Program-made: the position numbers and the translations under genes | Notes under the pieces: generated by a model | The model's input: only the letters and a program-made list of their open reading frames with translations | The model's database searches: none | Told to the model about the DNA's origin: nothing | Shown: piece after piece, positions 1 through 64,000 of the stretch | Numbering within the stretch: the first letter of the stretch is position 1 | Layout of the letters: each line of letters opens with the position of its first letter | Source of the DNA: a phage | Direction: 5' to 3' (one strand) | Sequence record: PZ386951.1 | Length of the DNA stretch: 64,000 nucleotides

Positions 1-32
1 AATATATTAAAGCATATTAAAGAGGATTAAAA

Positions 33-2012
33 ATGACTTTATTATCTCCGGGCATTGAGCTCAAAGAAACTACGGTTCAAAGCACCGTGGTTAATAACTC
101 TACTGGTACAGCAGCTTTGGCCGGTAAATTCCAGTGGGGTCCTGCTTTTCAGATTAAACAGGTTACAAATGAAGTAGATTTAGTTAATACTTTTGGTCAA
201 CCAACCGCTGAAACTGCTGACTATTTTATGTCTGCGATGAATTTCTTGCAGTACGGAAATGACTTACGAGTAGTTCGTGCTGTTGATAGAGATACCGCTA
301 AAAACTCATCTCCGATTGCTGGTAATATTGAATACACGATTTCTACCCCAGGTAGTAACTATGCAGTTGGAGATAAAATCACGGTCAAATATGTTTCAGA
401 TGATATTGAAACTGAAGGTAAAATTACTGAAGTAGACGCAGATGGAAAAATTAAGAAAATTAATATTCCTACTGCAAAAATTATCGCTAAAGCTAAAGAA
501 GTCGGTGAATATCCGGAATTAGGTTCTAACTGGACTGCGGAAATTTCTTCGTCTTCCTCTGGTTTAGCTGCAGTAATAACTCTTGGAAAAATTATTACTG
601 ATTCTGGTATTTTATTAGCTGAAATTGAAAATGCTGAAGCTGCTATGACAGCGGTTGACTTTCAAGCAAATCTCGAAAAATACGGAATTCCAGGAGTAGT
701 AGCTCTTTATCCAGGCGAATTAGGCGATAAAATTGAAATTGAAATCGTATCTAAAGCTGACTACGCAAAAGGAGCTTCTGCATTACTGCCAATTTATCCA
801 GGTGGTGGTACTCGTGCATCTACTGCCAAAGCGGTGTTTGGATATGGACCACAAACTGATTCGCAATACGCTATTATAGTTCGTCGTAATGATGCTATTG
901 TTCAAAGCGTTGTTCTTTCAACTAAGCGCGGTGAAAAAGATATTTACGATAGTAACATCTATATCGATGACTTTTTCGCAAAAGGTGGTTCAGAATATAT
1001 TTTTGCAACTGCACAAAACTGGCCAGAAGGCTTCTCTGGAATTTTAACTCTGTCTGGTGGATTATCATCAAATGCTGAAGTAACAGCAGGAGATTTGATG
1101 GAAGCTTGGGACTTCTTTGCTGACCGTGAATCTGTTGACGTTCAACTGTTTATTGCGGGTTCTTGTGCCGGTGAATCTTTAGAAACAGCATCTACTGTCC
1201 AAAAACACGTCGTTTCAATTGGGGATGCTCGCCAAGATTGCTTAGTATTATGCTCTCCTCCGCGTGAAACTGTAGTTGGAATTCCTGTAACTCGTGCAGT
1301 AGATAACTTAGTCAATTGGAGAACTGCGACAGGTTCATACACTGATAATAACTTTAATATCAGTTCAACCTATGCAGCAATTGATGGTAACTATAAGTAT
1401 CAGTATGACAAATATAATGATGTGAATCGTTGGGTTCCATTAGCAGCTGATATTGCTGGTTTATGCGCAAGAACTGATAACGTATCTCAGACTTGGATGT
1501 CTCCAGCTGGTTATAATCGTGGCCAGATTCTTAACGTTATTAAACTTGCTATTGAAACTCGCCAGGCTCAGCGTGACCGTTTATACCAAGAAGCTATCAA
1601 CCCAGTAACTGGTACAGGTGGTGATGGTTACGTATTGTATGGTGATAAAACAGCTACTTCTGTTCCTTCTCCATTTGATCGTATTAACGTTCGTCGTCTG
1701 TTTAATATGTTGAAAACGAATATCGGACGTAGTTCAAAATATCGTTTGTTCGAATTAAACAACGCGTTTACTCGTTCATCATTCCGCACAGAAACTGCCC
1801 AGTACTTACAGGGAATTAAAGCTCTCGGTGGAATTTATGAATATCGTGTAGTTTGCGATACAACAAATAACACTCCGTCAGTAATTGATAGAAATGAGTT
1901 TGTTGCAACATTCTACATCCAACCGGCTAGAAGCATTAACTACATTACCTTAAACTTCGTAGCAACTGCTACTGGTGCAGACTTCGATGAGTTAACTGGT
2001 CTTGCAGGTTAA
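33..2012 (+). CDS. 18: tail sheath protein gp18
   Basis: 659 aa; N-terminus MTLLSPGIELKETTVQS matches T4 gp18 as recalled; ATG at 33 preceded by AGAGGA. Confidence 0.95.
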   Translation: MTLLSPGIELKETTVQSTVVNNSTGTAALAGKFQWGPAFQIKQVTNEVDLVNTFGQPTAETADYFMSAMNFLQYGNDLRVVRAVDRDTAKNSSPIAGNIEYTISTPGSNYAVGDKITVKYVSDDIETEGKITEVDADGKIKKINIPTAKIIAKAKEVGEYPELGSNWTAEISSSSSGLAAVITLGKIITDSGILLAEIENAEAAMTAVDFQANLEKYGIPGVVALYPGELGDKIEIEIVSKADYAKGASALLPIYPGGGTRASTAKAVFGYGPQTDSQYAIIVRRNDAIVQSVVLSTKRGEKDIYDSNIYIDDFFAKGGSEYIFATAQNWPEGFSGILTLSGGLSSNAEVTAGDLMEAWDFFADRESVDVQLFIAGSCAGESLETASTVQKHVVSIGDARQDCLVLCSPPRETVVGIPVTRAVDNLVNWRTATGSYTDNNFNISSTYAAIDGNYKYQYDKYNDVNRWVPLAADIAGLCARTDNVSQTWMSPAGYNRGQILNVIKLAIETRQAQRDRLYQEAINPVTGTGGDGYVLYGDKTATSVPSPFDRINVRRLFNMLKTNIGRSSKYRLFELNNAFTRSSFRTETAQYLQGIKALGGIYEYRVVCDTTNNTPSVIDRNEFVATFYIQPARSINYITLNFVATATGADFDELTGLAG

Positions 2013-2047
2013 TACGGTGCATTCTAAAGGCCTGTTTCGGCAGGCCA

Positions 2048-2055
2048 TATAAATA
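2048..2055 (+). promoter_or_regulatory. T4-type late promoter TATAAATA
   Basis: exact TATAAATA octamer in the 18-19 intergenic region. Confidence 0.5.
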
Positions 2056-2106
2056 CACTATATCCTTAATTCTTTAATTCTATATGCCCTAGGTTAAACA
2101 TAGGGA

Positions 2107-2114
2107 TATAAATA
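2107..2114 (+). promoter_or_regulatory. T4-type late promoter TATAAATA upstream of gene 19
   Basis: exact TATAAATA 15 nt upstream of the gene 19 ATG. Confidence 0.6.
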
Positions 2115-2128
2115 CTACAGAGGCTAAT

Positions 2129-2620
2129 ATGTTTGTAGATGATGTAACACGAGCGTTTGAATCTGGTGATTTTGCTCGACCTAACTTATTCCAAGTAGAA
2201 ATTTCTTATCTTGGACAAAATTTTACGTTCCAATGTAAAGCTACTGCTCTACCAGCTGGTATTGTAGAAAAAATTCCAGTCGGATTTATGAACCGTAAAA
2301 TTAACGTAGCAGGCGATCGTACATTCGATGACTGGACTGTTACAGTAATGAACGATGAAGCTCATGATGCTCGCCAGAAGTTCGTTGATTGGCAAAGCAT
2401 TGCTGCGGGGCAAGGAAACGAAATTACTGGTGGAAAACCTGCAGAGTATAAAAAGAGCGCTATTGTTCGTCAATATGCTCGTGACGCTAAAACAGTAACA
2501 AAAGAAATTGAAATTAAAGGCTTGTGGCCTACTAACGTGGGTGAACTTCAATTAGATTGGGATTCAAACAATGAAATCCAAACCTTTGAAGTAACTCTTG
2601 CTCTCGATTATTGGGAATAA
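2129..2620 (+). CDS. 19: tail tube protein gp19
   Basis: 163 aa, same length as T4 gp19; follows sheath gene; late promoter upstream. Confidence 0.93.
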   Translation: MFVDDVTRAFESGDFARPNLFQVEISYLGQNFTFQCKATALPAGIVEKIPVGFMNRKINVAGDRTFDDWTVTVMNDEAHDARQKFVDWQSIAAGQGNEITGGKPAEYKKSAIVRQYARDAKTVTKEIEIKGLWPTNVGELQLDWDSNNEIQTFEVTLALDYWE

Positions 2621-2625
2621 AATGA

Positions 2626-4277
<1,652 letters not shown>

Positions 4278-4278
<1 letters not shown>

Positions 4279-4526
4279 TGGAAGGTTTAATTGAAGCTAT
4301 TAAATCAAACGACCTCGTAGCCGCTCGTAAATTATTTGCTGAAGCCATGGCTGCAAGAACGATTGATTTAATTAAAGAAGAAAAAATCGCTATCGCTCGT
4401 AATTTCTTAATCGAAGGTGAAGAACCTGAAGACGAGGATGATGACGAAGACGAAGATGGTGATGATAAAGACGATAAAAAAGACAAAGACTCTGACGAAG
4501 ATGACGAAGACGAGGATGATGAATAA
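4278..4526 (+). CDS. 67: prohead core protein gp67, with poly-Asp/Glu C-terminus
   Basis: 82 aa; position between 20 and 68; acidic tail [16 protein letters not shown]; start overlaps gene 20 stop. Confidence 0.85.
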
Positions 4527-4951
4527 TGCTTCTGATCCCTGAAACTCATGAATTAGTTCTCGAGAATGTCGAAGCACTTATTCCTGAAGCACAGGGTCGC
4601 TTTGACGAATTGTCTTCTGCTTTAAATAAAGACGATATAAATACAATTGTCGAGAATATGCTTGATGATGAAACTGATTTAGCGGTTGCATTAGCTTCTA
4701 TTAATGAAAATATGCCGTTAAATGAATTCATCGTTAAACATGTTTCCGCCCGTGGTGAAATTACTCGCACTAAAGATCGCAAAACCCGCGAACGAAATGC
4801 ATTTCAAACCACTGGGTTGTCTAAAGCAAAACGTAGACAAATTGCTCGTAAAGCTACCAAAACGAAGATTGCCAATCCAGCAGGTCAATCTCGTGCTCAG
4901 CGTAAGCGTAAAAAAGCTCTTAAACGCCGTAAAGCATTAGGATTAAGCTAA
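4526..4951 (+). CDS. 68: prohead core protein gp68
   Basis: 141 aa, same length and position as T4 gp68; basic C-terminus. Confidence 0.85.
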
Positions 4952-5589
4952 TGAATGAACCCCAATTACTAATTGAAACTTGGGGTCAACCTGGCGAAAT
5001 TATTGATGGCGTGCCAATGCTTGAATCTCATGATGGAAAAGACTTAGGTTTAAAACCGGGTTTATACATCGAAGGAATATTCATGCAAGCGGAAGTCGTC
5101 AATAGAAATAAACGTCTTTATCCAAAACGTATATTAGAAAAAGCGGTAAAAGACTATATTAATGAGCAAGTTTTAACTAAACAAGCTCTCGGAGAATTAA
5201 ATCATCCTCCACGCGCTAATGTTGACCCGATGCAAGCCGCTATCATTATAGAAGATATGTGGTGGAAAGGAAATGACGTATACGGACGAGCTCGTGTTAT
5301 TGAAGGTGACCATGGTCCTGGAGATAAATTAGCAGCTAATATTCGTGCCGGATGGATTCCAGGAGTTTCTTCTCGTGGATTAGGTTCATTGACTGACACA
5401 AATAAAGGTTATCGTATCGTAAACGAAGGATTCAAATTAACTGTAGGTGTTGATGCAGTATGGGGTCCAAGTGCTCCAGATGCATGGGTAACTCCTAAGG
5501 AAATTACCGAATCACAGACGGCGGAAGCCGATACAAGTGCCGATGACGCCTATATGGCTCTCGCAGAGGCCATGAAAAAAGCGTTATAA
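4951..5589 (+). CDS. 21: prohead core scaffold and protease gp21
   Basis: 212 aa, same length and position as T4 gp21. Confidence 0.93.
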   Translation: MNEPQLLIETWGQPGEIIDGVPMLESHDGKDLGLKPGLYIEGIFMQAEVVNRNKRLYPKRILEKAVKDYINEQVLTKQALGELNHPPRANVDPMQAAIIIEDMWWKGNDVYGRARVIEGDHGPGDKLAANIRAGWIPGVSSRGLGSLTDTNKGYRIVNEGFKLTVGVDAVWGPSAPDAWVTPKEITESQTAEADTSADDAYMALAEAMKKAL

Positions 5590-5592
5590 ATA
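5585..5592 (+). promoter_or_regulatory. T4-type late promoter TATAAATA upstream of gene 22
   Basis: exact TATAAATA overlapping the gene 21 stop. Confidence 0.55.
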
Positions 5593-5619
5593 TTATTATC
5601 TAAACAACAGGACTACAAA

Positions 5620-6429
5620 ATGCTTAAAGAACAACTGATTGCCGAAGCGCAGAAAATTGATGCTTCCGTTGCTCTTGATAGTATTTTCGAATCAGTTAAT
5701 ATTTCTCCGGAAGCAAAAGAAACTTTCGGCACTGTATTCGAAGCTACCGTCAAGCAGCACGCCGTTAAATTAGCTGAATCTCATATCGCTAAAATTGCTG
5801 AAAAAGCAGAAGAAGAAGTAGAAAAAAATAAAGAAGAAGCCGAAGAAAAAGCTGAGAAGAAAATCGCTGAGCAAGCTTCTAAATTCATCGACCATCTTGC
5901 GAAAGAATGGCTCGCTGAAAATAAATTAGCAGTTGATAAAGGCATCAAAGCCGAACTGTTTGAATCCATGCTTGGTGGATTAAAAGAGCTCTTTGTTGAA
6001 CACAACGTTGTTGTTCCAGAAGAATCAGTTGATGTTGTAGCTGAAATGGAAGAAGAGCTGCAAGAACATAAAGAAGAATCAGCTCGTCTGTTCGAAGAAC
6101 TCAATATGCGCGACGCATATATCAATTATGTGCAGCGTGAAGTGGCATTGAGCGAAAGTACTAAAGATCTGACTGAGTCTCAAAAAGAAAAAGTCTCTGC
6201 TCTGGTCGAAGGTATGGATTATTCAGATGCATTCTCAAGTAAATTGAGTGCAATCGTAGAAATGGTGAAGAAATCTAATAAAGATGAAAGCACTATTACT
6301 GAGAGTATAAATACTCCTGATACTGAAGCAGCCGGACTGAATTTCGTCGCTGAAGCTGTAGAAGATAAAGCTGCACAGGGTGCAGAAGATATTGTAAGTG
6401 TATATGCGAAAGTCGCATCTCGTTTCTAA
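5620..6429 (+). CDS. 22: prohead core scaffold protein gp22
   Basis: 269 aa, coiled-coil and acidic composition; T4 gp22 position. Confidence 0.9.
   Translation: MLKEQLIAEAQKIDASVALDSIFESVNISPEAKETFGTVFEATVKQHAVKLAESHIAKIAEKAEEEVEKNKEEAEEKAEKKIAEQASKFIDHLAKEWLAENKLAVDKGIKAELFESMLGGLKELFVEHNVVVPEESVDVVAEMEEELQEHKEESARLFEELNMRDAYINYVQREVALSESTKDLTESQKEKVSALVEGMDYSDAFSSKLSAIVEMVKKSNKDESTITESINTPDTEAAGLNFVAEAVEDKAAQGAEDIVSVYAKVASRF
6306..6313 (+). promoter_or_regulatory. T4-type late promoter TATAAATA inside gene 22, upstream of gene 23
   Basis: exact TATAAATA about 135 nt upstream of the gene 23 ATG. Confidence 0.45.
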
Positions 6430-6447
6430 TTTTAAAGGTTAACACAA

Positions 6448-8013
6448 ATGACTATCAAAACTAAAGCTGAACTTTTGAACAAATGGAAGCCATTACTGGA
6501 AGGTGAAGGTTTACCGGAAATTGCTAATAGCAAACAAGCGATTATCGCTAAAATCTTTGAAAACCAGGAAAAAGATTTCCAGACAGCTCCGGAATATAAA
6601 GACGAAAAAATTGCTCAGGCATTCGGTTCTTTCTTAACAGAAGCTGAAATCGGTGGTGACCACGGTTACAACGCTACTAACATCGCTGCAGGTCAGACTT
6701 CTGGCGCAGTAACTCAGATTGGCCCAGCTGTTATGGGTATGGTACGTCGTGCTATTCCTAACCTGATTGCTTTCGATATTTGCGGTGTTCAGCCGATGAA
6801 CAGCCCAACCGGTCAGGTATTCGCACTCCGCGCAGTATATGGTAAAGACCCAATCGCTGCCGATGCTAAAGAAGCATTCCACCCAATGTATGGTCCAGAT
6901 GCAATGTTCTCTGGTCAGGGTGCTGCTAAGAAATTCACTGCTTTAACCGCTGGCACCACTACTGTCAAAGGTGATATCTATACTTACTTCTTCCAGGAAA
7001 CCGGTACTGTATATCTGCAAGCTTCCGCTGTAGTAACAATTAGTTCAAGCGCCGATGACGCAGCTAAATTAGACGCCGAAGTTAAAAAACAAATGGAAGC
7101 TGGTGCACTGGTAGAAATCGCTGAAGGTATGGCTACTTCTATCGCTGAACTTCAGGAAGGTTTTAACGGTTCTACTGATAACCCATGGAATGAAATGGGC
7201 TTCCGTATCGATAAACAAGTTATCGAAGCTAAATCTCGCCAGCTGAAAGCTGCTTACTCTATCGAATTAGCACAAGACCTCCGCGCTGTTCATGGTATGG
7301 ATGCTGACGCTGAACTGTCCGGTATTCTGGCTACCGAAATCATGCTGGAAATCAACCGCGAAGTTGTTGATTGGATTAACTACTCAGCGCAGGTTGGTAA
7401 ATCTGGTATGACCCTGACTCCGGGTTCTAAAGCTGGTGTATTTGACTTCCAGGATCCGATTGATATTCGTGGTGCTCGCTGGGCAGGTGAATCCTTTAAA
7501 GCTCTGTTGTTCCAGATTGACAAAGAAGCAGTTGAAATTGCTCGTCAGACTGGTCGCGGTGAAGGTAACTTCATTATCGCTTCCCGTAACGTAGTTAACG
7601 TTCTGGCTTCAGTTGATACCGGCATTTCTTATGCTGCACAGGGTCTGGCTACCGGCTTTAACACTGATACTACCAAGTCAGTATTTGCTGGTGTTCTGGG
7701 TGGTAAATACCGTGTATATATTGACCAGTATGCTAAACAGGATTATTTCACTGTAGGTTATAAAGGTCCGAACGAAATGGATGCTGGTATTTACTATGCT
7801 CCATATGTAGCTCTGACTCCGCTGCGTGGTTCCGATCCGAAGAACTTCCAACCAGTAATGGGATTCAAAACTCGTTACGGTATCGGTATTAACCCATTTG
7901 CAGAATCCGCTGCTCAGGCTCCGGCTTCTCGCATTCAGAGCGGTATGCCTTCTATCCTGAACAGCCTTGGTAAAAACGCTTACTTTAGACGTGTATATGT
8001 TAAAGGTATCTAA
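6448..8013 (+). CDS. 23: major capsid protein gp23
   Basis: 521 aa; MTIKTKAELLNKWKPLLEGEGLPEIANSKQAIIAKIFENQ matches T4 gp23 as recalled; elevated GC from codon bias. Confidence 0.97.
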   Translation: MTIKTKAELLNKWKPLLEGEGLPEIANSKQAIIAKIFENQEKDFQTAPEYKDEKIAQAFGSFLTEAEIGGDHGYNATNIAAGQTSGAVTQIGPAVMGMVRRAIPNLIAFDICGVQPMNSPTGQVFALRAVYGKDPIAADAKEAFHPMYGPDAMFSGQGAAKKFTALTAGTTTVKGDIYTYFFQETGTVYLQASAVVTISSSADDAAKLDAEVKKQMEAGALVEIAEGMATSIAELQEGFNGSTDNPWNEMGFRIDKQVIEAKSRQLKAAYSIELAQDLRAVHGMDADAELSGILATEIMLEINREVVDWINYSAQVGKSGMTLTPGSKAGVFDFQDPIDIRGARWAGESFKALLFQIDKEAVEIARQTGRGEGNFIIASRNVVNVLASVDTGISYAAQGLATGFNTDTTKSVFAGVLGGKYRVYIDQYAKQDYFTVGYKGPNEMDAGIYYAPYVALTPLRGSDPKNFQPVMGFKTRYGIGINPFAESAAQAPASRIQSGMPSILNSLGKNAYFRRVYVKGI

Positions 8014-8039
8014 TCTCTAACGATAGAAACACAATTTTA

Positions 8040-8057
8040 GGGAACCTTCGGGTTCCC
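8040..8057. terminator. GC-rich hairpin with TTCG loop, followed by a T tract
   Basis: GGGAACC-TTCG-GGTTCCC then TTTTTC; lies between convergent genes 23 and the seg-like gene. Confidence 0.6.
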
Positions 8058-8062
8058 TTTTT

Positions 8063-8725
8063 CTATTTTATACGATAGCAATCAGGCATATCATCCGCAT
8101 TTATCCAATTGCGAATAGTTTTAGGACTAACTTTAAAATGCTCCGCTGCGTAATCAGGATTATCAAATTTAACGCCCTTTATACATATTGGAATAAATTT
8201 TTTAATACCACCAAGTTTTTCAGAAATAGCTTTACGATGTGAAATCGATATAGGTTTATTTTTTCGTGGATGAACATGTGTTTTATAATATTCATTGCGC
8301 CCTTTAACTCGCTTCGCAATAGTTTCATCAGATTGCTTAACGCCTGTTTTTGCCTTTGATATTTTTCGTTTAGCTTCCACAGTCATTCCTTCTTTTGTTC
8401 GTATTGATAACATATTACGATATGAAGGATCTTGCAAATGAACTATAACTGGATTTCCTCTGCCACCAATAGCAGCATTATAGGTATCAGTTCTCATAAC
8501 GAATTCCTCATTGACTAGTAAAGCTTCCATTTTATACATCTCCTCAGATGAGGAGAAAGAATAAAGAATTTCTTTTTTAAAGTTATGAATACCATATTTT
8601 TTGATGGATTTTTTGATGTTTACGCCAGAACCCATATAACCATCGTTTTCGTCAAGAGTAGCATGAGCTCCGATGTAAATTTTTCCATTGATGATATTAG
8701 TAATTTGATATATTAAATATTTCAT
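8063..8725 (-). CDS. segD: GIY-YIG homing endonuclease, Seg family (segD-like)
   Basis: N-terminal YLIYQITNIINGKIYIGA GIY-YIG motif; free-standing between genes 23 and 24; start taken at the ATG with GGAG 11 nt upstream (track starts at 8764). Confidence 0.7.
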   Translation of the reverse strand: MKYLIYQITNIINGKIYIGAHATLDENDGYMGSGVNIKKSIKKYGIHNFKKEILYSFSSSEEMYKMEALLVNEEFVMRTDTYNAAIGGRGNPVIVHLQDPSYRNMLSIRTKEGMTVEAKRKISKAKTGVKQSDETIAKRVKGRNEYYKTHVHPRKNKPISISHRKAISEKLGGIKKFIPICIKGVKFDNPDYAAEHFKVSPKTIRNWINADDMPDCYRIK

Positions 8726-8789
8726 TTTAAACATCGCTCCGTTTGTATATGAATATAATATCATATTACTTTGGTCTTGTAAATAACTT

Positions 8790-8797
8790 TATAAATA
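8790..8797 (+). promoter_or_regulatory. T4-type late promoter TATAAATA upstream of gene 24
   Basis: exact TATAAATA 28 nt upstream of ATG 8825. Confidence 0.6.
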
Positions 8798-8824
8798 GTA
8801 TTATATTTCAACAAGGAAAATACA

Positions 8825-10108
8825 ATGGCTAAAATCAACGAACTTCTGCGCGAATCAACCACAACGAATAGCAACTCAATCGGTCGCCCAAATCTCGTTG
8901 CTTTGACTCGCGCTACCACTAAATTAATATATTCTGACATTGTAGCAACGCAAAGAACTAATCAACCTGTTGCTGCTTTTTATGGTATCAAATACCTTAA
9001 CCCAGACAATGAATTTACATTTAAAACTGGTGCTACTTACGCTGGCGAAGCTGGATATGTAGACCGAGAACAAATCACAGAATTAACAGAAGAGTCTAAA
9101 TTAACTCTCAATAAAGGCGATTTATTCAAATATAATAACATCGTTTATAAAGTATTAGAAGATACACCATTTGCTGATATTGAAGAAAGCGATTTAGAAT
9201 TAGCTCTTCAGATTGCAATTGTTCTTTTAAAGGTTCGTCTATTTTCTGACGCAGCGTCAACGAGCAAATTTGAAAGCTCTGATAGCGAAATTGCTGATGC
9301 TAGATTCCAGATTAATAAATGGCAAACCGCCGTTAAATCTCGTAAACTTAAAACTGGCATTACAGTTGAATTAGCACAAGATTTAGAAGCAAACGGATTC
9401 GACGCTCCTAATTTCCTGGAAGATTTGCTTGCAACCGAAATGGCGGATGAAATCAACAAAGATATTTTACAATCTTTGATTACCGTATCAAAACGCTATA
9501 AAGTTACAGGAATTACTGATACTGGATTCATCGATTTGAGTTATGCATCTGCTCCTGAAGCAGGTCGTTCATTATACCGAATGGTATGTGAAATGGTTTC
9601 GCATATCCAAAAAGAATCAACTTATACAGCAACGTTCTGTGTTGCTTCTGCTCGTGCCGCTGCGATTCTTGCTGCATCAGGTTGGTTAAAACATAAACCA
9701 GAAGATGACAAATATCTTTCACAAAATGCCTACGGGTTCTTAGCTAATGGTTTACCGCTTTATTGCGATACTAACAGCCCATTAGATTATGTAATCGTTG
9801 GTGTAGTAGAAAATATCGGTGAAAAAGAAATTGTTGGATCAATTTTCTATGCTCCGTATACAGAAGGTCTCGACTTAGATGACCCTGAACATGTAGGTGC
9901 ATTTAAAGTTGTTGTTGATCCAGAAAGCTTACAACCATCTATCGGTTTATTAGTTAGATATGCTTTATCAGCAAATCCTTATACCGTAGCAAAAGATGAA
10001 AAAGAAGCAAGAATAATCGACGGTGGAGACATGGATAAAATGGCGGGTCGTTCAGATTTGTCTGTTTTATTAGGTGTTAAATTACCCAAAATTATTATCG
10101 ATGAATAA
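8825..10108 (+). CDS. 24: head vertex protein gp24
   Basis: 427 aa, gp23-like fold; same length and position as T4 gp24. Confidence 0.93.
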   Translation: MAKINELLRESTTTNSNSIGRPNLVALTRATTKLIYSDIVATQRTNQPVAAFYGIKYLNPDNEFTFKTGATYAGEAGYVDREQITELTEESKLTLNKGDLFKYNNIVYKVLEDTPFADIEESDLELALQIAIVLLKVRLFSDAASTSKFESSDSEIADARFQINKWQTAVKSRKLKTGITVELAQDLEANGFDAPNFLEDLLATEMADEINKDILQSLITVSKRYKVTGITDTGFIDLSYASAPEAGRSLYRMVCEMVSHIQKESTYTATFCVASARAAAILAASGWLKHKPEDDKYLSQNAYGFLANGLPLYCDTNSPLDYVIVGVVENIGEKEIVGSIFYAPYTEGLDLDDPEHVGAFKVVVDPESLQPSIGLLVRYALSANPYTVAKDEKEARIIDGGDMDKMAGRSDLSVLLGVKLPKIIIDE

Positions 10109-10114
10109 AACAAA

Positions 10115-10130
10115 GGGACCTTTCGGTCCC
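10115..10130. terminator. GC-rich hairpin GGGACC-TTTCG-GTCCC with T tract
   Basis: inverted repeat followed by TTTTTATTT between convergent 24 and rnlB. Confidence 0.6.
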
Positions 10131-10137
10131 TTTTTAT

Positions 10138-11142
10138 TTAGCTCACCAACTCAATCCAAGCTGGACGAAGTACATCTTGCACCATTTTAACTAATTCCTT
10201 TTTAATCAAAGAAGGATTATCCGCTTGAGTTAGAGTAATACCTTCACGAGAAGTTTCTTCCAAAATATCTTGGACAGTTAGCCCCATCACCTTTCCAAAA
10301 TCCTTTGGACCAATTTCACCAATTTTAGAAATAACGTTATTTACTCGGTTCAGTGTAACGTAACAAGCTAAAATCCCCACCAATTTGTTATCAGCTTCTG
10401 ACAGTTCAACTTTAGCTTTAATAGGCTTATCAGACTTTTTCTTTTCACTAAATTTAGAGTTCTTGCATTTAATTGCTACACGATTGCCATTAGGCATCCA
10501 AGAAGGATAACAAGGTTTCAATACATATCCTTCAGCGGTAAATACTTCGCCTTTGGCTTCGGCATTCCAAACGCATTTATTTGCATCAACTAATCCAGCA
10601 TGGTCTACTGTAAAATTATAATCTTGGACGACAGAATCTAAATCATTTGGCAATTTAATAAGCTCTTCAAATTTACCGCGACCTAAAAGTGGAGCCATTT
10701 TAAATTTAAATGTATTACAGAATGATTCCATCATATAATCATCGACATAAGTCACATCACCACTTTCTGTAGTGACAATAATGTCAAATACATAAAAATC
10801 TTTATCGCCATAATCGACATTCTTCTGAATGCCAGGTCCAGCGAATTCGCCAAAAACTTGATAAGATACAACTGCTGAAGTTTCCATAATATCTTGTACT
10901 GCTTTAATGGAATCAGCGTAATTCTTTAGAATAATTTCATACCCAAAGAAATCTTCAGCAGGAAGAATAGGACCAGTACGTTTAGCACAAGTTACTTTAT
11001 CACGCTCAATAATCAATGAAAAGTTTGTACCATGAATCTTTTCACGAGCTACCCATTCGCCGCCAGTCAATCCCAAGCTATAAAGTTTTTCAATAAATTT
11101 AGAGTTGTAATGATTTTCAAGACTGCTATACTTTTTAAACAT
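10138..11142 (-). CDS. rnlB: RNA ligase 2
   Basis: 334 aa; [42 protein letters not shown] with lysine nucleotidyltransferase KxHGxN motif; matches T4 Rnl2. Confidence 0.95.
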
Positions 11143-11151
11143 AATTAATCC

Positions 11152-11430
11152 TCAAAATGTAATTTCTAACCAATCACCATCACGCTGATCACTATTGACT
11201 TTAAAATTAAATCCTTCTTTTCTCAGCCAATCACCAATTTCTTCAGTAATCAATTTATCGCGAGCAGTACAATAATAACTAAAATATGTTTTACCTTGTT
11301 CAGCTGCTTTATTAGCAAGTTCCGAAAAATCTTTAATAAAACACTCTAGTTTAAACTGTTTACTTTTAAGTGCTTTTTCGCGCAATTGATTAGCAAAAGA
11401 TTCATTTTCATAAAGATCATACTGTTCCAT
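11152..11430 (-). CDS. hypothetical protein (T4 24.2 position)
   Basis: 92 aa ORF with ATG start, tightly packed after rnlB. Confidence 0.55.
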   Translation of the reverse strand: MEQYDLYENESFANQLREKALKSKQFKLECFIKDFSELANKAAEQGKTYFSYYCTARDKLITEEIGDWLRKEGFNFKVNSDQRDGDWLEITF

Positions 11431-11632
11431 TTTTCACCTTTTTATTGATATGTCTTTTTCTATAGACAACTTTTTCTCGAGTTTCAAATTTATTCTTAGC
11501 AGTCATAGCTCGAGCCCATAATACAGCCAATTCTTTTGCCTGTAAGTTTAATTCACGAGCAATTTCAATGAATGACTTTCCAGACTCATGAAGAGTAAAC
11601 ACCACAACCTCAGTTCTCATAATCAATCTCAT
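11417..11632 (-). CDS. hypothetical small protein, possible helix-turn-helix (T4 24.3 position)
   Basis: 71 aa; segment GKSFIEIARELNLQAKELAVLWARA resembles an HTH. Confidence 0.5.
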   Translation of the reverse strand: MRLIMRTEVVVFTLHESGKSFIEIARELNLQAKELAVLWARAMTAKNKFETREKVVYRKRHINKKVKNGTV

Positions 11633-11700
11633 GTTATCGAGTTGGTGCCATTATATACATCATTTTCTGAGCGTGTTTTGAGTGCTTTCAAAATGAAGAA

Positions 11701-11716
11701 AGGGGCCGAAGCCCCT
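11701..11716. terminator. GC-rich hairpin AGGGGCC-GAAG-CCCCT
   Basis: inverted repeat immediately downstream of the hoc stop. Confidence 0.5.
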
Positions 11717-11727
11717 TATGATTATGA

Positions 11728-13425
11728 TTATGGATAGGTATAGATGATACCAGTTTCTAAAGCAGTTTTATGAATGATGTATCCATTACGTGATTCTTGA
11801 ACATCAACTTCTGGATAGTCTTTCATCATCTTCTGAAGGGTGTAACGATGCAGGTAGTATTTACTATCTGGATCGTCAATTTTCCAATCTTTACCTTCTT
11901 CGGTCATTTTTTGTATTTCATCCATAACCCACCAACCGCACCAGATATAAGCTGAAGTACGATGTGGAAGAGGATGAACATAAGGCAATTCACCTTTAGG
12001 AGCAGGAGCTACTTTAGCCGTGACTGTTACATTACCAGTTTTGGTAACGGTTACAGGGTTATAATCTGCAGCAGATACAACAACAGAAACGCCAATCACT
12101 TGGGACCCTATATCAGACGTGTCAATCGCTAAAGTGCTAGTAGAACCTTCTACAGGAGAACCATCTTTGGTCCAAGAATAAACCCCAGTTGCACCTCCCG
12201 GAGCACCGATAACGTTGGCTTTAAAAGATGCCTCAGAACCTTGTTCAGTCATAATAGACTCAGGAGTCAGAGTAACTGAAACTCCGCTCATAGTCTTTTT
12301 GGTAATAGTTACATTACCGGTTTTAGTAACTGTAACCGACTTATAATCTGGGGCAGAAACAACAGCCGAAACCTCAATTACCTGTGACCCGATAGTAGAT
12401 GTATCAACTTCTAGAGTATTTGTTGAGCCATCAACAGGAGACCCGTCTTTGGTCCATGAATAAGCTACAGATGCTCCTGCCGGCGCTCCAGTAACATCGG
12501 CTTTAAAAGATGCTTCTGCTCCTTTTTCAGCGGTAATTGAACTAGGCGTTAGAGTAACAGAAACGGCTCCCATAGTCTTTTTAGTAAAAACAACCTCAAT
12601 ACCGTTAGTCGCAGTAGCTGGGTTATAATTTAATGCAGAAACCGTTACTTCACAATTCAGTGTGTAGCTGGTTTCCGTCGATTCAGTCAAGGTAATTGTT
12701 TTAGCAGTCTGACCTTCAATAACGGCATTATCACGTTTCCAGACATAAGCGATACTTGCACCTTCTGGAGCACCAACAACGTTAGCTGTAACTACCTGAG
12801 ACTGCCCAATCTCTTTGGAAACAGAAGTCGGGCTCAAAGTAACTGAAACACCGCTCATGGTCTTTTTAATAAAAGCAACAGCAATGCCTTTAGTTGCAGT
12901 TCCATTATTATATTCTGGAGCAGAAACCGTTACTTCACAATTCAGTGTGTAGCTGGTTTCCGTCGATTCAGTCAAGGTAATTGTTTTACTAGTTTGACCG
13001 GAAATAACAGAAGAGCCACGTTTCCAAACATAAGCAATGCTTGCTCCTGACGGTGCGCCAGTAACATCAGCTGTGACTACCTGAGATTGACCAACTTCCT
13101 TAGAAACAGAAGTCGGGCTCAAGGTTAAAGTAATTGCAGGCATAGTTTTGTTCTGAACGGTCAGAGTGGTTTCTGCCTCAGCAGTTTCTGCCACACCCTC
13201 TGCTGGGGTAACAGTAGCAACTACTTTAACAGTCTTACTACCTGCAGGTCCTGTAGCAACGTAATTCATAGCTGCGGTGACAGAAGATTGTTTTACGCCG
13301 TTTACTGTCCACACAAACGTTTCTGTGCCTTCAGCTGCGGCACCAGAAGTTGTTGCAGTAAAATTGGTTGTTGCTCCAATGACTGCCGAAGCAGCCAAAG
13401 GAGCAATAGATACGCTATAAGCCAT
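11728..13425 (-). CDS. hoc: Hoc outer capsid decoration protein with five Ig-like repeats
   Basis: 565 aa; five roughly 95 aa Ig-like repeats plus a C-terminal capsid-binding domain (YIWCGWWVMDEIQK); T4 position between 24.3 and inh. Confidence 0.85.
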   Translation of the reverse strand: MAYSVSIAPLAASAVIGATTNFTATTSGAAAEGTETFVWTVNGVKQSSVTAAMNYVATGPAGSKTVKVVATVTPAEGVAETAEAETTLTVQNKTMPAITLTLSPTSVSKEVGQSQVVTADVTGAPSGASIAYVWKRGSSVISGQTSKTITLTESTETSYTLNCEVTVSAPEYNNGTATKGIAVAFIKKTMSGVSVTLSPTSVSKEIGQSQVVTANVVGAPEGASIAYVWKRDNAVIEGQTAKTITLTESTETSYTLNCEVTVSALNYNPATATNGIEVVFTKKTMGAVSVTLTPSSITAEKGAEASFKADVTGAPAGASVAYSWTKDGSPVDGSTNTLEVDTSTIGSQVIEVSAVVSAPDYKSVTVTKTGNVTITKKTMSGVSVTLTPESIMTEQGSEASFKANVIGAPGGATGVYSWTKDGSPVEGSTSTLAIDTSDIGSQVIGVSVVVSAADYNPVTVTKTGNVTVTAKVAPAPKGELPYVHPLPHRTSAYIWCGWWVMDEIQKMTEEGKDWKIDDPDSKYYLHRYTLQKMMKDYPEVDVQESRNGYIIHKTALETGIIYTYP

Positions 13426-13434
13426 AGGTGTTCC

Positions 13435-14115
13435 TTATTTTAATGTTACGAAAGAAGAATTGCGTGTTTCACGAATTAGAACTGATCCATCACGATTAAT
13501 GTAATAAATTAAGCTAAATAATGTTTGGTGCGCTGACGCGTGTTCAAAACTAGTTGGGTGAGATTTCCAATCCGGAGTTTCAGCAATCCACTGGTAAATC
13601 CACCAAGGAACAGTACAGAATCCTGGATTTTTCCCAATCAGCTGAAGATTCGGACTAAAGTTTTCTGGAAGAGTAAATACAGACGGCTTTTCAGATTCAA
13701 TAATCTCAGCTACAGCCTGTTCGAATTTTTCTTCAACAAAAGGAGTATCTTCAATCAAAACTGAGGTATTTTCAGGAATTTTATCCGTTTCTACTACTTC
13801 AATTTTAATGTCAGATTTAACCGGAGAATCAATCAGAAGTGCTGCTTCTGGATTGACTTCTTCATCGTCATATTTTAATCCCTCTGCAGCATCAGCAGCA
13901 TCAATTAAGTCTTTAATAGATAACCCATCAGTCTCTGGCATAGGTTCACTAGCGAGCTTCTGGAGGGCTTCTTCAATATCAACAACGATATTATCAAAAG
14001 ATTTATTCTTTTTGACCTTTATACCAAACTGTTCAGCATATTCAGCTAATTTAGCTTTAGCTTCTTTGTTATCATCAAGAGCCTTAAGCTCTGCAATATA
14101 ATCTTTATCTATCAT
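13435..14115 (-). CDS. inh: Inh, inhibitor of prohead protease
   Basis: 226 aa, same length and position as T4 Inh. Confidence 0.8.
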   Translation of the reverse strand: MIDKDYIAELKALDDNKEAKAKLAEYAEQFGIKVKKNKSFDNIVVDIEEALQKLASEPMPETDGLSIKDLIDAADAAEGLKYDDEEVNPEAALLIDSPVKSDIKIEVVETDKIPENTSVLIEDTPFVEEKFEQAVAEIIESEKPSVFTLPENFSPNLQLIGKNPGFCTVPWWIYQWIAETPDWKSHPTSFEHASAHQTLFSLIYYINRDGSVLIRETRNSSFVTLK

Positions 14116-14128
14116 AATATTTCCTCAG

Positions 14129-14136
14129 TATAAATA
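14129..14136 (+). promoter_or_regulatory. T4-type late promoter TATAAATA upstream of uvsW
   Basis: exact TATAAATA 30 nt upstream of ATG 14166. Confidence 0.5.
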
Positions 14137-14165
14137 TAGATATATTTATTACATGGTATTTAGAC

Positions 14166-15677
14166 ATGACTGACATTAAAGTACATTTTTATGATTTTAG
14201 TCACGTGAGAATTGATTGTGAAGAAAGTACATTTCATGAACTCCGTGATTTCTTCAGCTTTGAAGCTGATGGGTATCGTTTTAATCCGAAATACAAATAT
14301 GGCCACTGGGATGGACGAATCCGTCTTTTAGATTATAATCGTCTTCTTCCATTCGGCTTAGTCGGGCAAATTAAAAAGTTCTGTGATAACTTTGGCTATA
14401 AAGCCTGGATTGACCCACAAATTAACGAAAAAGAAGAATTATCAAGAAAAGATTTTGATGAATGGCTTTCTAAATTAGAAATCTATTCAGGAAATAAAAG
14501 AATTGAACCACATTGGTATCAAAAAGATGCAGTGTTCGAAGGATTAGTTAATCGTCGTAGAATTCTTAATCTTCCAACATCTGCAGGTAAATCTTTAATT
14601 CAAGCTTTGCTTGCGCGATATTATTTGGAAAATTATGAAGGTAAAATTCTTATCATTGTTCCAACAACTGCTCTGACAACTCAGATGGCTGATGACTTCG
14701 TTGACTATCGTTTATTCAGTCATGCAATGATAAAGAAAATTGGTGGCGGAGCATCAAAAGATGATAAATATAAAAATGATGCACCAGTCGTTGTTGGTAC
14801 ATGGCAAACTGTAGTAAAACAGCCAAAAGAATGGTTCTCACAGTTTGGAATGATGATGAATGATGAATGCCATCTTGCTACAGGAAAAAGTATTTCATCT
14901 ATCATATCAGGTTTAAATAACTGCATGTTCAAATTTGGTCTATCTGGTTCATTACGTGATGGCAAAGCCAATATCATGCAGTATGTTGGAATGTTTGGTG
15001 AAATATTTAAGCCAGTAACGACTTCTAAGTTAATGGAAGATGGACAAGTAACTGAGCTAAAAATTAATAGTATTTTTCTTCGCTATCCCGATGAGTTCAC
15101 TACTAAATTAAAGGGAAAAACTTATCAAGAAGAAATAAAAATTATTACTGGGCTTAGTAAAAGAAATAAATGGATCGCTAAATTAGCTATTAAGCTTGCG
15201 CAAAAAGATGAAAACGCTTTTGTCATGTTTAAACATGTATCGCACGGTAAAGCTATTTTCGATTTAATTAAAAATGAATACGATAAAGTTTATTACGTAT
15301 CAGGGGAAGTTGATACCGAAACCCGCAATATAATGAAAACCTTAGCTGAAAATGGTAAAGGAATAATTATAGTAGCGAGTTATGGTGTATTTTCTACTGG
15401 TATTTCAGTTAAAAATCTGCATCACGTTGTTTTAGCGCACGGTGTTAAATCAAAAATCATTGTATTACAAACAATCGGTCGTGTATTACGTAAGCACGGT
15501 TCTAAGACAATAGCAACAGTCTGGGACCTCATAGATGATTGTGGTGTTAAGCCAAAATCTGCTAATACGAAAAAGAAATATGTTCATTTGAACTATCTTT
15601 TAAAACACGGCATTGATCGTATTCAGCGCTACGCAGATGAAAAATTTAATTACGTAATGAAAACAGTTAATTTATAA
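14166..15677 (+). CDS. uvsW: UvsW DNA/RNA helicase (SF2)
   Basis: 503 aa; Walker A LPTSAGKS and DECH box; matches T4 UvsW as recalled. Confidence 0.95.
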   Translation: MTDIKVHFYDFSHVRIDCEESTFHELRDFFSFEADGYRFNPKYKYGHWDGRIRLLDYNRLLPFGLVGQIKKFCDNFGYKAWIDPQINEKEELSRKDFDEWLSKLEIYSGNKRIEPHWYQKDAVFEGLVNRRRILNLPTSAGKSLIQALLARYYLENYEGKILIIVPTTALTTQMADDFVDYRLFSHAMIKKIGGGASKDDKYKNDAPVVVGTWQTVVKQPKEWFSQFGMMMNDECHLATGKSISSIISGLNNCMFKFGLSGSLRDGKANIMQYVGMFGEIFKPVTTSKLMEDGQVTELKINSIFLRYPDEFTTKLKGKTYQEEIKIITGLSKRNKWIAKLAIKLAQKDENAFVMFKHVSHGKAIFDLIKNEYDKVYYVSGEVDTETRNIMKTLAENGKGIIIVASYGVFSTGISVKNLHHVVLAHGVKSKIIVLQTIGRVLRKHGSKTIATVWDLIDDCGVKPKSANTKKKYVHLNYLLKHGIDRIQRYADEKFNYVMKTVNL

Positions 15678-15690
15678 GGGCTTCGGCCCT
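15677..15690. terminator. hairpin AGGGC-TTCG-GCCCT
   Basis: inverted repeat overlapping the uvsW stop. Confidence 0.45.
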
Positions 15691-15702
15691 TTGGAGAAAA
15701 AG

Positions 15703-15933
15703 ATGTTACTAGAATTTAAACAATTTCTTTATGAAGCTTCTATTGATGAATTTATGGGTAAAATTGCCTCTTGTCAAACATTAGAAGGTTTAGAAGAACT
15801 TGAAGCTTATTATAAGAAAAGAGTTAAAGAAACTGAATTAAAAGATACTGATGACATCTCTGTGAGAGATGCTTTGGCAGGAAAAAGAGCTGAATTAGAA
15901 GATTCAGACGATGAAGTAGAAGAAAGCTTTTAA
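15703..15933 (+). CDS. uvsW.1: UvsW.1 small acidic protein
   Basis: 76 aa from the ATG with GGAG 6 nt upstream (track starts at a TTG at 15691); immediately downstream of uvsW. Confidence 0.7.
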   Translation: MLLEFKQFLYEASIDEFMGKIASCQTLEGLEELEAYYKKRVKETELKDTDDISVRDALAGKRAELEDSDDEVEESF

Positions 15934-15988
15934 ATTAAAAAAGGCCCAACCAAAAAGGAAGGGCCAAAACTATAGACTAAAGGTCACA

Positions 15989-16156
15989 CTATAGCAAAAG
16001 TTGTGTTTCATTTAATTGTTCTTCCGAACTTTCTGAAACTGGTAGTTCTTTAATGTAATTATAACAAGGCCCAGGATGTACAGGACCTTTGTCTGTTTCA
16101 ACAACCAATGCAGAATCGATTGGAGTTTTACAGACAACACAAATCTTATCTGACAT
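15989..16156 (-). CDS. small Cys-rich protein, possible zinc ribbon (uvsY.-2 position)
   Basis: 55 aa ORF absent from the track (under 60 aa): MSDKICVVCKTPIDSALVVETDKGPVHPGPCYNY with a CxxC pair; translated by hand from the minus strand. Confidence 0.45.
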   Translation of the reverse strand: MSDKICVVCKTPIDSALVVETDKGPVHPGPCYNYIKELPVSESSEEQLNETQLLL

Positions 16157-16184
16157 GATTGTCTCCTCTGAATTATATATCTAT

Positions 16185-16409
16185 TTATACAACTCTCATA
16201 TGCATATCAATGCCCATATCTTTAGAATAAAAATATTCATCAAGATATCCGGCAAATTTTCCTTTAATATAAAGGACATCTTCACCGCATGGGTGATCGG
16301 CCAGGATACGAATATCCTGACGCTTAAGATTATGCTTTTTCATTAAGAATTGAATTTCCGTTTCAAATTCTTCTTCATAATTAAAAGCATCATTAATATT
16401 ATATCTCAT
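16185..16409 (-). CDS. hypothetical protein (uvsY.-1 position)
   Basis: 74 aa with ATG start; abuts the uvsY stop. Confidence 0.6.
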   Translation of the reverse strand: MRYNINDAFNYEEEFETEIQFLMKKHNLKRQDIRILADHPCGEDVLYIKGKFAGYLDEYFYSKDMGIDMHMRVV

Positions 16410-16822
16410 TATTTTCCAGCCTCAAATGCCCGCATGTCTTGAATATGCTTAATAGCAAATCCTCGTGATTTGATAGCATCAAGAGCTCCACTGCAGAAAT
16501 CTAATAAAATCCCCCAATACTGCAGCGAGGTGTCAACCTTTAAAACATCCTTATCAGCTGATAGAACTGTCTTCATTTCTGATTTCTCGTAACGATCCAT
16601 ACTAAATTCATCACCATCTCCTCGTCCCGAGTAGTAGTCTAATTTAGCTTTAAGAGCAACTTTTTTCTGTGCATCAATTCTAAGCATTTCCTTTTTAATA
16701 CTTGAATGCTTATTAAGCCATTTACTATATAACATCACATTATTAGCTGCTTCATACTGTAATTTAGTCGAATCTATAAACACATCTTTCTTCAATTCTT
16801 CTTGAAGATCTTCTAATTTCAT
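16409..16822 (-). CDS. uvsY: UvsY recombination mediator
   Basis: 137 aa; MKLEDLQEELKKDVFIDSTKLQYEAANNVM matches T4 UvsY. Confidence 0.95.
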   Translation of the reverse strand: MKLEDLQEELKKDVFIDSTKLQYEAANNVMLYSKWLNKHSSIKKEMLRIDAQKKVALKAKLDYYSGRGDGDEFSMDRYEKSEMKTVLSADKDVLKVDTSLQYWGILLDFCSGALDAIKSRGFAIKHIQDMRAFEAGK

Positions 16823-16888
16823 GTTGTTCTCTATTCAATTGTTATTGGATGGACTTAGATTCATTATACCACGTTTATACGTGAAGCA

Positions 16889-17287
16889 TTATACTCTATT
16901 ACTGGAAGCCAGTTGCAGTTTTATCTGCTCAATATCATCAGGATTATCGATGACCGAAAAGCGTATTTCTACTATTAGAGTATAATCATCATAAACTGGT
17001 ATCACATTAACTGCTAATTTATCAATACGTGGCTCATAATTTCTTACTGCGCTTTCGATGTTACGCTCAACTGTGTCAGCAGTAAGAGGAGTCATATTTT
17101 CAAAAAGCTGGTCTGATAAATCACATCCAAATTCAGGGTCAAACGGTCTTGAACCTTTTCTTGTTGTAATAATTCCTAAAAGACTATTTTTAATTGACCT
17201 TAATCCAAGAGATCTGGAAACGTCTTTGTCCCAGTCCATTTTCATTTCTGGGTCGATGTCAGAATAAAGCTTATTAATATTTGCCAT
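16889..17287 (-). CDS. 25: baseplate wedge protein gp25
   Basis: 132 aa, gp25/GPW family; T4 position. Confidence 0.93.
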   Translation of the reverse strand: MANINKLYSDIDPEMKMDWDKDVSRSLGLRSIKNSLLGIITTRKGSRPFDPEFGCDLSDQLFENMTPLTADTVERNIESAVRNYEPRIDKLAVNVIPVYDDYTLIVEIRFSVIDNPDDIEQIKLQLASSNRV

Positions 17288-17913
17288 TATAGTAACTCAA
17301 AGAACTCTTTGAGGCCTCTTATTACATGAGCATGGGTTTTTCCACACTCTGGACACTTAATTGGAACAGCCAAATAAACGGTAGGCTTTAAAAGCATATC
17401 TTTTATAGCTACAATATCTGACTCTGTGATGATAGAATATAAATCTTCTAGTTCCTTTTCATTTAAGTCTTCAACTGGAATGCTTTCCCCGTTAGCATGA
17501 ATCGTTTCTATGCATGATACTATCATGTGGGCTATATTTTTATCATCAAAAATTTTAGGGTATCGGAATTTAATTTTAATGTCACCCAGTGTATACCAGA
17601 GGTCTTCTGGTGCATCTATTTGTGTGTGTAATAGATTTATATGGGTTGGTATTTCAGTTCCACAGGTGCACTTCCAGGAGTTTTCGTGATTAACTTCACC
17701 GAGAGAATGTGCCCATAAATGAATCAATAATAGTTCTGATTCTTGGCGGTTTAAATCTTTTGCATTTGTGCAGTCTTTGATTAGCTTTTTAACAATTACT
17801 TCTACAGAACCATTATTTTTGGCAGTAATAAGTTCTAGATATTCTTTAAGAGTAAATGCGCGACAGTTGATTATTTTAGAACCAACTCTCACATCAAATT
17901 TGTATTCATACAT
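17287..17913 (-). CDS. 26: baseplate hub protein gp26
   Basis: 208 aa, same length and position as T4 gp26. Confidence 0.88.
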
Positions 17914-17934
17914 ATTTAGCTCCTTTATTTATCA

Positions 17935-17946
17935 TATTTATAAATA
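17935..17946. promoter_or_regulatory. overlapping divergent late promoters (TATTTATAAATA)
   Basis: TATAAATA on the plus strand at 17939-17946 for gene 51 and on the minus strand at 17935-17942 for genes 26-25. Confidence 0.55.
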
Positions 17947-17963
17947 GAATAAAAGGAGCATCT

Positions 17964-18716
17964 ATGGCAAACATTATTCGTTGTAAATTACCAGATGGTG
18001 TTCATCGTTTTAAACCATTTACGGTAGAAGATTATCGAGATTTTTTGTTAGTTCGAAACGATATAGAACATCGGTCACCACAAGAACAAAAAGAAGTAAT
18101 TGCTGATTTAATTGCTGATTATTTTGGAGACTATCCAAAGACTTGGCAACCATTTATATTTTTGCAGGTATTTGTAGGGTCAATAGGTAAAACTAAAGTA
18201 CCAGTCACATTTGTATGTCCAAAATGTAAAAAAGAAAAGACAGTTCCATTTGAAATATACCAAAAAGAATTAAAGGAGCCTGTTTTTGATGTAGCTAATG
18301 TTAAAATTAAATTAAAGTTTCCTTCTGATTTTTATGAAAATAAAGCAAAGATGATTACTGAAAATATTCATTCTGTTCAAGTAGATGAAATTTGGTATGA
18401 TTGGAAGGAAATTAGTGAATCAAGCCAAATAGAACTTGTTGATGCCATCGAGATAGAAACATTAGAAAAAATTCTCGATGCAATGAATCCTATTAATTTA
18501 ACATTGCACATGTCGTGTTGTGATAAGTACATTAAAAAATACACTGATATAGTAGATGTGTTTAAGCTATTAGTTAACCCAGATGAAATATTTACTTTTT
18601 ATCAAATCAATCACACGCTTGTAAAAAGTAATTATAGCTTAAATTCAATAATGAAAATGATTCCTGCCGAGCGCGGATTCGTATTAAAACTGATTGAGAA
18701 GGATAAACATCAATGA
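17964..18716 (+). CDS. 51: baseplate hub assembly catalyst gp51
   Basis: 250 aa; T4 gp51 position and size. Confidence 0.88.
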
Positions 18717-19885
18717 GTATGTTACAACGTCCTGGATATCCAAATCTCAGCGTTAAATTATTTGAGAGTTATGACGCTTGGAGTAATAATAGATTTGTTG
18801 AATTAGCTGCTACTATTACCACATTAACTATGCGTGACTCTCTTTATGGTCGAAATGAAGGAATGCTACAATTTTATGATTCTAAAAACATTCATACAAA
18901 AATGGATGGAAATGAAATAATTCAGATTTCTGTAGCTAATGCAAACGATATTAATAATGTTAAAACACGAATTTATGGATGCAAGCATTTTTCCGTGTCA
19001 GTAGATTCAAAAGGCGATAACATCATTGCTATTGAATTAGGAACTATTCATTCTATAGAAAATCTTAAATTTGGTAGACCATTTTTCCCTGATGCCGGTG
19101 AATCTATAAAGGAAATGCTTGGCGTAATTTATCAAGATCGTACATTATTAACTCCAGCGATAAATGCTATTAATGCTTATGTTCCTGATATTCCATGGAC
19201 TAGCACATTTGAAAACTATTTGTCATATGTAAGAGAAGTTGCTCTAGCGGTAGGAAGCGATAAGTTCGTATTTGTATGGCAAGACATCATGGGAGTTAAC
19301 ATGATGGACTATGATATGATGATAAATCAAGAACCATATCCAATGATTGTAGGTGAGCCAACTTTAATAGGTCAATTCGTCCAAGAATTGAAATATCCAT
19401 TAGCATATGATTTTGTTTGGTTGACTAAATCAAACCCGCATAAACGTGATCCAATGAAAAATGCTACTATCTATGCTCATTCATTTTTAGATTCTTCATT
19501 ACCAATGATTACTACAGGAAAGGGTGAAAACTCTATTGTAGTGTCAAGGTCAGGTGCTTATTCTGAAATGACTTATAGAAATGGATATGAAGAAGCTATT
19601 CGTCTTCAGACTATGGCGCAGTATGATGGTTACGCTAAATGTTCTACTGTCGGTAATTTTAACTTGACTCCTGGCGTTAAAATTATTTTTAATGATAGTA
19701 AAAACCAATTTAAAACAGAATTTTACGTTGATGAAGTTATTCACGAATTATCAAATAATAATTCCGTAACTCATCTTTATATGTTCACTAATGCAACGAA
19801 ACTGGAAACAATAGACCCAGTTAAGGTTAAAAATGAATTTAAATCTGATACTACCACTGAAGAAAGTAGTTCTTCCAATAAGTAA
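18713..19885 (+). CDS. 27: baseplate hub protein gp27
   Basis: 390 aa; start overlaps the gene 51 stop. Confidence 0.9.
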
Positions 19886-20366
19886 TAAAGAAGTTTCTAT
19901 TCCTAAAATGGGTCTTAAACATTATAACATTTTAAAAGATGTTAAAGGTCCTGATGAAAATTTAAAACTTCTTATTGATTCTATTTGTCCGAATTTATCA
20001 CCGGCAGAAGTTGATTTCGTTTCTATTCATTTGCTAGAATTTAATGGAAAGATTAAATCTCGTAAAGAAATAGATGGTTATACTTATGATATTAATGACG
20101 TTTATGTATGTCAAAGATTGGAATTTCAATACCAAGGAAATACATTTTATTTTAGACCTCCTGGAAAATTTGAACAATTTTTAACTGTAAGCGATATGTT
20201 ATCTAAATGCTTGCTTAAGGTCAATGATGAAGTTAAAGAAATTAATTTTCTTGAGATGCCAGCATTCGTTTTAAAATGGGCAAATGATATTTTTACAACT
20301 TTAGCAATTCCTGGCCCTAATGGTCCAATAACCGGAATTGGCAATATTATTGGATTATTTGAATGA
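19833..20366 (+). CDS. 28: baseplate hub distal subunit gp28
   Basis: 177 aa, same length as T4 gp28; overlaps the gene 27 3-prime end. Confidence 0.85.
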
Positions 20367-22135
20367 AAAAGCCACAAGAAATGCAAACGATGCGTAGAAA
20401 AGTTATTTCAGATAATAAACCAACACAGGAAGCGGCTAAATCCGCTTCTAATACTTTATCTGGTCTTAATGACATTTCTACAAAATTAGATGATGCTCAA
20501 GCTGCCTCTGAATTAATAGCTCAGACTGTTGAAGAAAAATCAAATGAAATAGTTGGAGCAATTGATAACGTTGAAAGCGCAGTAAGTGATACTACTGCCG
20601 GTTCTGAGTTAATTGCTGAAACTGTTGAAATTGGAAACAATATTAATAAAGAAATCGGTGAATCGCTCGGAAGCAAATTAGATAAATTAACAAGTTTACT
20701 GGAACAAAAAATTCAGACAGCTGGAATTCAGCAAACTGGAACGAGTTTAGCAGTAGTCGAAAATGCTATTCCTGTTAAAGTCGTCGAGGATGATACAGCT
20801 GAATCTGTGGGTCCTTTATTACCGGCTCCTGAAGCAGTTAATAATGATCCTGATGCTGATTTTTTCCCTACTCCTCAGCCAATTGAACCAAAACAAGAGT
20901 CTCCAGAAGAGAAGCAAAAAAGAGACGCATTTAACTTAAAAATATCTAATGCATTAGATAAATTAACAAAGACAGTTGATTTCGGATTTAAGAAATCTAT
21001 TTCAATTACTGATAAAATATCTAGCATGCTATTTAAGTATACCGTCAGTGCTGCTATTGAAGCTGCTAAAATGGTTGCATTGATAATGGCTGTTGTTATT
21101 GGAATAGACCTGCTGATGGTTCATTTTAAATACTGGTCAGATAAATTTTCAAAAGCCTGGGATTTATTTAGCACTGATTTTAAAACTTTCTCAAGCGAAA
21201 CAGGAACTTGGGGCCCTTTATTACAAAGCATCTTTGAATCTATTGATGAAATTAAAAAGTTCTGGGAAGCCGGAGATTGGGGCGGATTAACAGTAGCTAT
21301 TGTTGAAGGGCTTGGAAGTGTTCTTTATAATTTAGGAGAGCTTATTCAATTAGGTATGGCTAAATTATCTGCAGCAATTCTTCGAGCCATTCCTGGCATG
21401 AAGGATACTGCTGATGAAGTAGAAGGAAGAGCATTAGAAAATTTCCAAAATTCTACTGGAGCATCTCTTAATAAAGAAGACCAAGAAAAAGTAGCAAATT
21501 ATCAAGATAAACGAATGAATGATGATCTTGGCCCAATAGCAAAAGGATTAGACAAAATTGCGAACTGGAAAACTCGTGCATCTAACTGGATTCGTGGTGT
21601 AGATAATAAAGAAGCATTGACTACTGACGAAGAACGTGCAGCAGAAGAAGAAAAATTAAAACAACTTTCACCGGAAGAAAGAAAAAATGCTTTAATGAAA
21701 GCTAATGAAGCTCGTGCTGCGATGATTCGTTTTGAAAAATACGCTGATTCAGCTGATATGGGCAAAGACTCGACAGTTAAATCAATTGAAGCTGCTCATG
21801 AAGACCTTAAAAAACGAATGAATGATCCGGATTTAAATAATTCACCAGCAGTTAAAAAAGAACTTGCTTCTAGATTTGCTAAAATTGATGCCACTTATCA
21901 AGAGCTCAAGAAAAATCAGCCTGAAGCAAAACCTGAAACTTCTGCTAAATCGCCAGAAGCAAAACAAGTTCAGGTAATAGAAAAGAACAAAGCACAGCAA
22001 GCTCCTGTTCAACAAGCATCTCCTTCGATCAATAATACTAATAATGTTATTAAGAAAAATACTGTCGTTCATAATATGACACCTGTCACAAGCACAACTG
22101 CTCCTGGTGTATTTGGTGCGACGGGAGTTAATTAA
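20363..22135 (+). CDS. 29: baseplate hub / tail length determinator gp29
   Basis: 590 aa, same length as T4 gp29; extended helical, Ala/Glu/Lys-rich. Confidence 0.9.
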   Translation: MKKPQEMQTMRRKVISDNKPTQEAAKSASNTLSGLNDISTKLDDAQAASELIAQTVEEKSNEIVGAIDNVESAVSDTTAGSELIAETVEIGNNINKEIGESLGSKLDKLTSLLEQKIQTAGIQQTGTSLAVVENAIPVKVVEDDTAESVGPLLPAPEAVNNDPDADFFPTPQPIEPKQESPEEKQKRDAFNLKISNALDKLTKTVDFGFKKSISITDKISSMLFKYTVSAAIEAAKMVALIMAVVIGIDLLMVHFKYWSDKFSKAWDLFSTDFKTFSSETGTWGPLLQSIFESIDEIKKFWEAGDWGGLTVAIVEGLGSVLYNLGELIQLGMAKLSAAILRAIPGMKDTADEVEGRALENFQNSTGASLNKEDQEKVANYQDKRMNDDLGPIAKGLDKIANWKTRASNWIRGVDNKEALTTDEERAAEEEKLKQLSPEERKNALMKANEARAAMIRFEKYADSADMGKDSTVKSIEAAHEDLKKRMNDPDLNNSPAVKKELASRFAKIDATYQELKKNQPEAKPETSAKSPEAKQVQVIEKNKAQQAPVQQASPSINNTNNVIKKNTVVHNMTPVTSTTAPGVFGATGVN

Positions 22136-22143
22136 GGAATAAT

Positions 22144-23238
22144 ATGGCAATTGTTAAAGAAATAACTGCTGATTTAATTAAAAAGTCCGGTGAAACAATT
22201 TCAGCCGGACAGAGTACTAAATCAGAAGTAGGAACTAAAACATACACAGCCCAGTTTCCAACTGGGCGTGCTAGTGGTAATGACACTACAGGGGACTTCC
22301 AGGTAACAGATCTATATAAGAATGGATTATTATTTACTGCATACAATATGTCATCTAGGGATTCTGGAAGTCTTAGAACGATGAGATCTAACTACTCTTC
22401 TTCATCTTCGAGTATTTTACGTACAGCCAGAAACACTATCAGTAATACAGTATCAAAACTATCAAATGGACTAATATCAGATAATAATTCAGGAACAATA
22501 AGTAAAGTTCCTGTTGCAAATATTCTTTTACCTAGATCTAAATCTGACGTCGATACGTCATCACATAGATTTAATGATGTTCAAGATAGTCTTATTACAA
22601 AAGGCGGAGGAACTGCTACGGGCGTATTAAGTAATATGGCTTCAACTGCAGTATTTGGCGCGCTTGAAAGTATAACACAAGGAATAATGGCTGATAATAA
22701 TGAACAGATCTATACAACAGCTAGAAGTATGTATGGCGGTGCTGAAAATAGAACAAAAGTGTTCACCTGGGATTTGACTCCACGCTCAACAGAAGATTTA
22801 ATGGCTATTATTAATATCTATCAGTATTTTAACTATTTTTCTTACGGTGAAACTGGTAAATCTCAATATGCTGCTGAAATAAAAGGATATTTAGATGAGT
22901 GGTATCGTTCTACATTTATTGAACCATTAACGCCAGAAGACGCGATTAAAAACAAGACGTTATTTGAAAAAATGACATCGAGTTTAACGAACGTTCTTGT
23001 AGTTTCAAACCCGACAATTTGGATGGTGAAAAACTTTGGTGCAACTTCTAAATTTGATGGAAAGACTGAAGTATTCGGTCCATGCCAAATACAGAGTATT
23101 AGATTTGATAAAACACCAAATGGTAACTTTAATGGATTAGCTATTGCTCCTAACCTTCCAAGTTCTTTTACACTCGAGATTACTATGAGAGAGATTATTA
23201 CGTTAAACCGTGCTTCTTTATATACGGGGACTTTCTAA
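22144..23238 (+). CDS. 48: baseplate tail-tube cap gp48
   Basis: 364 aa, same length and position as T4 gp48. Confidence 0.9.
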   Translation: MAIVKEITADLIKKSGETISAGQSTKSEVGTKTYTAQFPTGRASGNDTTGDFQVTDLYKNGLLFTAYNMSSRDSGSLRTMRSNYSSSSSSILRTARNTISNTVSKLSNGLISDNNSGTISKVPVANILLPRSKSDVDTSSHRFNDVQDSLITKGGGTATGVLSNMASTAVFGALESITQGIMADNNEQIYTTARSMYGGAENRTKVFTWDLTPRSTEDLMAIINIYQYFNYFSYGETGKSQYAAEIKGYLDEWYRSTFIEPLTPEDAIKNKTLFEKMTSSLTNVLVVSNPTIWMVKNFGATSKFDGKTEVFGPCQIQSIRFDKTPNGNFNGLAIAPNLPSSFTLEITMREIITLNRASLYTGTF

Positions 23239-24203
23239 TGTATTCTTTAGAGGAATTTAATAATCAAGCAATAAACGCAGACTTCCAACGTAATAATATG
23301 TTCAGCTGTGTTTTTGCTACAACTCCATCAACTAAAAGCTCTTCGTTGATAAGCTCAATTAGTAACTTTGCTTATAATAACTTGGGTCTAAATTCAGATT
23401 GGTTAGGATTAACTCAAGGTGATATTAATCAGGGAATTACCACGCTAATTACAGCTGGCACACAAAAACTAATAAGAAAATCGGGAGTCAGTAAATATCT
23501 TATTGGCGCTATGAGTCAGCGTACTGTCCAGAGTTTATTAGGCTCATTTACAGTTGGTACATATTTAATTGACTTCTTTAACATGGCATATAACTCATCT
23601 GGATTGATGATATATTCTGTAAAAATGCCAGAAAATAGATTATCTTATGAAACTGACTGGAACTATAACTCTCCTAATATTCGTATAACTGGAAGAGAAT
23701 TAGACCCTTTGGTTATTTCATTCAGAATGGATTCAGAAGCTTGTAACTATCGTGCAATGCAAGACTGGGTTAACGCTGTTCAAGACCCAGTAACTGGATT
23801 GCGTGCTTTGCCACAAGATGTCGAGGCAGATATTCAGGTTAATCTTCATTCTCGTAATGGATTGCCTCATACTGCGGTGATGTTCACCGGATGCATTCCA
23901 GTGTCAGTGAGCGCTCCTGAGTTATCATATGATGGAGATAACCAAATAACTACATTTGATGTTACTTTTGCGTATAGAGTGATGCAGGCTGGAGCAGTTG
24001 ATAGACAAGCTGCGCTTGAATGGCTTGAATCTGCTGCTATAAATGGTATTCAAAGCGTTCTCGGAAATAGTGGAGGTGTTACTGGACTATCTAATTCGCT
24101 TTCACGACTCAGTAGATTAGGGGGAACTGCTGGAAGCATTTCAAACATTAATACCATGACAGGAATTGTTAATTCGCAAAGTAAAATATTAGGAGCAATA
24201 TAA
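23238..24203 (+). CDS. 54: baseplate tail-tube initiator gp54
   Basis: 321 aa; T4 gp54 position; start overlaps the gene 48 stop. Confidence 0.9.
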   Translation: MYSLEEFNNQAINADFQRNNMFSCVFATTPSTKSSSLISSISNFAYNNLGLNSDWLGLTQGDINQGITTLITAGTQKLIRKSGVSKYLIGAMSQRTVQSLLGSFTVGTYLIDFFNMAYNSSGLMIYSVKMPENRLSYETDWNYNSPNIRITGRELDPLVISFRMDSEACNYRAMQDWVNAVQDPVTGLRALPQDVEADIQVNLHSRNGLPHTAVMFTGCIPVSVSAPELSYDGDNQITTFDVTFAYRVMQAGAVDRQAALEWLESAAINGIQSVLGNSGGVTGLSNSLSRLSRLGGTAGSISNINTMTGIVNSQSKILGAI

Positions 24204-24207
24204 TAAT

Positions 24208-24225
24208 GGGGACCTTTCGGTCCCC
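24208..24225. terminator. GC-rich hairpin GGGGACC-TTTCG-GTCCCC with T tract
   Basis: inverted repeat then ATATTTTTATTT; between convergent gene 54 and the alt-region genes. Confidence 0.6.
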
Positions 24226-24231
24226 ATATTT

Positions 24232-24522
24232 TTATTTACGGAATGAAATGAAAGCAGCAACTGAAGCAACTAAACTGTCTTCAATATAAACTTCAATTTT
24301 TACCGGAGCTTCTGACTCAAATTTACCTGTTACTACACCCTGAAAAATACTTTCAGTCTGTTCTGGCTTTGAAAAATTTTCAGAAGGAAAAATTCCGAAC
24401 TTTTTATCTGTTCCAAAAATTTTAATAAATTCATCGTAAACTGCTTCATTAAAAGCATTATCAGCAGGAATAACGCCTTCAACTACAAGTTCTTGACCTA
24501 AAAAGCGCAAAGAAGATTTCAT
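24232..24522 (-). CDS. hypothetical protein (alt.-3 position)
   Basis: 96 aa with ATG start; GAGG Shine-Dalgarno; has its own upstream promoter cassette. Confidence 0.6.
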   Translation of the reverse strand: MKSSLRFLGQELVVEGVIPADNAFNEAVYDEFIKIFGTDKKFGIFPSENFSKPEQTESIFQGVVTGKFESEAPVKIEVYIEDSLVASVAAFISFRK

Positions 24523-24530
24523 TTTGTGTT

Positions 24531-24583
24531 CCTCATGTTATGTCAGTAAGACTACTATAACACAACACGAGGGGCTTGTAAAC
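24531..24583 (-). promoter_or_regulatory. early promoter plus stem-loop cassette (PeSL-like), copy 1
   Basis: minus-strand GTTTAC, 17 nt spacer, TATAGT; inverted repeat CCTCATGTT/AACACGAGG encloses the -10; 51 of 53 nt identical to 39508-39559. Confidence 0.55.
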
Positions 24584-26640
24584 TACATTTTGAACTTTTT
24601 AGACATTCCGTTAATGTTAACCAAAGAAGCTAAGATTTGAGAAACTTCGTTTTCCTCTTCTTTTGATTCTTCTACAAGGAATTGATTAAATCCAGTCATT
24701 GGACGAACTTCACCAGTTTCCATTAGATGGTCGCCATCATATACTGATTCCTCTAATTGTTCAGAAGGAGGAACGATTGTACCTTCGATTAGATACTTGT
24801 TATAAGCAGTTTCTTTCATAAAGTACGTACTTACTTTATTAATCTTCAGTAAAATTCCACGCGGTAGAATAACTTCAGCTTCTGATGGAAATCCTGATAA
24901 ATGACCTGGAACAATAACTTTGATTCGCTCAGCTCCTTTAATTACCATACCCACGCTAGTTTCAGCATCTTCATTAGCATATGTAGAATGACTACCCATA
25001 TGCATCAAATCTTCTGCATCAACGGAACCTTCTACTTCGCCAGAAAACGCTGCACCGGAATCATCTAGAGCCATATAGTTTTTACCATGCTCACCGAAGA
25101 TATTTGGTTTAAGCGATGTGGATACGAAGTTCTTGAAATAGAACATTTTGTTTTCAATGTTATGACGCAAAGTTTTAAATGTAACTTCTTGTCCACGGTA
25201 AAGTGTAGTTCCTGGAGGAAGAACTGAACCTTTAGCGAATGCAGAATCAAGCGTCTCAATATGTTTAATAGCTCGTTCCATATATTCTTCACGGGTAGAA
25301 TCTGGTTTACCCAAAAGGAACGAGTTCATTTCAACATATGAATCTGCACAATAATCTTCAATTACATCAGATTCAGCTTGAGTTAATCCTTTTGGAGTTA
25401 CTTCGGTGCTTGCGTATTCATATGCCTGGGCAGCAGATTCATTAATCAATTTATAAATGCCATTCATGACAAATTGAATAATAGCTGTCTTTTCATCTGG
25501 CGTGGCTTTAGAACCTTTAACTAAATCATTAATAATTTTCTTAATAACATCAAAGCTATTAGAAATATTAATGTCAGCAAGATCGCTTAAAATTTTATCA
25601 GTTTTATAATCAAAGAATTCTTTATTCTTTAAATATTCTTGAGAACCTTGATATGTTATATCGCTCTGCAACTTGATAGATGGATCACGTAAACGCGCAT
25701 GGGCTAATGCAATATGATTTCGGAAGTTTTCTAGTTCATAATCGCTAGATTTAAAACGAGAAGCACTCCTCATACCACCGATAGCTCCTTTGCTGAAGTT
25801 TGAACCAATCTGGATAACGCCAGAGTTCATCGGACCTTCTGCTTTATATACCGGAACTTTAGATTCAAACTCTTGATATTTCTTAGCAGCGAAGCTATCA
25901 CCCTGAAGTGAAGCATCAACAGTAGAATATTGAGCTTGTGCTGCTAATCGACGACTAATTTTAGTTTTCTGAATAACAGCTTGATCCGTACGCTTATCAT
26001 TTTCTTGTGCAATAGAAGCAGCAACAGCAACAGCTTTAGGAACAGCATTACCTGTTTTAACGTCTACATAAACATCACCAACCTTTGATTCAACTTTTGT
26101 GAATAACTCAGTTGAAATAGGAGGTACACCTGGAATGTCTTCTAAATTGGCATTTTTACGGTAAACCATAATATATGCATACTTTTTATCATAGTCCCAG
26201 ATTTCCTTTAAAAGAACATATCGACCTGCTCCTTTAGTACGTACTAAACGGTCAGCAATAACTTGCATTTGACGAGCAGCGCCATTTGTTTTACTTTTTA
26301 GTACGCGGAATAAGCATGCATCAATTTTATACTGCTTCATTGTTTGAAGAGCAGTATCAAAAACAGCATTAATGACGCCAATTGGATTTCCACCCAAGTT
26401 TCTAAGCTTAACCAGCGATAATTTCTCGTTGACACCTATCATTACGATATGCATCATTTTGTCGCCCGGCTTAACGTTTTTATTTGTATCACCGCCAGAG
26501 GTGTATGTACAAAATCTAAATCCAGGAAGAACGATTTCTTCACCGGCTTGAATAGCAAAAATTTGTGGTATTTTATGCTTAGGATTTAAGTTAACAACCG
26601 GCGCCGAAGCGCCGTCAAATAATTCTGTAATAAGTTCCAT
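24583..26640 (-). CDS. Alt-like ADP-ribosyltransferase paralog
   Basis: 685 aa; N-terminus MELITELFD and C-terminal ART motifs YRGQ, FVSTSL, SEAEVILPRG shared with the adjacent alt; central region divergent. Confidence 0.8.
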   Translation of the reverse strand: MELITELFDGASAPVVNLNPKHKIPQIFAIQAGEEIVLPGFRFCTYTSGGDTNKNVKPGDKMMHIVMIGVNEKLSLVKLRNLGGNPIGVINAVFDTALQTMKQYKIDACLFRVLKSKTNGAARQMQVIADRLVRTKGAGRYVLLKEIWDYDKKYAYIMVYRKNANLEDIPGVPPISTELFTKVESKVGDVYVDVKTGNAVPKAVAVAASIAQENDKRTDQAVIQKTKISRRLAAQAQYSTVDASLQGDSFAAKKYQEFESKVPVYKAEGPMNSGVIQIGSNFSKGAIGGMRSASRFKSSDYELENFRNHIALAHARLRDPSIKLQSDITYQGSQEYLKNKEFFDYKTDKILSDLADINISNSFDVIKKIINDLVKGSKATPDEKTAIIQFVMNGIYKLINESAAQAYEYASTEVTPKGLTQAESDVIEDYCADSYVEMNSFLLGKPDSTREEYMERAIKHIETLDSAFAKGSVLPPGTTLYRGQEVTFKTLRHNIENKMFYFKNFVSTSLKPNIFGEHGKNYMALDDSGAAFSGEVEGSVDAEDLMHMGSHSTYANEDAETSVGMVIKGAERIKVIVPGHLSGFPSEAEVILPRGILLKINKVSTYFMKETAYNKYLIEGTIVPPSEQLEESVYDGDHLMETGEVRPMTGFNQFLVEESKEEENEVSQILASLVNINGMSKKFKM

Positions 26641-26643
26641 GAT

Positions 26644-28740
26644 TTATCCTTGAACGAACTTGTAAGGCATGTTTGTAATATCTATGCAAGACGCAATAAT
26701 TCCGAGAGATGATTCTACTTTCTGTTTAACATTTGATGAAACAAATGATGCAAAGTCAACTCTGTCTTCTATTTCAATATCACCTGTCATTGCAACTACT
26801 TCGCCGGTTTCCATTAAATGGTCTCCGTCATAGATTACCGATTCGGTGAGCTCTTCCGTGGTCATAACTTCAGCTTGAATGAGTTTTGTATTATTAGACG
26901 TGGTTCCGTCATTATTAGAAGCATCAGTTATTTTATTAACTTTGACCATCAATCCACGCGGTAGAATAACTTCAGCTTCTGTTGCTATTCCGAGACTTCC
27001 TGGATATACAACATTAACTTTATGAGCTCCATCAATTGCCCATCCTATTTGAACTTTAACGTATTCAGGATTTTCTTTATACGCTCTTATTTCGTTTGGA
27101 TTAATAGTTATTCCTTCTTCATTTTTATCAACTGTTAATTCATTGCGAGCTTCTGGTTCTAAAAGACCAATACCAGCATGTGTGATTCCAAAACGTCCAA
27201 AAATGATAGGAGTTAAAGAAGTAGATACAAAATTTCTGAAGTAGAACACTTTATTTTTAACTAACGCTTCATATATAGGAGCAGTCATACTTTGAGCACG
27301 ATAAACTGTAATGCCTTCTGGTATACGGTCACCATTTTCAAAAGCTGAATCTAAGTTATTTATAGCAGATTCAATTTCTTTTTCACTCATTACATCGTAT
27401 CGTTCTGGATTGTAACGACCTAAAAGAAGATTATTAATGTCTGTATATCCTGAACCGCAATATTCTCTAATGCCACGCTTTTGTGATGGAGTATATTTAG
27501 AACCATCGCGGGCAATAGTAATATCAATCATTGGACCGGCACCAATTCCAGAAAAACTGTAAATCATTCGTTTGAGGAATTTAGTTTTTGCTGCGTTCCA
27601 GGAATTTTTAGTTATTTCTTCCCAGACTTCGTCTGGTTGCCCTTTACGAGTTTTATTATGTTTATCAAGCCAATTATCTTTATATTCTTCAAAGAATTTA
27701 TTAACAGCTGCTGCGTATTTCTCTAAACATTTTATTGAAGTAGTTGGTTCATTTTTGATTGCGTTAAAAATTACATCTTTAATTTTTTCTGAAACTTCAT
27801 CAACCTCACTTTTTGAAAAGAATTTATAGTCATAGTGAAGTTCATTCGCAGTTCCTTCGGCAATAATTTTTGCTGCCTTAGTTTTAGAAGCTAATGAATT
27901 AATTCCAAGCTTCATTTCTTCTGCTTCGGGAATTAAAGGAGCGTCAGCAGGTTTATTTAATTCTGCTGCTGAAGCCTCAAATTTTTGAAATATCGGCGTT
28001 TCAAATCTAGAAGATTCCAACGACTGACTTTGTGCAATTGCTCTACGGGAAATTTTAACTTTAACGATTACCGCTTGGTCAGAACGTTTATCATTTTCTT
28101 GCGCAATAGATGCTGCAATTGCCTCATTTTTAGTTACTTGGGCTCCAGTATCTTTATTGATATAAACATCACCGACCTTCGATTCAACTTTAGCAAAGAG
28201 CTCGGTACTAATTTCCGGAACTCCTGGAATGTCTTCTAGTGATACATTTTTGCGATGTATAAGAATATATGCATACTTTTTGTCGTAATCCCAGAGTTCC
28301 TTGAGAAGGACGTATCTGCCACCTGAACGACTACGGATAAGTCTATCAGCAATAACTTGAATTTGTCGAGCTTGGCCAGCAGTTTTAGACTTAAGAATAC
28401 GAAGCATACAAGCATCAATTTTATACTGACGCATCGTTTGCATTGCAACAGTAAAAACTGAATTGATATAATTAATTGGGCTTGGACCAAGACCTTTTAA
28501 TTTAGCAATTGAACCTTTAGCAGTTAATGTAAAAGGAACAATATGCATCATTTTATCGCCCATCTTTAAATCGCGATTAGTATCACCTCCAGATGTATAG
28601 GTACATAAACGAAAGCCTGGTTGTTCAATTGCGTCATCAACATGAACTGAAAAAATTTGTGGTATTTTCTTCTTTGGATTTAAGTTTGTAATCGGAAGAG
28701 TAGTATCTTCGTCAAATAATTCTGTAATGAGTTCCATCAT
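26644..28740 (-). CDS. alt: Alt ADP-ribosyltransferase (packaged, injected with DNA)
   Basis: 698 aa; MMELITELFDEDTTLPITNL matches T4 Alt as recalled; R-S-EXE motifs YRAQ, FVSTSL, TEAEVILPRG. Confidence 0.88.
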   Translation of the reverse strand: MMELITELFDEDTTLPITNLNPKKKIPQIFSVHVDDAIEQPGFRLCTYTSGGDTNRDLKMGDKMMHIVPFTLTAKGSIAKLKGLGPSPINYINSVFTVAMQTMRQYKIDACMLRILKSKTAGQARQIQVIADRLIRSRSGGRYVLLKELWDYDKKYAYILIHRKNVSLEDIPGVPEISTELFAKVESKVGDVYINKDTGAQVTKNEAIAASIAQENDKRSDQAVIVKVKISRRAIAQSQSLESSRFETPIFQKFEASAAELNKPADAPLIPEAEEMKLGINSLASKTKAAKIIAEGTANELHYDYKFFSKSEVDEVSEKIKDVIFNAIKNEPTTSIKCLEKYAAAVNKFFEEYKDNWLDKHNKTRKGQPDEVWEEITKNSWNAAKTKFLKRMIYSFSGIGAGPMIDITIARDGSKYTPSQKRGIREYCGSGYTDINNLLLGRYNPERYDVMSEKEIESAINNLDSAFENGDRIPEGITVYRAQSMTAPIYEALVKNKVFYFRNFVSTSLTPIIFGRFGITHAGIGLLEPEARNELTVDKNEEGITINPNEIRAYKENPEYVKVQIGWAIDGAHKVNVVYPGSLGIATEAEVILPRGLMVKVNKITDASNNDGTTSNNTKLIQAEVMTTEELTESVIYDGDHLMETGEVVAMTGDIEIEDRVDFASFVSSNVKQKVESSLGIIASCIDITNMPYKFVQG

Positions 28741-28773
28741 ATCCTCTCTAGTGTTTATTCTATTTATAAAATT

Positions 28774-28791
28774 AAAGGCCCGAAGGCCTTT
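28774..28791. terminator. hairpin AAAGGCC-CGAA-GGCCTTT
   Basis: perfect inverted repeat between the small ORF and alt. Confidence 0.5.
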
Positions 28792-28978
28792 AATAATCTA
28801 TTGGTAAGAGAGTACGATATATTTCAAACTTTGGACCTTTTTCATAAGCATCAAAAGTTTCTGTGAATTTATTATAAGCATATGCATCTACAAATTCGAG
28901 AATGACTTGTGATACAGAAGTAGAAACATCTCCACCTTCTTTTTGAGCAATGACAATTGTTTCTAAGTAAGCTTTCAT
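28790..28978 (-). CDS. hypothetical small protein
   Basis: 62 aa with ATG start; start overlaps the gene 30 stop. Confidence 0.45.
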   Translation of the reverse strand: MKAYLETIVIAQKEGGDVSTSVSQVILEFVDAYAYNKFTETFDAYEKGPKFEIYRTLLPIDY

Positions 28979-30438
28979 AAACCAGTTACCTCATGAAAAT
29001 CGCCAAATACATCTTCGAACGTATTAGCTTTAGTTTTATCTTCACGTAAACGAATCGCAATCGGAAGAAATAATTTAACGTAATCAGTGCGGCCATCAGA
29101 TTTTAACCAACCGTTGCATTCGCACTCTAGAATTTTTCCAATATAATAATTTTGGTTTTCCATAATGCGAGTACGGTCAAGTTCATGTGATTTTACGCCG
29201 GCTTTATCTTTTAAGCCTGAACCAGCATTTACTTTAATTTTTCCACACTCTGACTCAAGAATAAATCCACCTGCTTTAGTAGGGTCTTTACGGTGAGGAT
29301 AAATTCCTACAATTTTTAAATCAACATCAATTACTTCTTTAAATTTATAAAGATTTTTTGAACGAGCATTTTCCCATAATCCATCGATATTTTTGAGAAT
29401 AATACCTTCAAGACCTTGGTCAATATACTTTTTATAAATTACCTTAGCTTCATCTAGGTTATTTACTACTTGGTTTTCAATTAAAATTACTTTATCATAG
29501 CCTGATGTCATTTGTTCTAGTTTAGAAAAACGTACATCATATTTTAAACGAAATGCAGGAAGACCGTATATTTCTACCAACGGGACATAATCCCAGACCT
29601 GAAACTTCATGCATTGAGCTTCTTTTTCAGAAATGGTTCCCTTTAAAGATTTATTGGCGATGCCATTAGATGCAGTACGTGATTCAGCTACTTCGGCGAA
29701 TTCTTTATCTTTACTAATTTCAGGATAAGCATCAAAAAGAAAATCTAGGCCTTCTGGCTCCTTTTTAACTTGCTCATGGTATACCAATTCGCCATCAATT
29801 AACACACCTTCTGGATGAATCTGGCGGGCTTCGGCGGTCATTTTAATTAACTCTTCCTTAAGAAGATCTAATCCTAGATATTCATTACCAGCTCGTGATA
29901 AAAGACGAACATCATCTAATTCATCACCTCTAACTTCAGCAAAACACCGAGCCCCATCAGCTTTTAACTGGGCAAAGGCTGGAAATTTGATATTCTTATT
30001 AATGCCTTTTTCATCATAAGAACTTGCAAGCATTTGAGGTTGTTCAGGAATTAAACCTGGCCAAACTTTGTTTGCAATAGATATTGAAGCACCGCATTCA
30101 AGGTCTCGCATCATCACTCGACGCAAAACTTCAACATCATCTTTTTTACCATCAGTAATATATCCAGTTAATTCCTCAATTGCCGCATTTCCAGTCAATT
30201 TCCGAGTAGCTAACGTGAATTCAATGAAGTCAAGCATATCGGTAAGAGTCAACATTCCAAAACTCTGGGTAGCAATACCCGGTTTAGGCCATTTCTTGAT
30301 ATAATACTGTAACCCACGAGAATAAGTCAGACGATATACTCGTTTAAGCAATTCATTATCTTTATTCTTTTCAAGAATTGCTTGCTTCTGCTTAGTTGAA
30401 CCAATAGATGCTATTTCGTTCAGAATTTTAAGAATCAT
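28975..30438 (-). CDS. 30: ATP-dependent DNA ligase gp30
   Basis: 487 aa; MILKILNEIASIGSTKQKQAILEKNKDNELLKRVYRLTYS and KADGAR adenylation motif; matches T4 DNA ligase. Confidence 0.96.
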   Translation of the reverse strand: MILKILNEIASIGSTKQKQAILEKNKDNELLKRVYRLTYSRGLQYYIKKWPKPGIATQSFGMLTLTDMLDFIEFTLATRKLTGNAAIEELTGYITDGKKDDVEVLRRVMMRDLECGASISIANKVWPGLIPEQPQMLASSYDEKGINKNIKFPAFAQLKADGARCFAEVRGDELDDVRLLSRAGNEYLGLDLLKEELIKMTAEARQIHPEGVLIDGELVYHEQVKKEPEGLDFLFDAYPEISKDKEFAEVAESRTASNGIANKSLKGTISEKEAQCMKFQVWDYVPLVEIYGLPAFRLKYDVRFSKLEQMTSGYDKVILIENQVVNNLDEAKVIYKKYIDQGLEGIILKNIDGLWENARSKNLYKFKEVIDVDLKIVGIYPHRKDPTKAGGFILESECGKIKVNAGSGLKDKAGVKSHELDRTRIMENQNYYIGKILECECNGWLKSDGRTDYVKLFLPIAIRLREDKTKANTFEDVFGDFHEVTGL

Positions 30439-30704
30439 TGTTCATCCTTTAGAGTTTGGTTTACAGCTCTATTATAAATCAATTCATCATTAAGCTCAGG
30501 CAAAGACCTATGATATGTAGTTCTAACTTTATTTCCTTGCATCCAGTGCTTGACGTAAATGAAACCTTGTTCTACGCATTTTTTAAAAATTCGTTCGTCT
30601 TTTTGAGCTCGGAATTCTGGATTGCATCTAAAAAATTGATTTACGTGACCGTAATCACGTGTAGTATTACCTTCATTTTCATAAATAGTGTGAACAACAA
30701 ACAT
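30435..30704 (-). CDS. hypothetical protein (30.1 position)
   Basis: 89 aa with ATG start; operon packing. Confidence 0.55.
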   Translation of the reverse strand: MFVVHTIYENEGNTTRDYGHVNQFFRCNPEFRAQKDERIFKKCVEQGFIYVKHWMQGNKVRTTYHRSLPELNDELIYNRAVNQTLKDEQ

Positions 30705-31564
30705 TAGAATGCTCCTTGGAAAATATTATCACCACTACCACTAGTAAGTCTATTAAAATACCCTGAGTCGCCAGGCTTAATATAACTCCACGTATGGAAT
30801 GGATGGAATGGATTCTGATATGAGTGTGTATAATATGGATGATATGGATTATAAGGATTAAATCCAGGAGTTCTCCAAGTAGTGTTCCAACGAAAAGAAT
30901 CGTTTTTAATCATCTTTTCAATTACATCTTTTATAGCTTTTTCACTATCAAAACTTTCTTTATTTTCCTTCGATGGAAAAAGCTTATTCTCTACATCATT
31001 CCATGTATAAACTCGCTGTGCAGTTTTTGGAATACTGTCACGCTCTCCTCGAGCCATCCAATAAACAGGAACATTTAATATTTCACTCGCGTGATCGCAG
31101 TGGTGAGCGAGATCGTCAATATAACAAATTACGTTATATTTTTCTTTTGCCTTTTTGAACAGCTCTTCTTTTGAAGAATCATGACCACACATCAGTACTT
31201 CTGAGAAGGCACCAGGAAAAAGAGCATTCAAATTAAATTGACGATTCAGCAGAGCGTCAATAGAATCACCCAATGCTGTAACAGCTACAAAATTATAATC
31301 TTCTTTTAATTTGTTAATTACACACAGGGCATCTTTATATGGAGACAAATAACGAATAAAATCTGAACGATTATACTTTTCGATTAATTTAACACCAAGT
31401 TCTTCATCACAGTTAAAGAGTTTACCAGGAGAAATAAATTTTTCGTCCTGAATCATTTTTAAAATATGTTCTAATGGAAGATTATATTTCTGAGCAAAAT
31501 AAGGAAGGCCTGATTGCCAGCTTAAACATACTCCATCAATATCAGTTAAAATAGTAGGCTTCAT
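30704..31564 (-). CDS. HAD-like hydrolase with Pro/Tyr/His-rich C-terminal tail (30.2 position)
   Basis: 286 aa; N-terminal ILTDIDGVCL resembles HAD motif I; C-terminal NPYNPYHPYYTHSYQNPFHPFHTW low-complexity tail. Confidence 0.6.
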   Translation of the reverse strand: MKPTILTDIDGVCLSWQSGLPYFAQKYNLPLEHILKMIQDEKFISPGKLFNCDEELGVKLIEKYNRSDFIRYLSPYKDALCVINKLKEDYNFVAVTALGDSIDALLNRQFNLNALFPGAFSEVLMCGHDSSKEELFKKAKEKYNVICYIDDLAHHCDHASEILNVPVYWMARGERDSIPKTAQRVYTWNDVENKLFPSKENKESFDSEKAIKDVIEKMIKNDSFRWNTTWRTPGFNPYNPYHPYYTHSYQNPFHPFHTWSYIKPGDSGYFNRLTSGSGDNIFQGAF

Positions 31565-32019
31565 AGAGAGTCTCTTAATAGGTTTAACACATCAATAAAT
31601 TCAGCTTCGGTTAGTATTGTATCATCTTTTGTTAGACCACTAGCCATGCTGTGCTTCAAAACTTTTCCTTTTGAGGCTTGTAAGGCATCACGAAACCCCT
31701 TGTTTTGAATCGCTGCTTCAAAATATGCATTTGTGTATAATTCTTTCCACGCTGTGGAGTATCTTGAAAACGGAACTCCAAGCCAGAAGAGGGTCCCACG
31801 GTCCTGAGCTCTAGCATAAGACCTTCCAGCTTGTTGGGCGGCAAGCCCGGATAACCCAAATACACGACGTTGTTGTTCAACATTTTTCACCTTGCATCCT
31901 TGGAGGAATCCTTCAAGACCTCCAAATTGAATACCATCCATGACGAAAGGCCATTGGGCAAAATTACTTAATGCGCATGATGGCCATCTAAAATTGCTTC
32001 TAATCTCTAACTCAGACAT
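31561..32019 (-). CDS. NADAR / YbiA-like (DUF1768) protein (30.3 position)
   Basis: 152 aa from ATG 32019 (track starts at a TTG at 32025); motif LSNFAQWPF matches the FSNFA-WP signature of YbiA/NADAR proteins. Confidence 0.7.
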   Translation of the reverse strand: MSELEIRSNFRWPSCALSNFAQWPFVMDGIQFGGLEGFLQGCKVKNVEQQRRVFGLSGLAAQQAGRSYARAQDRGTLFWLGVPFSRYSTAWKELYTNAYFEAAIQNKGFRDALQASKGKVLKHSMASGLTKDDTILTEAEFIDVLNLLRDSL

Positions 32020-32218
32020 TTTCAATACTTATAATTTCAACATCAGCCCAATGACCATAGCAAGGAAGACGAAATTCAACTGGCCAGTTAGGGTCCTTTT
32101 CTAATATAATAGACTTAACTTGTGGTTCTTCATGTTCATCAGTATATGGATTTTTATCTGTTACTTTATATGTGACCTTAATGTACTGAATTCCAAAAAT
32201 CTTATTAATTATATTCAT
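32012..32218 (-). CDS. hypothetical protein
   Basis: 68 aa with ATG start. Confidence 0.5.
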   Translation of the reverse strand: MNIINKIFGIQYIKVTYKVTDKNPYTDEHEEPQVKSIILEKDPNWPVEFRLPCYGHWADVEIISIENV

Positions 32219-32412
32219 ACTAATTCCTTTAATCCGTAAATAGGAGATAATTCATCACCCATACGAAGGTCTTCATTTCCATCTACCCAGGAAACAATAT
32301 AAGCCTCTTTTATTTGAATACCACTCCATTTAAATGGAGGTAGAACCTTAGAAATTAATCCAGGTATACCAACTCCCTTTAATTCAACAGTTTGACCTAA
32401 AAAGAATTTCAT
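32215..32412 (-). CDS. hypothetical protein
   Basis: 65 aa with ATG start, overlapping stop-start packing. Confidence 0.5.
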   Translation of the reverse strand: MKFFLGQTVELKGVGIPGLISKVLPPFKWSGIQIKEAYIVSWVDGNEDLRMGDELSPIYGLKELV

Positions 32413-32699
32413 TAAAACCTCATCTGAAAACCGTGCGATTTAACATTACCGCCGCCAATATCAGAAATATTAATTTCACGCGCAATTGAAGGGTCAATGT
32501 CAATTTCACGATTGAGTTTAGTGATAGCTAAAGTATCGCGCCCATTTACAGTACGGAACTCTAAAGGACATACTACATTAACGTAGTTTTTAATCGATTC
32601 GCTGGTAGGTTGCAAATGAGCAGGAAGGTCTTTAGGCGCCTTAGAGAAAACCACTTCACAGAAATTTTTGCGGGTGTCAAAATAAGTAGTCATAAACAT
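32412..32699 (-). CDS. hypothetical protein
   Basis: 95 aa with ATG start. Confidence 0.55.
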   Translation of the reverse strand: MFMTTYFDTRKNFCEVVFSKAPKDLPAHLQPTSESIKNYVNVVCPLEFRTVNGRDTLAITKLNREIDIDPSIAREINISDIGGGNVKSHGFQMRF

Positions 32700-32740
32700 A
32701 GTATTTTCCTCAGTAAGGGGCCGAAGCCCCTCATTTTATT

Positions 32741-33106
32741 TTAAATATCAAATTCATTAAGAACTACATCAAAGATCGCTTCAAGATGCTCAGGTTTAGC
32801 TCTGTTACTCAGAATATGACGAATCCAAGTTTTAACCAGAAGCTTGCGATTAACGCCATTCCAGCAAGGATGAGTCCCTAAATCGCGTTGACGAAAATCA
32901 TCATCCAAAGCAATTTTGAAGTTGGAACCTTCCATTGTGATTGAAACCGTGATGCCATTTTCAAATCGCATATAAACGTAGTTAGGAGTCATATACTGTT
33001 CAATTTCGCATACTGATCCATTTTGATGTTTCCAAAGGCAGATAGTATCAATAGAACCTGCAATACCATTAGAAACATATTTACGTTCAAAGTTGATGTA
33101 GTTCAT
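32741..33106 (-). CDS. hypothetical protein (30.7 position)
   Basis: 121 aa from ATG 33106 with GGAGA upstream (track starts at a TTG at 33118). Confidence 0.55.
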   Translation of the reverse strand: MNYINFERKYVSNGIAGSIDTICLWKHQNGSVCEIEQYMTPNYVYMRFENGITVSITMEGSNFKIALDDDFRQRDLGTHPCWNGVNRKLLVKTWIRHILSNRAKPEHLEAIFDVVLNEFDI

Positions 33107-33131
33107 TTTATTCTCCAAGATGTTTAATTGC

Positions 33132-33171
33132 GGTACAGGTATATAATATCATATCCTGTACCAAAGTAAAC
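33132..33171 (-). promoter_or_regulatory. early promoter with -10 inside a stem-loop
   Basis: minus-strand GTTTAC, 17 nt spacer, TATTAT; inverted repeat GGTACAGG/CCTGTACC flanks the -10. Confidence 0.45.
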
Positions 33172-33173
33172 AA

Positions 33174-33506
33174 TTATTTTACTACTTTCCAGTGCTGCAT
33201 GTCAAGTTTACCAACTTTTTTCATCTTCTCAATTAAGCGTTCGGCACGTTGGCGAGCTGTAACATAATACCATTCACCCAATTCATTTTGTTCAATTTTT
33301 CCAACGATTACCGTATTCAATTCATAAATCCAACCAGTAAAGAAATTATGAACTTGAATTGTAAAGGTGAAATCTGTTCCCATGCCTTCTGTTGTTTCTA
33401 CTTCAATAATATCACCTTCAACTGCCATTAAGAACCACATAGTTTCATCATATTTACCATTGAAGCATTTAGTTTTAACTGCAGCGTTCAGATTAATCGT
33501 TTTCAT
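33174..33506 (-). CDS. hypothetical protein (30.8 position)
   Basis: 110 aa with ATG start. Confidence 0.55.
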   Translation of the reverse strand: MKTINLNAAVKTKCFNGKYDETMWFLMAVEGDIIEVETTEGMGTDFTFTIQVHNFFTGWIYELNTVIVGKIEQNELGEWYYVTARQRAERLIEKMKKVGKLDMQHWKVVK

Positions 33507-33512
33507 TTTATT

Positions 33513-33563
33513 CTCCTTTGTTTGTGTAAAATAATACTATCACAAAGGAGCTATACTGTAAAC
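33513..33563 (-). promoter_or_regulatory. early promoter with stem-loop whose arm contains the Shine-Dalgarno
   Basis: minus-strand GTTTAC -35; inverted repeat CTCCTTTGT/ACAAAGGAG; the gene-proximal arm encodes AAGGAG for the ORF starting at 33506. Confidence 0.45.
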
Positions 33564-33592
33564 AACTTTATGCAATCTTTGGAAAATAAAAA

Positions 33593-33612
33593 AGGACTCC
33601 CGAAGGAGTCCT
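33593..33612. terminator. hairpin AGGACTCC-CGAA-GGAGTCCT
   Basis: perfect 8 bp inverted repeat just downstream of the small basic ORF stop. Confidence 0.5.
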
Positions 33613-33616
33613 CAAC

Positions 33617-33793
33617 TTATGCTTTCTGCTTACCAAAACGAGAAGCATCATCTCGAAGAACCGCACGTGCTCGGCGCATGATCTTCTCAACAGTTTGATT
33701 GATACGAGAGTTCGACCCACGCTTGTAGCCAGCGCGTTTAGAATCACCAACTTTCTTTTCAACTGCTTTCTTTGCTTTAGCTTGTTTTGCCAT
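33617..33793 (-). CDS. small basic protein (30.9 position)
   Basis: 58 aa from MAKQAKAKKAVEKK with an SD-like AAGAG; the track's longer version starts at an ATG at 33835 that has no SD. Confidence 0.45.
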   Translation of the reverse strand: MAKQAKAKKAVEKKVGDSKRAGYKRGSNSRINQTVEKIMRRARAVLRDDASRFGKQKA

Positions 33794-34039
33794 TATAAAT
33801 TCTCTTTTAAATGAAAATACAGGACTTATTGGCATTGCCTGCGCAAGCCCTCAAGGGGAACATAGGTTTTTGGATATTTAACGACCAGGATAACCATAAA
33901 CCCGTCATCATTCACATTCAAGAGGTACACCATAAAACTGCCGGGGATCTTAAAACTATAATGATTCGCAAATCATTAATCAGACAGTTCGATGGCTCCT
34001 CGATTTTAGCTCACACTAAGGCAGTGAATCTCCAATAAA

Positions 34040-34288
34040 TTACTTCAATGTTACCACAAAGTGACGAACTGCTTTTCGTGCAGCAGAAGCCAAAGGCTTA
34101 GCATATTTAAGTTCATCTTTTTCCTGAAGCTCGGCAGCTAATGCAGTTTGAGCAGGATTCAGATGTTTGAAATAACGCAGGATTTCAAGAGCTTCGGCTT
34201 CAACATCAATAGATGCGCCATAGTTTTCGTGACCATTATTCCATGCGTTTCGTTGCAGTTCAAGAGCGTGTTGTAATTGTTTAATCAT
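34040..34288 (-). CDS. rIII: RIII lysis inhibition accessory protein
   Basis: 82 aa, same length and position as T4 RIII. Confidence 0.88.
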   Translation of the reverse strand: MIKQLQHALELQRNAWNNGHENYGASIDVEAEALEILRYFKHLNPAQTALAAELQEKDELKYAKPLASAARKAVRHFVVTLK

Positions 34289-34427
34289 TTAAAAATTCTC
34301 GTTAGAGATTAAAACTCGGTAGTCACGTTCTTCTGAATTTCATCTTCTTTCGACAGATCTCTCAGTTGTAGACTACCACATAGAATTGTTCGGTTAACTT
34401 ATTATTCCGACACCCAATTCATATTAT

Positions 34428-34435
34428 TATTTATA
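34428..34435 (-). promoter_or_regulatory. T4-type late promoter on the minus strand upstream of rIII
   Basis: plus-strand TATTTATA is TATAAATA on the minus strand, about 140 nt upstream of rIII. Confidence 0.45.
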
Positions 34436-34771
34436 TCACTTATAAAGACACGGAATAGCTTTATAGTGACAAGTAACGAATTTTTGTTTAATTTCTTTTG
34501 GCTGCTTAAGACCCAGAGCTACAAAAGGATGCGGAACATTTCGAATTTGACCAACTGGAAGAGAAGTCAAATCACCAACTTCACAGAAACCTTCAGGAAC
34601 ATCAGGACCAACAGAGTGAACTACACACAGTTCAGGAACTTCACCTTGAACACGTTTACCGATAATAAGTCCTGATTCTGTAACTTCTTCATCACCGGCT
34701 TGTGCAGGTTCAGAAACTAAAATAACATATTCACCGACAGCACGAATTGGTAGCTGTTGTACTTCAGACAT
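34436..34771 (-). CDS. 31: gp31 co-chaperonin (GroES analogue)
   Basis: 111 aa; [19 protein letters not shown] matches T4 gp31. Confidence 0.95.
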
Positions 34772-34827
34772 CGTTTTTCCTTTTTGTTAACAGATGAATT
34801 AATAATAACAAATAATTCTTAAAGCAT

Positions 34828-35136
34828 TTATTTACCAATAAATTGAAGCAAATGCTCAACTTTCATACCATTAACAGAAATCAATTTGTCAATAGAAAAA
34901 CCTCGCCAAGCGCCAAGTTCAACATCAAATACTGGAATCATATCCGTAGATTCTTTCCGAGTAGATTCAGTCAATTTACCGGTTTGCATGGTTGGCATAA
35001 AGTCTGCATCACGAGTACCTTTCATAGTACGAATAGTACCATCAGACTTTTCAAAAACTACGTTTGAAATACCCATGGACAATTTAGTTTTCAAAATTTC
35101 ACGAATTGCTACTTTCTGTTCAGTTGTCAGTTTCAT
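34828..35136 (-). CDS. hypothetical protein (31.1 position)
   Basis: 102 aa with ATG start. Confidence 0.55.
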   Translation of the reverse strand: MKLTTEQKVAIREILKTKLSMGISNVVFEKSDGTIRTMKGTRDADFMPTMQTGKLTESTRKESTDMIPVFDVELGAWRGFSIDKLISVNGMKVEHLLQFIGK

Positions 35137-35373
35137 TTATTTACCTATTACAGTTTTATGATAAATTGTTCCACGTTCTTTAAGAGTGGAAAGTAATTTT
35201 TGATATTTTTCTAAATCAGATTTCCAACTATGCGGTCTATCAATACAAACCCAGTTTGATTTATAATACTGTTTCCACCTAGAGAAAAAATATTTCTTAT
35301 ACTCTACAGCAAATGAAATGTTCTCGGTAGAATAAGAACTAATTGCTGTGAGCTGTACCAAACGAAATTTCAT
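35137..35373 (-). CDS. hypothetical protein (31.2 position)
   Basis: 78 aa with ATG start. Confidence 0.5.
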   Translation of the reverse strand: MKFRLVQLTAISSYSTENISFAVEYKKYFFSRWKQYYKSNWVCIDRPHSWKSDLEKYQKLLSTLKERGTIYHKTVIGK

Positions 35374-35954
35374 TATTCACCACAGAATTCGTTGATATTT
35401 TCCCAGTTTAACTTATTCAAGTTTTTCTTAGGAACATTAAACACTTCAATACCTGCATTTCGCAGAATATCATCCCAGCCAGGTTTATTTTTATCGTATG
35501 TTTCGCAATAAACCAGCTTTTTAATTCCAGATTGAGCTATTGCTTTTGCACAATCTGGGCAAGGAGAAAGTGTTACATACATAGTAGCACCTTCAATAGA
35601 AGAACCATTTCGTGCAGCAAACAAAATTGCATTTAGCTCAGCATGAATTTCATTTTTAGACGACCATTCAGAGTGAGCGCTACGGTGTTCTTTCGCCAAG
35701 ACAAAGCGATCAGTTGAACCAAATGATACGCATTCAGGCTTATGGCCTTGAATGATAGTGTGTTTAGGCTTATTCAACAACCATCCTTGCTCAGCAGCAT
35801 AATCACAACAGTTCACACCCCCTGCGGGTGAACCATTATACCCAGTAGAAATAATACGTCCATTCTTTTCAATTACTGCTCCTACCTTCCAGGAGCAACA
35901 TTTTGATTCCTGCGATACTAAATATGCAATTTGAAGTACTGTACTCGCTTTCAT
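35373..35954 (-). CDS. cd: dCMP deaminase
   Basis: 193 aa; zinc-binding HAELNAI and PCPDC motifs of cytidine/dCMP deaminases. Confidence 0.95.
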   Translation of the reverse strand: MKASTVLQIAYLVSQESKCCSWKVGAVIEKNGRIISTGYNGSPAGGVNCCDYAAEQGWLLNKPKHTIIQGHKPECVSFGSTDRFVLAKEHRSAHSEWSSKNEIHAELNAILFAARNGSSIEGATMYVTLSPCPDCAKAIAQSGIKKLVYCETYDKNKPGWDDILRNAGIEVFNVPKKNLNKLNWENINEFCGE

Positions 35955-36289
35955 TTCATAATCACCAGATAAGCAGATTTAGCAGTTTCAACACGATAAA
36001 TTTCGTGACGAAGTTTAGTTATACTTTTAATAACAGAACTAATTATATTCTGTCCATCTTTAAAGCGGTTTTTCTTATCAATAAAAACTGCGCCAGTCAT
36101 CTTTTTGTGAAGCTCAACTGGATACTTCGTCACAATAATAGCATCATACACAGAAGGATGAATACTATTCACCAGAGTATCATTCATTAAAGTTATTCTA
36201 ATGAACTTTGCTGTTTCAGAGTCAAGCGCTCTATGATCGCCAGTATCATTTTCAAGACAATTATCAATTATATCAGTTAAATTCATCAT
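35951..36289 (-). CDS. hypothetical protein
   Basis: 112 aa with ATG start, overlapping stop-start. Confidence 0.55.
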   Translation of the reverse strand: MMNLTDIIDNCLENDTGDHRALDSETAKFIRITLMNDTLVNSIHPSVYDAIIVTKYPVELHKKMTGAVFIDKKNRFKDGQNIISSVIKSITKLRHEIYRVETAKSAYLVIMK

Positions 36290-36525
36290 AGTACGCCATA
36301 CACCCTTTGTGCTTCAACTAATCCATCAAAATCCAGTTTAAGATGCGATATTTGATCGCCATCACCTGGATTCACAATTACTAATACTGAACGAGGAGTT
36401 TCGGTAATAACACGAACCGATGTTTCAGGAAATCGTTCAGAAACCTTATTTACTAATTCCTGTGCAAATAGTTTAACTTTTTCTTGGAATTCTTTAACAG
36501 TAATCGGTTTTTCACTTAGCAGCAT
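36286..36525 (-). CDS. hypothetical protein
   Basis: 79 aa with ATG start and GAGGA SD. Confidence 0.55.
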   Translation of the reverse strand: MLLSEKPITVKEFQEKVKLFAQELVNKVSERFPETSVRVITETPRSVLVIVNPGDGDQISHLKLDFDGLVEAQRVYGVL

Positions 36526-36545
36526 TTTGTTTTCCTCATTTGTTT

Positions 36546-36584
36546 GGTAGAGTTATAATATCACAACTCTACCGTAAAGTAAAC
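36546..36584 (-). promoter_or_regulatory. early promoter with -10 inside a perfect 9 bp stem-loop
   Basis: inverted repeat GGTAGAGTT/AACTCTACC flanks the TATTAT -10; GTTTAC -35 on the minus strand. Confidence 0.45.
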
Positions 36585-36586
36585 TA

Positions 36587-36862
36587 TTAAATTGCTTTGA
36601 ATTCTGCTGTCTGCGATTCAAAACGAATATCGCCTTTGATAACTAGCTCAGCATCAAGACCGAATACAACAATGATATGCGCGGAACCTGGATACAGCGT
36701 AATGGCAACAGAATCCACCTGGTCTGGAAGCAAAGTATTCAATACATGAGTCACTTGAGCATGAATTCGAAGTTCAGCTGCATTATCAAGTTTTTCAAAC
36801 ATATTATTAGCGATAATTTGGCTAAACACTACTTCTACGATTTTAGAGTAAGTCGGAAACAT
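36587..36862 (-). CDS. hypothetical protein
   Basis: 91 aa from ATG 36862 with GAGG SD (track starts at a TTG at 36892). Confidence 0.5.
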   Translation of the reverse strand: MFPTYSKIVEVVFSQIIANNMFEKLDNAAELRIHAQVTHVLNTLLPDQVDSVAITLYPGSAHIIVVFGLDAELVIKGDIRFESQTAEFKAI

Positions 36863-36926
36863 ATTTACCTCACATAATTTTCTTCGAGCCAATTAATAAT
36901 AGTCCAAGTTTCATGGTGCCAAGCCA

Positions 36927-38127
<1,201 letters not shown>

Positions 38128-38131
<4 letters not shown>

Positions 38132-38358
38132 TTATTTTTCTCAACCAATGATTGAATATAATCATGCAGGTCTTTAGATGCTTTGCCCCACTTATTTTGA
38201 TATTCATTTTTGAGATTAGCACGTGATTGAGCTAACAAAACATCATTAGTCGGAGGTAAAGATTCTAACCGCTGAATCTGGCGTCCATAAATCATTGCAG
38301 CCATCTCGGATTCATAAATCAATTCTTTGAGATGTTCAAATTGATGCCATGAAATCAT
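38128..38358 (-). CDS. hypothetical protein
   Basis: 76 aa with ATG start. Confidence 0.5.
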
Positions 38359-38654
38359 TTACATTTATCCTCTTTTAACTCTTGACGATAATAACATATC
38401 ATAGTTTTCTGGTCATGTAAATATCGTTTTACATCATTAAGCCAAATACGAAATTCCTGGGAATCTTCAAATGGCATACCTACCCAAGCTTTACCATCGA
38501 TAACTTTAACTTGCCAAGATAGTTTAGCTTCATCATATGACTTTATCTGCACAGGCCAATTAGGATGAACTGTTTCTTTCTTTACTTCTAGAGGCTTTGT
38601 CGAACAACCAACTAGAAGACCAATAGATAATATTACTGCTGATAGTTTAATCAT
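38355..38654 (-). CDS. outer-membrane spanin (lipoprotein)
   Basis: 99 aa; signal peptide with lipobox LLVGC; sits immediately downstream of the i-spanin-like gene. Confidence 0.7.
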   Translation of the reverse strand: MIKLSAVILSIGLLVGCSTKPLEVKKETVHPNWPVQIKSYDEAKLSWQVKVIDGKAWVGMPFEDSQEFRIWLNDVKRYLHDQKTMICYYRQELKEDKCK

Positions 38655-39004
38655 TTAGAAAGGTCCTGGATGTCTTCTGCGAACTTGTTGAAGGAGTTGT
38701 TGATTTGTTTTTCAACCAATCCTGGCTTATGAGCCACCACATCCGCCTTCTTTGCGTCTTTGCGTAGTTTTTCATTTTCACGCTCAATAGCAGCAATTGC
38801 CTCACGATTTTTATTATTCATCGCATCAATATAATTATACTGAATTCGCAAATTATCTAATGCTAAAGCGTTTTCATTGGCCGTTTTTGTAATTTCTACA
38901 ACAGACGTTTCTAATCTTTCAATTTTATTTTTTAAAATTAAAGAAGTTCCGCCCAATGCAATTACAATTAATAACAAGCCTGCTGTCGTATTACTTAATT
39001 GCAT
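38651..39004 (-). CDS. inner-membrane spanin
   Basis: 117 aa; N-terminal TM helix AGLLLIVIALGGTSLIL followed by a coiled-coil periplasmic domain. Confidence 0.7.
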   Translation of the reverse strand: MQLSNTTAGLLLIVIALGGTSLILKNKIERLETSVVEITKTANENALALDNLRIQYNYIDAMNNKNREAIAAIERENEKLRKDAKKADVVAHKPGLVEKQINNSFNKFAEDIQDLSK

Positions 39005-39501
39005 AAAGTTTTAATAACCTCTATAATATCGTCTTGAGAAAGACCGTTAATTAAAATATGATGTTCAGCCGGAGATTTAGAAATTTTAAAGCATGCCTCA
39101 ACATCTTCTGCCATATCCGATGCACTACGATTTGGATTACTAATTCCAAGACGATGCTTTCCGGTCAAAGGATTAACGATGATATAGCATTTACAGCTAT
39201 TGATATGAACATTAGGCTGAGTCTGATTAATGAATACTTCACAATCATACTTAGCGAGTTGATTTTCTAAAAAGACTTTCATCTCCTCAACCGCATCAGG
39301 AAGCATATCACGGGCTTGCTCAAGACGACGATTTCGATATTCTTTAATGGTCGTTTTCCGCTTGACTTGCTTAGCTAAATCTTTCTTAAGATCGGTGATA
39401 TATCCAACTCGACGATTTCCTTTGAATACAGAAATCCCATCTGTAGTATCACCGTATGCTTCAACGACCATTTCAGTAGTAATAAGTTGTAAATCCATCA
39501 T
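38995..39501 (-). CDS. alc: Alc, inhibitor of host transcription on cytosine-containing DNA
   Basis: 168 aa; T4 Alc position between the pseT region and rnlA. Confidence 0.75.
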   Translation of the reverse strand: MMDLQLITTEMVVEAYGDTTDGISVFKGNRRVGYITDLKKDLAKQVKRKTTIKEYRNRRLEQARDMLPDAVEEMKVFLENQLAKYDCEVFINQTQPNVHINSCKCYIIVNPLTGKHRLGISNPNRSASDMAEDVEACFKISKSPAEHHILINGLSQDDIIEVIKTLCN

Positions 39502-39507
39502 AAAGTC

Positions 39508-39559
39508 CTCATGTTATGTCAGTAAGACTACTGTAACACAACACGAGGGACTTGTAAAC
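39508..39559 (-). promoter_or_regulatory. early promoter plus stem-loop cassette (PeSL-like), copy 2
   Basis: 51 of 53 nt identical to 24531-24583; minus-strand GTTTAC -35; immediately upstream of alc. Confidence 0.55.
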
Positions 39560-39562
39560 AGC

Positions 39563-41150
<1,588 letters not shown>

Positions 41151-41158
41151 AATAAAAT

Positions 41159-41172
41159 GGGCCTTGCGGCCC
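41159..41172. terminator. hairpin GGGCC-TTGC-GGCCC downstream of nrdB
   Basis: inverted repeat between the nrdB stop and the denA start. Confidence 0.45.
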
Positions 41173-41177
41173 ACTCC

Positions 41178-42356
41178 TTAAAAATATTTTTTAAAACTCA
41201 TCATAACTTTATCATCAACATCATTATCAATCTGTGCAACAAGGTAAGATGACAGTTCTACTTCTTGCGGTGCAGATTGAACATTATCAGAATTAAGATA
41301 TTCACGAATCCAAGGATATGGATGTTTAACCGGAGCATCGGTAATTGGGCATGGAAGACCACACTGTTTCATACGAGATACAGTTAAGTAATCAATAAAG
41401 CTCCACATGCTATTTGTATTTAATCCAGGAACATCGCCATCTTTAAATAAATGAACTGCCCAATCTTTTTCTTGGCGGTTAACTTCCATGAAAATATCAA
41501 CTGCTTCTTGTTCACACTCTTTGGCAATTTTAACCCATTCATCACCATCAGTGCCAAGTTGAAGTTGACGAATAATATATTGGGTGCCTTTAAGGTGAAG
41601 CTGTTCATCACGTGCAATGAACTTCATAATCTTGGCATTACCTTCCATGATTTCCATGTTCTTATGGAAGTTAAAGGTACATGCGAAAGATACATAAAAA
41701 CGAATAGCTTCCAATGCGTTGATTACATGCAAACAGAGGTAAAGAGATTTCATTAGCTCACGCTTCCAATATGTCTCATGCTCAATAGCATCTTCAATAA
41801 CGTCTTCGTCTGCATTAATTTCTTTTTGGTATTCGATATCAGCTTTAGCGTTTTCCCAATAACGAGTTTTAATCAGAACATCATCATAATAGCGACCGAT
41901 AGATTCAGCGCGTTTCATAATAGCTTCATCTAATACAATCTCATCAAATACCTTTGACGGATCAGTATAAAGATTTCGCATGATATGAGTATATGAACGA
42001 CTGTGAATAGTTTCACTAAAAGTCCATGTAGCAACCCATGTATCAAGACTTGGGTCTGAAATTAATGACATAAGTACAGCAGATGGCGCACGACCCTGAA
42101 TGCTATCTAAAAGTGATTGATACTTCAAGTTATTAGTAAAAATATTCTGCTGATACTGAGGAAGTTTATTAAACTGTGCAGCATCCATCATTAAGTTTAC
42201 TTCTTCAGGACGCCAGAAAAATGATAATTGCTTTTCGGTCAAATCTTCAAATACTCGATGCCGTTGAATATCATAACGCGCAATACCAAGACCTGAACCA
42301 AAAAACATAGGTTCTTTTAAAACATCAACTGGGTTTGTATTAAAAACTGTGCTCAT
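41178..42356 (-). CDS. nrdB: ribonucleotide reductase small subunit, uninterrupted
   Basis: 392 aa continuous ORF; di-iron RNR small-subunit family. Confidence 0.95.
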   Translation of the reverse strand: MSTVFNTNPVDVLKEPMFFGSGLGIARYDIQRHRVFEDLTEKQLSFFWRPEEVNLMMDAAQFNKLPQYQQNIFTNNLKYQSLLDSIQGRAPSAVLMSLISDPSLDTWVATWTFSETIHSRSYTHIMRNLYTDPSKVFDEIVLDEAIMKRAESIGRYYDDVLIKTRYWENAKADIEYQKEINADEDVIEDAIEHETYWKRELMKSLYLCLHVINALEAIRFYVSFACTFNFHKNMEIMEGNAKIMKFIARDEQLHLKGTQYIIRQLQLGTDGDEWVKIAKECEQEAVDIFMEVNRQEKDWAVHLFKDGDVPGLNTNSMWSFIDYLTVSRMKQCGLPCPITDAPVKHPYPWIREYLNSDNVQSAPQEVELSSYLVAQIDNDVDDKVMMSFKKYF

Positions 42357-42407
42357 AAATTTTCCGCTTAGTTAATAGTTGGTGACTCGTCCATGAGTCA
42401 AATTATA

Positions 42408-44672
42408 TCATAATTTACAGGATGAACAATCTTCAGCTTTAGGAGTTTCTATTTCATAATCATCAGTACCAGAACCATCACGGGTATTATGATAATAGAA
42501 ATTTTTTCCGCCAAAATACCAGAAATACAAAAGGTCATCAATCATTATTGACATTGGAACCTTTCCTTTTGGAAAAATCTGCGGGTCATAATATGTATTC
42601 GCTGAAGCTGATTGACATACCCATTTCAGCATAATAGCTACCTGCGTAAGATAAGGTTTATTACCTTTCTTAGCTAATTTCCACGTATAATCATATAGGT
42701 CTATGTTATGTTCAATATTGGGCACGACTTGATTAAAGGAACCCTCTTTTGATTCTTTAACAGAGACTGGTCCACGTGGAGGCTCGATACCGTTTGTACT
42801 GTTAGAAACTTGGGAAGATGACTCACACGGCATAAGTGCTGATAATGTGCTATTACGGATGCCAAAGAGCTTAAGGTCTTCCCGCAGCGACGACCAGTCA
42901 CAAACGTATTTTGGAGCTGCGATTTGGTCAATCTTTTTATTGTACCAGTCGATAGGTAATTCGCCTCGAGACCAACGAGTGTCTGAATAATATTCGCAAG
43001 GTCCTTTTTCTTTGGCGAGTTTAATGGATGCTTTAATGAGTCCATACTGTAATCTCTCAAATAGTTCATGTGTTAAATCATTAGCATCTTCATAAGAAGC
43101 AAAGTTACTTGCCAGCCAAGCTGCATAGTTGGTAACACCTACACCGAGGTTACGACGCTTTTTAGCTTTTTCTGCTTCAGGAACTGGATATCCTTGGTAA
43201 TCCAATAGATTATCAAGAGCACGAACTTGAACTTCTGCCAATTCATTAATTTTATCTTGGTCTTGCCAATCGAAGCTATCCAACACAAATGCAGATAACG
43301 TACACAATCCAATTTCAGCATCAGGACTATTCACATCATTTGTTGGAATAGCAATTTCACAGCACAAGTTACTCTGACGGATAGGTGCCTTTTCACGAAT
43401 AAACGGAGTGTAGTTATTCGTATTATCAATGAACTGCACATAAATCCTTGCTGTTCCTGAGCGTTCAGTCATGAGCAATTCAAATAGTTCACGGGCTTTA
43501 ATACGCTTTTTACGAATATTAGGGTCTTTTTCTGCTGCTTCGTATAATTCACGGAAACGGTCTTGGTCTTTAAAATAAGAATAATAAAGCTCGCCACCCA
43601 TTTCATGGGGACTAAATAACGTAATGTAATCGTTCTTTCCGAATCGTTCCATCATCAAATCATTCAGTTGAACACCATAATCCATATGACGAATGCGGTT
43701 TTCTTCTACACCTTTGTTATTTTTCAAAACGAGAAGATTTTCAACTTCCAAATGCCAAATAGGATAATAAGCAGTAGCAGCGCCGCCACGAATTCCACCC
43801 TGTGAGCATGATTTAACTGCAGTCTGAAAATGTTTCCAAAAAGGAATAACACCAGTATGGCGTACTTCGCCCATGCCAATCTTAGAACCTTCGGCACGAA
43901 TCATACCAACGTTAATACCAATTCCAGCGCGTTTAGAGATATATTCAACAATTGAAGCGGAAGCCTTATTGATAGACTTTAATGAATCACCTGCCTCAAT
44001 AACAACGCATGAACTAAACTGCCGAGTTGGAGTACGGCAACCAGCCATAATAGGAGTTGGCAATGAAATCTGTCGAGTAGATACTGCTTCATAAAAACGA
44101 ATAACATGTTTTAATCTATCAACAGGTTCATCTTGATGCAATGCCATTCCAATAGTCATAAATGCAAACTGTGGAGTTTCATAAATTTGACCAGTGGTTT
44201 TATCTTTAACTAGATATTTTTCTTTTAATTGCATCGCCCCGGAATAAGTAAATTCCATATCCCGCTCGTGCTTAATTTTTGATTCTAAAAATGTAATTTC
44301 TTCTGCTGAATATTTTGACAATAATTCAGGGTCATATTTACCTTCATTTACACAGTAAGAAATATGGTCAATAAATGAACGCGGTTCATACTGCCCATAA
44401 ACATGCTTACGAAGAGCAAACATTAAACAGCGTGCAGCTACATATTGATAATCAGGTTCTTCAACCGAAATAGAATTCGCAGCGGCCTTAATGACAATAG
44501 TCTGAATATCATCAGTTGTCATTCCATCACGGAGATAAGATTTAATATTTTCATATAATTCATAAGGATCTACTGATGTTCCCTCAGCTGCCCAAGATAA
44601 AACTTTAATAATTTTTTGTGGGTCAAAGCTCTGAGAAACACCACTACTTTTGATAACATTAATTAATTGCAT
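42408..44672 (-). CDS. nrdA: ribonucleotide reductase large subunit
   Basis: 754 aa; N-terminal ATP cone and class I RNR catalytic cysteines. Confidence 0.96.
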   Translation of the reverse strand: MQLINVIKSSGVSQSFDPQKIIKVLSWAAEGTSVDPYELYENIKSYLRDGMTTDDIQTIVIKAAANSISVEEPDYQYVAARCLMFALRKHVYGQYEPRSFIDHISYCVNEGKYDPELLSKYSAEEITFLESKIKHERDMEFTYSGAMQLKEKYLVKDKTTGQIYETPQFAFMTIGMALHQDEPVDRLKHVIRFYEAVSTRQISLPTPIMAGCRTPTRQFSSCVVIEAGDSLKSINKASASIVEYISKRAGIGINVGMIRAEGSKIGMGEVRHTGVIPFWKHFQTAVKSCSQGGIRGGAATAYYPIWHLEVENLLVLKNNKGVEENRIRHMDYGVQLNDLMMERFGKNDYITLFSPHEMGGELYYSYFKDQDRFRELYEAAEKDPNIRKKRIKARELFELLMTERSGTARIYVQFIDNTNNYTPFIREKAPIRQSNLCCEIAIPTNDVNSPDAEIGLCTLSAFVLDSFDWQDQDKINELAEVQVRALDNLLDYQGYPVPEAEKAKKRRNLGVGVTNYAAWLASNFASYEDANDLTHELFERLQYGLIKASIKLAKEKGPCEYYSDTRWSRGELPIDWYNKKIDQIAAPKYVCDWSSLREDLKLFGIRNSTLSALMPCESSSQVSNSTNGIEPPRGPVSVKESKEGSFNQVVPNIEHNIDLYDYTWKLAKKGNKPYLTQVAIMLKWVCQSASANTYYDPQIFPKGKVPMSIMIDDLLYFWYFGGKNFYYHNTRDGSGTDDYEIETPKAEDCSSCKL

Positions 44673-44989
44673 AAGTCCTCAACTTGAAAATCGTCTTTAA
44701 ACAATCGGTTAACTATATGAGCTATTATATCACCATGACACGGCTTTGGTTTACATGTGCATCCTAGCCTCATTCCACGTAAAGGCTCTAAATGTGCTTT
44801 AGTTATTTCTCCGGATTTAATTCGACGTATAAAATCTTTTTTGAATAATTCAATGGCAGCCTCCCGGCTGCCAGCATCTTTACCGACGTAATTTCCCCAA
44901 AATGTACCGCGGTGAATATTAACATCAAAGTCGGATTTATATTTATTCACTACCCGGCATAAACGGCCCGCGCGGTTGTAGGTGTTCAT
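44663..44989 (-). CDS. hypothetical protein (nrdA.1 position)
   Basis: 108 aa with ATG start. Confidence 0.55.
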
Positions 44990-45206
44990 ATTGTTCTTCC
45001 GTTAAAACAGTAATATCGTAGTAACAGTCAGAAGAAGTTTTAACTGTGGAAATTTTATTGTCAAAATACTCACGAGTCATTTTATAAGTATAATATTTTT
45101 TACCATAAATGGTAATAGGCTGTTCTGGTCCTGGAACTTCTAACTCGCTTGGGTTAGGAAGTGTAAAAAGAACAACGCCAGAAGTATCTTTAAATCGTAA
45201 AATCAT
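44943..45206 (-). CDS. hypothetical protein (nrdA.2 position)
   Basis: 87 aa with ATG start. Confidence 0.5.
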
Positions 45207-46063
45207 ATTGCCATTTTCCCTTTAATTGCTGAATGCGATTCATAATTTTCAAGGATAAAATCTTTCGGTTTCATGTATTCAGTTAACCAGTAAAGCTGTG
45301 TTTCGGTGTCACAATTTCCAAACTCTATAGGCCAATCAATTTTAAGTTCACATAGTTCTTTAGGCTCACGACGTAAAATTTCTTTACATTGCTCAGTATG
45401 ATTCATATAGATGTGAGTATTACCACCAGAAAATATCAAATCTCCTGGGATAAGATTACACATCTTAGCCACAATATGTGTCAAGGCAGCGTACGAGGCA
45501 ATGTTGAATGGCAATCCCAAGAAAACATCTACACTTCTTTGGTACCATTGTAAATCAAGATAACCATTACGCACATTAAACTGATAGAACATATGACAGG
45601 GCGGTAATGCCATTTGATTGATTTCAGCTGGATTCCATGCTGAAACGATTTGACGTCGATCAGTTGGTAATTTTTTAATACGATCAATAGTTTCAACTAA
45701 TTGATCCACACCACCGAAATCACGCCATTGTTTACCGTATATAGGACCAAGTTCACCGCTATGATATCCTAGGTCTTTAGCCTGGTTTTCATAGTTATCG
45801 TCCCAAATAGTTTTACCTTGAATAAGACTACCATGAGTGCGAAGACGTAAATCATTAACATTGGTAGAACCGGAAATAAACCATAGAAGCTCAGCAATAC
45901 ATGCGTTCCAGGCGAGCTTTTTAGTTGTTACTGCAGGAAAGCCTTTAGTTAAATCCCAACGCAATTTAGTACCGAACAAAGCGATTGTTCCTGTGCCTGT
46001 ACGATCATCGGTTTCATAACCATTTTCAAAAATGTCTTTAATTAAATCTTGGTATTGTTTCAT
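45203..46063 (-). CDS. td: thymidylate synthase, uninterrupted
   Basis: 286 aa continuous ORF; [26 protein letters not shown] and active-site PPCH matching T4 Td. Confidence 0.96.
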
Positions 46064-46078
46064 TTAACACCTATATAA

Positions 46079-47271
<1,193 letters not shown>

Positions 47272-47275
<4 letters not shown>

Positions 47276-47631
47276 ATCACCTCCCACTGAAATGGACCAG
47301 AAGCAAATCCGCTATCTTTAATCATTTTAACTAAAGTTACCATTCCTCTGTTAACTGCTTGTGCGATTTCATCAAAAACTTCATCACTATCACCATAAAG
47401 ATCGCTAAAAAGTTCTAACACGTTCTTCTGAACTTTTAATTTACAGCCAACAAATTCGCCTACAGTAAATTCGTTTCCGCCAACTCCAGCGTAAAACGTA
47501 ATTACACCAGTTAATGGTCTTTCACTAGAACATAGGTCGTGTGATAAATTAATATAAGCCGTCCCGGGTGCAGTTTTAAGTTGGCAACGAATACTTACTC
47601 GAGCAATTCCAGCTACACGAATGTCAGACAT
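47272..47631 (-). CDS. hypothetical protein (frd.2 position)
   Basis: 119 aa with ATG start. Confidence 0.55.
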
Positions 47632-47641
47632 ATTATTTTCC

Positions 47642-47884
47642 TCAAACAGACTTTTTCACAATTTTCCAATCAGCTTTAAACTGCTCGACGTCAGAATGGT
47701 AAATCCAGAATCCTGCGCTTTCTCCATCCTTATAAAGAGGGCATCCATCGCATTCATCTTCCCATCCCATATCACGTAAAAGATGTTCAGCTTTTTCAAC
47801 GAGCTCAGAATCTTTACCGATGATATTAAAATACCATTTACCTCTAACTTCTGAATCTTTGATGCTCTGGCGTTGTAATCTCAT
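47642..47884 (-). CDS. hypothetical protein (frd.3 position)
   Basis: 80 aa with ATG start and GAGGAG SD; preceded by an early promoter hairpin at 47897-47942. Confidence 0.55.
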   Translation of the reverse strand: MRLQRQSIKDSEVRGKWYFNIIGKDSELVEKAEHLLRDMGWEDECDGCPLYKDGESAGFWIYHSDVEQFKADWKIVKKSV

Positions 47885-47941
47885 TTTATTCTCCTCAGTA
47901 GTTGATAGAGTAATAGTATCACACTACTACCCTGTTGTAAA

Positions 47942-48307
47942 CTACTTTTTGAAAGTTTTTCGCAAAAGTTCAATGATTTCATCTACATTGTTTTCGTCAA
48001 CAATGCAGTGAATTTTTGTTACGCCAGAAACCTCGTCTTCGATTTCATCTTCTTCAGAAGTCTGTTCTTTATACTCACGAAAACAATGAAATTCATCTTC
48101 ACAAATGTTAAAGTAAAAATGTTTTCCATTTGCGCATTCAATGTGTTTTATTGCTCTAAATCCATCAACAAAGAAAGCTTCTTTAACTTCAAACCATCCG
48201 CCATTTTCTTGAATAATTTTAACTATTGCTGAATTAGAACGTGGGCGATAATTAATAAATGTATCAATAAGTCTTGGAACAAGTTCATACTTTTTACCGG
48301 TATACAT
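47942..48307 (-). CDS. hypothetical protein
   Basis: 121 aa with ATG start. Confidence 0.55.
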   Translation of the reverse strand: MYTGKKYELVPRLIDTFINYRPRSNSAIVKIIQENGGWFEVKEAFFVDGFRAIKHIECANGKHFYFNICEDEFHCFREYKEQTSEEDEIEDEVSGVTKIHCIVDENNVDEIIELLRKTFKK

Positions 48308-48327
48308 TGCGTTTTCCTCATTTTAAT

Positions 48328-48345
48328 AGGGGCTTGATAGCCCCT
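48328..48345. terminator. hairpin AGGGGC-TTGATA-GCCCCT
   Basis: inverted repeat in the intergenic gap. Confidence 0.45.
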
Positions 48346-48351
48346 TGATAA

Positions 48352-48579
48352 TTATTGTTCAATCAGTCCCATGTAAAATTCTGCGTCTTCGGCATCCATG
48401 CCATCACAATATTCATTAGCCATAAAGCGGGTGAGGTCTTCAAGAGGACCTTCAATAACGATTTGAATACTCCAAAACTTAGAATCTTGCACGCTTGTGA
48501 TACTAAGTTCAGGATAACGATTACGAATAATCTCTTCAATATATTCAAAATCAATGATGTCAATATCAACTTTAGCCAT
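48352..48579 (-). CDS. hypothetical acidic protein
   Basis: 75 aa with ATG start. Confidence 0.5.
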
Positions 48580-48684
48580 ATTATTTTTCCCCTTTAATTA
48601 TCAGCAGTATTGCCGATAGTTGTATAATACCATGGAACGACAAGGATGTAAACAGTTTTGTGAAAAAATTTTTAAAATAAAAAA

Positions 48685-48703
48685 GGGGACCTCTAGGGTC
48701 CCC
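48685..48703. terminator. hairpin GGGGACC-TCTA-GGGTCCCC downstream of gene 32
   Basis: GC-rich inverted repeat flanked by A/T tracts. Confidence 0.55.
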
Positions 48704-48725
48704 GATTAATTAGTAATATAATCTA

Positions 48726-49634
48726 TTAAAGGTCATTCAAAAGGTCATCCAGGTCCGTGTCATCAGCACTAGATGAACTGCCAGAGCTTGAGCTCATAAA
48801 ATCATCTTCAGTTTTTGTTTTGAAGTCATCAACATTGAATGCATCCAAATCATCAGCAACTTTATCAGCTTTCTTAGCGGCAGTTGCTGCGGCACCACCC
48901 ATAGCAGCAGTTCCCATAACTTGACTGAACTTAGTGCTCAGTTCTTCAAACGATTTGAATTTATCTTTAGAAGTCATTTCAGAAAGGTCAACCATTTGTT
49001 CGAACAGTTCTTTCTGGAAAGATTCATCGTCAATGTTTGGAATCGCAGATTGATTCAGGAATTTAGATTCGTCGTAGTTACTAAAACCAGAAACTTGTTT
49101 AACTTTCAGTACAAAGTTAGCACCTTCCCACGGACAAGTTACATCAACTGGAGTTTCACCCATTTCAACATCAACTGCAATCATTGCATTGATTTTATCC
49201 CAGATTTTCTTACCGAAACGGTATTTAAATACTTTGCCTTCATTTTCTGGAGCAGCTGGGTCTTTTACTACAAGAATGTTAGCCCAGTAAGAAGTTTTAC
49301 GTTTAACAAGACCGTACTCTTTATTGTCAGTGTTGTACAAATCATTTTTACTGATGTACTGACATACTGGGCAAGAATCGTAATCACCGTGGGTAGATGA
49401 ACAGTTTTCAATATACCATTTACCATTTTTCTTGAAACCGTGATTTACAAGAATTGCAAATGGTGCTTGTTCATCATTTTTAGACGGAAGAAAACGAATT
49501 ACTGCTTGACCGTTACCCGCATTGTCGAGTTTCAGTTTCCACTCGCCTTTGTCTTCAGAAGAAAAACCACCTTTATTTCCAGCCAGTTTAGCCATTTGCG
49601 CAGCGAGTTCAGCAGTAGATTTACGTTTAAACAT
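48726..49634 (-). CDS. 32: single-stranded DNA binding protein gp32
   Basis: 302 aa; [50 protein letters not shown] and acidic C-terminus; matches T4 gp32. Confidence 0.97.
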
Positions 49635-49717
49635 TTTTATTTCCTTTTTAATTTAATTAACAGTTGGTGCTATGACGATGTATGACCTCATAGCTGGTCA
49701 GTGAGATAATTATAATC

Positions 49718-49725
49718 TATTTATA
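49718..49725 (-). promoter_or_regulatory. T4-type late promoter on the minus strand upstream of gene 32
   Basis: plus-strand TATTTATA is TATAAATA on the minus strand. Confidence 0.45.
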
Positions 49726-49733
49726 ATAAGCAA

Positions 49734-50387
49734 TTAATACTTGCAAGATTTCACAGTTTCAATAAAAACTTTTTTAGCTTCCTGTGAATCGATATTTAAA
49801 ATTTTTCTATAAGCCTTTAACTTTATAGAATAATTATTCCAGACTAAATTATCAGTCTGTTCATCATGTTTATCAATTATATTTAAAAACGAATCAAGCA
49901 AGATAAACGTCTCAAACGAAATTATATTCGATTGAAGTAGTTTAAAAATATAACTTGATTGAACTTTTGGATTATACTCAAAGATTTCTTTAAAAGCAGA
50001 AACTTCAACTTTTTTACTAAAATAATAAATGTTGCGAATATCTTCTTCAAACTTAAATTTAATTTGCTTTAAGCGTCCGATATATTCACGATAAAACACA
50101 AGTGCATCAGCGTCAGAGATGTCACCAATCCAAGCATCTTGGTTAGCAACCAAATTGCTTATAAAGATTAAAGCAAGTTCCTTTAATTTATATTTTTCTG
50201 ATAACTTCTGGAAAAAATACTTATCCCTTCGCTTTTGATAAGCGGCATCAGACACCCGCATGCACCAATTATACTTAATAACATCATACTTTCCATTCAT
50301 ATGTTGTTTTATCATTAAGTATAATTTATAAACTGATTTACCATCAATGTATCTTTCACCACCAGCAGGCATGCGGAGTTTAATCAT
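49734..50387 (-). CDS. 59: helicase loader gp59
   Basis: 217 aa, same length as T4 gp59; MIKLRMPAGGERYIDGKSVYKLYLMIKQHMNGKYD. Confidence 0.95.
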   Translation of the reverse strand: MIKLRMPAGGERYIDGKSVYKLYLMIKQHMNGKYDVIKYNWCMRVSDAAYQKRRDKYFFQKLSEKYKLKELALIFISNLVANQDAWIGDISDADALVFYREYIGRLKQIKFKFEEDIRNIYYFSKKVEVSAFKEIFEYNPKVQSSYIFKLLQSNIISFETFILLDSFLNIIDKHDEQTDNLVWNNYSIKLKAYRKILNIDSQEAKKVFIETVKSCKY

Positions 50388-50722
50388 AGTAGAAAATCTA
50401 ACGTATTCGTTTTTTCACATCTAACAACAGAAGGACGTAAAAGATTTTCGTCAATAGCTTCTGACTGAATTTTTTCAATTATACCCGAAGGAATAAATTT
50501 AGCAAATTGAGTTTCAGGAATAGAGTTTTCTTCCAAGAATGCTGTCGTAGCTTCAAGATAACTCATTCCAAACTCTTCTACCATTTTTTCAATAATAAAT
50601 CCATTTTCTTGACGATCAAGAAGCTTTGCAATTTCATCCTTTTCTTTCTTAATTGAAAGTTCTTTTTCTGAAAGACCGGTCTCATCGACCGGACGAATAT
50701 CATTTAGAGAAAACTGTGTCAT
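50384..50722 (-). CDS. 33: late transcription co-activator gp33
   Basis: 112 aa from MTQFSLND (track starts at a TTG at 50731); T4 gp33 position and size. Confidence 0.88.
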   Translation of the reverse strand: MTQFSLNDIRPVDETGLSEKELSIKKEKDEIAKLLDRQENGFIIEKMVEEFGMSYLEATTAFLEENSIPETQFAKFIPSGIIEKIQSEAIDENLLRPSVVRCEKTNTLDFLL

Positions 50723-50969
50723 AAAGTTCAACTACCTCTTCAGTTTCAGCTTCAAACACATCACGGTTATCTTTATGATACAAAGCTAATAGACGATTAA
50801 ACATCTTACCATCAACACCGAGTTCATCTTTAGCACGAATTCGAATATCTTTAATCAGTTCATTATAACCGGAAATTTTCAGTTTATGATCAGATGCTTC
50901 TTTAATAAATTTAGCCAAGTCTTCGCCATGGATAGCTTCATCAAATTCAACCATTTCTTTTTTAGCCAT
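50700..50969 (-). CDS. dsbA: double-stranded DNA binding protein DsbA
   Basis: 89 aa, same length and position as T4 DsbA. Confidence 0.85.
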   Translation of the reverse strand: MAKKEMVEFDEAIHGEDLAKFIKEASDHKLKISGYNELIKDIRIRAKDELGVDGKMFNRLLALYHKDNRDVFEAETEEVVELYDTVFSK

Positions 50970-50977
50970 TATTCACC

Positions 50978-51895
50978 TCAAAATTCATTAATGCTATTAG
51001 TTAATTTAGAAAGACCCGCTTTTACAAAATATGAATAAATTTTGCCACGCGGTGGTAATTTATATGAATTATAGTAATTCACAATGTTTGAAGCAATATT
51101 ATCAGGAATATAATCAAAATCAATTAAAACTAAATTTTCTTTATAACGATTATATTCAGATTCTGTGAGAAGCACCTTAGCTTGCTCACGGTCATTAGCA
51201 ATAGCTTCAACGATTGAAGTTTTCATTGAAGGAGTTCGTTCACCTTCAACTCTGGTAAACCAAAAGTCAGACCGTACTTTAACTGAAGCAACGTTATCCT
51301 TTTTGTCGCCTTTAAGGATTTTAGTCATACAGTCAATTTCAGCAGAACCGCTTTTAATTTTAACCCATTTCTTATGCATCGGTGACCATTGCTTAACATT
51401 TGGGTATTTGTGAAGTTGAGTAAAGTCACCATCCGATGAAATGATTAAAATCTTGTGTCCTTCTAAAGAGAACTTTTTAACAAGAACAGCAATGTGGTCA
51501 TCTGCTTCATACTTATCAATATCCATAACAATGTATGGCATATAAGCTTTCAATTCATCTATAACTTTATGGCTGGATTCAAAATAACCTTCCCAGTCCC
51601 AAGTAGATTCTTCTCGTGCTTTTCCACGGTTTTTCTTGTAATAATACGCGAAATCACGACGCCAGTATCCAGATTTCGCGTTATCAATACACAGTACAAT
51701 TTTAGTGTATCCAAGCGTTTTTGCTTTTTTGACATTAAACTTAATTGAGTTCAATATCAAATGACGAACCATTGATAAATTAATTTTTTCTTTATCTGGG
51801 AAGTTTACCAGAGCAGTTGAAAGCGCAATTTGACTAAAGTCAATAAAGCAAATTCCTTCTTTGTAGTCTTCATCCAGCATCATTTCTAAATCCAT
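50978..51895 (-). CDS. rnh: RNase H (5-prime to 3-prime exonuclease, FEN-1 family)
   Basis: 305 aa from MDLEMMLDEDYKEG (track starts at a TTG at 51910); matches T4 RNase H. Confidence 0.94.
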   Translation of the reverse strand: MDLEMMLDEDYKEGICFIDFSQIALSTALVNFPDKEKINLSMVRHLILNSIKFNVKKAKTLGYTKIVLCIDNAKSGYWRRDFAYYYKKNRGKAREESTWDWEGYFESSHKVIDELKAYMPYIVMDIDKYEADDHIAVLVKKFSLEGHKILIISSDGDFTQLHKYPNVKQWSPMHKKWVKIKSGSAEIDCMTKILKGDKKDNVASVKVRSDFWFTRVEGERTPSMKTSIVEAIANDREQAKVLLTESEYNRYKENLVLIDFDYIPDNIASNIVNYYNSYKLPPRGKIYSYFVKAGLSKLTNSINEF

Positions 51896-51957
51896 ATGAA
51901 CCTCGTTCAATTAGTGAGATTTCTATTATATACCATCCAAATCTTAAAGTAAACAAG

Positions 51958-51965
51958 TATAAATA
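51958..51965 (+). promoter_or_regulatory. T4-type late promoter TATAAATA upstream of gene 34
   Basis: exact TATAAATA 35 nt upstream of ATG 52000. Confidence 0.6.
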
Positions 51966-51999
51966 CTTATTATTGAAAACACAATAGGAGCCCGGGAGA

Positions 52000-54900
52000 A
52001 TGGCCGAGATTAAAAGAAAGTTCAGAGCAGAAGATGGTCTGGACGCAGGTGGTGATAAAATAATCAACGTAGCTTTAGCTGATCGTACCGTAGGAACTGA
52101 CGGTGTTAACGTTGATTACTTAATTCAAGAAAACACAGTTCAACAATACGATCCAACTCGTGGATATTTAAAAGATTTTGTAATCATTTATGATAACCGC
52201 TTTTGGGCTGCTATAAATGATATTCCAAAACCAGCAGGAGCTTTTAATAGCGGACGCTGGAGAGCATTACGTACCGATGCAAACTGGATTACGGTTTCAT
52301 CTGGTTCATATCAATTAAAATCTGGTGAAGCAATTTCAGTTAACACCGCAGCTGGAAATGACATCACGTTTACTTTACCATCTTCTCCAATTGATGGTGA
52401 TACTATCGTTCTCCAAGATATTGGAGGAAAACCTGGAGTTAACCAAGTTTTAATTGTAGCTCCAGTACAAAGTATTGTAAACTTCAGAGGTCAACAAGTA
52501 CGTTCAGTACTAATGACTCATCCAAAGTCACAGCTAGTTTTAATTTTTAGTAATCGTCTGTGGCAAATGTATGTAGCTGATTATAGTAGAGAAGCTGTAG
52601 TTGTAACACCAGCGAATACTTATCAAGCACAATCAAACGATTTTATCGTACGTAGATTTACTTCTGCTGCATCGATAAATATTAAGCTTCCAAGATTTGC
52701 TAATCATGGCGATATTATTAATTTCGTCGATTTAGATAAACTGAATCCACTTTATCATACAATTGTTACTACATACGATGAAACTACTTCAATACAAGAA
52801 GATGGAACTCATTCTATTGAAGGCCGTACATCGATTGACGGTTTCTTGATGTTTGATGATAATGAGAAATTGTGGAGATTGTTTGACGGGGACAGTAAAG
52901 CACGTTTACGTATTATAACAACTAATTCAAATATTCGTCCAAATGAAGAAGTCATGGTATTTGGAGCGAATAACGGAATAGCGCAAACAATTGAACTCCA
53001 GCTTCCAACTAATATTTCTGTTGGTGATACTGTTAAAATTTCCATGAATTACATGAGAAAAGGACAAACAGTTAAAATCAAAGCTGCCGGTGAAGATAAA
53101 ATTGCTTCTTCAGTTCAATTGCTACAATTCCCAAAACGTTCAGAATATCCACCTGAAGCTGAATGGGTGACTGTACAGGAATTAGTTTTTAACGGTGAAA
53201 CTAATTATGTTCCAGTTTTACAACTTGCTTATATAGAAGATTCTGACGGAAAATACTGGGTAGTACAGCAAAACGTTCCAACTGTAGAAAGAGTTGATTC
53301 TTTAAATGATTCTACTAGAGCAAGATTAGGCGTAATTGCTTTAGCTACACAAGCTCAAGCTAACGTCGATTTAGAAAATTCTCCACAAAAAGAATTAGCA
53401 ATTACTCCAGAAACGTTAGCTAATCGTACTGCTACTGAAACTCGCAGAGGTATTGCAAGAATAGCAACTACTGCTCAAGTGAATCAGAACACCACATTCT
53501 CTTTTGCTGATGATGTTATCATCACTCCTAAAAAGCTGAATGAAAGAACGGCTACTGAAACTCGCAGAGGTGTTGCTGAAATTGCTACGCAGCAAGAAAC
53601 TAATGCAGGTACTGATGATACTACAATCATTACTCCTAAAAAGCTTCAAGCTCGTCAAGGTTCTGAATCATTATCTGGTATTGTAACTTTTGTATCTACT
53701 GCAGGTGCTACTCCAGCTTCTAGCCGTGAATTAAATGGTACGAATGTTTATAATAAAAACACTAATAATTTAGTTGTTTCACCTAAAGCTTTGGATCAGT
53801 ATAAAGCTACTCCAACGCAGCAAGGTGCAGTAATTTTAGCAGTTGAAAGTGAAGTAATTGCTGGACAAAGTCAGCAAGGATGGGCAAATGCTGTTGTAAC
53901 GCCAGAAACGTTACATAAAAAGACATCAACTGATGGAAGAATTGGTTTAATTGAAATTGCTACGCAAAGTGAAGTTAATACAGGAACTGATTATACTCGT
54001 GCAGTCACTCCTAAAACTTTAAATGACCGTAAAGCAACTGAAAGTTTAAGTGGTATAGCTGAAATTGCTACACAAGTTGAATTCGACGCAGGCGTCGACG
54101 ATACTCGTATCTCTACACCATTAAAAATTAAAACTAGATTTAATAGTACTGATCGTACTTCTGTTGTTGCTCTATCTGGATTAGTTGAATCAGGAACTCT
54201 CTGGGACCATTATACCCTTAATATTCTTGAAGCAAATGAGACGCAACGTGGTACACTTCGTGTAGCTACACAGGTTGAAGCTGCTGCAGGAAAATTAGAT
54301 AATGTTTTAATAACTCCTAAAAAGCTTTTAGGTACTAAATCTACCGAATCGCAAGAGGGTGTTATTAAAGTTGCAACTCAATCTGAAGTTGTGGCTGGAA
54401 CGTCAGCGAATACTGCTGTATCTCCAAAAAATTTAAAATGGATTGTGCAGAGTGAACCTTCTTGGAGAGCAACTACTGCGGTAAGAGGGTTTGTTAAAAC
54501 TTCGTCTGGTTCAATTACATTCGTTGGTAATGATACAGTCGGTTCTACCCAAGATTTAGAACTTTATGAGAAAAATAATTATGCGGTATCACCATATGAA
54601 TTAAACCGTGTACTTGCTAATTATTTACCATTGAAAGCTAAAGCTGCTGATACAAATTTATTGGATGGTCTAGATTCATCTCAGTTCATTCGTAGGGATA
54701 TTGCGCAGACGGTTAATGGTTCACTAACCTTAACCCAACAAACGAATCTGAGTGCCCCTCTTGTATCATCTAGTACTGCTACGTTCAGTGGTTCAGTTTC
54801 GGTAAATACATTAACTATTTCTAAAACTGGAACAGCAGCTCGTCTGATTTTTGAGAAAGGACCTCAAACTGAAACTAACCCAGCGCAGACGGTGACTATC

Positions 54901-55866
54901 AAAGTTTGGGGAAATCAGTTTAGTGGCAGACCAGATTCAACACGTTCTACTGTATTTGAAGTTGGTGACGAAACATCTCATCACTTTTATTCTCAGCGCA
55001 ATACAGCTGGAAATATAATGTTTAATATCAATGGTACTGTAATGCCGATAAATGTAAATGCTTCGGGCTCATTGAATGCAAACGGCGTTGCAACATTTGG
55101 TAATTCAGTTACTGCTAATGGAGAATTTACCAGTAAATCACCAAATGCTTTTAGAGCAATAAATGGAAATTACGGATTCTTTATTCGTAATGCTGGTAAT
55201 GACACCTATTTTATGCTCACTGCAGCCGGTGATCAGAGCGGTGGATTTAATGGATTACGTCCATTATCAATTAATAATCAATCCGGTCAGGTTACGATTG
55301 GTGAAAGCTTAATTGTTGCCAAAGGTGTTACTATAAATTCAGGTGGTTTAACTGTTAACTCGAGAATTCGTTCTCAGGGTTCTAAAACATCTGATTTATA
55401 TACCCGTGTACCGACATCTGATACGGTAGGATTCTGGTCAATCGATATTAATGATTCAGCCACTTATAACCAGTTCCCGGGTTATTTTAAAATGGTCGAA
55501 AAAACTAATGAGGTGACTGGACTTCCATACTTAGAGCGTGGAGAAGAAGTTAAATCTCCTGGTACATTGACTCAGTTTGGTAACACGCTTGATTCGCTTT
55601 ACCAAGATTGGATTACTTATCCAACGACACCAGAAGCGCGCACCACTCGCTGGACACGTACCTGGCAGAAAACCAAAAACTCTTGGTCAAGTTTTGTTCA
55701 GGTGTTTGACGGAGGTAATCCTCCTCAACCGTCTGATATTGGTGCTTTACCATCTGATAATGCTACAATGGGAAATCTTACTATTCGTGATTTCTTGCGA
55801 ATTGGTAATGTTCGCATTGTTCCTGACCCAGTGAATAAATCTGTTAAATTTGAATGGGTTGAATAA
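52000..55866 (+). CDS. 34: long tail fiber proximal subunit gp34
   Basis: 1288 aa; T4 gp34 is 1289 aa; repeated beta-rich segments. Confidence 0.95.
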   Translation: MAEIKRKFRAEDGLDAGGDKIINVALADRTVGTDGVNVDYLIQENTVQQYDPTRGYLKDFVIIYDNRFWAAINDIPKPAGAFNSGRWRALRTDANWITVSSGSYQLKSGEAISVNTAAGNDITFTLPSSPIDGDTIVLQDIGGKPGVNQVLIVAPVQSIVNFRGQQVRSVLMTHPKSQLVLIFSNRLWQMYVADYSREAVVVTPANTYQAQSNDFIVRRFTSAASINIKLPRFANHGDIINFVDLDKLNPLYHTIVTTYDETTSIQEDGTHSIEGRTSIDGFLMFDDNEKLWRLFDGDSKARLRIITTNSNIRPNEEVMVFGANNGIAQTIELQLPTNISVGDTVKISMNYMRKGQTVKIKAAGEDKIASSVQLLQFPKRSEYPPEAEWVTVQELVFNGETNYVPVLQLAYIEDSDGKYWVVQQNVPTVERVDSLNDSTRARLGVIALATQAQANVDLENSPQKELAITPETLANRTATETRRGIARIATTAQVNQNTTFSFADDVIITPKKLNERTATETRRGVAEIATQQETNAGTDDTTIITPKKLQARQGSESLSGIVTFVSTAGATPASSRELNGTNVYNKNTNNLVVSPKALDQYKATPTQQGAVILAVESEVIAGQSQQGWANAVVTPETLHKKTSTDGRIGLIEIATQSEVNTGTDYTRAVTPKTLNDRKATESLSGIAEIATQVEFDAGVDDTRISTPLKIKTRFNSTDRTSVVALSGLVESGTLWDHYTLNILEANETQRGTLRVATQVEAAAGKLDNVLITPKKLLGTKSTESQEGVIKVATQSEVVAGTSANTAVSPKNLKWIVQSEPSWRATTAVRGFVKTSSGSITFVGNDTVGSTQDLELYEKNNYAVSPYELNRVLANYLPLKAKAADTNLLDGLDSSQFIRRDIAQTVNGSLTLTQQTNLSAPLVSSSTATFSGSVSVNTLTISKTGTAARLIFEKGPQTETNPAQTVTIKVWGNQFSGRPDSTRSTVFEVGDETSHHFYSQRNTAGNIMFNINGTVMPINVNASGSLNANGVATFGNSVTANGEFTSKSPNAFRAINGNYGFFIRNAGNDTYFMLTAAGDQSGGFNGLRPLSINNQSGQVTIGESLIVAKGVTINSGGLTVNSRIRSQGSKTSDLYTRVPTSDTVGFWSIDINDSATYNQFPGYFKMVEKTNEVTGLPYLERGEEVKSPGTLTQFGNTLDSLYQDWITYPTTPEARTTRWTRTWQKTKNSWSSFVQVFDGGNPPQPSDIGALPSDNATMGNLTIRDFLRIGNVRIVPDPVNKSVKFEWVE

Positions 55867-55874
55867 GAGGTATT

Positions 55875-56990
55875 ATGGAAAAATTTATGGCAGAGTTTGG
55901 ACAAGGATATGTCCAAACGCCATTTTTATCGGAAAGTAATTCAGTAAGATATAAAATAAGTATAGCGGGTTCTTGCCCGCTTTCTACTGCAGGACCATAC
56001 GTTAAATTTCAGGATAATCCTGTCGGAAGTCAAACATTTAGCGCAGGCCTTCATTTAAGAGTTTTTGACCCTTCCACCGGAGCATTAGTTGATAGTAAGT
56101 CATATGCTTTTTCGACTTCAAATGATACTACATCAGCTGCTTTTGTTAGTTTCATGAATTCTTTGACGAATAATCGAATTGTTGCTATGTTAACTAACGG
56201 AAAGGTTAATTTTCCTCCTGAAGTAGCATCTTGGTTAAGAACCGCCGGAACGTCTGCTTTTCCATCTGACTCTGTATTGTCAAGATTCGACGTATCATAT
56301 GCTGCTTTTTATACTTCTTCTAAAAGAGCTATCGCATTAGAGCATGTTAAACTGAGTAATAGAAAAAGCACAGATGATTATCAAACTATTTTAGATGTTG
56401 TATTTGACAGTTTAGAAGATGTTGGAGCTACCGGGTTTCCAAGAAGAACGTATGAAAGCGTTGAGCAATTTATGTCGGCAGTCGGTGGAACTAATAACGA
56501 AATTGCGCGTCTACCAACTTCAGCTGCTATAAGTAAATTATCTGATTATAATTTAATTCCTGGTGATGTTCTTTATCTTAAAGCTCAGTTATATGCTGAT
56601 GCTGATTTACTTGCTCTTGGAACTACAAATATATCTATCCGTTTTTATAATGCATCTAACGGATATATTTCTTCAACACAAGCTGAATTTACTGGACAAG
56701 CTGGTGTTTGGGAATTAAAAGAAGATTATGTAGTTGTTCCAGAAAATGCAGTAGGATTTACGATATATGCACAAAGAACTGCACAAGCTGGTCAAGGTGG
56801 AATGAGGAACTTAAGCTTTTCTGAGGTATCAAGAAATGGTAGTATTTCGAAACCCGCTGAATTTGGTGTCAATGGTATTCGAGTTAATTATGTCTGTGAA
56901 TCCGCTTCACCTCCGGATATAATGGTACTTCCTACACAAGCATCGTCTAAAACTGGTAAAGTGTTTGGGCAAGAATTTAGAGAAGTTTAA
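55875..56990 (+). CDS. 35: long tail fiber hinge connector gp35
   Basis: 371 aa; T4 gp35 position and size. Confidence 0.9.
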   Translation: MEKFMAEFGQGYVQTPFLSESNSVRYKISIAGSCPLSTAGPYVKFQDNPVGSQTFSAGLHLRVFDPSTGALVDSKSYAFSTSNDTTSAAFVSFMNSLTNNRIVAMLTNGKVNFPPEVASWLRTAGTSAFPSDSVLSRFDVSYAAFYTSSKRAIALEHVKLSNRKSTDDYQTILDVVFDSLEDVGATGFPRRTYESVEQFMSAVGGTNNEIARLPTSAAISKLSDYNLIPGDVLYLKAQLYADADLLALGTTNISIRFYNASNGYISSTQAEFTGQAGVWELKEDYVVVPENAVGFTIYAQRTAQAGQGGMRNLSFSEVSRNGSISKPAEFGVNGIRVNYVCESASPPDIMVLPTQASSKTGKVFGQEFREV

Positions 56991-56995
56991 ATTGA

Positions 56996-57013
56996 GGGAG
57001 CCTTCGGGTTCCC
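56996..57013. terminator. hairpin GGGAGCC-TTCG-GGTTCCC with T tract
   Basis: inverted repeat followed by TTTTTTC, downstream of gene 35. Confidence 0.6.
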
Positions 57014-57022
57014 TTTTTTCTT

Positions 57023-57030
57023 TATAAATA
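57023..57030 (+). promoter_or_regulatory. T4-type late promoter TATAAATA upstream of gene 36
   Basis: exact TATAAATA 24 nt upstream of ATG 57054. Confidence 0.6.
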
Positions 57031-57053
57031 CTATTAAAATAAAGGGGCATACA

Positions 57054-57719
57054 ATGGCTGATTTAAAAGTAGGTTCAACAACTGGAGGCTCTGTCATTTG
57101 GCATCAAGGAAATTTTCCATTGAATCCAGCCGGTGACGATATACTCTATAAATCATTTAAAATATATTCAGAATATAATAAACCACAAGCTGCTGATAAC
57201 GATTTCGTTTCTAAAGCTAATGGTGGTACTTATGCATCAAAGGTAACATTTAACGGCGGTGTCCAAGTCCCGTATGCTGCAAACATCATGAGCCCATGCG
57301 GTATTTATGGGGGTAACGGTGATGCAGCTACTTTTGATACAGCAAATATCGATATTGTTTCATGGTATGGCGTAGGATTTAAATCGTCATTTGGTACAAC
57401 AGGCCGAACTGTTGTAATTAATACACGCAATGGTGATATTAACACAAAAGGTGTTGTGTCGGCAGCTGGTCAAGTAAGAAGTGGTGCGGCTGCTCCTATA
57501 GCAGCGAATGATCTTACTAGAAAGGACTATGTTGATGGAGCAATAAATAATGTTACAGCAAATGCGAACTCTAGAGTGTTGCGTTCTGGCGACACTATGA
57601 CAGGTAATTTAACGGCGCCAAACTTTTTCTCACAGAATCCTGCATCTCAACCTTCACATGTTCCACGATTTGACCAAATCGTAATTAAGGATTCTGTTCA
57701 AGATTTCGGCTATTATTAA
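57054..57719 (+). CDS. 36: long tail fiber distal connector gp36
   Basis: 221 aa, same length as T4 gp36. Confidence 0.9.
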
Positions 57720-57727
57720 GAGGACTT

Positions 57728-60700
57728 ATGGCTACTTTAAAACAAATACAATTTAAAAGAAGCAAAACCGCAGGTGCACGTCCTGCTGCTTCAGTATTAG
57801 CCGAAGGTGAATTGGCTATAAACTTAAAAGATAGAACAATTTTTACTAAAGATGATTCAGGAAATATCATTGATCTAGGTATTGCTAAAGGCGGCCAGGT
57901 TGATGGTGATGTAACTATCAACGGTAAATTAACATTAAATGGCGCGTATGTTCAGACGCTGGCTGGTATTAATACCACGGGTGGTATTAATTCTGGAGCC
58001 GCTATAAGTGCAACAACTTATTATGCTCGGTCTGGTTCTTTTTATGCTCGTGCTCCAGATGCCAATGCGAATACACATGTTTGGTTTGAAAATAACAATG
58101 GTATAGAACGTGGTGTGATTTGGGCTGTTCCGAACACTTCAGACCTAGGCTCGGTACGTATTCGAGCAAAAACCGCAGGTGGTGTTTTTGCCGGCGAGTA
58201 CAGTTTCCGCTCTGATGGCCGATTTGATGTTCCTGTAGCAGTTAAAATCGGCGGAGCAGCGATGCTAACCAAAGATGGCAACATTACCTCTGGTTCTATG
58301 TTTGGCGGTAACCTTAACAACTATTTGACTTCTATTAAAAATGACATTGTTGCTGGTGATAATAAGAAAGTAAGTAAAACCGGTGACACGATGTCCGGTA
58401 ACTTGACTATTAACGCTAACTTAAAAGTCGAAAACTCTAATGGAACGTTTGTTGATTTAGGTTCAGAGAACTCTGATAAGTATAGCAGATTAACTCTTGC
58501 TCGTAAAATTGGCGATGGCGCTGGTGTAGCAATGCTTAAAGTTACTCCTGAAGGAAACGTGCAATTTGGTTATCAACCTACAGTTGCTACTCCATCTCCT
58601 ACCAAGTATATTCTAATTAAATCTAATGGTCTTGAAGTAGAAGGGGATTTAGTTTTTAAGCAAACTTATCGTGGTACTGAAGAAGCAATTGATATTACTG
58701 ATCAGACTATTGACCTTAATAGTCTGATCATTAGACACTCAGATTTAGGCACTCGTAAGCTGTATAAATGCAGATCATCTGGCGGTGGTTCTAATATATT
58801 GAACAAACCTACATCTGACGGCAACTTTACTCTTGAAGTTCTGTCTTTACGCAAGGTTTCTGATACCGATTGGTCATGTAAACAGACCTTTACTACAAAG
58901 AACAACAATGTCGTAGGCGTATATGTTCGCTACGGGCAAGGTGGCTCATGGTCTGCATGGCAAGAAGTTGTATCTGGTGTTCAACCAATTAATTTAGGTG
59001 GTACTGGAGCAACTTCTGTAGCTGCTGCCCGTAATAACCTTGGTATTGGTGCAGGCCAAACTGTAACATTCGGTAATTTAGTTACCACCGATTTAACCGT
59101 AAATGGAAATGCTAGATTAGTCGGAAGACTGAACTTTGGTTCTAATTCTCAGTCGGCTGGTGTATTACGAGCCAACGAAGGTGGGGCTGTTGTTTTAAGT
59201 TCTGCAAGTGGTGCAAACATCCACATCAGAGCGGACGGCGATACTTCTACCGGTGAAACTCGCTTTGAGCCAAATGGCAACGTTGTAGTCGGTGGTGCTA
59301 TTACAGCATCTCAGCGTATTACAGTTAATGCTGCCACCGATGCTATTGTTGTTAACGCTCCAACTCAAGCATCATCCAACTATATTCAGGGTCGTAAAGC
59401 TGGTGTCGCTAAATGGTATGTCGGCATTGGCGATGATGGTGATGCAGTACGTCTACATAACAATGTATATTACCATGGTATTGGATTGAGCGCTGATACT
59501 GTCGATATTACCAAGCCTCTTAAAATAGGAAATGTTAAACTAGGAACTGACGGTAATATCACCGGTGGTTCTGGCAATTTTTCTAACTTGAACACAACAT
59601 TAAACCGCAAAGTTAATGTTGGCGTATGGTCAGGTGTTGATAAAGTAGTAGGATGGTACTGGTACAAATTCGCTACTGTAACAATGCCACAATCTACATC
59701 TACCGCGCGTTTCAAAATTATCGGCGGGAATGGTTATAATGCTAATTCTCCTGAACAAGCATCTGTAAGTGAAATTGTTCTTAGAACTGGTAATAATAAT
59801 CCTAAATCTATTAATGCGGTGCTGTGGTCTAGCACTAGTACCAGCCCGTCAAACATTGCTACAGTGAATACATCTGGCGATAATTATGATGTATATGTAT
59901 ACATGGGCTCTTTTGCCCAATCTTTATTAGTTGAATATGATGCTACAGTGAATATTAGCGATATTTCGGTAATCGGTCTTAATGGTGCATCTCAATCACC
60001 GGTAGAAGAATTACCTGCAGACCATGTGCTTGGACACGTGTATAAGATGTATTCCGATGCTCAGATACCTTATCCTGTTGGCGCTCCTATTCCATGGCCG
60101 AGAGATTCAATTCCAGATGGATTTGCTTTAATGGAAGGCCAGACCTTTGATAAGTCTGCATATCCAAAGCTAGCTATTGCGTATCCTAGTGGTGTTATTC
60201 CTGATATGCGAGGCCAGACTATTAAGGGTAAACCGAGCGGTCGCGCAGTGTTGAGTGCTGAAGCTGATGGTATTAAGTCCCATACCCATATTGCCTCAGC
60301 ATCCACTACTGCTTTGTCTGGTACTACAAGCGCTACTGATTTAGGGACTAAAACTGTTAGTACAACAGATCTAGGCCGTAAACATACCAATCTTGCTGGT
60401 ATGCATACTCATACAGTATCCGGTACAACGAGTACTGACGGTAGGCACGCACACACTGCTTCACTTGGTAACAACGCTAACGTTCAGTCCGGTAGATTTG
60501 CAGCATCCAATTCCGGTCAGACAGCAACGACATGGACAAACGAGGATGGTCTACACTCACACACGTGGTCAGGTACTACGTCAGTAGGTCCAGAACATAG
60601 TCACTATACTGATATCGGTACACATAACCATACAGTGGCTATAGGTTCACATACTCACACGTTTTCTATTGCTGCTCATGACCATACGATTACTGTAAAT

Positions 60701-60766
60701 AGTACAGGTAATACAGAAAATACAGTTAAAAACATTGCTTTTAACTATATCGTTCGTTTAGCGTAA
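57728..60766 (+). CDS. 37: long tail fiber distal subunit gp37 (receptor recognition)
   Basis: 1012 aa; C-terminal His-x-His repeat region typical of the T4 gp37 needle tip. Confidence 0.95.
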
Positions 60767-60770
60767 GGAG

Positions 60771-60786
60771 AGGGGCTTCGGCCCCT
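60771..60786. terminator. hairpin AGGGGC-TTCG-GCCCCT downstream of gene 37
   Basis: perfect inverted repeat. Confidence 0.6.
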
Positions 60787-60793
60787 TCTAAAT

Positions 60794-61345
60794 ATGAAAA
60801 TTTATCATTATTATTTTGACACGAAAGAATTTTACAAAGAAGAAAATTACAAACCGATTAAAGGCCTTGGTCTTCCTGCTCATTCAACAAATAAAAAACC
60901 TTTAGATCCTAAAGAAGGATACGCAGTTGTATTTGATGAACGTATTCAGGATTGGATTTATGAAGAAGACCATCGTGGTAAACGAGCATGGACTTTTAAT
61001 AAAGAAGAAATTTTTATAAGTGACATTGGAAGACCGGTTGGTATAACCTTTGATAAGCCCGGCGAATTTGATATATGGACTGATGATGGCTGGAAAGAAG
61101 ACGAAACATATAAACGTGTTTTAATTCGTAATAGAAAAATTGAAGAACTATATAGAGAGTTCCAAGTTTTAAATAATATGATTGAAGCTTCTGTCGCCAA
61201 TAAAAAGGAAAAATTCTATTATAAAAACCTTAAGCGGTTCTTTGCTCTTTTAGAAAAACATGAGCATTTAGGTGGTGAATTCCCTGCATGGCCTGAAAAA
61301 GAACAGAAGCCTTGGTATAAGCGTTTATTCAAGCATTACGTATAA
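60794..61345 (+). CDS. 38: tail fiber assembly chaperone gp38 (T4 type)
   Basis: 183 aa, same length as T4 gp38. Confidence 0.88.
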   Translation: MKIYHYYFDTKEFYKEENYKPIKGLGLPAHSTNKKPLDPKEGYAVVFDERIQDWIYEEDHRGKRAWTFNKEEIFISDIGRPVGITFDKPGEFDIWTDDGWKEDETYKRVLIRNRKIEELYREFQVLNNMIEASVANKKEKFYYKNLKRFFALLEKHEHLGGEFPAWPEKEQKPWYKRLFKHYV

Positions 61346-61348
61346 ATA
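61341..61348 (+). promoter_or_regulatory. T4-type late promoter TATAAATA upstream of t
   Basis: exact TATAAATA overlapping the gene 38 stop, 19 nt upstream of the t ATG. Confidence 0.55.
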
Positions 61349-61366
61349 TCTTAAAAAGGAGGGTCT

Positions 61367-62023
61367 ATGGCAGCACCTAGAATATCATTTTCGCCCTCTG
61401 ATATTCTGTTTGGTGTTCTAGATCGCTTGTTCAAAGATAACGCTACCGGGAAAGTTCTTGCTTCCCGGGTAGCTGTCGTAATTCTTTTGTTTATAATGGC
61501 GATTGTTTGGTATAGGGGAGATAGTTTCTTTGAGTACTACAAGCAATCAAAGTATGAAACATACAGTGAAATTATTGAAAAGGAAAGAAACGCACGCTTT
61601 GAATCTGTCGCCCTGGAACAACTCCAGATAGTTCATATATCATCTGAGGCAGACTTTAGTGCGGTGTATTCTTTCCGCCCTAAAAACTTAAACTATTTTG
61701 TTGATATTATAGCATACGAAGGAAGATTACCTTCAACAATAACCGAAAAATCACTTGGAGGATATCCTGTTGATAAAACTATGGATGAATATGCAGTTCA
61801 TTTAAATGGACGTCATTATTATTCCAGCTCAAAATTCGCTTTTTTGCCAACTAAAAAGCCTACTCCCGAAATAAACTACATGTACAGTTGTCCATATTTT
61901 AATTTGGATAATATCTATGCTGGAACGATAACCATGTACTGGTATAGAAATGATCATATAAGTAATGACCGCCTTGAATCAATATGTGCTCAGGCGGCCA
62001 GAATATTAGGAAGGGCTAAATAA
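61367..62023 (+). CDS. t: holin T
   Basis: 218 aa; single N-terminal TM helix (VAVVILLFIMAIVWY) and large periplasmic domain; matches T4 T. Confidence 0.95.
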   Translation: MAAPRISFSPSDILFGVLDRLFKDNATGKVLASRVAVVILLFIMAIVWYRGDSFFEYYKQSKYETYSEIIEKERNARFESVALEQLQIVHISSEADFSAVYSFRPKNLNYFVDIIAYEGRLPSTITEKSLGGYPVDKTMDEYAVHLNGRHYYSSSKFAFLPTKKPTPEINYMYSCPYFNLDNIYAGTITMYWYRNDHISNDRLESICAQAARILGRAK

Positions 62024-62296
62024 TTATTTGTTCGTATACATCTCTAGATATCGATATACACCCTCAAAACCCTCGTTGAATTCGTCGATGAGGGTTTTCT
62101 TATCTTCTTGAGTTAATTCAGAAACAATTTTACGGAATGAATTCTGATTTAATTTTCTACCTTCATGCGTTACTCCAATCTCATTCAGAAATGCAATAAA
62201 ATTAGCACGATTCTCAACAATATCTTCTCTGGAAAATTTAATCAAAATAGACGCAACAGTAATAATTTCACGAACTGTATCAATGTTTTTATTCAT
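62024..62296 (-). CDS. asiA: anti-sigma70 factor AsiA
   Basis: 90 aa; MNKNIDTVREIITVASILIKFSREDIVENRANFIAFLNEIG matches T4 AsiA. Confidence 0.95.
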   Translation of the reverse strand: MNKNIDTVREIITVASILIKFSREDIVENRANFIAFLNEIGVTHEGRKLNQNSFRKIVSELTQEDKKTLIDEFNEGFEGVYRYLEMYTNK

Positions 62297-62308
62297 TAAC
62301 TATACCAC

Positions 62309-62461
62309 TCAATTAGCTGACTTTGTTATAATATCATCAGACGCTTGATTTGTAAACTGGTCTGTGTTATTTTCTTCAAAAATTTTTTCTACGAATTCCT
62401 TGAACGACTCACGTTCCTGAGCTACATTATGCTCGATTACCATTTCAAGATTATGACTCAT
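62309..62461 (-). CDS. small hypothetical protein (asiA.1 position)
   Basis: 50 aa ORF absent from the track; hand-translated MSHNLEMVIEHNVAQERESFKEF; overlaps the arn stop by 4 nt. Confidence 0.4.
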   Translation of the reverse strand: MSHNLEMVIEHNVAQERESFKEFVEKIFEENNTDQFTNQASDDIITKSAN

Positions 62462-62736
62462 TCGAAATAATCTTCAATTTCATAATCATGGACATAAAAC
62501 ATTATAGTTTTTAATACATCATCAATACTTTTTCCTGGAGCTGGAATTACATAGAAATATCCTGCTTTTGAGAGGTCTTTATAAGTTCCAATCAAGAAAT
62601 CATTATTCTCGCGATGCAGTTCTTCAACTAATTCGTTAACAATTGAGTGGTATAAATTTGGTAGAAACTTATATAGCTTTTCTAGAATATCAATTTTGAT
62701 TGTGTATTGAACCACGGATTGAGAATCAATAATCAT
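62458..62736 (-). CDS. arn: Arn anti-restriction protein (acidic DNA mimic)
   Basis: 92 aa, highly acidic; T4 Arn position downstream of asiA. Confidence 0.75.
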   Translation of the reverse strand: MIIDSQSVVQYTIKIDILEKLYKFLPNLYHSIVNELVEELHRENNDFLIGTYKDLSKAGYFYVIPAPGKSIDDVLKTIMFYVHDYEIEDYFE

Positions 62737-62819
62737 AGACCTTCCCCTTATGTTTCTGTTTGCGATTAGATTCTTTAAACGCTTTCTTTTTATCTTTATG
62801 AACAGAAGCTTTATTAAAA

Positions 62820-63038
62820 TTATGTTTTGCGACTAAATTGTTCATAGTGCTGAATTACCTCTCTTAAACATTTGCATGTGAATGAAAACTTTTTAGCTAC
62901 ACCACATTCAAATATATGTTCTCTTAAATCACGTGTATCAGTATATCCCATCTCAACAATAAAATGCCTTATTAGATTTTTATCTTTATCATTGAGAGAA
63001 TTAAAATAATCAGATTTTGAATTAATTTCCCTGGCCAA
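62820..63038 (-). CDS. hypothetical protein with Cys pairs
   Basis: 72 aa; apparent TTG start with AAGGTGA SD; CGVAKKFSFTCKC Cys cluster; start uncertain. Confidence 0.4.
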   Translation of the reverse strand: MAREINSKSDYFNSLNDKDKNLIRHFIVEMGYTDTRDLREHIFECGVAKKFSFTCKCLREVIQHYEQFSRKT

Positions 63039-63318
63039 ATTGAATCACCTTCAGTTGACGTTTTAATTCTTTTATCATTTCTTCGTTCATCGCAATATAA
63101 AGATCGCGTAAAGCAGGTTTTAGCATTCCATTTACTGGAGAACTAAATGGGCACACATAATCTTTTCCTACGAGCTTTTTAGTGAATTCCATATTACAGA
63201 ACTGAAATGCCGGTTCATTGGCATAAATTCCCCATTTGGTTGACATCATTTTATTAGCATATTCCAGCGCCTGGATTTGATTCATAATTCCATCAATTTG
63301 AAACTGTTTAATATTCAT
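63022..63318 (-). CDS. hypothetical protein
   Basis: 98 aa with ATG start. Confidence 0.5.
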   Translation of the reverse strand: MNIKQFQIDGIMNQIQALEYANKMMSTKWGIYANEPAFQFCNMEFTKKLVGKDYVCPFSSPVNGMLKPALRDLYIAMNEEMIKELKRQLKVIQFGQGN

Positions 63319-63779
63319 TAGTAAAGGTCCTCAGAGTAAAGTTCTTTTTCACTACCACCACGTTCAATACGTACTTGTCCAGCGTAAGTTGCAATAATCA
63401 TTGCTTCTTCACGTGTCCAATAATTACTATATTGGTCAATAAACCCTTGGTCATCATCACAAACTTGCTGAGTAACTAATTGAGATTTAACTACATCTAA
63501 AACTTCTGCCATATCTTTAGAATAATGACGAGCACCTGGAATAATAAGAGTTCGTCCATCTTTTAATTTAAAACGGTTAGCTGCACAGACAATTCGTCGT
63601 TGATACTTTTGGTTTTCATCCCAGTATGCAGACTGCCAACAGATTTCAGGAACTTCATCTAAAACATTTTGTTCTGTATATTCACCGCCGTAAGAAGCTA
63701 ATTTAGCAGCCAGACTTTCCGGTGTCTCACGCGACAAAGCTTTATCTAACAGGGCTAAACGTTCTTTAAAAGTTTTCAT
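63318..63779 (-). CDS. hypothetical protein
   Basis: 153 aa with ATG start; stop overlaps the downstream start. Confidence 0.55.
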
Positions 63780-63982
63780 TTAAACCATCCTTTAATACGT
63801 TGCCACAAAGTTTTCTGTTGAGCTTTGTTAACACCAATTGAACGAATAACCGGTTGAGATTCCTGGAATTCTTTATAATCAGCAAGGTAAATTTCGTAAG
63901 CTGCATCTGTAAAGGAACTTATCGCTGCCATAAAATTATTGCGAATACCTACTGGAGCATCTTTACTTTCACGAATAATCAT
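63776..63982 (-). CDS. hypothetical protein, possibly longer at the N-terminus
   Basis: 68 aa from an ATG; the reading frame stays open upstream to the window edge at 64000. Confidence 0.4.
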
Positions 63983-64000
63983 GTATTTACCAGTCTTAAT

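What the first reader, a model, noticed from the sequence alone, without database searches (positions are those of the whole stretch)
30704..31564. HAD-like hydrolase with an unusual Pro/Tyr/His-rich C-terminal tail
The 286 aa protein starts with a HAD motif I-like LTDIDGVCL and ends in the low-complexity tail NPYNPYHPYYTHSYQNPFHPFHTWSY. Aromatic and histidine-rich Pro repeats are unusual for a small phage metabolic enzyme and could mediate metal binding or protein interactions.
Basis: seen in the sequence. Interest (0 to 1): 0.35.

Follow-up and report, generated by a model that had tools for sequence, protein, structure and literature searches.

The report
T4 gene 30.2 phosphatase, floppy tail
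This is the T4-type phage gene 30.2, which encodes a predicted nucleotide-type phosphatase of a well-known enzyme superfamily joined to a fast-evolving, disordered aromatic/proline-rich tail; the tail is real but is probably a tether to a partner protein rather than a metal binder, so the finding is modestly interesting rather than surprising.

Summary
ORF 30704-31564 (-) encodes 286 aa with LTDIDGVCL at residues 6-14. Residues 236-261 are the most Pro/Tyr/His/Trp/Phe-rich 30-aa stretch of any ORF over 100 aa in the window. The gene is the orthologue of T4 30.2 (192/195 identical in the core) and sits in the coupled block 30.3-30.2-30.1-ligase.

The tail is not a frameshift artefact. Eight length alleles all stay in frame, and dN/dS is 0.29 in the tail against 0.03 in the core. 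The tail is predicted disordered. It evolves by slippage of 9-nt repeats and carries small conserved islands.

Histidine is not conserved across the family, so metal binding is unsupported. A partner-tethering role is the best inference, with the partner unknown. Long tails co-occur with gene 30.1. A resemblance to the sliding-clamp motif is weak and absent in this allele.

No functional study of 30.2 was found. Knock-down in T4 shows no fitness effect.

The parts
30704..31564 (-). CDS of the T4 30.2 orthologue (286 aa plus stop codon)
   Evidence: ORF list. PHROG 420, E 1.4e-90. T4 annotation NP_049815 in the same gene order. 655 phage records match by megablast.
30980..31564 (-). HAD-superfamily phosphatase core, residues 1-195
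31529..31543 (-). HAD motif I, D8-I-D10-G-V (nucleophile Asp and general acid/base Asp)
   Evidence: D8 and D10 are invariant in 50 family members. They follow strand 1, residues 3-6. They align with the DMDGV of cdN structure 2jao.
31310..31522 (-). Helical C1 cap inserted after motif I (residues about 15-85), including invariant W16 and S18
   Evidence: Helices 15-25, 31-39, 45-48, 53-64, 67-71 and 76-85 in the model. W16-x-S-G-L aligns with F-E-S-G-L of cdN.
31277..31279 (-). HAD motif II, T96, at the end of strand 2
   Evidence: Nearly invariant, with Ser in a few members. Strand 90-95 precedes it.
31169..31171 (-). HAD motif III, K132
   Evidence: Invariant. It is the first residue of helix 132-141.
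31112..31117 (-). HAD motif IV, D150-D151 (Mg2+ ligands)
   Evidence: Invariant. It directly follows strand 144-149.
30707..30979 (-). C-terminal extension, residues 196-286
   Evidence: Absent or under 25 aa in 38 of 102 relatives and 40 aa or more in 60. dN/dS is 0.29, and 17 of 97 alignment columns carry indels against 0 of 195 in the core.
30908..30949 (-). Amphipathic helix at the start of the tail (residues 206-219, DSEKAIKDVIEKMI)
   Evidence: Predicted as a helix in both AlphaFold runs; the 10-residue blocks covering it have mean pLDDT 66 and 84 in the first run and 49 and 68 in the second. A comparable helix-like segment is present in most long tails.
30863..30889 (-). Conserved island WNTTWRTPG (residues 226-234)
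   Evidence: Identical in all ten Tequatrovirus alleles compared. 'TWRTPG' also occurs in Mosigvirus tails. W230 is nearly invariant in type-A tails.
30782..30859 (-).
   Evidence: Encoded by 9-nt tandem repeats: ATGGAATGG x2.2 at 30794-30813 and ATATGGATT x3.1 at 30833-30860. This is the site of the in-frame indels between alleles. pLDDT is below 50.
30734..30778 (-). KPGDSGYFNRLTSGS (residues 263-277), the T2-type version of the conserved 'G-I-E-Y-L-x-N-R/Q-P-T' island
   Evidence: T4-type alleles read KPGGIEYLYNRPT. The same motif occurs in Enterobacter, Citrobacter, Cronobacter and other phage tails. E262, Y263 and T269 are nearly invariant in type-A tails.
30707..30733 (-). C-terminal GDNIFQGAF (residues 278-286)
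   Evidence: NIFQGAF is identical in all ten Tequatrovirus alleles compared. It is not conserved outside that genus.

Best explanation
The ORF is the orthologue of T4 gene 30.2, an accessory protein with early mRNA and middle-phase protein accumulation, made of two parts.

(1) Residues 1-195 are a C1-capped HAD-superfamily phosphatase belonging to a divergent, phage-restricted branch of the NT5C 5'(3')-deoxyribonucleotidase family. By the established HAD mechanism, D8 would attack a phosphomonoester to form an aspartyl-phosphate. D10 would act as general acid/base. T96 and K132 would hold the phosphate, and D150/D151 would hold Mg2+. The closed helical cap and the cdN-like W16-x-S-G-L element point to a small substrate, most probably a (deoxy)nucleoside monophosphate.

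(2) Residues 196-286 are a short amphipathic helix followed by an intrinsically disordered Trp/Pro/Tyr-rich linker. The linker changes length by slippage of 9-nt repeats but keeps a few conserved islands. It most likely acts as a flexible tether carrying short linear motifs that bind a protein partner in trans. It is unlikely to be a metal-binding site.

Shown: the fold, the motifs, the family link, the reading frame, selection on the tail, predicted disorder and the synteny. Inferred: phosphatase activity, the substrate class and the tethering role of the tail.

For: Motifs: D8, D10, K132, D150 and D151 are invariant and T96 nearly so in 50 members. These positions are also kept in more distant relatives, with Ser at motif II and Glu at 150 in some.

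Family: 1365 clusters match the profile. Distant members P0220, P0242 and P0230 pass Pfam's NT5C gathering score. 9 of 50 close members hit NT5C below threshold. The profile aligns motif I, W16/SGL and motif II with cdN structure 2jao.

The tail is real and constrained. Gene lengths of 837 to 864 nt are all multiples of 3, and the indels relative to T4 are +21, -3 and +6 nt. dN/dS is 0.29 in the tail against 0.03 in the core. Conserved islands are shared across genera.

Disorder: pLDDT is below 50 in two independent runs, and the motif does not dock on the core.

Expression in T4: early RNA and middle protein, the same class as ligase and 30.1 (PMC9697503 supplements).

Context: the start and stop codons of 30.3, 30.2, 30.1 and 30 overlap. 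The 30.2 core lies upstream of the ligase gene within the fetched flank in 73 of 77 viral loci, mostly directly adjacent or separated only by a 30.1-sized gene. This holds even where ligase identity is 35-40%.
Against: The window protein itself has no significant Pfam or NCBIfam hit. A profile of the C-terminal half finds no HAD structure by sequence. The NT5C link therefore rests on intermediate sequences and on structure.

No partner for the tail has been identified. Most family members lack a tail altogether, so the tail is not needed for the core activity.
Confidence: 0.6

Rival explanations
1. The tail tethers the phosphatase to the product of the neighbouring gene 30.1 (DUF3045), and possibly through it to DNA ligase, forming a small complex encoded by the coupled 30.2-30.1-30 genes.
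For: 27 of 29 long-tail loci carry a 30.1 homologue between 30.2 and ligase, against 7 of 48 short-tail loci. The divergent small ORFs are 30.1 homologues by hhalign (probability 96.7%, E 4e-10). One metagenomic protein, P0015, is a 30.2-core/DUF3045 fusion (Pfam E 8e-15). The genes are translationally coupled.
Against: The co-occurrence is confounded by phylogeny, because both features are concentrated in enterobacterial T4-like clades. L010-L015 and L019 keep 30.1 with almost no tail. 30.1 stays 97-99% identical across the two tail alleles, so there is no co-variation. The fusion comes from a single 1.4-kb assembly.
Confidence: 0.15
2. The tail carries a sliding-clamp-binding motif. Like gp43, gp33, gp55 and ligase, gp30.2 would then be tethered through a flexible linker to the gp45 clamp at the replication fork.
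For: The linker-plus-motif architecture matches that described for gp55 and gp33 (PMC2988020, PMC7892883). The T4-type motif GIEYLY keeps the chemistry of LDFLF at the four contact positions of the ligase peptide (PMC6212786); score 14, p 0.04-0.07. Karamvirus tails contain K[LM]SDLF, close to their ligase's PLDDIF (p 0.01). 10 of 57 tails score p<0.05 against a matrix built from 47 ligase clamp motifs.
Against: The window's own allele has no such match (p 0.77-0.78). Only two lineages score. Matched and mismatched tail/ligase pairs score alike (8.6 vs 8.3). The conserved island extends to ...N-R/Q-P-T and lacks the acidic flank typical of clamp motifs. The pattern was defined after seeing the motif.
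Confidence: 0.08
3. The core is a DNA- or RNA-end phosphatase (a 3'-phosphatase that heals ends for the adjacent ligase) rather than a free-nucleotide phosphatase.
For: Deeply conserved adjacency to DNA ligase. Weak PHROG hit to polynucleotide kinase (E 0.0024). PNKP phosphatase domains appear among the viral structural neighbours.
Against: The model has a full helical C1 cap over the active site, which by general knowledge of HAD enzymes is typical of small-substrate members. PNKP-type phosphatases are capless. The closest sequence and Foldseek relatives are nucleotidases.
Confidence: 0.12
4. The His/Tyr-rich repeats bind a metal ion.
For: The last 50 residues hold 4 His interleaved with Tyr in this allele.
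Against: His is not conserved. T4 has 2 in the last 50 residues, two Mosigvirus tails have none in that stretch, 27 of 57 long tails have none in the last 50 residues, and His is depleted 0.69x relative to the core. The region is predicted disordered and varies by indels.
Confidence: 0.04
5. The tail is a frameshift or read-through artefact, or neutral junk without function.
For: Low-complexity sequence, hypervariable in length, and absent from most of the family.
Against: Eight length alleles are all in frame. The indels are multiples of 3. dN/dS is 0.29, not about 1. The alternative frames are closed. Islands are conserved across genera. T4 protein was detected in proteomics, although that does not prove the tail is retained.
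Confidence: 0.03

Closest known systems
Bacteriophage T4 gene 30.2 (NP_049815, UniProt P32275; PHROG 420)
   Same: Same gene. The core is 192/195 identical. The position between 30.3 and 30.1/ligase is the same. The tail architecture and the C-terminal NIFQGAF are the same.
   Different: This allele is 8 aa longer. It has extra Tyr/His/Pro repeats (+21 nt). It carries the T2-type KPGDSGYFNRLTSGSG in place of T4's KPGGIEYLYNRPTC.
5'(3')-deoxyribonucleotidases cdN/mdN and the NT5C family (Pfam PF06941; PDB 2jao, 2i7d, 1q92, 3bwv)
   Same: C1-capped HAD fold, DxDGV motif I followed by an aromatic residue and SGL, and motifs II-IV. These are the best Foldseek hits, and intermediate relatives pass the NT5C threshold.
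   Different: Only 17-21% identity. The window protein does not reach the Pfam threshold. It has a family-specific invariant NRxxNL..FPxAF element. It carries a 90-aa disordered tail, whereas the solved NT5C-type chains among the top fold matches are only 167-200 residues long. The substrate is untested.
T4 polynucleotide kinase/3'-phosphatase (PseT) HAD domain
   Same: A phage HAD phosphatase with DxDG motif I that is associated with a ligase-based repair or sealing pathway.
   Different: PseT-type domains lack a cap (general knowledge) and act on polynucleotide ends. Here a full cap is modelled, and the similarity is marginal (PHROG 415, E 0.0024; HAD_PNKP, E 0.003, in one distant relative).
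Clamp-binding tails of T4 gp55, gp33 and gp43, and the ligase loop (LDFLF motif)
   Same: A variable disordered linker carrying a short conserved hydrophobic motif. T4-type GIEYLY resembles LDFLF.
   Different: There is no acidic flank. This allele has no match, and there is no co-variation with the ligase motif. Binding is untested.

Membership tests
HAD superfamily | Rossmannoid alpha/beta core fold | tested here: met
HAD superfamily | Motif I, DxDx[TV], after strand 1 | tested here: met
   D8-I-D10-G-V. D8 and D10 are invariant in 50 members. Strand 3-6 precedes the motif.
HAD superfamily | Motif II, Ser/Thr at the end of strand 2 | tested here: met
   T96 follows strand 90-95. It is nearly invariant and is Ser in a few members.
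HAD superfamily | Motif III Lys and motif IV acidic pair | tested here: met
   K132 and D150-D151 are invariant. K132 starts helix 132-141, and the DD pair follows strand 144-149.
HAD superfamily | Mg2+-dependent phosphoryl transfer through an aspartyl-phosphate | not testable with these tools
   Needs an enzyme assay with D8N/D10N controls.
NT5C / 5'(3')-deoxyribonucleotidase family (PF06941) | Score above Pfam's gathering threshold | tested here: not met
   No NT5C hit for the window protein at E<=1. 9 of 50 relatives hit below threshold, best E 1.2e-4.
NT5C / 5'(3')-deoxyribonucleotidase family (PF06941) | Homology through intermediate sequences | tested here: met
   P0220, P0242 and P0230 match the 30.2 profile at E 5e-21 to 6e-20. 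They pass the NT5C gathering score of 24.8 with 39.7, 25.7 and 26.4 bits.
NT5C / 5'(3')-deoxyribonucleotidase family (PF06941) | Closest solved structures are dNT enzymes | tested here: inconclusive
NT5C / 5'(3')-deoxyribonucleotidase family (PF06941) | dNMP phosphatase activity | not testable with these tools
   Needs a substrate screen.
T4 30.2 orthologous group (PHROG 420) | Sequence match and conserved position next to 30.3, 30.1 and ligase | tested here: met
   PHROG 420 at E 1.4e-90. The flanking genes are DUF3045 and Phage_30_3. T4 has the same gene order.
gp45 sliding-clamp-binding proteins | LDFL[FLY]-like hydrophobic/acidic motif on a flexible linker | tested here: not met
   The best match in this allele is SGDNIF, p 0.77. 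The T4-type allele GIEYLY is borderline at p 0.04-0.07.
gp45 sliding-clamp-binding proteins | Physical binding to gp45 | not testable with these tools
   No multimer prediction or binding assay is available, and gp45 is not encoded in this window.
PNKP-type polynucleotide phosphatases | Capless HAD domain open to polynucleotide ends | tested here: not met
   A six-helix C1 cap spans residues 15-85 in the model.
His-rich metal-binding tails | Conserved His ligands | tested here: not met
   His is depleted 0.69x in tails, and 27 of 57 long tails lack His in their last 50 residues.

The most novel reading that the evidence does not exclude
The disordered tail is a modular tether that recruits an NT5C-type phosphatase to the phage replication and nick-sealing machinery, through gp30.1, ligase or the gp45 clamp. 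Nucleotide dephosphorylation, or end cleaning, would then happen at the fork rather than in bulk cytoplasm. The hypervariability of the tail would reflect co-evolution with that partner. A further possibility is that gp30.2 is the unidentified 'additional T-even protein' that the neighbouring anti-DarT factor AdfN (30.3) was suggested to need (PMC11825919).
Probability: 0.15. Interest if true: 0.6.

Novelty: new variant of a known kind. Interest (0 to 1): 0.3.

Why it matters
Gene 30.2 is one of many T4 genes still listed as of unknown function, yet it is kept upstream of DNA ligase, usually directly adjacent, across very distant T4-like phages. A confident enzyme class, testable catalytic residues and a defined tail with conserved islands turn it into a tractable target. 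A simple substrate screen and a tail pull-down would show whether T4-like phages run a dedicated nucleotidase alongside their replication and repair genes. If the tail does tether the enzyme to the replisome or to gp30.1, it would be a new example of short-linear-motif recruitment in phage DNA metabolism. If not, this is an ordinary accessory HAD phosphatase with a floppy appendix.

Tried and rejected
- Direct family searches with the single protein gave nothing significant in Pfam or NCBIfam, only chance-level thiamin pyrophosphokinase hits.
- A profile of the C-terminal half of the core (A3) searched against PDB sequences returned only spurious hits, so motifs III/IV could not be aligned by sequence to a solved HAD.
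- AlphaFold with a type-A tail alignment (A4) was run to see whether the GIEYL island docks on the core. The tail stayed at pLDDT 25-40 and the core model got worse.
- The tail was searched as a portable module. No other ORF in the window carries the motifs. A tblastn of a Karamvirus-type tail against 50,697 phage records found one place per record; the rows that could be placed fall in or beside the 30.2 gene.
- The clamp-motif hypothesis was tested with a matrix from 47 ligase motifs and with per-genome matching. It is weak and absent in this allele.
- Metal binding was rejected on lack of His conservation.
- Frameshift artefact was rejected.
- Cellular homologues: one hit in 185,579 species genomes, and it is a phage-sized contig. 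The search patterns only catch close relatives.
- The afdb50 fold library was unavailable.
- Literature searches for 30.2, gp30.2, NP_049815, T4p204 and P32275 gave no functional study.
- The promoter and terminator scan showed no enrichment over shuffles.

Full report
**1. Observation.** The minus-strand ORF 30704..31564 encodes 286 aa. LTDIDGVCL is residues 6-14. The flagged stretch NPYNPYHPYYTHSYQNPFHPFHTWSY is residues 236-261. It is followed by 25 more residues (IKPGDSGYFNRLTSGSGDNIFQGAF), so it is not the literal end of the protein. The composition is extreme. 20 of 30 residues are P/Y/H/W/F, the highest of any 30-aa window in the 61 ORFs over 100 aa of this window (mean 4.4, sd 2.2).

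**2. Identity and context.** The window is a T4-like (Tequatrovirus) genome.
- Downstream lie a DUF3045 protein (30.1, 30435-30704) and the 487-aa DNA ligase (28975-30438).
- Upstream lies a Phage_30_3 protein (31561-32025).
- T4 has the same order, and its 30.2 (NP_049815, 278 aa) is 192/195 identical in the core.
- 655 phage records hold the gene, and PHROG 420 ('unknown function') matches at 1.4e-90.
- Start and stop codons overlap throughout 30.3-30.2-30.1-30.

The upstream neighbour 30.3 is the NADAR anti-DarT factor AdfN (PMC11825919). In T4, 30.2 is transcribed early and its protein accumulates in the middle phase, the same class as ligase and 30.1 (PMC9697503 supplements). Knock-down gave no fitness effect (PMC11879866 supplement). 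No paper addressing its function was found.

**3. The core is a HAD phosphatase of the NT5C lineage.** The single sequence has no significant Pfam or NCBIfam hit. An alignment of 50 relatives shows D8, D10, K132, D150 and D151 invariant and T96 nearly so.

AlphaFold models residues 1-195 at pLDDT 93-98. Each motif sits where the HAD fold requires it: motif I after strand 1, a six-helix C1 cap at residues 15-85, T96 after strand 2, K132 at the start of a helix, and the DD pair after strand 4.

At sequence level, the family profile aligns motif I, W16-x-S-G-L and motif II with cdN (E 0.044). An exhaustive profile search finds 1365 clusters, most of 190-215 aa. Distant members P0220, P0242 and P0230 pass Pfam's NT5C gathering score and keep all the motifs in alignment.

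The DxD form of motif I marks a phosphatase or phosphomutase rather than a dehalogenase. This rests on established knowledge of HAD enzymes. The closed cap favours a small substrate. A (deoxy)nucleoside monophosphate is therefore the best guess, but it remains an inference. Core dN/dS is 0.03, so the enzyme is under strong constraint.

**4. The tail is real, disordered and fast-evolving.** The other frames are closed. Relative to T4 the tail differs by +21, -3 and +6 nt. Across Tequatroviruses the gene is 837, 840, 843, 846, 849, 855, 861 or 864 nt long, always a multiple of three.

The indels fall in the NPY/HPY/HPF repeat region, which is encoded by 9-nt tandem repeats. Tail dN/dS is 0.29, and 17 of 97 columns carry gaps against 0 of 195 in the core. 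Selection is therefore relaxed but still purifying.

Both AlphaFold runs give a short helix (residues 206-219) and then pLDDT below 50 to the end. The second run used an alignment chosen to align the conserved island.

Conserved islands exist. WNTTWRTPG and NIFQGAF are identical in all ten Tequatrovirus alleles compared. The terminal island has two alleles: the T4 type KPGGIEYLYNRPT, and the T2 type carried here, KPGD(S/A)GYFNRLTSG. The T4-type island G-I-E-Y-L-x-x-Q/R-P-T recurs in tails of Enterobacter, Citrobacter, Cronobacter and other phages whose linkers are otherwise unalignable. Other clades end in LRAYY/LRATF-type or LLNKVxANDS-type motifs.

Family-wide, tails are enriched in Trp (3.4x), Pro (3.1x) and Thr (2.2x) but depleted in His (0.69x). 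27 of 57 long tails have no His in their last 50 residues. The Tyr/His richness is therefore local to this genus, and metal binding is not a conserved role.

**5. What the tail might bind.** In the 77 viral loci, the 30.2 core lies upstream of the ligase gene within the fetched flank in 73. It is mostly directly adjacent or separated only by a 30.1-sized gene, even at 35-40% ligase identity. 30.3 is nearby in about half.

Long tails go with a 30.1-type gene between 30.2 and ligase: 27 of 29 long-tail loci against 7 of 48 short-tail loci. The divergent small ORFs were confirmed as 30.1 homologues by hhalign. One metagenomic protein fuses the two. This points to gp30.1 as a candidate partner, but the association is confounded by clade and has exceptions.

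A second idea came from the literature. T4 gp43, gp33, gp55 and ligase bind the gp45 clamp through an LDFLF-type motif on a flexible linker or loop (PMC2988020, PMC7892883, PMC6212786). The ligase motif is in this window (EGLDFLFD, residue 231), as is the gp33 C-terminus, NTLDFLL.

The T4-type island GIEYLY resembles it (p 0.04-0.07), as does a Karamvirus helix K[LM]SDLF (p 0.01). The allele in this window has no match (p 0.77). Only two lineages score, and matched and mismatched genome pairs score alike. I keep the clamp idea as a low-probability rival.

**6. Comparison with known families.** The protein is T4 30.2. Its core works like, and descends with, the NT5C deoxyribonucleotidases, but it fails Pfam's own threshold and has family-specific invariant residues (NRxxNL..FPxAF). 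It is unlike PNKP-type phosphatases because it has a cap. The close family appears confined to phages: the only hit among 185,579 species genomes is a 178-kb phage-sized contig. Several GenBank and JGI records already call relatives 'HAD-like' or '5'(3')-deoxyribonucleotidase', so the fold assignment is not new. The analysis of the tail may be.

**7. Verdict.** This is a real, well-supported HAD/NT5C-type phosphatase with a genuine, selected but disordered C-terminal tether. The substrate and the partner are unknown. Interest is modest (0.3). It is a new variant of a known kind.

Noticed in passing
window 31561-32025 (-): The upstream neighbour is the 30.3 / Phage_30_3 protein, characterised in T4 as the NADAR anti-DarT factor AdfN. 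The paper notes that AdfN may need an additional T-even protein to work outside infection (PMC11825919). The T4 annotation also lists an internal out-of-frame gene 30.3', and the window has the matching 75-aa ORF at 31656-31883 (-).
   Followed up: partly
window about 29734-29757 (-), ligase residues 228-235: DNA ligase carries the published gp45 clamp-binding motif EGLDFLFD in a loop. Across 70 T4-like loci this loop keeps an L-x-x-[LMIF]-[FML] core followed by acidic residues, but it varies by lineage (for example DLFSMFDEE, PLDDIFGD, SLAGFMGDD).
   Followed up: yes
window 50384-50731 (-): The gp33 orthologue ends in ...NTLDFLL, the C-terminal clamp-binding epitope described in the literature.
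   Followed up: partly
P0015 (302 aa, 1.4-kb Logan contig); compare L019 4001-4907: A 30.2 core fused in frame to a DUF3045 (30.1) domain. In the related locus L019 the two are separate genes. This could be a true fusion or an assembly error.
   Followed up: partly
P0066 and P0069 (Yersinia phage phiR1-RT and a related metagenomic protein); L035 and L073: These homologues replace the disordered tail with a C-terminal extension of about 110 aa that looks folded (…GFGWVYCSNRKNLEEEYTKRFL) and has no Pfam match.
   Followed up: no
P0084 (347 aa), P0102 (430 aa), P0151 (591 aa), P0208 (660 aa): Distant family members have other architectures. P0084 has a Cys-rich C-terminus (…CVGCSKEG…CGGAPWCCP). 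P0102 has a 220-aa tail ending in NLRATF. P0151 and P0208 have N-terminal regions of about 385 and 505 aa, with no significant Pfam match, ahead of the HAD domain.
   Followed up: no
L099 (NZ_JBHSCL010000010.1, 178,077 bp): A contig the size of a T4-like phage genome, carrying a 30.2 homologue, sits in a Flagellimonas marina genome assembly. It is probably a co-sequenced phage or contamination.
   Followed up: no
window 33176-33205 (-): A near-consensus sigma-70 promoter-like site (TTGACA, 18 nt, TAAAAT; 11 of 12) lies upstream of the 30.7 orthologue. It could be the early promoter for the 30.7-to-30 gene block, although promoter-like sites in the region are no more frequent than in shuffles.
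   Followed up: no
L075, L076 and L077, 3974-4570: Distant 30.2-like proteins (26-28% identity, motif IV 'ED') occur in other large phages away from any ligase. In L076 and L077 they lie near clamp-loader-like and PhoH-like genes.
   Followed up: no

Follow-up and report, generated by a model that had tools for sequence, protein, structure and literature searches.

Identification of the gene

A phage sequence of 64,000 nucleotides (record PZ386951.1; the whole stretch is indicated below as the window) contains, upstream of two Alt-type ADP-ribosyltransferase genes, a short gene whose product had been regarded in a first-pass annotation as a NADAR/YbiA-like enzyme, devoted either to the phage's own ADP-ribosylation or to the neutralization of host toxins such as DarT.

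The limits of the gene, the 152 aa length of its product and the presence of the motif LSNFAQWPF had all been correctly given, and the coding strand, which had not been indicated, is the minus strand (Table 1). The reading frame is opened by an ATG at 32019 and its product begins with MSELEIRSNFRWPSCALSNFAQWPFVMDG. An in-frame TTG, located two codons upstream of the ATG, takes the mechanically defined ORF to 32025; the same TTG is found in T4, where the annotated start of gene 30.3 is the ATG.

Comparison of the 1.6-kb region surrounding the gene with phage sequences produced matches in 666 records, the best of them from Tequatrovirus at about 98% identity. The phage is T4-like (Tequatrovirus). 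The gene order 30.4-30.3-30.2-30.1-ligase (gene 30) is common to the window and to the T4 RefSeq record, in which 30.3, 459 nt in length and labelled 'hypothetical protein', is located between 30.4 and 30.2. The protein from the window is identical to T4 gp30.3 (NP_049816) at 149 out of 152 positions (98%), in a gap-free alignment, and the three substitutions, I53V, P89T and I125M, do not affect any residue described as catalytic. At the DNA level the identity is 97%, also without gaps: 14 differences are found in 459 nt, 10 of them synonymous and 4 non-synonymous, two of the latter within one codon. The match to Pfam family PF08010 (E=1.2e-69), the protein identity to T4 and the prevalence of synonymous changes establish the ORF as a genuine one. 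The gene is a near-identical orthologue of T4 30.3, already known and published: DarTG1 resistance of T-even phages was mapped to T4 gp30.3, which was renamed AdfN (anti-DarT factor NADAR) by Johannesman et al. (Nat Commun 2025, PMC11825919). The name adfN is used hereafter.

The window adds one more functional-looking adfN allele, and no new biology. Its value is rather in annotation: the T4 RefSeq record and the close relatives among the matches listed, out of 666, still report a 'hypothetical protein', while Pfam-based pipelines report 'Phage_30_3', and the NADAR link stays hidden.

Table 1. Features of the adfN region and of the alt genes. Positions are those of the window; residue numbers refer to the 152 aa product of adfN.
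Feature	Position	Strand	Description
adfN / gene 30.3 CDS	31561..32019	-	152 codons plus TGA stop; phage-type NADAR domain, no extensions
LSNFAQWPF motif, residues 17-25	31945..31971	-	Pairs with FSNFAAWPI of YbiA; S-N-F core invariant in the family
Glu36 codon (GAA)	31912..31914	-	Catalytic residue; 64/64 relatives
Lys43 codon (AAG)	31891..31893	-	ADP-ribose-contacting residue; 62/64 relatives
His123 codon	31651..31653	-	End of the last beta-strand (strand 120-123 of the model); invariant, 64/64
C-terminal alpha-helix, residues 138-151	31567..31608	-	Present in the model; intact
Gene 30.4	32012..32218	-	68 aa; 3' end overlaps the start of adfN by 8 nt
Gene 30.2	30704..31564	-	286 aa (278 in T4); ATG overlaps the stop of adfN (ATGA)
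Alt-type ORF	26644-28740	-	698 aa, 71% identical to T4 Alt; 2.8 kb downstream of adfN
Alt-type ORF	24583-26640	-	685 aa, 41% identical to T4 Alt; 4.9 kb downstream of adfN

Assignment to the NADAR superfamily

The Pfam family matched by the product, PF08010 (Phage_30_3, 'Bacteriophage protein GP30.3'), is covered from position 1 to 138 of its 138 profile positions, with a score of 233 bits against a gathering cut-off of 36. The protein, 152 aa in length and devoid of any extra domain, is limited to the core. The first-pass annotation had recommended a search for the Pfam NADAR family, PF08719; taken literally, such a check would look negative, as the single product gives no match to PF08719 in Pfam at E<=1. 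Matches were similarly absent in NCBIfam, PADLOC and the PDB (single-sequence phmmer), and only a family of 'unknown function' was matched in PHROGs. The link to NADAR therefore rests on family-level or structural evidence.

At the family level, a large-database search provided 104 relatives, all belonging to PF08010 and several of them named 'YbiA (DUF1768 family)' by JGI; one (P0086) matches both PF08010 and PF08719. Among the 64 full-length gp30.3 relatives collected in alignment A1, eight match PF08719 individually, with a best E of 1.5e-7. The profile built on A1 matches E. coli YbiA (2b3w) with E=0.0043, in an alignment where LSNF falls opposite FSNF, E36 opposite the Glu of SEHYFQ, and K43 opposite the Lys of QKF. 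The PF08719 matches of relatives and the match of the family profile to YbiA place PF08010 within the NADAR superfamily, as its phage branch.

At the structural level, a confident AlphaFold2 model was obtained from A1 (pLDDT 93.5, pTM 0.88), in which the YbiA fold, an alpha-helical core flanked by small beta-sheets, is present. A Foldseek comparison of the model against the PDB gave, as the top three matches, YbiA, the Phytophthora NADAR with ADP-ribose (8bau) and the Geobacter NADAR (8bat); beyond these three NADAR structures, no PDB match with an E-value <3 was found. By these results, the fold of the adfN product is that of NADAR. The enzyme class originally proposed is supported by the model, the Foldseek matches, the family profile and the catalytic residues, and the unrelated fold, which had been indicated as contrary evidence, was not found.

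The signature FSNFA-WP, on which the proposal was based, holds in part. The corresponding stretch of E. coli YbiA is indeed FSNFAAWP, and S18-N19-F20 is invariant in the family. 'WP', instead, is not a family signature, W23 being found in 6 of the 64 members (48 have His) and P24 in 31; the likeness to YbiA at these two residues is particular to the T-even branch.

Residues defining the enzyme class

The roles of E36 and K43, catalytic Glu and ADP-ribose-contacting Lys respectively, were assigned in previous work (PMC11825919, PMC11543638). The mutations E36A and K43A each impair T4 AdfN, partial activity being retained in vivo (PMC11825919). The residue found in the last strand distinguishes the NADAR classes: His is the mark of the phage class, Glu is found in YbiA-type and Asp in DarG1-type enzymes (PMC11543638, PMC11125620).

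E. coli YbiA (PDB 2B3W), the Phytophthora nicotianae NADAR with ADP-ribose (PDB 8BAU) and Pfam PF08719 share 13-20% identity with the window protein and carry the last-strand Glu, where the latter has His. In addition, YbiA-type and plain NADARs remove cytidine-ADP-ribose, whereas the T4 enzyme does not (PMC12945103), and the housekeeping role of YbiA in riboflavin metabolism sets it apart from AdfN. Membership among the YbiA-type NADARs (COG3236 riboflavin damage-control glycosidases) was considered and rejected, as the position that should be Glu is the invariant His123. The idea that AdfN is a metabolic N-glycosidase of this type, clearing reactive intermediates of the riboflavin pathway as E. 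coli YbiA and the plant COG3236 protein do, is hardly credible: besides the replacement of the defining Glu by His in 64/64 relatives, the T4 cluster is closest to DarG1-type NADARs in the published phylogeny (PMC11825919), and the retention of adfN is accounted for by a DarTG1-specific phenotype (PMC11825919; bioRxiv 10.1101/2025.11.20.689424).

Differences are also found with DarG1, the NADAR antitoxin of DarTG1 (Geobacter/Trichlorobacter lovleyi NADAR, PDB 8BAT; E. coli C7 NADAR). DarG1 is encoded beside the DarT1 toxin, whereas adfN has 30.2 and 30.4 as neighbors; it carries an N-terminal extension (219 aa in the 8bat chain), in contrast to the core-only window protein, and Asp in the last strand instead of His123. 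In uninfected cells the T4 enzyme is no substitute for DarG1 (PMC11825919, PMC11125620). PADLOC reported no defence system at adfN, and the gene does not classify as a DarG1 antitoxin. The closest likeness is to T4 AdfN itself, which agrees with the window protein in length, in neighbors (30.4 upstream, 30.2 overlapping downstream), in E36, K43 and H123 and in the C-terminal helix. AdfN(Bas32) and AdfN(Bas60), NADARs of T5-like and Vequintavirinae phages, are likewise phage-borne orphan enzymes countering DarTG1; on the other hand, they belong to other NADAR clades, independently acquired, and are active without any T-even-specific factor (PMC11825919).

The C-terminal helix is lost in the inactive, frameshifted allele of RB69, and a truncation of AdfN copying this natural frameshift lowers activity (PMC11825919). 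In the window the frame is open to residue 152, without the RB69-type frameshift at nt 411, and the 3'-terminal 65 nt do not differ from T4.

In other T-even phages (P0007, P0013, P0016, P0017 and P0048, e.g. SV76, UGJNEcP4, vB_Eco_NR1 and vB_EcoM-RPN226) gp30.3 is called only as fragments of 83-120 aa, in some cases joined to a different Pfam family (PF11097, PF06019). Either adfN is naturally truncated or frameshifted in these phages, as in RB69, or the fragments are annotation artefacts; if truly RB69-like, sensitivity to DarTG1 is predicted for the phages that carry them.

Proposed function

The gene is very probably an adfN orthologue whose product, a minimal, core-only NADAR N-glycosidase, frees phage DNA of the ADP-ribose added by DarT1. 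According to this scheme, infection activates the host toxin DarT1, which ADP-ribosylates guanines in phage DNA and blocks replication; AdfN hydrolyses the N-glycosidic bond between ribose and guanine, releasing ADP-ribose and restoring clean DNA, and in this way acts as an 'orphan antitoxin', standing in for DarG1 of the host. On the side of the present analysis, the basis is given by orthology, synteny, the NADAR fold, the presence of E36, K43 and H123 and the intact C-terminal helix.

The rest of the basis comes by analogy from experiments on the T4 protein, 98% identical, which would extend to the window product. In vitro, T4 gp30.3 hydrolyses guanine-ADP-ribose in DNA, but not thymine-ADP-ribose (PMC11125620), and does not remove cytidine-ADP-ribose (PMC12945103); purified AdfN strips ADP-ribose from DNA modified by DarT1 (PMC11825919). 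Deletion mutants of T2 and T4 fail to plate on DarTG1 hosts, ectopic expression of AdfN is sufficient to rescue RB69, and DarTG2 is not countered (all in PMC11825919). In an independent transposon screen, 30.3/adfN turned out to be dispensable on K-12 and essential in the presence of DarTG1 (bioRxiv 10.1101/2025.11.20.689424). The suggestion of a counter-defence against DarT, already advanced in the first-pass annotation, agrees well with a protein which removes guanine ADP-ribose from DNA and is required on DarTG1 hosts (PMC11825919, PMC11125620, PMC12945103, bioRxiv 10.1101/2025.11.20.689424). More generally, the gene illustrates that enzymes of the kind used by hosts as antitoxins can also be encoded by a lytic phage, to undo DNA ADP-ribosylation, as shown experimentally for T4 in 2024-2025.

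As E36, K43 and H123 are kept, together with the complete C-terminal helix, and as the T2 allele, for which a requirement was demonstrated as well, has the same 98% identity to T4 (PMC11825919), the window allele, with its I53V, P89T and I125M substitutions, is inferred from its sequence to be functional and as active as that of T4.

In the Methods of PMC11125620 the T4 NADAR construct is described as 'gp30.3; residues 1-208', against the 152 aa of both T4 gp30.3 and the window protein; the figure is possibly a typo or refers to a tagged construct.

A further role, added to the removal of ADP-ribose from DNA rather than replacing it, would be the processing of guanine-ADP-ribosylated RNA, or of the products of further guanine-specific defence transferases. 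In vitro, every NADAR family clears guanine-ADP-ribose from both RNA and DNA, and so does the T4 enzyme (PMC12945103); the possibility of RNA or of other transferases was raised by the authors of PMC11825919, and members of the gp30.3 family occur widely, in phage-like contigs of diverse kinds. No such further defence system has been linked to adfN, though, and T4 AdfN does not act on thymine- or cytidine-ADP-ribose (PMC11125620, PMC12945103), so that this extension is considered unlikely.

The alt genes and ADP-ribosylation by the phage

Two Alt-type genes do lie nearby, as previously pointed out, both of them full-length, on the same strand as adfN and downstream of it in the direction of transcription. 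Their proximity invites the alternative that AdfN tunes or reverses the ADP-ribosylation carried out by transferases of the phage itself (the pair of Alt paralogues, or ModA/ModB), rather than acting upon a host system. This alternative is very improbable. The spacing between adfN and alt is the same in T4, and is a matter of ordinary synteny; in five other phage-like contexts, containing distant gp30.3 homologues, no neighbor of the ADP-ribosyltransferase family is found within 6 kb in precomputed Pfam matches. A functional linkage to Alt, deduced from the 2.8-kb distance, was accordingly rejected, the arrangement reflecting T4 gene order, which is not kept in distant relatives. The chemistry also differs. 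Alt, ModA and ModB modify arginine in proteins, and ModB also attaches RNA. These arginine targets contrast with the base-ribose N-glycosidic bonds cleaved by every NADAR tested, the T4 enzyme being restricted to guanine (PMC11125620, PMC12945103). Finally, T4 can do without adfN on E. coli K-12 and needs it only where DarTG1 is present (bioRxiv 10.1101/2025.11.20.689424).

The alt genes differ in organization from those of T4, which contains one alt and the short remnants alt.-1 and alt.-2 of an old duplication, whereas two full-length copies are found in tandem in the window. The copy adjacent to the adfN side (26644-28740) departs from T4 Alt mainly at residues ~270-560, the ends being nearly identical.

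In a 308-kb phage-like contig, about 2.6 kb separate a distant gp30.3 homologue from genes for a NUDIX hydrolase and a Thg1-like protein (L002 9115-11294), and a PRPP-synthetase-like gene is found 6 kb away from P0086, the homologue matching both Pfam families (L005 1-22). These neighbors could represent other phage functions related to NAD or ADP-ribose, or be a coincidence.

The T-even-specific component and gene 30.2

In uninfected E. coli the toxicity of DarT1 is not rescued by T4 AdfN, and non-T-even phages are rescued only partly (PMC11825919, PMC11125620), which implies that the mechanism includes a T-even-specific component. Full activity of T4 AdfN is found only during T-even infection, DNA hypermodification not being the cause (PMC11825919).

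Position alone makes 30.2 the only concrete candidate for such a helper. From the ATGA overlap, 30.2 is predicted to be translationally coupled to adfN. Its product contains two HAD-like motifs, DIDGV (residues 9-13) and YIDD (near 148-151), and a C-terminal tail rich in Pro, Tyr, His and Asn (…FNPYNPYHPYYTHSYQNPFHPFHTW…). No significant match was found for it in Pfam, NCBIfam, PHROGs or the PDB, where the only lead, a 5'(3')-deoxyribonucleotidase with E=1.1, fell short of significance. It may be imagined that 30.2, a gene particular to T-even phages whose product may be a HAD-like phosphatase or nucleotidase, is the missing factor, and that the pair forms a two-part module for ADP-ribose removal and disposal, whose components would be made together via the overlap; the chances of this are slim. 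Beside distant gp30.3 homologues, the adjacent ORFs in the two contigs mentioned above have no similarity to 30.2, and a HAD-type Pfam neighbor is found in none of the five distant contexts.

Overlapping frame and transcription unit

An internal, out-of-frame ORF of 75 aa, corresponding to 30.3', is intact within adfN (31656-31883, minus strand) and identical to T4 at 70 of 75 positions; the RefSeq T4 record annotates it as 'internal translation within gene 30.3'. In the region of overlap, the frame of 30.3 has 4 synonymous and 3 non-synonymous changes relative to T4, and that of 30.3' has 2 and 5, respectively. These counts, a very small sample, do not point to purifying selection acting on 30.3'.

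The overlaps connecting 30.4, adfN and 30.2 indicate that adfN is part of a tightly packed string of co-directional genes, forming one transcription unit. A scan for promoter and terminator consensus elements gave counts no higher than chance, with 18 sigma-70 sites against 17.6 expected, and so lends no support to the early-operon placement of the first-pass annotation. On the minus strand, an 11/12 match to the sigma-70 consensus (TTGACA-18-TAAAAT) is found at 33176-33205, just upstream of 30.7, and a strong terminator-like hairpin, with a 9-bp stem (GAGGACTCC…GGAGTCCTT) followed by a T-run, at 33592-33613, located 3' of a 30.9-like ORF. Although promoter-like sites overall do not exceed chance frequency, these two elements could be the bounds of the adfN transcription unit.

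Follow-up and report, generated by a model that had tools for sequence, protein, structure and literature searches.

Intron-free td and nrdB in an RB14/T2-type Tequatrovirus

Homing elements in T4 and its relatives

Phage T4 is an outlier among its relatives for homing endonucleases (PMC2988022), and work going back to the late 1980s (cited in PMC2988022) had already shown that T-even phages differ in whether they carry the td and nrdB introns. Mobilization of the T4 nrdB intron takes place in trans, with MobE nicking nrdB at nt 122 to 126, and the I-TevIII of T4 is a defunct deletion derivative; T2 and all phages lacking mobE have Lys (AAG) at nrdB codon 42, beside the FFWRPEE block, and experiments have shown that T2 receives both mobE and the nrdB intron from T4 (PMC2790892). 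I-TevIII cuts at positions -14/-16 (PMC1865063). The I-TevI cleavage motif is defined as 5'-CNNNG-3' (PMC5009752, PMC2988022); the enzyme cuts many CNNNG variants poorly (PMC5009752), and those with an A/T-rich triplet are the preferred kind (PMC4065259). I-TevI is tolerant of altered target sequence, but the activity of a Tev nuclease-linker fusion (Tev-mTALEN) was lowered on the RB32 td site (PMC4065259). RB14 is listed as having 2 seg-like genes for endonucleases and none for an intron endonuclease (PMC2993671, Table 5).

We compared these systems with the window, by which we mean the whole 64,000-nt stretch of phage DNA analyzed. Its source is a Tequatrovirus of the RB14/T2 type and is closest to RB14 (FJ839692/NC_012638), the best match with 97.7% identity over the td-nrdB block in one collinear piece, the same 5 genes, no introns, and a td site identical from -32 to +22; because the two differ by 2-4% nucleotide divergence, the window is not RB14 itself. 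T2 (AP018813) shares the gene order of the window (frd, a 115-aa ORF, td, nrdA.2, nrdA.1, nrdA, a 51-nt spacer, nrdB, denA, and rnlA), with td (286 aa) and nrdB (392 aa) both uninterrupted and no mobE. The T2 nrdB gene is 93.9% identical to that of the window at the nucleotide level, with 11 amino acid changes, the nrdA-nrdB spacer is nearly identical, and the two phages are almost the same at the MobE nick region and the I-TevIII site (1 change, at -5). In contrast, T2 td is a T4-type allele (95.8% identical to T4 and 77% to the window), and its I-TevI site is far closer to that of T4. RB32 has the arrangement of the window and lacks both introns; its td is a different allele, 83% (exon 1) and 75% (exon 2) identical to that of the window. 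T4 has the same genes, order, and insertion-site codons, an nrdA and an nrdB exon 2 that are 95-100% identical, and an identical SegD, but toward the mobE and intron sites the identity of its nrdB exon 1 is 75-85%, and it carries a 1017-nt td intron, a 598-nt nrdB intron, mobE, nrdB.1, segE, and segG, all of which the window lacks.

In the phage collection, the td-nrdA-nrdB block was matched in 1010 records, 648 of them at 80% identity or more. At a coverage of at least 80%, 197 phage records held the td intron and 118 the nrdB intron, corresponding to approximately 20-30% and 12-18% of comparable records, respectively; these percentages are rough, and the record counts are inflated by duplicate RefSeq/GenBank entries and many T4 laboratory strains. 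The window-type td site was uninterrupted in 214 records, and the nrdB site in about 526 of 609. Intron-free td and nrdB genes are thus the norm among T4 relatives, with T4 as the exception, and finding them here is ordinary and already described. A sequence-only reading of this DNA had presented the 2 genes as intron-free "unlike T4"; the contrast itself holds, since T4 has both introns, but the implied unusualness does not, with T2, RB14, and RB32 being equally intron-free.

Continuous td and nrdB genes and the search for mobile elements

The td gene (45203..46063, minus strand) encodes a thymidylate synthase of 286 aa in a single uninterrupted ORF, 238 of whose 286 residues are identical to T4 Td, and Pfam PF00303 covers the whole of it (residues 2-286 on profile positions 1-266 of 266, 319 bits, E 2e-95). 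The nrdB gene (41178..42356, minus strand), a T2/RB14-type allele, encodes the small subunit of ribonucleotide reductase (RNR) in a likewise uninterrupted ORF of 392 aa, with residues 33-335 matching PF00268 (class Ia RNR small subunit; 127 bits against a cut-off of 33.6, E 1e-36). In a MAFFT alignment of window positions 39500-47100 with the corresponding T4 region, the T4 td intron lies opposite a single gap of 1017 nt falling exactly at the insertion site 45515|45514 (GGA|TTG, between gene nt 549 and 550, minus strand), and the T4 nrdB intron opposite a single gap of 598 nt falling exactly at 41681|41680 (GCAT|GTAC, between gene nt 676 and 677, minus strand). The continuity of both genes and the emptiness of their insertion sites, as proposed in the sequence-only reading, were thereby confirmed.

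The surrounding genes, all on the minus strand, follow the same pattern. Between nrdA and nrdB lies a spacer of 51 nt (42357..42407) without mobE, hef, or nrdB.1; the roughly 645 nt holding mobE and nrdB.1 in T4 (139720-140414) are missing from the window in the MAFFT alignment. The large subunit gene nrdA (42408..44672, 754 aa) is uninterrupted and in sliding windows mostly 92-100% identical to T4 at the nucleotide level, dropping to 82-89% in its last approximately 150 nt, beside the mobE site. Homologues of nrdA.1 (44663..44989; DUF4326, PF14216, E 5e-22) and nrdA.2 (44943..45206; DUF5496, PF17600, E 1e-56; annotated as nrdA.2 in RB14 and T4) separate nrdA from td, which is 61-89% identical to T4 (82-85% on average), against 92-100% for the neighboring genes. 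Directly downstream of nrdB, in the same position as in T4, RB14, and RB32, lies denA (40740..41174), encoding endonuclease II, a GIY-YIG nuclease (Pfam GIY-YIG, E 5e-6) that is not a homing endonuclease. A "9 bp repeat" is noted in the RB14 and RB32 records as flanking the ORF between frd and td; a scan of 46000-46520 found no flanking pair.

No group I core was detected with Rfam Intron_gpI (RF00028) at E-value thresholds, either in 40700-47100 or in the whole 64,000-nt window, and the same search recovered both T4 introns as a positive control (40.3 and 35.7 bits, E 9e-8 and 2e-6). An earlier negative at gathering thresholds was discarded and the search rerun at E-value thresholds because that setting had missed both real T4 introns; weak matches to L20_leader (E 0.3-0.9, in T4 and the window) and Yar_1 (E 0.19) were at chance level. 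Realignment and Rfam thus agree that the td/nrdB region holds no intron-like insertion with a catalytic core. Intron DNA gave only chance-level blastn matches of 14-34 nt to the window, and tblastn of the whole window gave no match to I-TevI, I-TevIII (the T4 and full-length forms), MobE, NrdB.1, or SegG. The absence of the introns is a presence/absence statement in which chance is not at issue.

SegE matched only 1 gene by tblastn across the window, its paralogue segD, and segE itself is absent. This segD gene (8066..8734, minus strand) is the free-standing GIY-YIG homing endonuclease that had been read from the sequence between genes 23 and 24, and we can confirm it: its product is identical to T4 SegD over 223 of 223 residues, matches PF19835 (27.8 bits against a cut-off of 25), and is encoded on the strand opposite to the flanking ORFs of gene 23 (6448-8013) and gene 24 (8825-10108). 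Because the 2 SegD proteins are identical, the phage is neither a donor nor a recipient of segD relative to T4.

Predicted targets in nrdB and td and natural recombinants

In nrdB, the homologue of the MobE nick site (42231..42235, minus strand; gene nt 122-126) lies at codon 42, which is AAG (Lys), as expected for a mobE-less phage. The nick region reads GAAAAGCAA, the same as in T2, where T4 has CGG, and the FFWRPEE block is conserved. The predicted I-TevIII target (-35 to +35; 41646..41715, minus strand), located by alignment with intron-deleted T4, differs from the latter only at -35, -32, -5, and -2, with the -14/-16 cut region identical. The sequence-only reading had named I-TevIII as the homing endonuclease carried by the T4 nrdB intron, which needs correction. 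Since T4 I-TevIII is defunct and the intron is moved by MobE, the integrity of this site is irrelevant in a T4 cross and matters only for RB3-type donors.

In td, the predicted I-TevI target (-32 to +22; 45493..45546, minus strand) carries CAAAG, with an A/T-rich triplet, at the CNNNG position (45537-45541, or -27 to -23 relative to the insertion site), a placement that fits cuts 23 and 25 nt upstream of the insertion site. The site is 74% identical to that of T4, with 14 of 54 nt changed (-28, -24, -22 to -19, -1, +1, +3, +6, +9, +12, +18, and +21), all silently, so that the encoded peptide is the same. All of spacer positions 1-4 are changed (CAACG CTCA in T4, CAAAG AAGT in the window), as are 6 of the 20 bases of the primary binding region (-8 to +12). 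Of the earlier proposal that the recognition sites are intact, the CNNNG motif and the I-TevIII cut region stand, but an I-TevI site identical to that of T4 does not. The window shares CAAAGAAGTG with the RB32 td substrate, and efficient td homing is therefore not assured, given the lowered activity on that substrate. RB32 was nevertheless rejected as a proxy for the window td site; the likeness is limited to the first 10 nt of the cleavage/spacer sequence, and the published result thus carries over only in part.

Several other phages carry one of the introns. The td exons of vB_EcoM_Lutter (NC_054924) are of the window type, with segment identities to the window of 93-99% overall and 95-99% outside the junction area, but the gene differs in having a 1016-nt intron with I-TevI, surrounded by a T4/T6-type patch that spans only nt 505-552. 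On each side of the patch, the window-type identity of Lutter is supported by one run of consecutive informative sites, 34 and 70 in number. The patch looks like a short co-conversion tract, and a homing event would be expected to leave the window td in the form seen in Lutter. In JE01, the td intron adjoins CAAAGAAGTG. The td intron locus of a20 (Mosigvirus) was not parsed by simple motif search and was left out of the td-intron comparison. An nrdB intron with a full I-TevIII of 269 aa is present in mobE-less 392-aa nrdB alleles of ECO07P1, JK45, and WFK; ECO07P1 was considered as a clean case of nrdB co-conversion and set aside, its nt 510-676 being about equally close (approximately 93%) to intron-free RB32 and intron-bearing JK45.

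Competing explanations and significance

We conclude that the window very probably carries common, uninvaded td and nrdB alleles of an RB14/T2-type Tequatrovirus, with no group I intron, intron endonuclease, or mobE, and that in T4 co-infection the phage would be likely to resemble T2. An assembly artefact, in which introns present in the phage were collapsed or removed, is almost certainly not the cause; both junctions are in frame and encode conserved peptides, the uninterrupted junctions recur in hundreds of phages sequenced independently, and introns of 0.6-1 kb of unique sequence are not what assemblers collapse. Under a cyclic gain-and-loss model, the lineage could instead have held the td intron, the nrdB intron, or both, until recombination with an intron-free relative removed them precisely. 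The identity of nrdB to T4 does jump at the insertion site, from 75-83% in the 250 nt upstream to 95-99% downstream, and td is far more diverged than its neighbors, so that much allele exchange must have taken place around the intron sites. However, this pattern is common to intron-free T2, RB14, and RB32, neither empty site in the window has a T4-type conversion patch beside it, unlike Lutter, and nothing speaks positively for a loss, which if precise leaves no trace; we regard it as very unlikely.

The td gene might also be a partly refractory target, its silent changes in the cleavage/spacer and binding regions lowering cleavage by I-TevI and protecting it from invasion. The changes extend across the site and alter both the start of the spacer and the binding region, many CNNNG variants are poor substrates, the RB32 cleavage/spacer whose first 10 nt match the window lowered Tev-mTALEN activity, and no natural genome in the phage collection has an empty T4-type I-TevI site. 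Yet the identity of the site lies little below the td average, so that divergence is not concentrated there, and the introns of Lutter, received by a window-type allele with a short conversion tract, and of JE01, beside the shared 10 nt, also argue against refractoriness, which we hold to be unlikely. That the allele was in addition naturally selected, the change from CAACGCTCA to CAAAGAAGT and the silent substitutions in the binding site slowing intron invasion, is distinctly unlikely; if true, it would help explain why about 200 relatives keep an uninterrupted allele despite the intron circulating in the same population.

With the common uninvaded alleles as the preferred explanation, td and nrdB would be expressed as ordinary continuous reading frames, and the contrast with T4 stems from the unusual wealth of homing endonuclease genes in T4. 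When co-infecting with T4, the phage would most likely follow the pattern of T2: its nrdB would be nicked by MobE near codon 42, and repair from T4 DNA would then import mobE, often along with the defunct nrdB intron. I-TevI may cut td 23 and 25 nt upstream of the insertion site, at an efficiency made uncertain by the silent drift of the target. We infer this recipient role, which is plausible, from codon 42 and the T2-like nick region in nrdB and from the retained CNNNG with its A/T-rich triplet in td, with indirect support from the T2 experiments and natural recombinants such as Lutter.

As a discovery the result carries little weight, intron-free relatives being the majority; its value for annotation lies in placing the phage among the endonuclease-poor RB14/T2-type Tequatroviruses. 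It predicts that co-infecting phages of the T4 type would overwrite the td and nrdA-nrdB regions of the window. Also of modest use is the pairing of the window (or RB14) with Lutter as natural states of td before and after a homing event, whose conversion tract measures <60 nt; the pair could guide a test of how far an I-TevI target drifts before it escapes cleavage.

Gene content and absence of introns

The window aligned collinearly with the ~98.5-162.9 kb portion of phage T4, and the interval 41178-46063 comprised 5 minus-strand genes, namely td (45203-46063, 286 aa), nrdA.2 (44943-45206), nrdA.1 (44663-44989), nrdA (42408-44672, 754 aa in a single ORF), and nrdB (41178-42356, 392 aa), followed by denA and rnlA. 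The T4 reference region was taken from NC_000866 and its exon junctions were fixed from the sequence, with td having an exon 1 of 549 nt and an intron of 1017 nt and nrdB an exon 1 of 664 nt and an intron of 598 nt. Global alignment of window 39500-47100 against T4 placed a single 1017-nt gap in td, between 45515 and 45514, and a single 598-nt gap in nrdB, between 41681 and 41680, each at the exact T4 insertion site, along with gaps of ~645 nt in total between nrdA and nrdB over T4 mobE and nrdB.1.

At Rfam gathering thresholds the window had no match, a result that we discarded as evidence because both real T4 introns were missed too, scoring only 40.3 and 35.7 bits against an Intron_gpI cut-off of 50 bits. 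Since genuine T4 introns fall below this cut-off, a default "no hit" cannot prove the absence of ORF-bearing phage group I introns. With E-value thresholds, Intron_gpI detected both T4 introns (positive control, E 9e-8 and 2e-6) and nothing in window 40700-47100 or in the entire 64-kb window. Searches by tblastn with I-TevI, 2 forms of I-TevIII, MobE, NrdB.1, and SegG found no match in the window, and comparison with intron DNA gave short, chance-level matches only. With exact gaps at the T4 sites and neither an intron core nor an intron endonuclease in the window, the sequence-only reading of td and nrdB as intron-free is confirmed.

Phage RB14 was the top database match for the whole interval (97.7%, one collinear piece), and hundreds of further Tequatrovirus records matched it at 90-97%; no identical deposited genome was among the matches. 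In the close relative UFV-AREG1 (KX009778/NC_031030), the annotation divides nrdA into 2 pieces, nrdA_1 and nrdA_2, and records a homing endonuclease gene in this region, unlike the single 754-aa ORF of the window. A split nrdA has been described in Aeromonas phage Aeh1, and the UFV-AREG1 annotation suggests a split gene resembling it.

Elsewhere, a minus-strand 115-aa ORF (46079-46426) lies between frd and td, its start overlapping the end of frd, within a 389-nt insertion that has no T4 counterpart. No Pfam family matched this ORF. Counterparts occur in T2 (115 of 116 aa identical), RB14, and RB32, and T6, JE01, and Lutter have ORFs of equal 348-nt length at this position; the 9 bp repeat stated in the RB14 and RB32 records to flank it was not found as a flanking pair in the window. 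Two small minus-strand ORFs of 85 aa (no Pfam match) and 119 aa (DUF7247) were identified upstream of frd, between frd and frd.1 (47030-47631), and the segment holding them, ~47050-47574, has no T4 counterpart. The alt region (24602-27931) and the distal tail-fibre region with genes 37 and 38 (57957-60640), both commonly hypervariable among T-even genomes, showed poor or no alignment with T4.

Homing endonuclease genes and their target sites

The sequence-only reading of a free-standing GIY-YIG gene between genes 23 and 24 was right: this gene, on the minus strand at 8066-8734, is segD, and its product is the same as T4 SegD in 223 of 223 residues. A SegE query (tblastn) matched the segD gene alone, as a paralogue. 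Compared with T4, the window lacked segE (T4 112057-112674) at 14152-14172, mobE and nrdB.1 at 42357-42407, and segG (T4 147909-148541) at 49697-49733, leaving segD as the only T4-type homing endonuclease gene retained within the 64 kb.

The interpretation given with the sequence-only reading, in which the phage would be a recipient in homing with T4, was correct in part. Around the td insertion site, the encoded 20-aa peptide was the same as in T4, but 14 of 54 nt differed between -32 and +22. The I-TevI cleavage motif is CAAAG in the window and CAACG in T4, with the critical C (-27) and G (-23) kept and an A/T-rich triplet of the favoured kind (PMC5009752, PMC4065259). Spacer bases 1-4 were all changed (CTCA in T4, AAGT in the window), as were 6 of the 20 bases of the primary binding region (-8 to +12). 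A fusion of the Tev nuclease and linker cleaved the majority of natural phage td sequences efficiently but showed reduced activity on RB32 td (PMC4065259), which has CAAAGAAGTG in common with the window and diverges from it further along. Because CNNNG is kept but spacer and binding bases are changed, and activity on RB32 is reduced, the window site, judged from its bases, is recognisable rather than intact. I-TevI may cut this td allele less well. An empty T4-type td site occurred in no natural genome of the phage collection.

The nrdB site matched intron-deleted T4 from -31 to +35 except at -5 and -2, and was unchanged at -14/-16, where I-TevIII cuts (PMC1865063). The supposed relevance of this site to T4 was nevertheless wrong, as T4 I-TevIII is a defunct deletion derivative and inheritance of the T4 nrdB intron depends on MobE, which nicks recipient nrdB at nt 122-126, codon 42 (PMC2790892). 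The relevant target in a T4 cross is therefore the MobE site. Codon 42 is AAG in T2 and all mobE-less phages (PMC2790892); it was AAG in the window versus CGG in T4, within a T2-like nick region, so that the window shares the allele nicked by MobE in T2. A role for the window phage as recipient in a cross with T4 is plausible.

Divergence around the insertion sites and natural intron-bearing relatives

Most of nrdA was 92-100% identical to T4, and nrdB exon 2 was 95-99% identical. Identity fell to 61-89% across td (45203-46063), to 76-85% over the ~250 nt at the start of nrdB, adjoining the mobE site and the nick made by MobE, and to 75-83% over the ~250 nt preceding the nrdB intron site, where the shift coincided with the empty insertion site (41680). 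Allele turnover is thus concentrated at 3 mobile-element sites, a pattern in keeping with published proposals of marker exclusion and exchange boundaries driven by endonucleases (PMC2988022, PMC10448857). T2, RB14, and RB32 show the same pattern, so it is not peculiar to the window phage.

Intron-bearing phages provide natural evidence that such alleles are invaded, and the td loci of several of them were compared. Lutter (NC_054924) carries a window-type td allele with a 1016-nt intron encoding I-TevI; scored against T6, it was window-like at 34 consecutive informative sites (nt 285-501) and at 70 consecutive sites (nt 558-831), and T4/T6-type sequence was limited to a patch of <60 nt (nt 505-552) spanning the I-TevI cleavage and insertion sites. 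Such a patch is what repair of a double-strand break with little co-conversion would leave, and the Lutter allele appears to record a natural homing event with a very short co-conversion tract. In JE01 (PQ471460), the td intron stands immediately downstream of CAAAGAAGTG; its exon 1 is otherwise T4-like and bears this window/RB32-type end at the I-TevI cleavage position. ECO07P1, JK45, and WFK have mobE-less 392-aa nrdB alleles that are interrupted by a 1091-nt intron encoding a full 269-aa I-TevIII; the ECO07P1 allele shares 94-97% identity with the window over its first 420 nt and over exon 2. The upstream divergent nrdB segment of ECO07P1 could not be assigned to co-conversion, because intron-free RB32 has the same segment.

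Frequency of the intron-free state

T2, RB14, and RB32 share with the window the gene order, the 286-aa td and 392-aa nrdB without introns, and a 51-nt nrdA-nrdB spacer. Across the phage collection, 197 records held the td intron and 118 the nrdB intron at ≥80% coverage, against 1010 records matching the td-nrdA-nrdB block (648 at ≥80% identity); the resulting shares, ~20-30% for td and ~12-18% for nrdB, are inflated by the numerous laboratory strains of T4 and by duplicate RefSeq/GenBank entries. Probes spanning the window junctions found td uninterrupted in 214 records (80-nt probe) and nrdB in ~526 of 609 (equivalent probe). T4, with 15 homing endonuclease genes, has been called the outlier (PMC2988022); among tabulated T-even type genomes only T4, T6, RB3, and LZ2 have intron endonucleases, and RB14 has 2 seg-like genes and no intron endonuclease (PMC2993671, Table 5). 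Intron-free td and nrdB are the ordinary, previously described state of most T4 relatives, and their occurrence in the window phage is not unusual.

Follow-up and report, generated by a model that had tools for sequence, protein, structure and literature searches.

The distal tail fibre of T-even phages

In phage T4 the D11 domain of gp37, the distal subunit of the long tail fibre, has a stem formed by residues 882-931 and 960-1009, with 50 amino acids in each arm, and a tip subdomain at residues 932-959 (PMC6957217). Seven iron atoms are coordinated along the axis of this needle by the histidines of His-x-His motifs; two of these histidines, H929 and H931, were tested by replacing them with alanine, which proved lethal (PMC6957217). 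In the knob at the end of the T4 needle the residues I933, N937, G938, G940, G942, G943, S947 and Y949 are needed for function (PMC6957217), and T939, V941, G943, A955 and Y953 switch between the use of LPS and of OmpC (PMC6957217, PMC5221442). The C-termini of gp37 from tequatroviruses have been described as containing 'between seven and nine' putative iron-coordinating His-x-His repeats (Korf et al. 2019, PMC6563267).

In the T2/T6/S16-type distal fibre, gp38 acts as the adhesin; it has glycine-rich motifs as well as hypervariable segments and stays on the end of gp37. A screen covered 73 Straboviridae, of which 17 were OmpC-specific; all of these had T4-type Gp37 D10/D11 domains with an extensively varied tip, and the 54 phages with Gp38 adhesins had Tsx, FadL, OmpA, OmpF or OmpW as their receptor (bioRxiv 10.64898/2026.04.02.716166).

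Here we describe the distal tail fibre encoded in a window of 64,000 nucleotides, which is the whole stretch of phage DNA that was analysed (PZ386951.1). We consider it highly probable that its gp37 ends in a T4-type needle that is one rung longer than the needle of T4, that it is served by a T4-type chaperone gp38, and that it uses its own knob as the adhesin, with OmpC as the most likely receptor.

Gene 37 and its neighbours

The tail-fibre genes of the window stand in the T4 order, with genes 34 (1288 aa), 35 (371 aa) and 36 (221 aa) followed by 37, 38 and t. The product of gene 36 was matched to Pfam Phage_T4_gp36 and the t holin to Pfam Phage_holin_T, and the 22-kb stretch upstream has about 96% identity to many members of Tequatrovirus, the genus of the present phage. 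Gene 37 (57728..60766, + strand) encodes the distal long-tail-fibre subunit of 1012 aa and was identified from the ORF list, Pfam and PHROG. Its product has the Pfam domains gp37_trimer (aa 545-613) and Collar (aa 785-832), and its PHROG matches are tail-fibre families. Gene 37 starts 8 nt and gene 38 starts 27 nt past the preceding stop codon. Several ORFs of 64-106 aa that overlap gene 37 on the opposite strand or in another frame (60070-60390 on the - strand, 60393-60587 on the + strand, and others) were taken to be spurious, as they lie wholly inside a well-supported gene.

Gene 38 (60794..61345, + strand) encodes a gp37 assembly chaperone of 183 aa that is of the T4 type, as the earlier note on this DNA had claimed in preference to the T2 adhesin type. 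It is identical to T4 gp38 at 175 of 183 positions (96%) in a gap-free alignment and matches PHROG 105 'tail fiber assembly' (E 7e-44), which together rule out an adhesin of the T2/S16 type; gp38 had no Pfam match. The present fibre has the gene position and the overall role in host recognition in common with the T2/T6/S16-type fibre. However, unlike in that type, the gp38 of the present phage is the T4 chaperone with 183 aa, and gp37 has a T4-type needle at its end. As the T4 chaperone folds the gp37 trimer and then leaves the fibre, the end knob of gp37 itself would be the adhesin.

Over its whole length gp37 is 35% identical to T4 gp37. The part in front of the collar has 781 aa as compared to 812 in T4 and is mostly unrelated to it, with an identity of about 0-30% per 50-column block of the full-length alignment for the shaft at aa ~100-770. 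The top match to the whole gene was found in the Tequatrovirus phages BCH953P2/P4 (95.8% nt), and exact look-up of the 1012-aa protein in a collection of 15 billion sequences gave no identical entry. This gp37 is new at the level of the exact sequence, but its kind is well known and phages with its specificity module have already been sequenced.

One section of the shaft (58076-59314, gene 37 nt 349-1587) is about 83-86% identical at the nucleotide level to distal tail-fibre genes of Klebsiella phages, including Mineola, KP179 and Merci, as compared to only about 4-22% identity per 50-column block to T4. In total 185 Klebsiella records match gene 37 anywhere along its length. Judged from such sequence matches, gene 37 is a mosaic, with an N-terminus common to T4, a shaft common to Klebsiella phages and a tip common to BCH953, TH58 and SP18.

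Layout of the tip in comparison to T4

The last 238 residues of gp37 (aa 775-1012) matched the T4 tip structure 2XGF in a phmmer search (E 2.2e-79), with 2xgf_A residues 22-242 as the aligned part of the chain. The borders of the stem arms and of the knob were set by transferring the published limits of T4 D11 (PMC6957217) through the alignment. The N-terminal part of the Collar (D10) covers aa 780-850 (60065..60277, + strand; T4 811-881) and is placed by PF07484 (E 3e-10) and by the T4 alignment; the collar segment aa 775-851 is identical to T4 806-882 at 64 of 77 positions. It is followed on the same strand by the outgoing stem arm at aa 851-909 (60278..60454), which has 59 aa as compared to 50 in T4 (882-931). 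The tip subdomain, or end knob, is formed by the 27 residues aa 910-936 (60455..60535; T4 932-959) and is presumed to be the receptor-contact surface. The returning stem arm, placed like the outgoing one by the T4 alignment, covers aa 937-995 (60536..60712) and also has 59 aa, again with 50 in T4 (960-1009). The C-terminal strand, which re-enters the collar, covers aa 996-1012 (60713..60763) and was recognized from its identity to T4. The final 20 aa of gp37 are the same as T4 1007-1026 (20/20), and in 121 homologues these residues vary little or not at all.

Both arms differ from those of T4 in length. The outgoing arm has a 9-aa insertion after motif 1, at about aa 859-869 (nt ~60302-60334), and the spacing between motifs 1 and 2 is 41 aa here and 32 in T4. 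The returning arm has four consecutive 9-aa units of the form HxHxxxIxx (aa 957-992), where T4 has three; the extra unit was aligned at aa 975-983 (nt 60650-60676), a placement that is arbitrary among the repeats. The two arms are equal in length in this phage (59/59 aa) as well as in T4 (50/50). The end knob is one residue shorter than in T4 (27 aa as compared to 28), and between motifs 3 and 4 (aa 910-942 against T4 932-965) the two proteins agree at only 6 of 34 aligned positions.

The part from the collar to the C-terminus has 231 aa here and 214 in T4, which makes this tip 17 aa longer. The earlier note had described gp37 as slightly shorter than in T4. This is correct for the whole protein (1012 aa as compared to 1026 aa), but it is not a property of the tip: the total is lower because the shaft in front of the collar, which is largely unrelated to that of T4, is about 31 aa shorter. 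The note had also ascribed to differences in the distal region a probable role in host range, through recognition of OmpC or LPS, and the alignment did show such differences, as the tip is not identical to that of T4 and contains indels of +9, +9 and -1 aa. Altogether the present fibre resembles that of T4 in the collar, the last 20 residues, the motif pattern on both arms and the gene order 36-37-38-t, but it has eight motifs where T4 has seven and arms of 59/59 where T4 has 50/50, and the knob is essentially unrelated.

His-x-His motifs

A regular-expression scan of gp37 found exactly eight His-x-His motifs, all of them within the last 161 residues and spanning nt 60281-60685 (+ strand). Three belong to the outgoing arm, HTH at aa 852, HTH at 893 and HAH at 907 (60281-60289, 60404-60412 and 60446-60454). 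The other five belong to the returning arm, HSH at aa 943, HSH at 957, HNH at 966, HTH at 975 and HDH at 984 (60554-60562, 60596-60604, 60623-60631, 60650-60658 and 60677-60685). The earlier note had listed these motifs at 60280-60700 as 'eight or more'; the number eight and the exact order were recovered, but there are no more than eight. In T4 gp37 (NC_000866, 1026 aa) the needle has seven motifs, at residues 883, 915, 929, 966, 980, 989 and 998, and the protein also has an HYH at 742 that is unrelated to the needle. The proposal that the motifs make up a T4-like metal-binding needle agrees with our results, as the region and the T4 gp37 needle, in which His-x-His motifs bind iron (PMC6957217), are homologous. 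All eight motifs are kept in BCH953P2, TH58 and SP18, although the DNA of SP18 is only 77% identical.

The last motif, HDH (60677-60685, aa 984-986), has an unusual central residue. At this position 111 of the 122 family members have Gly, and the window is the sole case of Asp in the 122-sequence alignment. Among the phages with the same tip, BCH953P2 also has HDH, and TH58 and SP18 have HGH.

Coupling of arm length and motif number

Homologues of the tip were collected with a search of 5.8 billion proteins, and 118 of the 122 aligned sequences had the anchor motif and were scored. Six motifs were counted in 30 sequences, seven in 75 and eight in 13. Of the 77 homologues with a spacing of 32 aa between motifs 1 and 2, 76 had three C-terminal motifs spaced by 9 aa, and all 41 homologues with a spacing of 41 or 42 aa had four. 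The coupling of the arms was thus found in 117 of 118 homologues, and it was also found in each of 14 T-even tips taken from phage genomes.

Growth of both arms by the same 9 aa would be a requirement of adding a rung to a hairpin-like intertwined stem. Since arm lengths and unit counts are coupled, eight axial metal sites and a longer stem are predicted. In the proposed structure three chains would run out from the collar along a thin stem, make a small end knob and run back. Each His-x-His motif would give two histidines per chain, and the three chains would together hold one iron on the axis in octahedral coordination, as in T4. The layout would be the same as in T4 with a longer stem, having nine more residues per arm and four His-x-His units on the return, and with eight metal sites instead of seven; homology suggests metal binding at all of them. 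At the typical rise of a beta-strand the stem would be extended by about 2.5-3 nm. A single-chain AlphaFold2 model of the 240-aa tip, made with the 121-sequence alignment, was poor (mean pLDDT 54.8, pTM 0.23), as expected because the tip is an intertwined trimer. The coupling rule follows from the known structure and is no discovery. It does give a simple rule for engineering chimeric fibres, namely that any unit gained or lost on one arm has to be matched on the other.

Occurrence of the long stem

The returning arm has four units in 10 of the 14 T-even tips that were compared, and nine of these ten have eight motifs. T4, GRNsp7 and G2285 have a three-unit returning arm and seven motifs. Eight motifs are not unusual: this number predominates in the set of T-even tips and has already been published. 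Four 9-residue units, eight motifs and a T4-type gp38 are present, as here, in KAW1E185, PhiZZ30, AV122, SHBML-50-1, TH57 and P896. In other long-stem T-even tips the outgoing arm has a 10-aa insertion that duplicates SSFDYGTKT and gives a spacing of 42, whereas the insertion here is TALSGTTSA and the spacing 41. The knobs of the other long-stem T-even phages are also much larger: their motifs 3 and 4 are separated by 48-56 aa, as compared to 36 here. It is in this sub-type, with its own insertion and a small knob, that the present tip is somewhat particular.

T4 host-range mutants described by Tetart et al. in 1996, in work that PMC5221442 cites, are said to have duplications in this part of gene 37. 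In the present gene, Tandem Repeats Finder found no repeat in 60000-60800, and the four 27-nt units that encode the His-x-His repeats of the returning arm agree at no more than 11-16 of 27 bases. This marks the extra unit as an old one, and not the result of recent slippage or duplication.

Relatives of the tip and probable module exchange

At the DNA level this allele matched over at least 80% of the tip in no more than six phage records out of 50,697, from BCH953P4 (two), BCH953P2, TH58 and SP18 (two). BCH953P2/P4, the Escherichia virus TH58 (Mosigvirus) and the Shigella phage SP18 (Gaprivervirus) have the same long-stem allele, with 231 aa from the collar to the end, the same type of knob and motif offsets as here (0, 41, 55, 91, 105, 114, 123 and 132). 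The tip differs from that of BCH953P2 at 3 of 231 residues. Over a 76-aa stretch around the knob the identity to BCH953P2/P4 is 100%, to TH58 97.4% and to SP18 78.9%, and among the 50,697 phage records the 27-aa knob is common only to these phages. TH58 and SP18 have only the tip in common with this gp37 and carry other shafts, with a global aa identity of 81% and 37%, respectively. The occurrence of the allele in three genera (Tequatrovirus, Mosigvirus and Gaprivervirus) shows that the tip is transferred horizontally.

More distant relatives are the side or tail fibres of E. coli and Shigella prophages (lambda Stf-like and Mu/P2-like), with 53-64% identity over the 240-aa tip. These have the same collar, motif pattern and C-terminal strand, but their N-terminal shafts are the unrelated ones of temperate phages. 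Several of these prophage fibres (P0002-P0009) carry the knob motif GDNANVRSGRVASSNS, which is related to the knob described here. In P0002, P0003 and P0006-P0009 the related knob stands on a short stem, with a 32-aa spacing and three units. The presence of related knobs on short stems and behind unrelated shafts suggests that temperate and T-even phages have exchanged knob modules.

Number of metal sites and choice of receptor

The eight-site stem was weighed against two other readings of the motifs. One is that the His-x-His cluster is a compositional accident of a low-complexity tail rich in His, Thr, Ser and Gly and has no structural meaning. The tip is indeed compositionally biased, with 17 of the 24 histidines of the protein in the last 200 aa. 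However, none of 20000 composition-preserving shuffles of these 200 aa reached eight motifs, the motif histidine columns are invariant or nearly so among the 121-122 aligned homologues, and the region aligns to the solved structure 2XGF, whose equivalent histidines bind iron. Chance or low complexity is refuted by these observations as the origin of the motifs, and we regard a cluster with no structural meaning as next to impossible. The other reading accepts the needle but takes the eighth motif and both 9-aa insertions to be bulged or disordered, which would leave seven functional sites as in T4. It could draw on the insertion TALSGTTSA, which departs from the SSFDYGTKT repeat usual in the outgoing arm of other long-stem tips, and on the unusual central Asp in the last motif. 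It is very unlikely in view of the arms, which lengthen together by the same 9 residues here and are coupled in nearly all homologues and in all of the T-even tips taken from phage genomes, a pattern to be expected only where the outgoing and the returning arm have to remain in register in the stem. The conservation of the eight motifs in BCH953P2, TH58 and SP18 also speaks against it. The stem with eight sites is retained as the preferred reading.

The knob, and not the number of motifs, should set the host range of such a fibre. By its sequence the phage resembles the OmpC-specific Straboviridae, having T4-type Gp37 D10/D11 domains and no Gp38 adhesin, and its primary receptor is probably OmpC, as indicated by correlation at the level of the family and not by conserved contacts. 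The residues needed for function in the T4 knob are mostly not conserved in the alignment, and as the surface of the knob is not conserved (6/34 positions), the specificity of T4 is not simply transferable. It is conceivable, though somewhat unlikely, that the fold is as described and the primary receptor is another outer-membrane protein or only a core sugar of LPS. The replacement of most of the critical T4 residues would agree with this. So would the next most similar knobs after those of the four T-even phages with the same allele, which are found in Felixounavirus tail fibres (about 55% identity). Felixounavirus phages are LPS-binding. A literature search found no published receptor data for BCH953P2/P4, TH58 and SP18, the phages with the same knob. 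Against another receptor stands the screen of Straboviridae, where all 17 phages with a T4-type needle were OmpC-specific despite the variation of their tips (bioRxiv 10.64898/2026.04.02.716166), and T4 itself uses both OmpC and LPS via one knob (PMC6957217, PMC5221442).

BCH953P2/P4 have the specificity module found here (aa 910-936), and host-range data from those phages should therefore carry over. It is unlikely, but conceivable, that the knob recognizes a receptor or a variant of the OmpC surface loops that is new among characterized T-even fibres, and that the 9+9 extension of the stem is required for presenting the knob past a longer layer of LPS or O-antigen. The value of the present analysis lies mainly in annotation and in host-range prediction, for a fibre of the T4 type in which gp37 itself would be the adhesin.

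Other features of the tail-fibre region

In gene 37 the G+C content is 0.45-0.46 at 59000-59500 and at 60000-60500, the second of which includes the collar and the stem. The flanking 500-nt windows have a G+C content of 0.38-0.42, the whole tail-fibre gene block 0.36-0.42 and the downstream early genes about 0.30-0.37. The rise within gene 37 would agree with an amino-acid bias (Gly, Ala, His, Thr) as well as with modules acquired by horizontal transfer.

The 27-nt spacer between genes 37 and 38 contains a GC-rich hairpin, GGGGCTTCGGCCCC (60772..60785, + strand), which was recognized by reading the sequence. The hairpin is perfect, with a UUCG-type loop and no T run after it, and in phage G2285 the annotation has a putative terminator at the corresponding place. 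Exact boxes of TATAAATA, which we take to be the T4 late-promoter consensus, were found at 51958, 57023 and 61341, just upstream of genes 34, 36 and t, and there is no such box directly before gene 37 or gene 38.

The long tail fibre hinge protein gp35 (55875-56990) has a match to the Pfam ILEI domain PF15711, 'Interleukin-like EMT inducer', at aa 58-127 (E 3.7e-9), with 37.4 bits as compared to the curated cut-off of 27.
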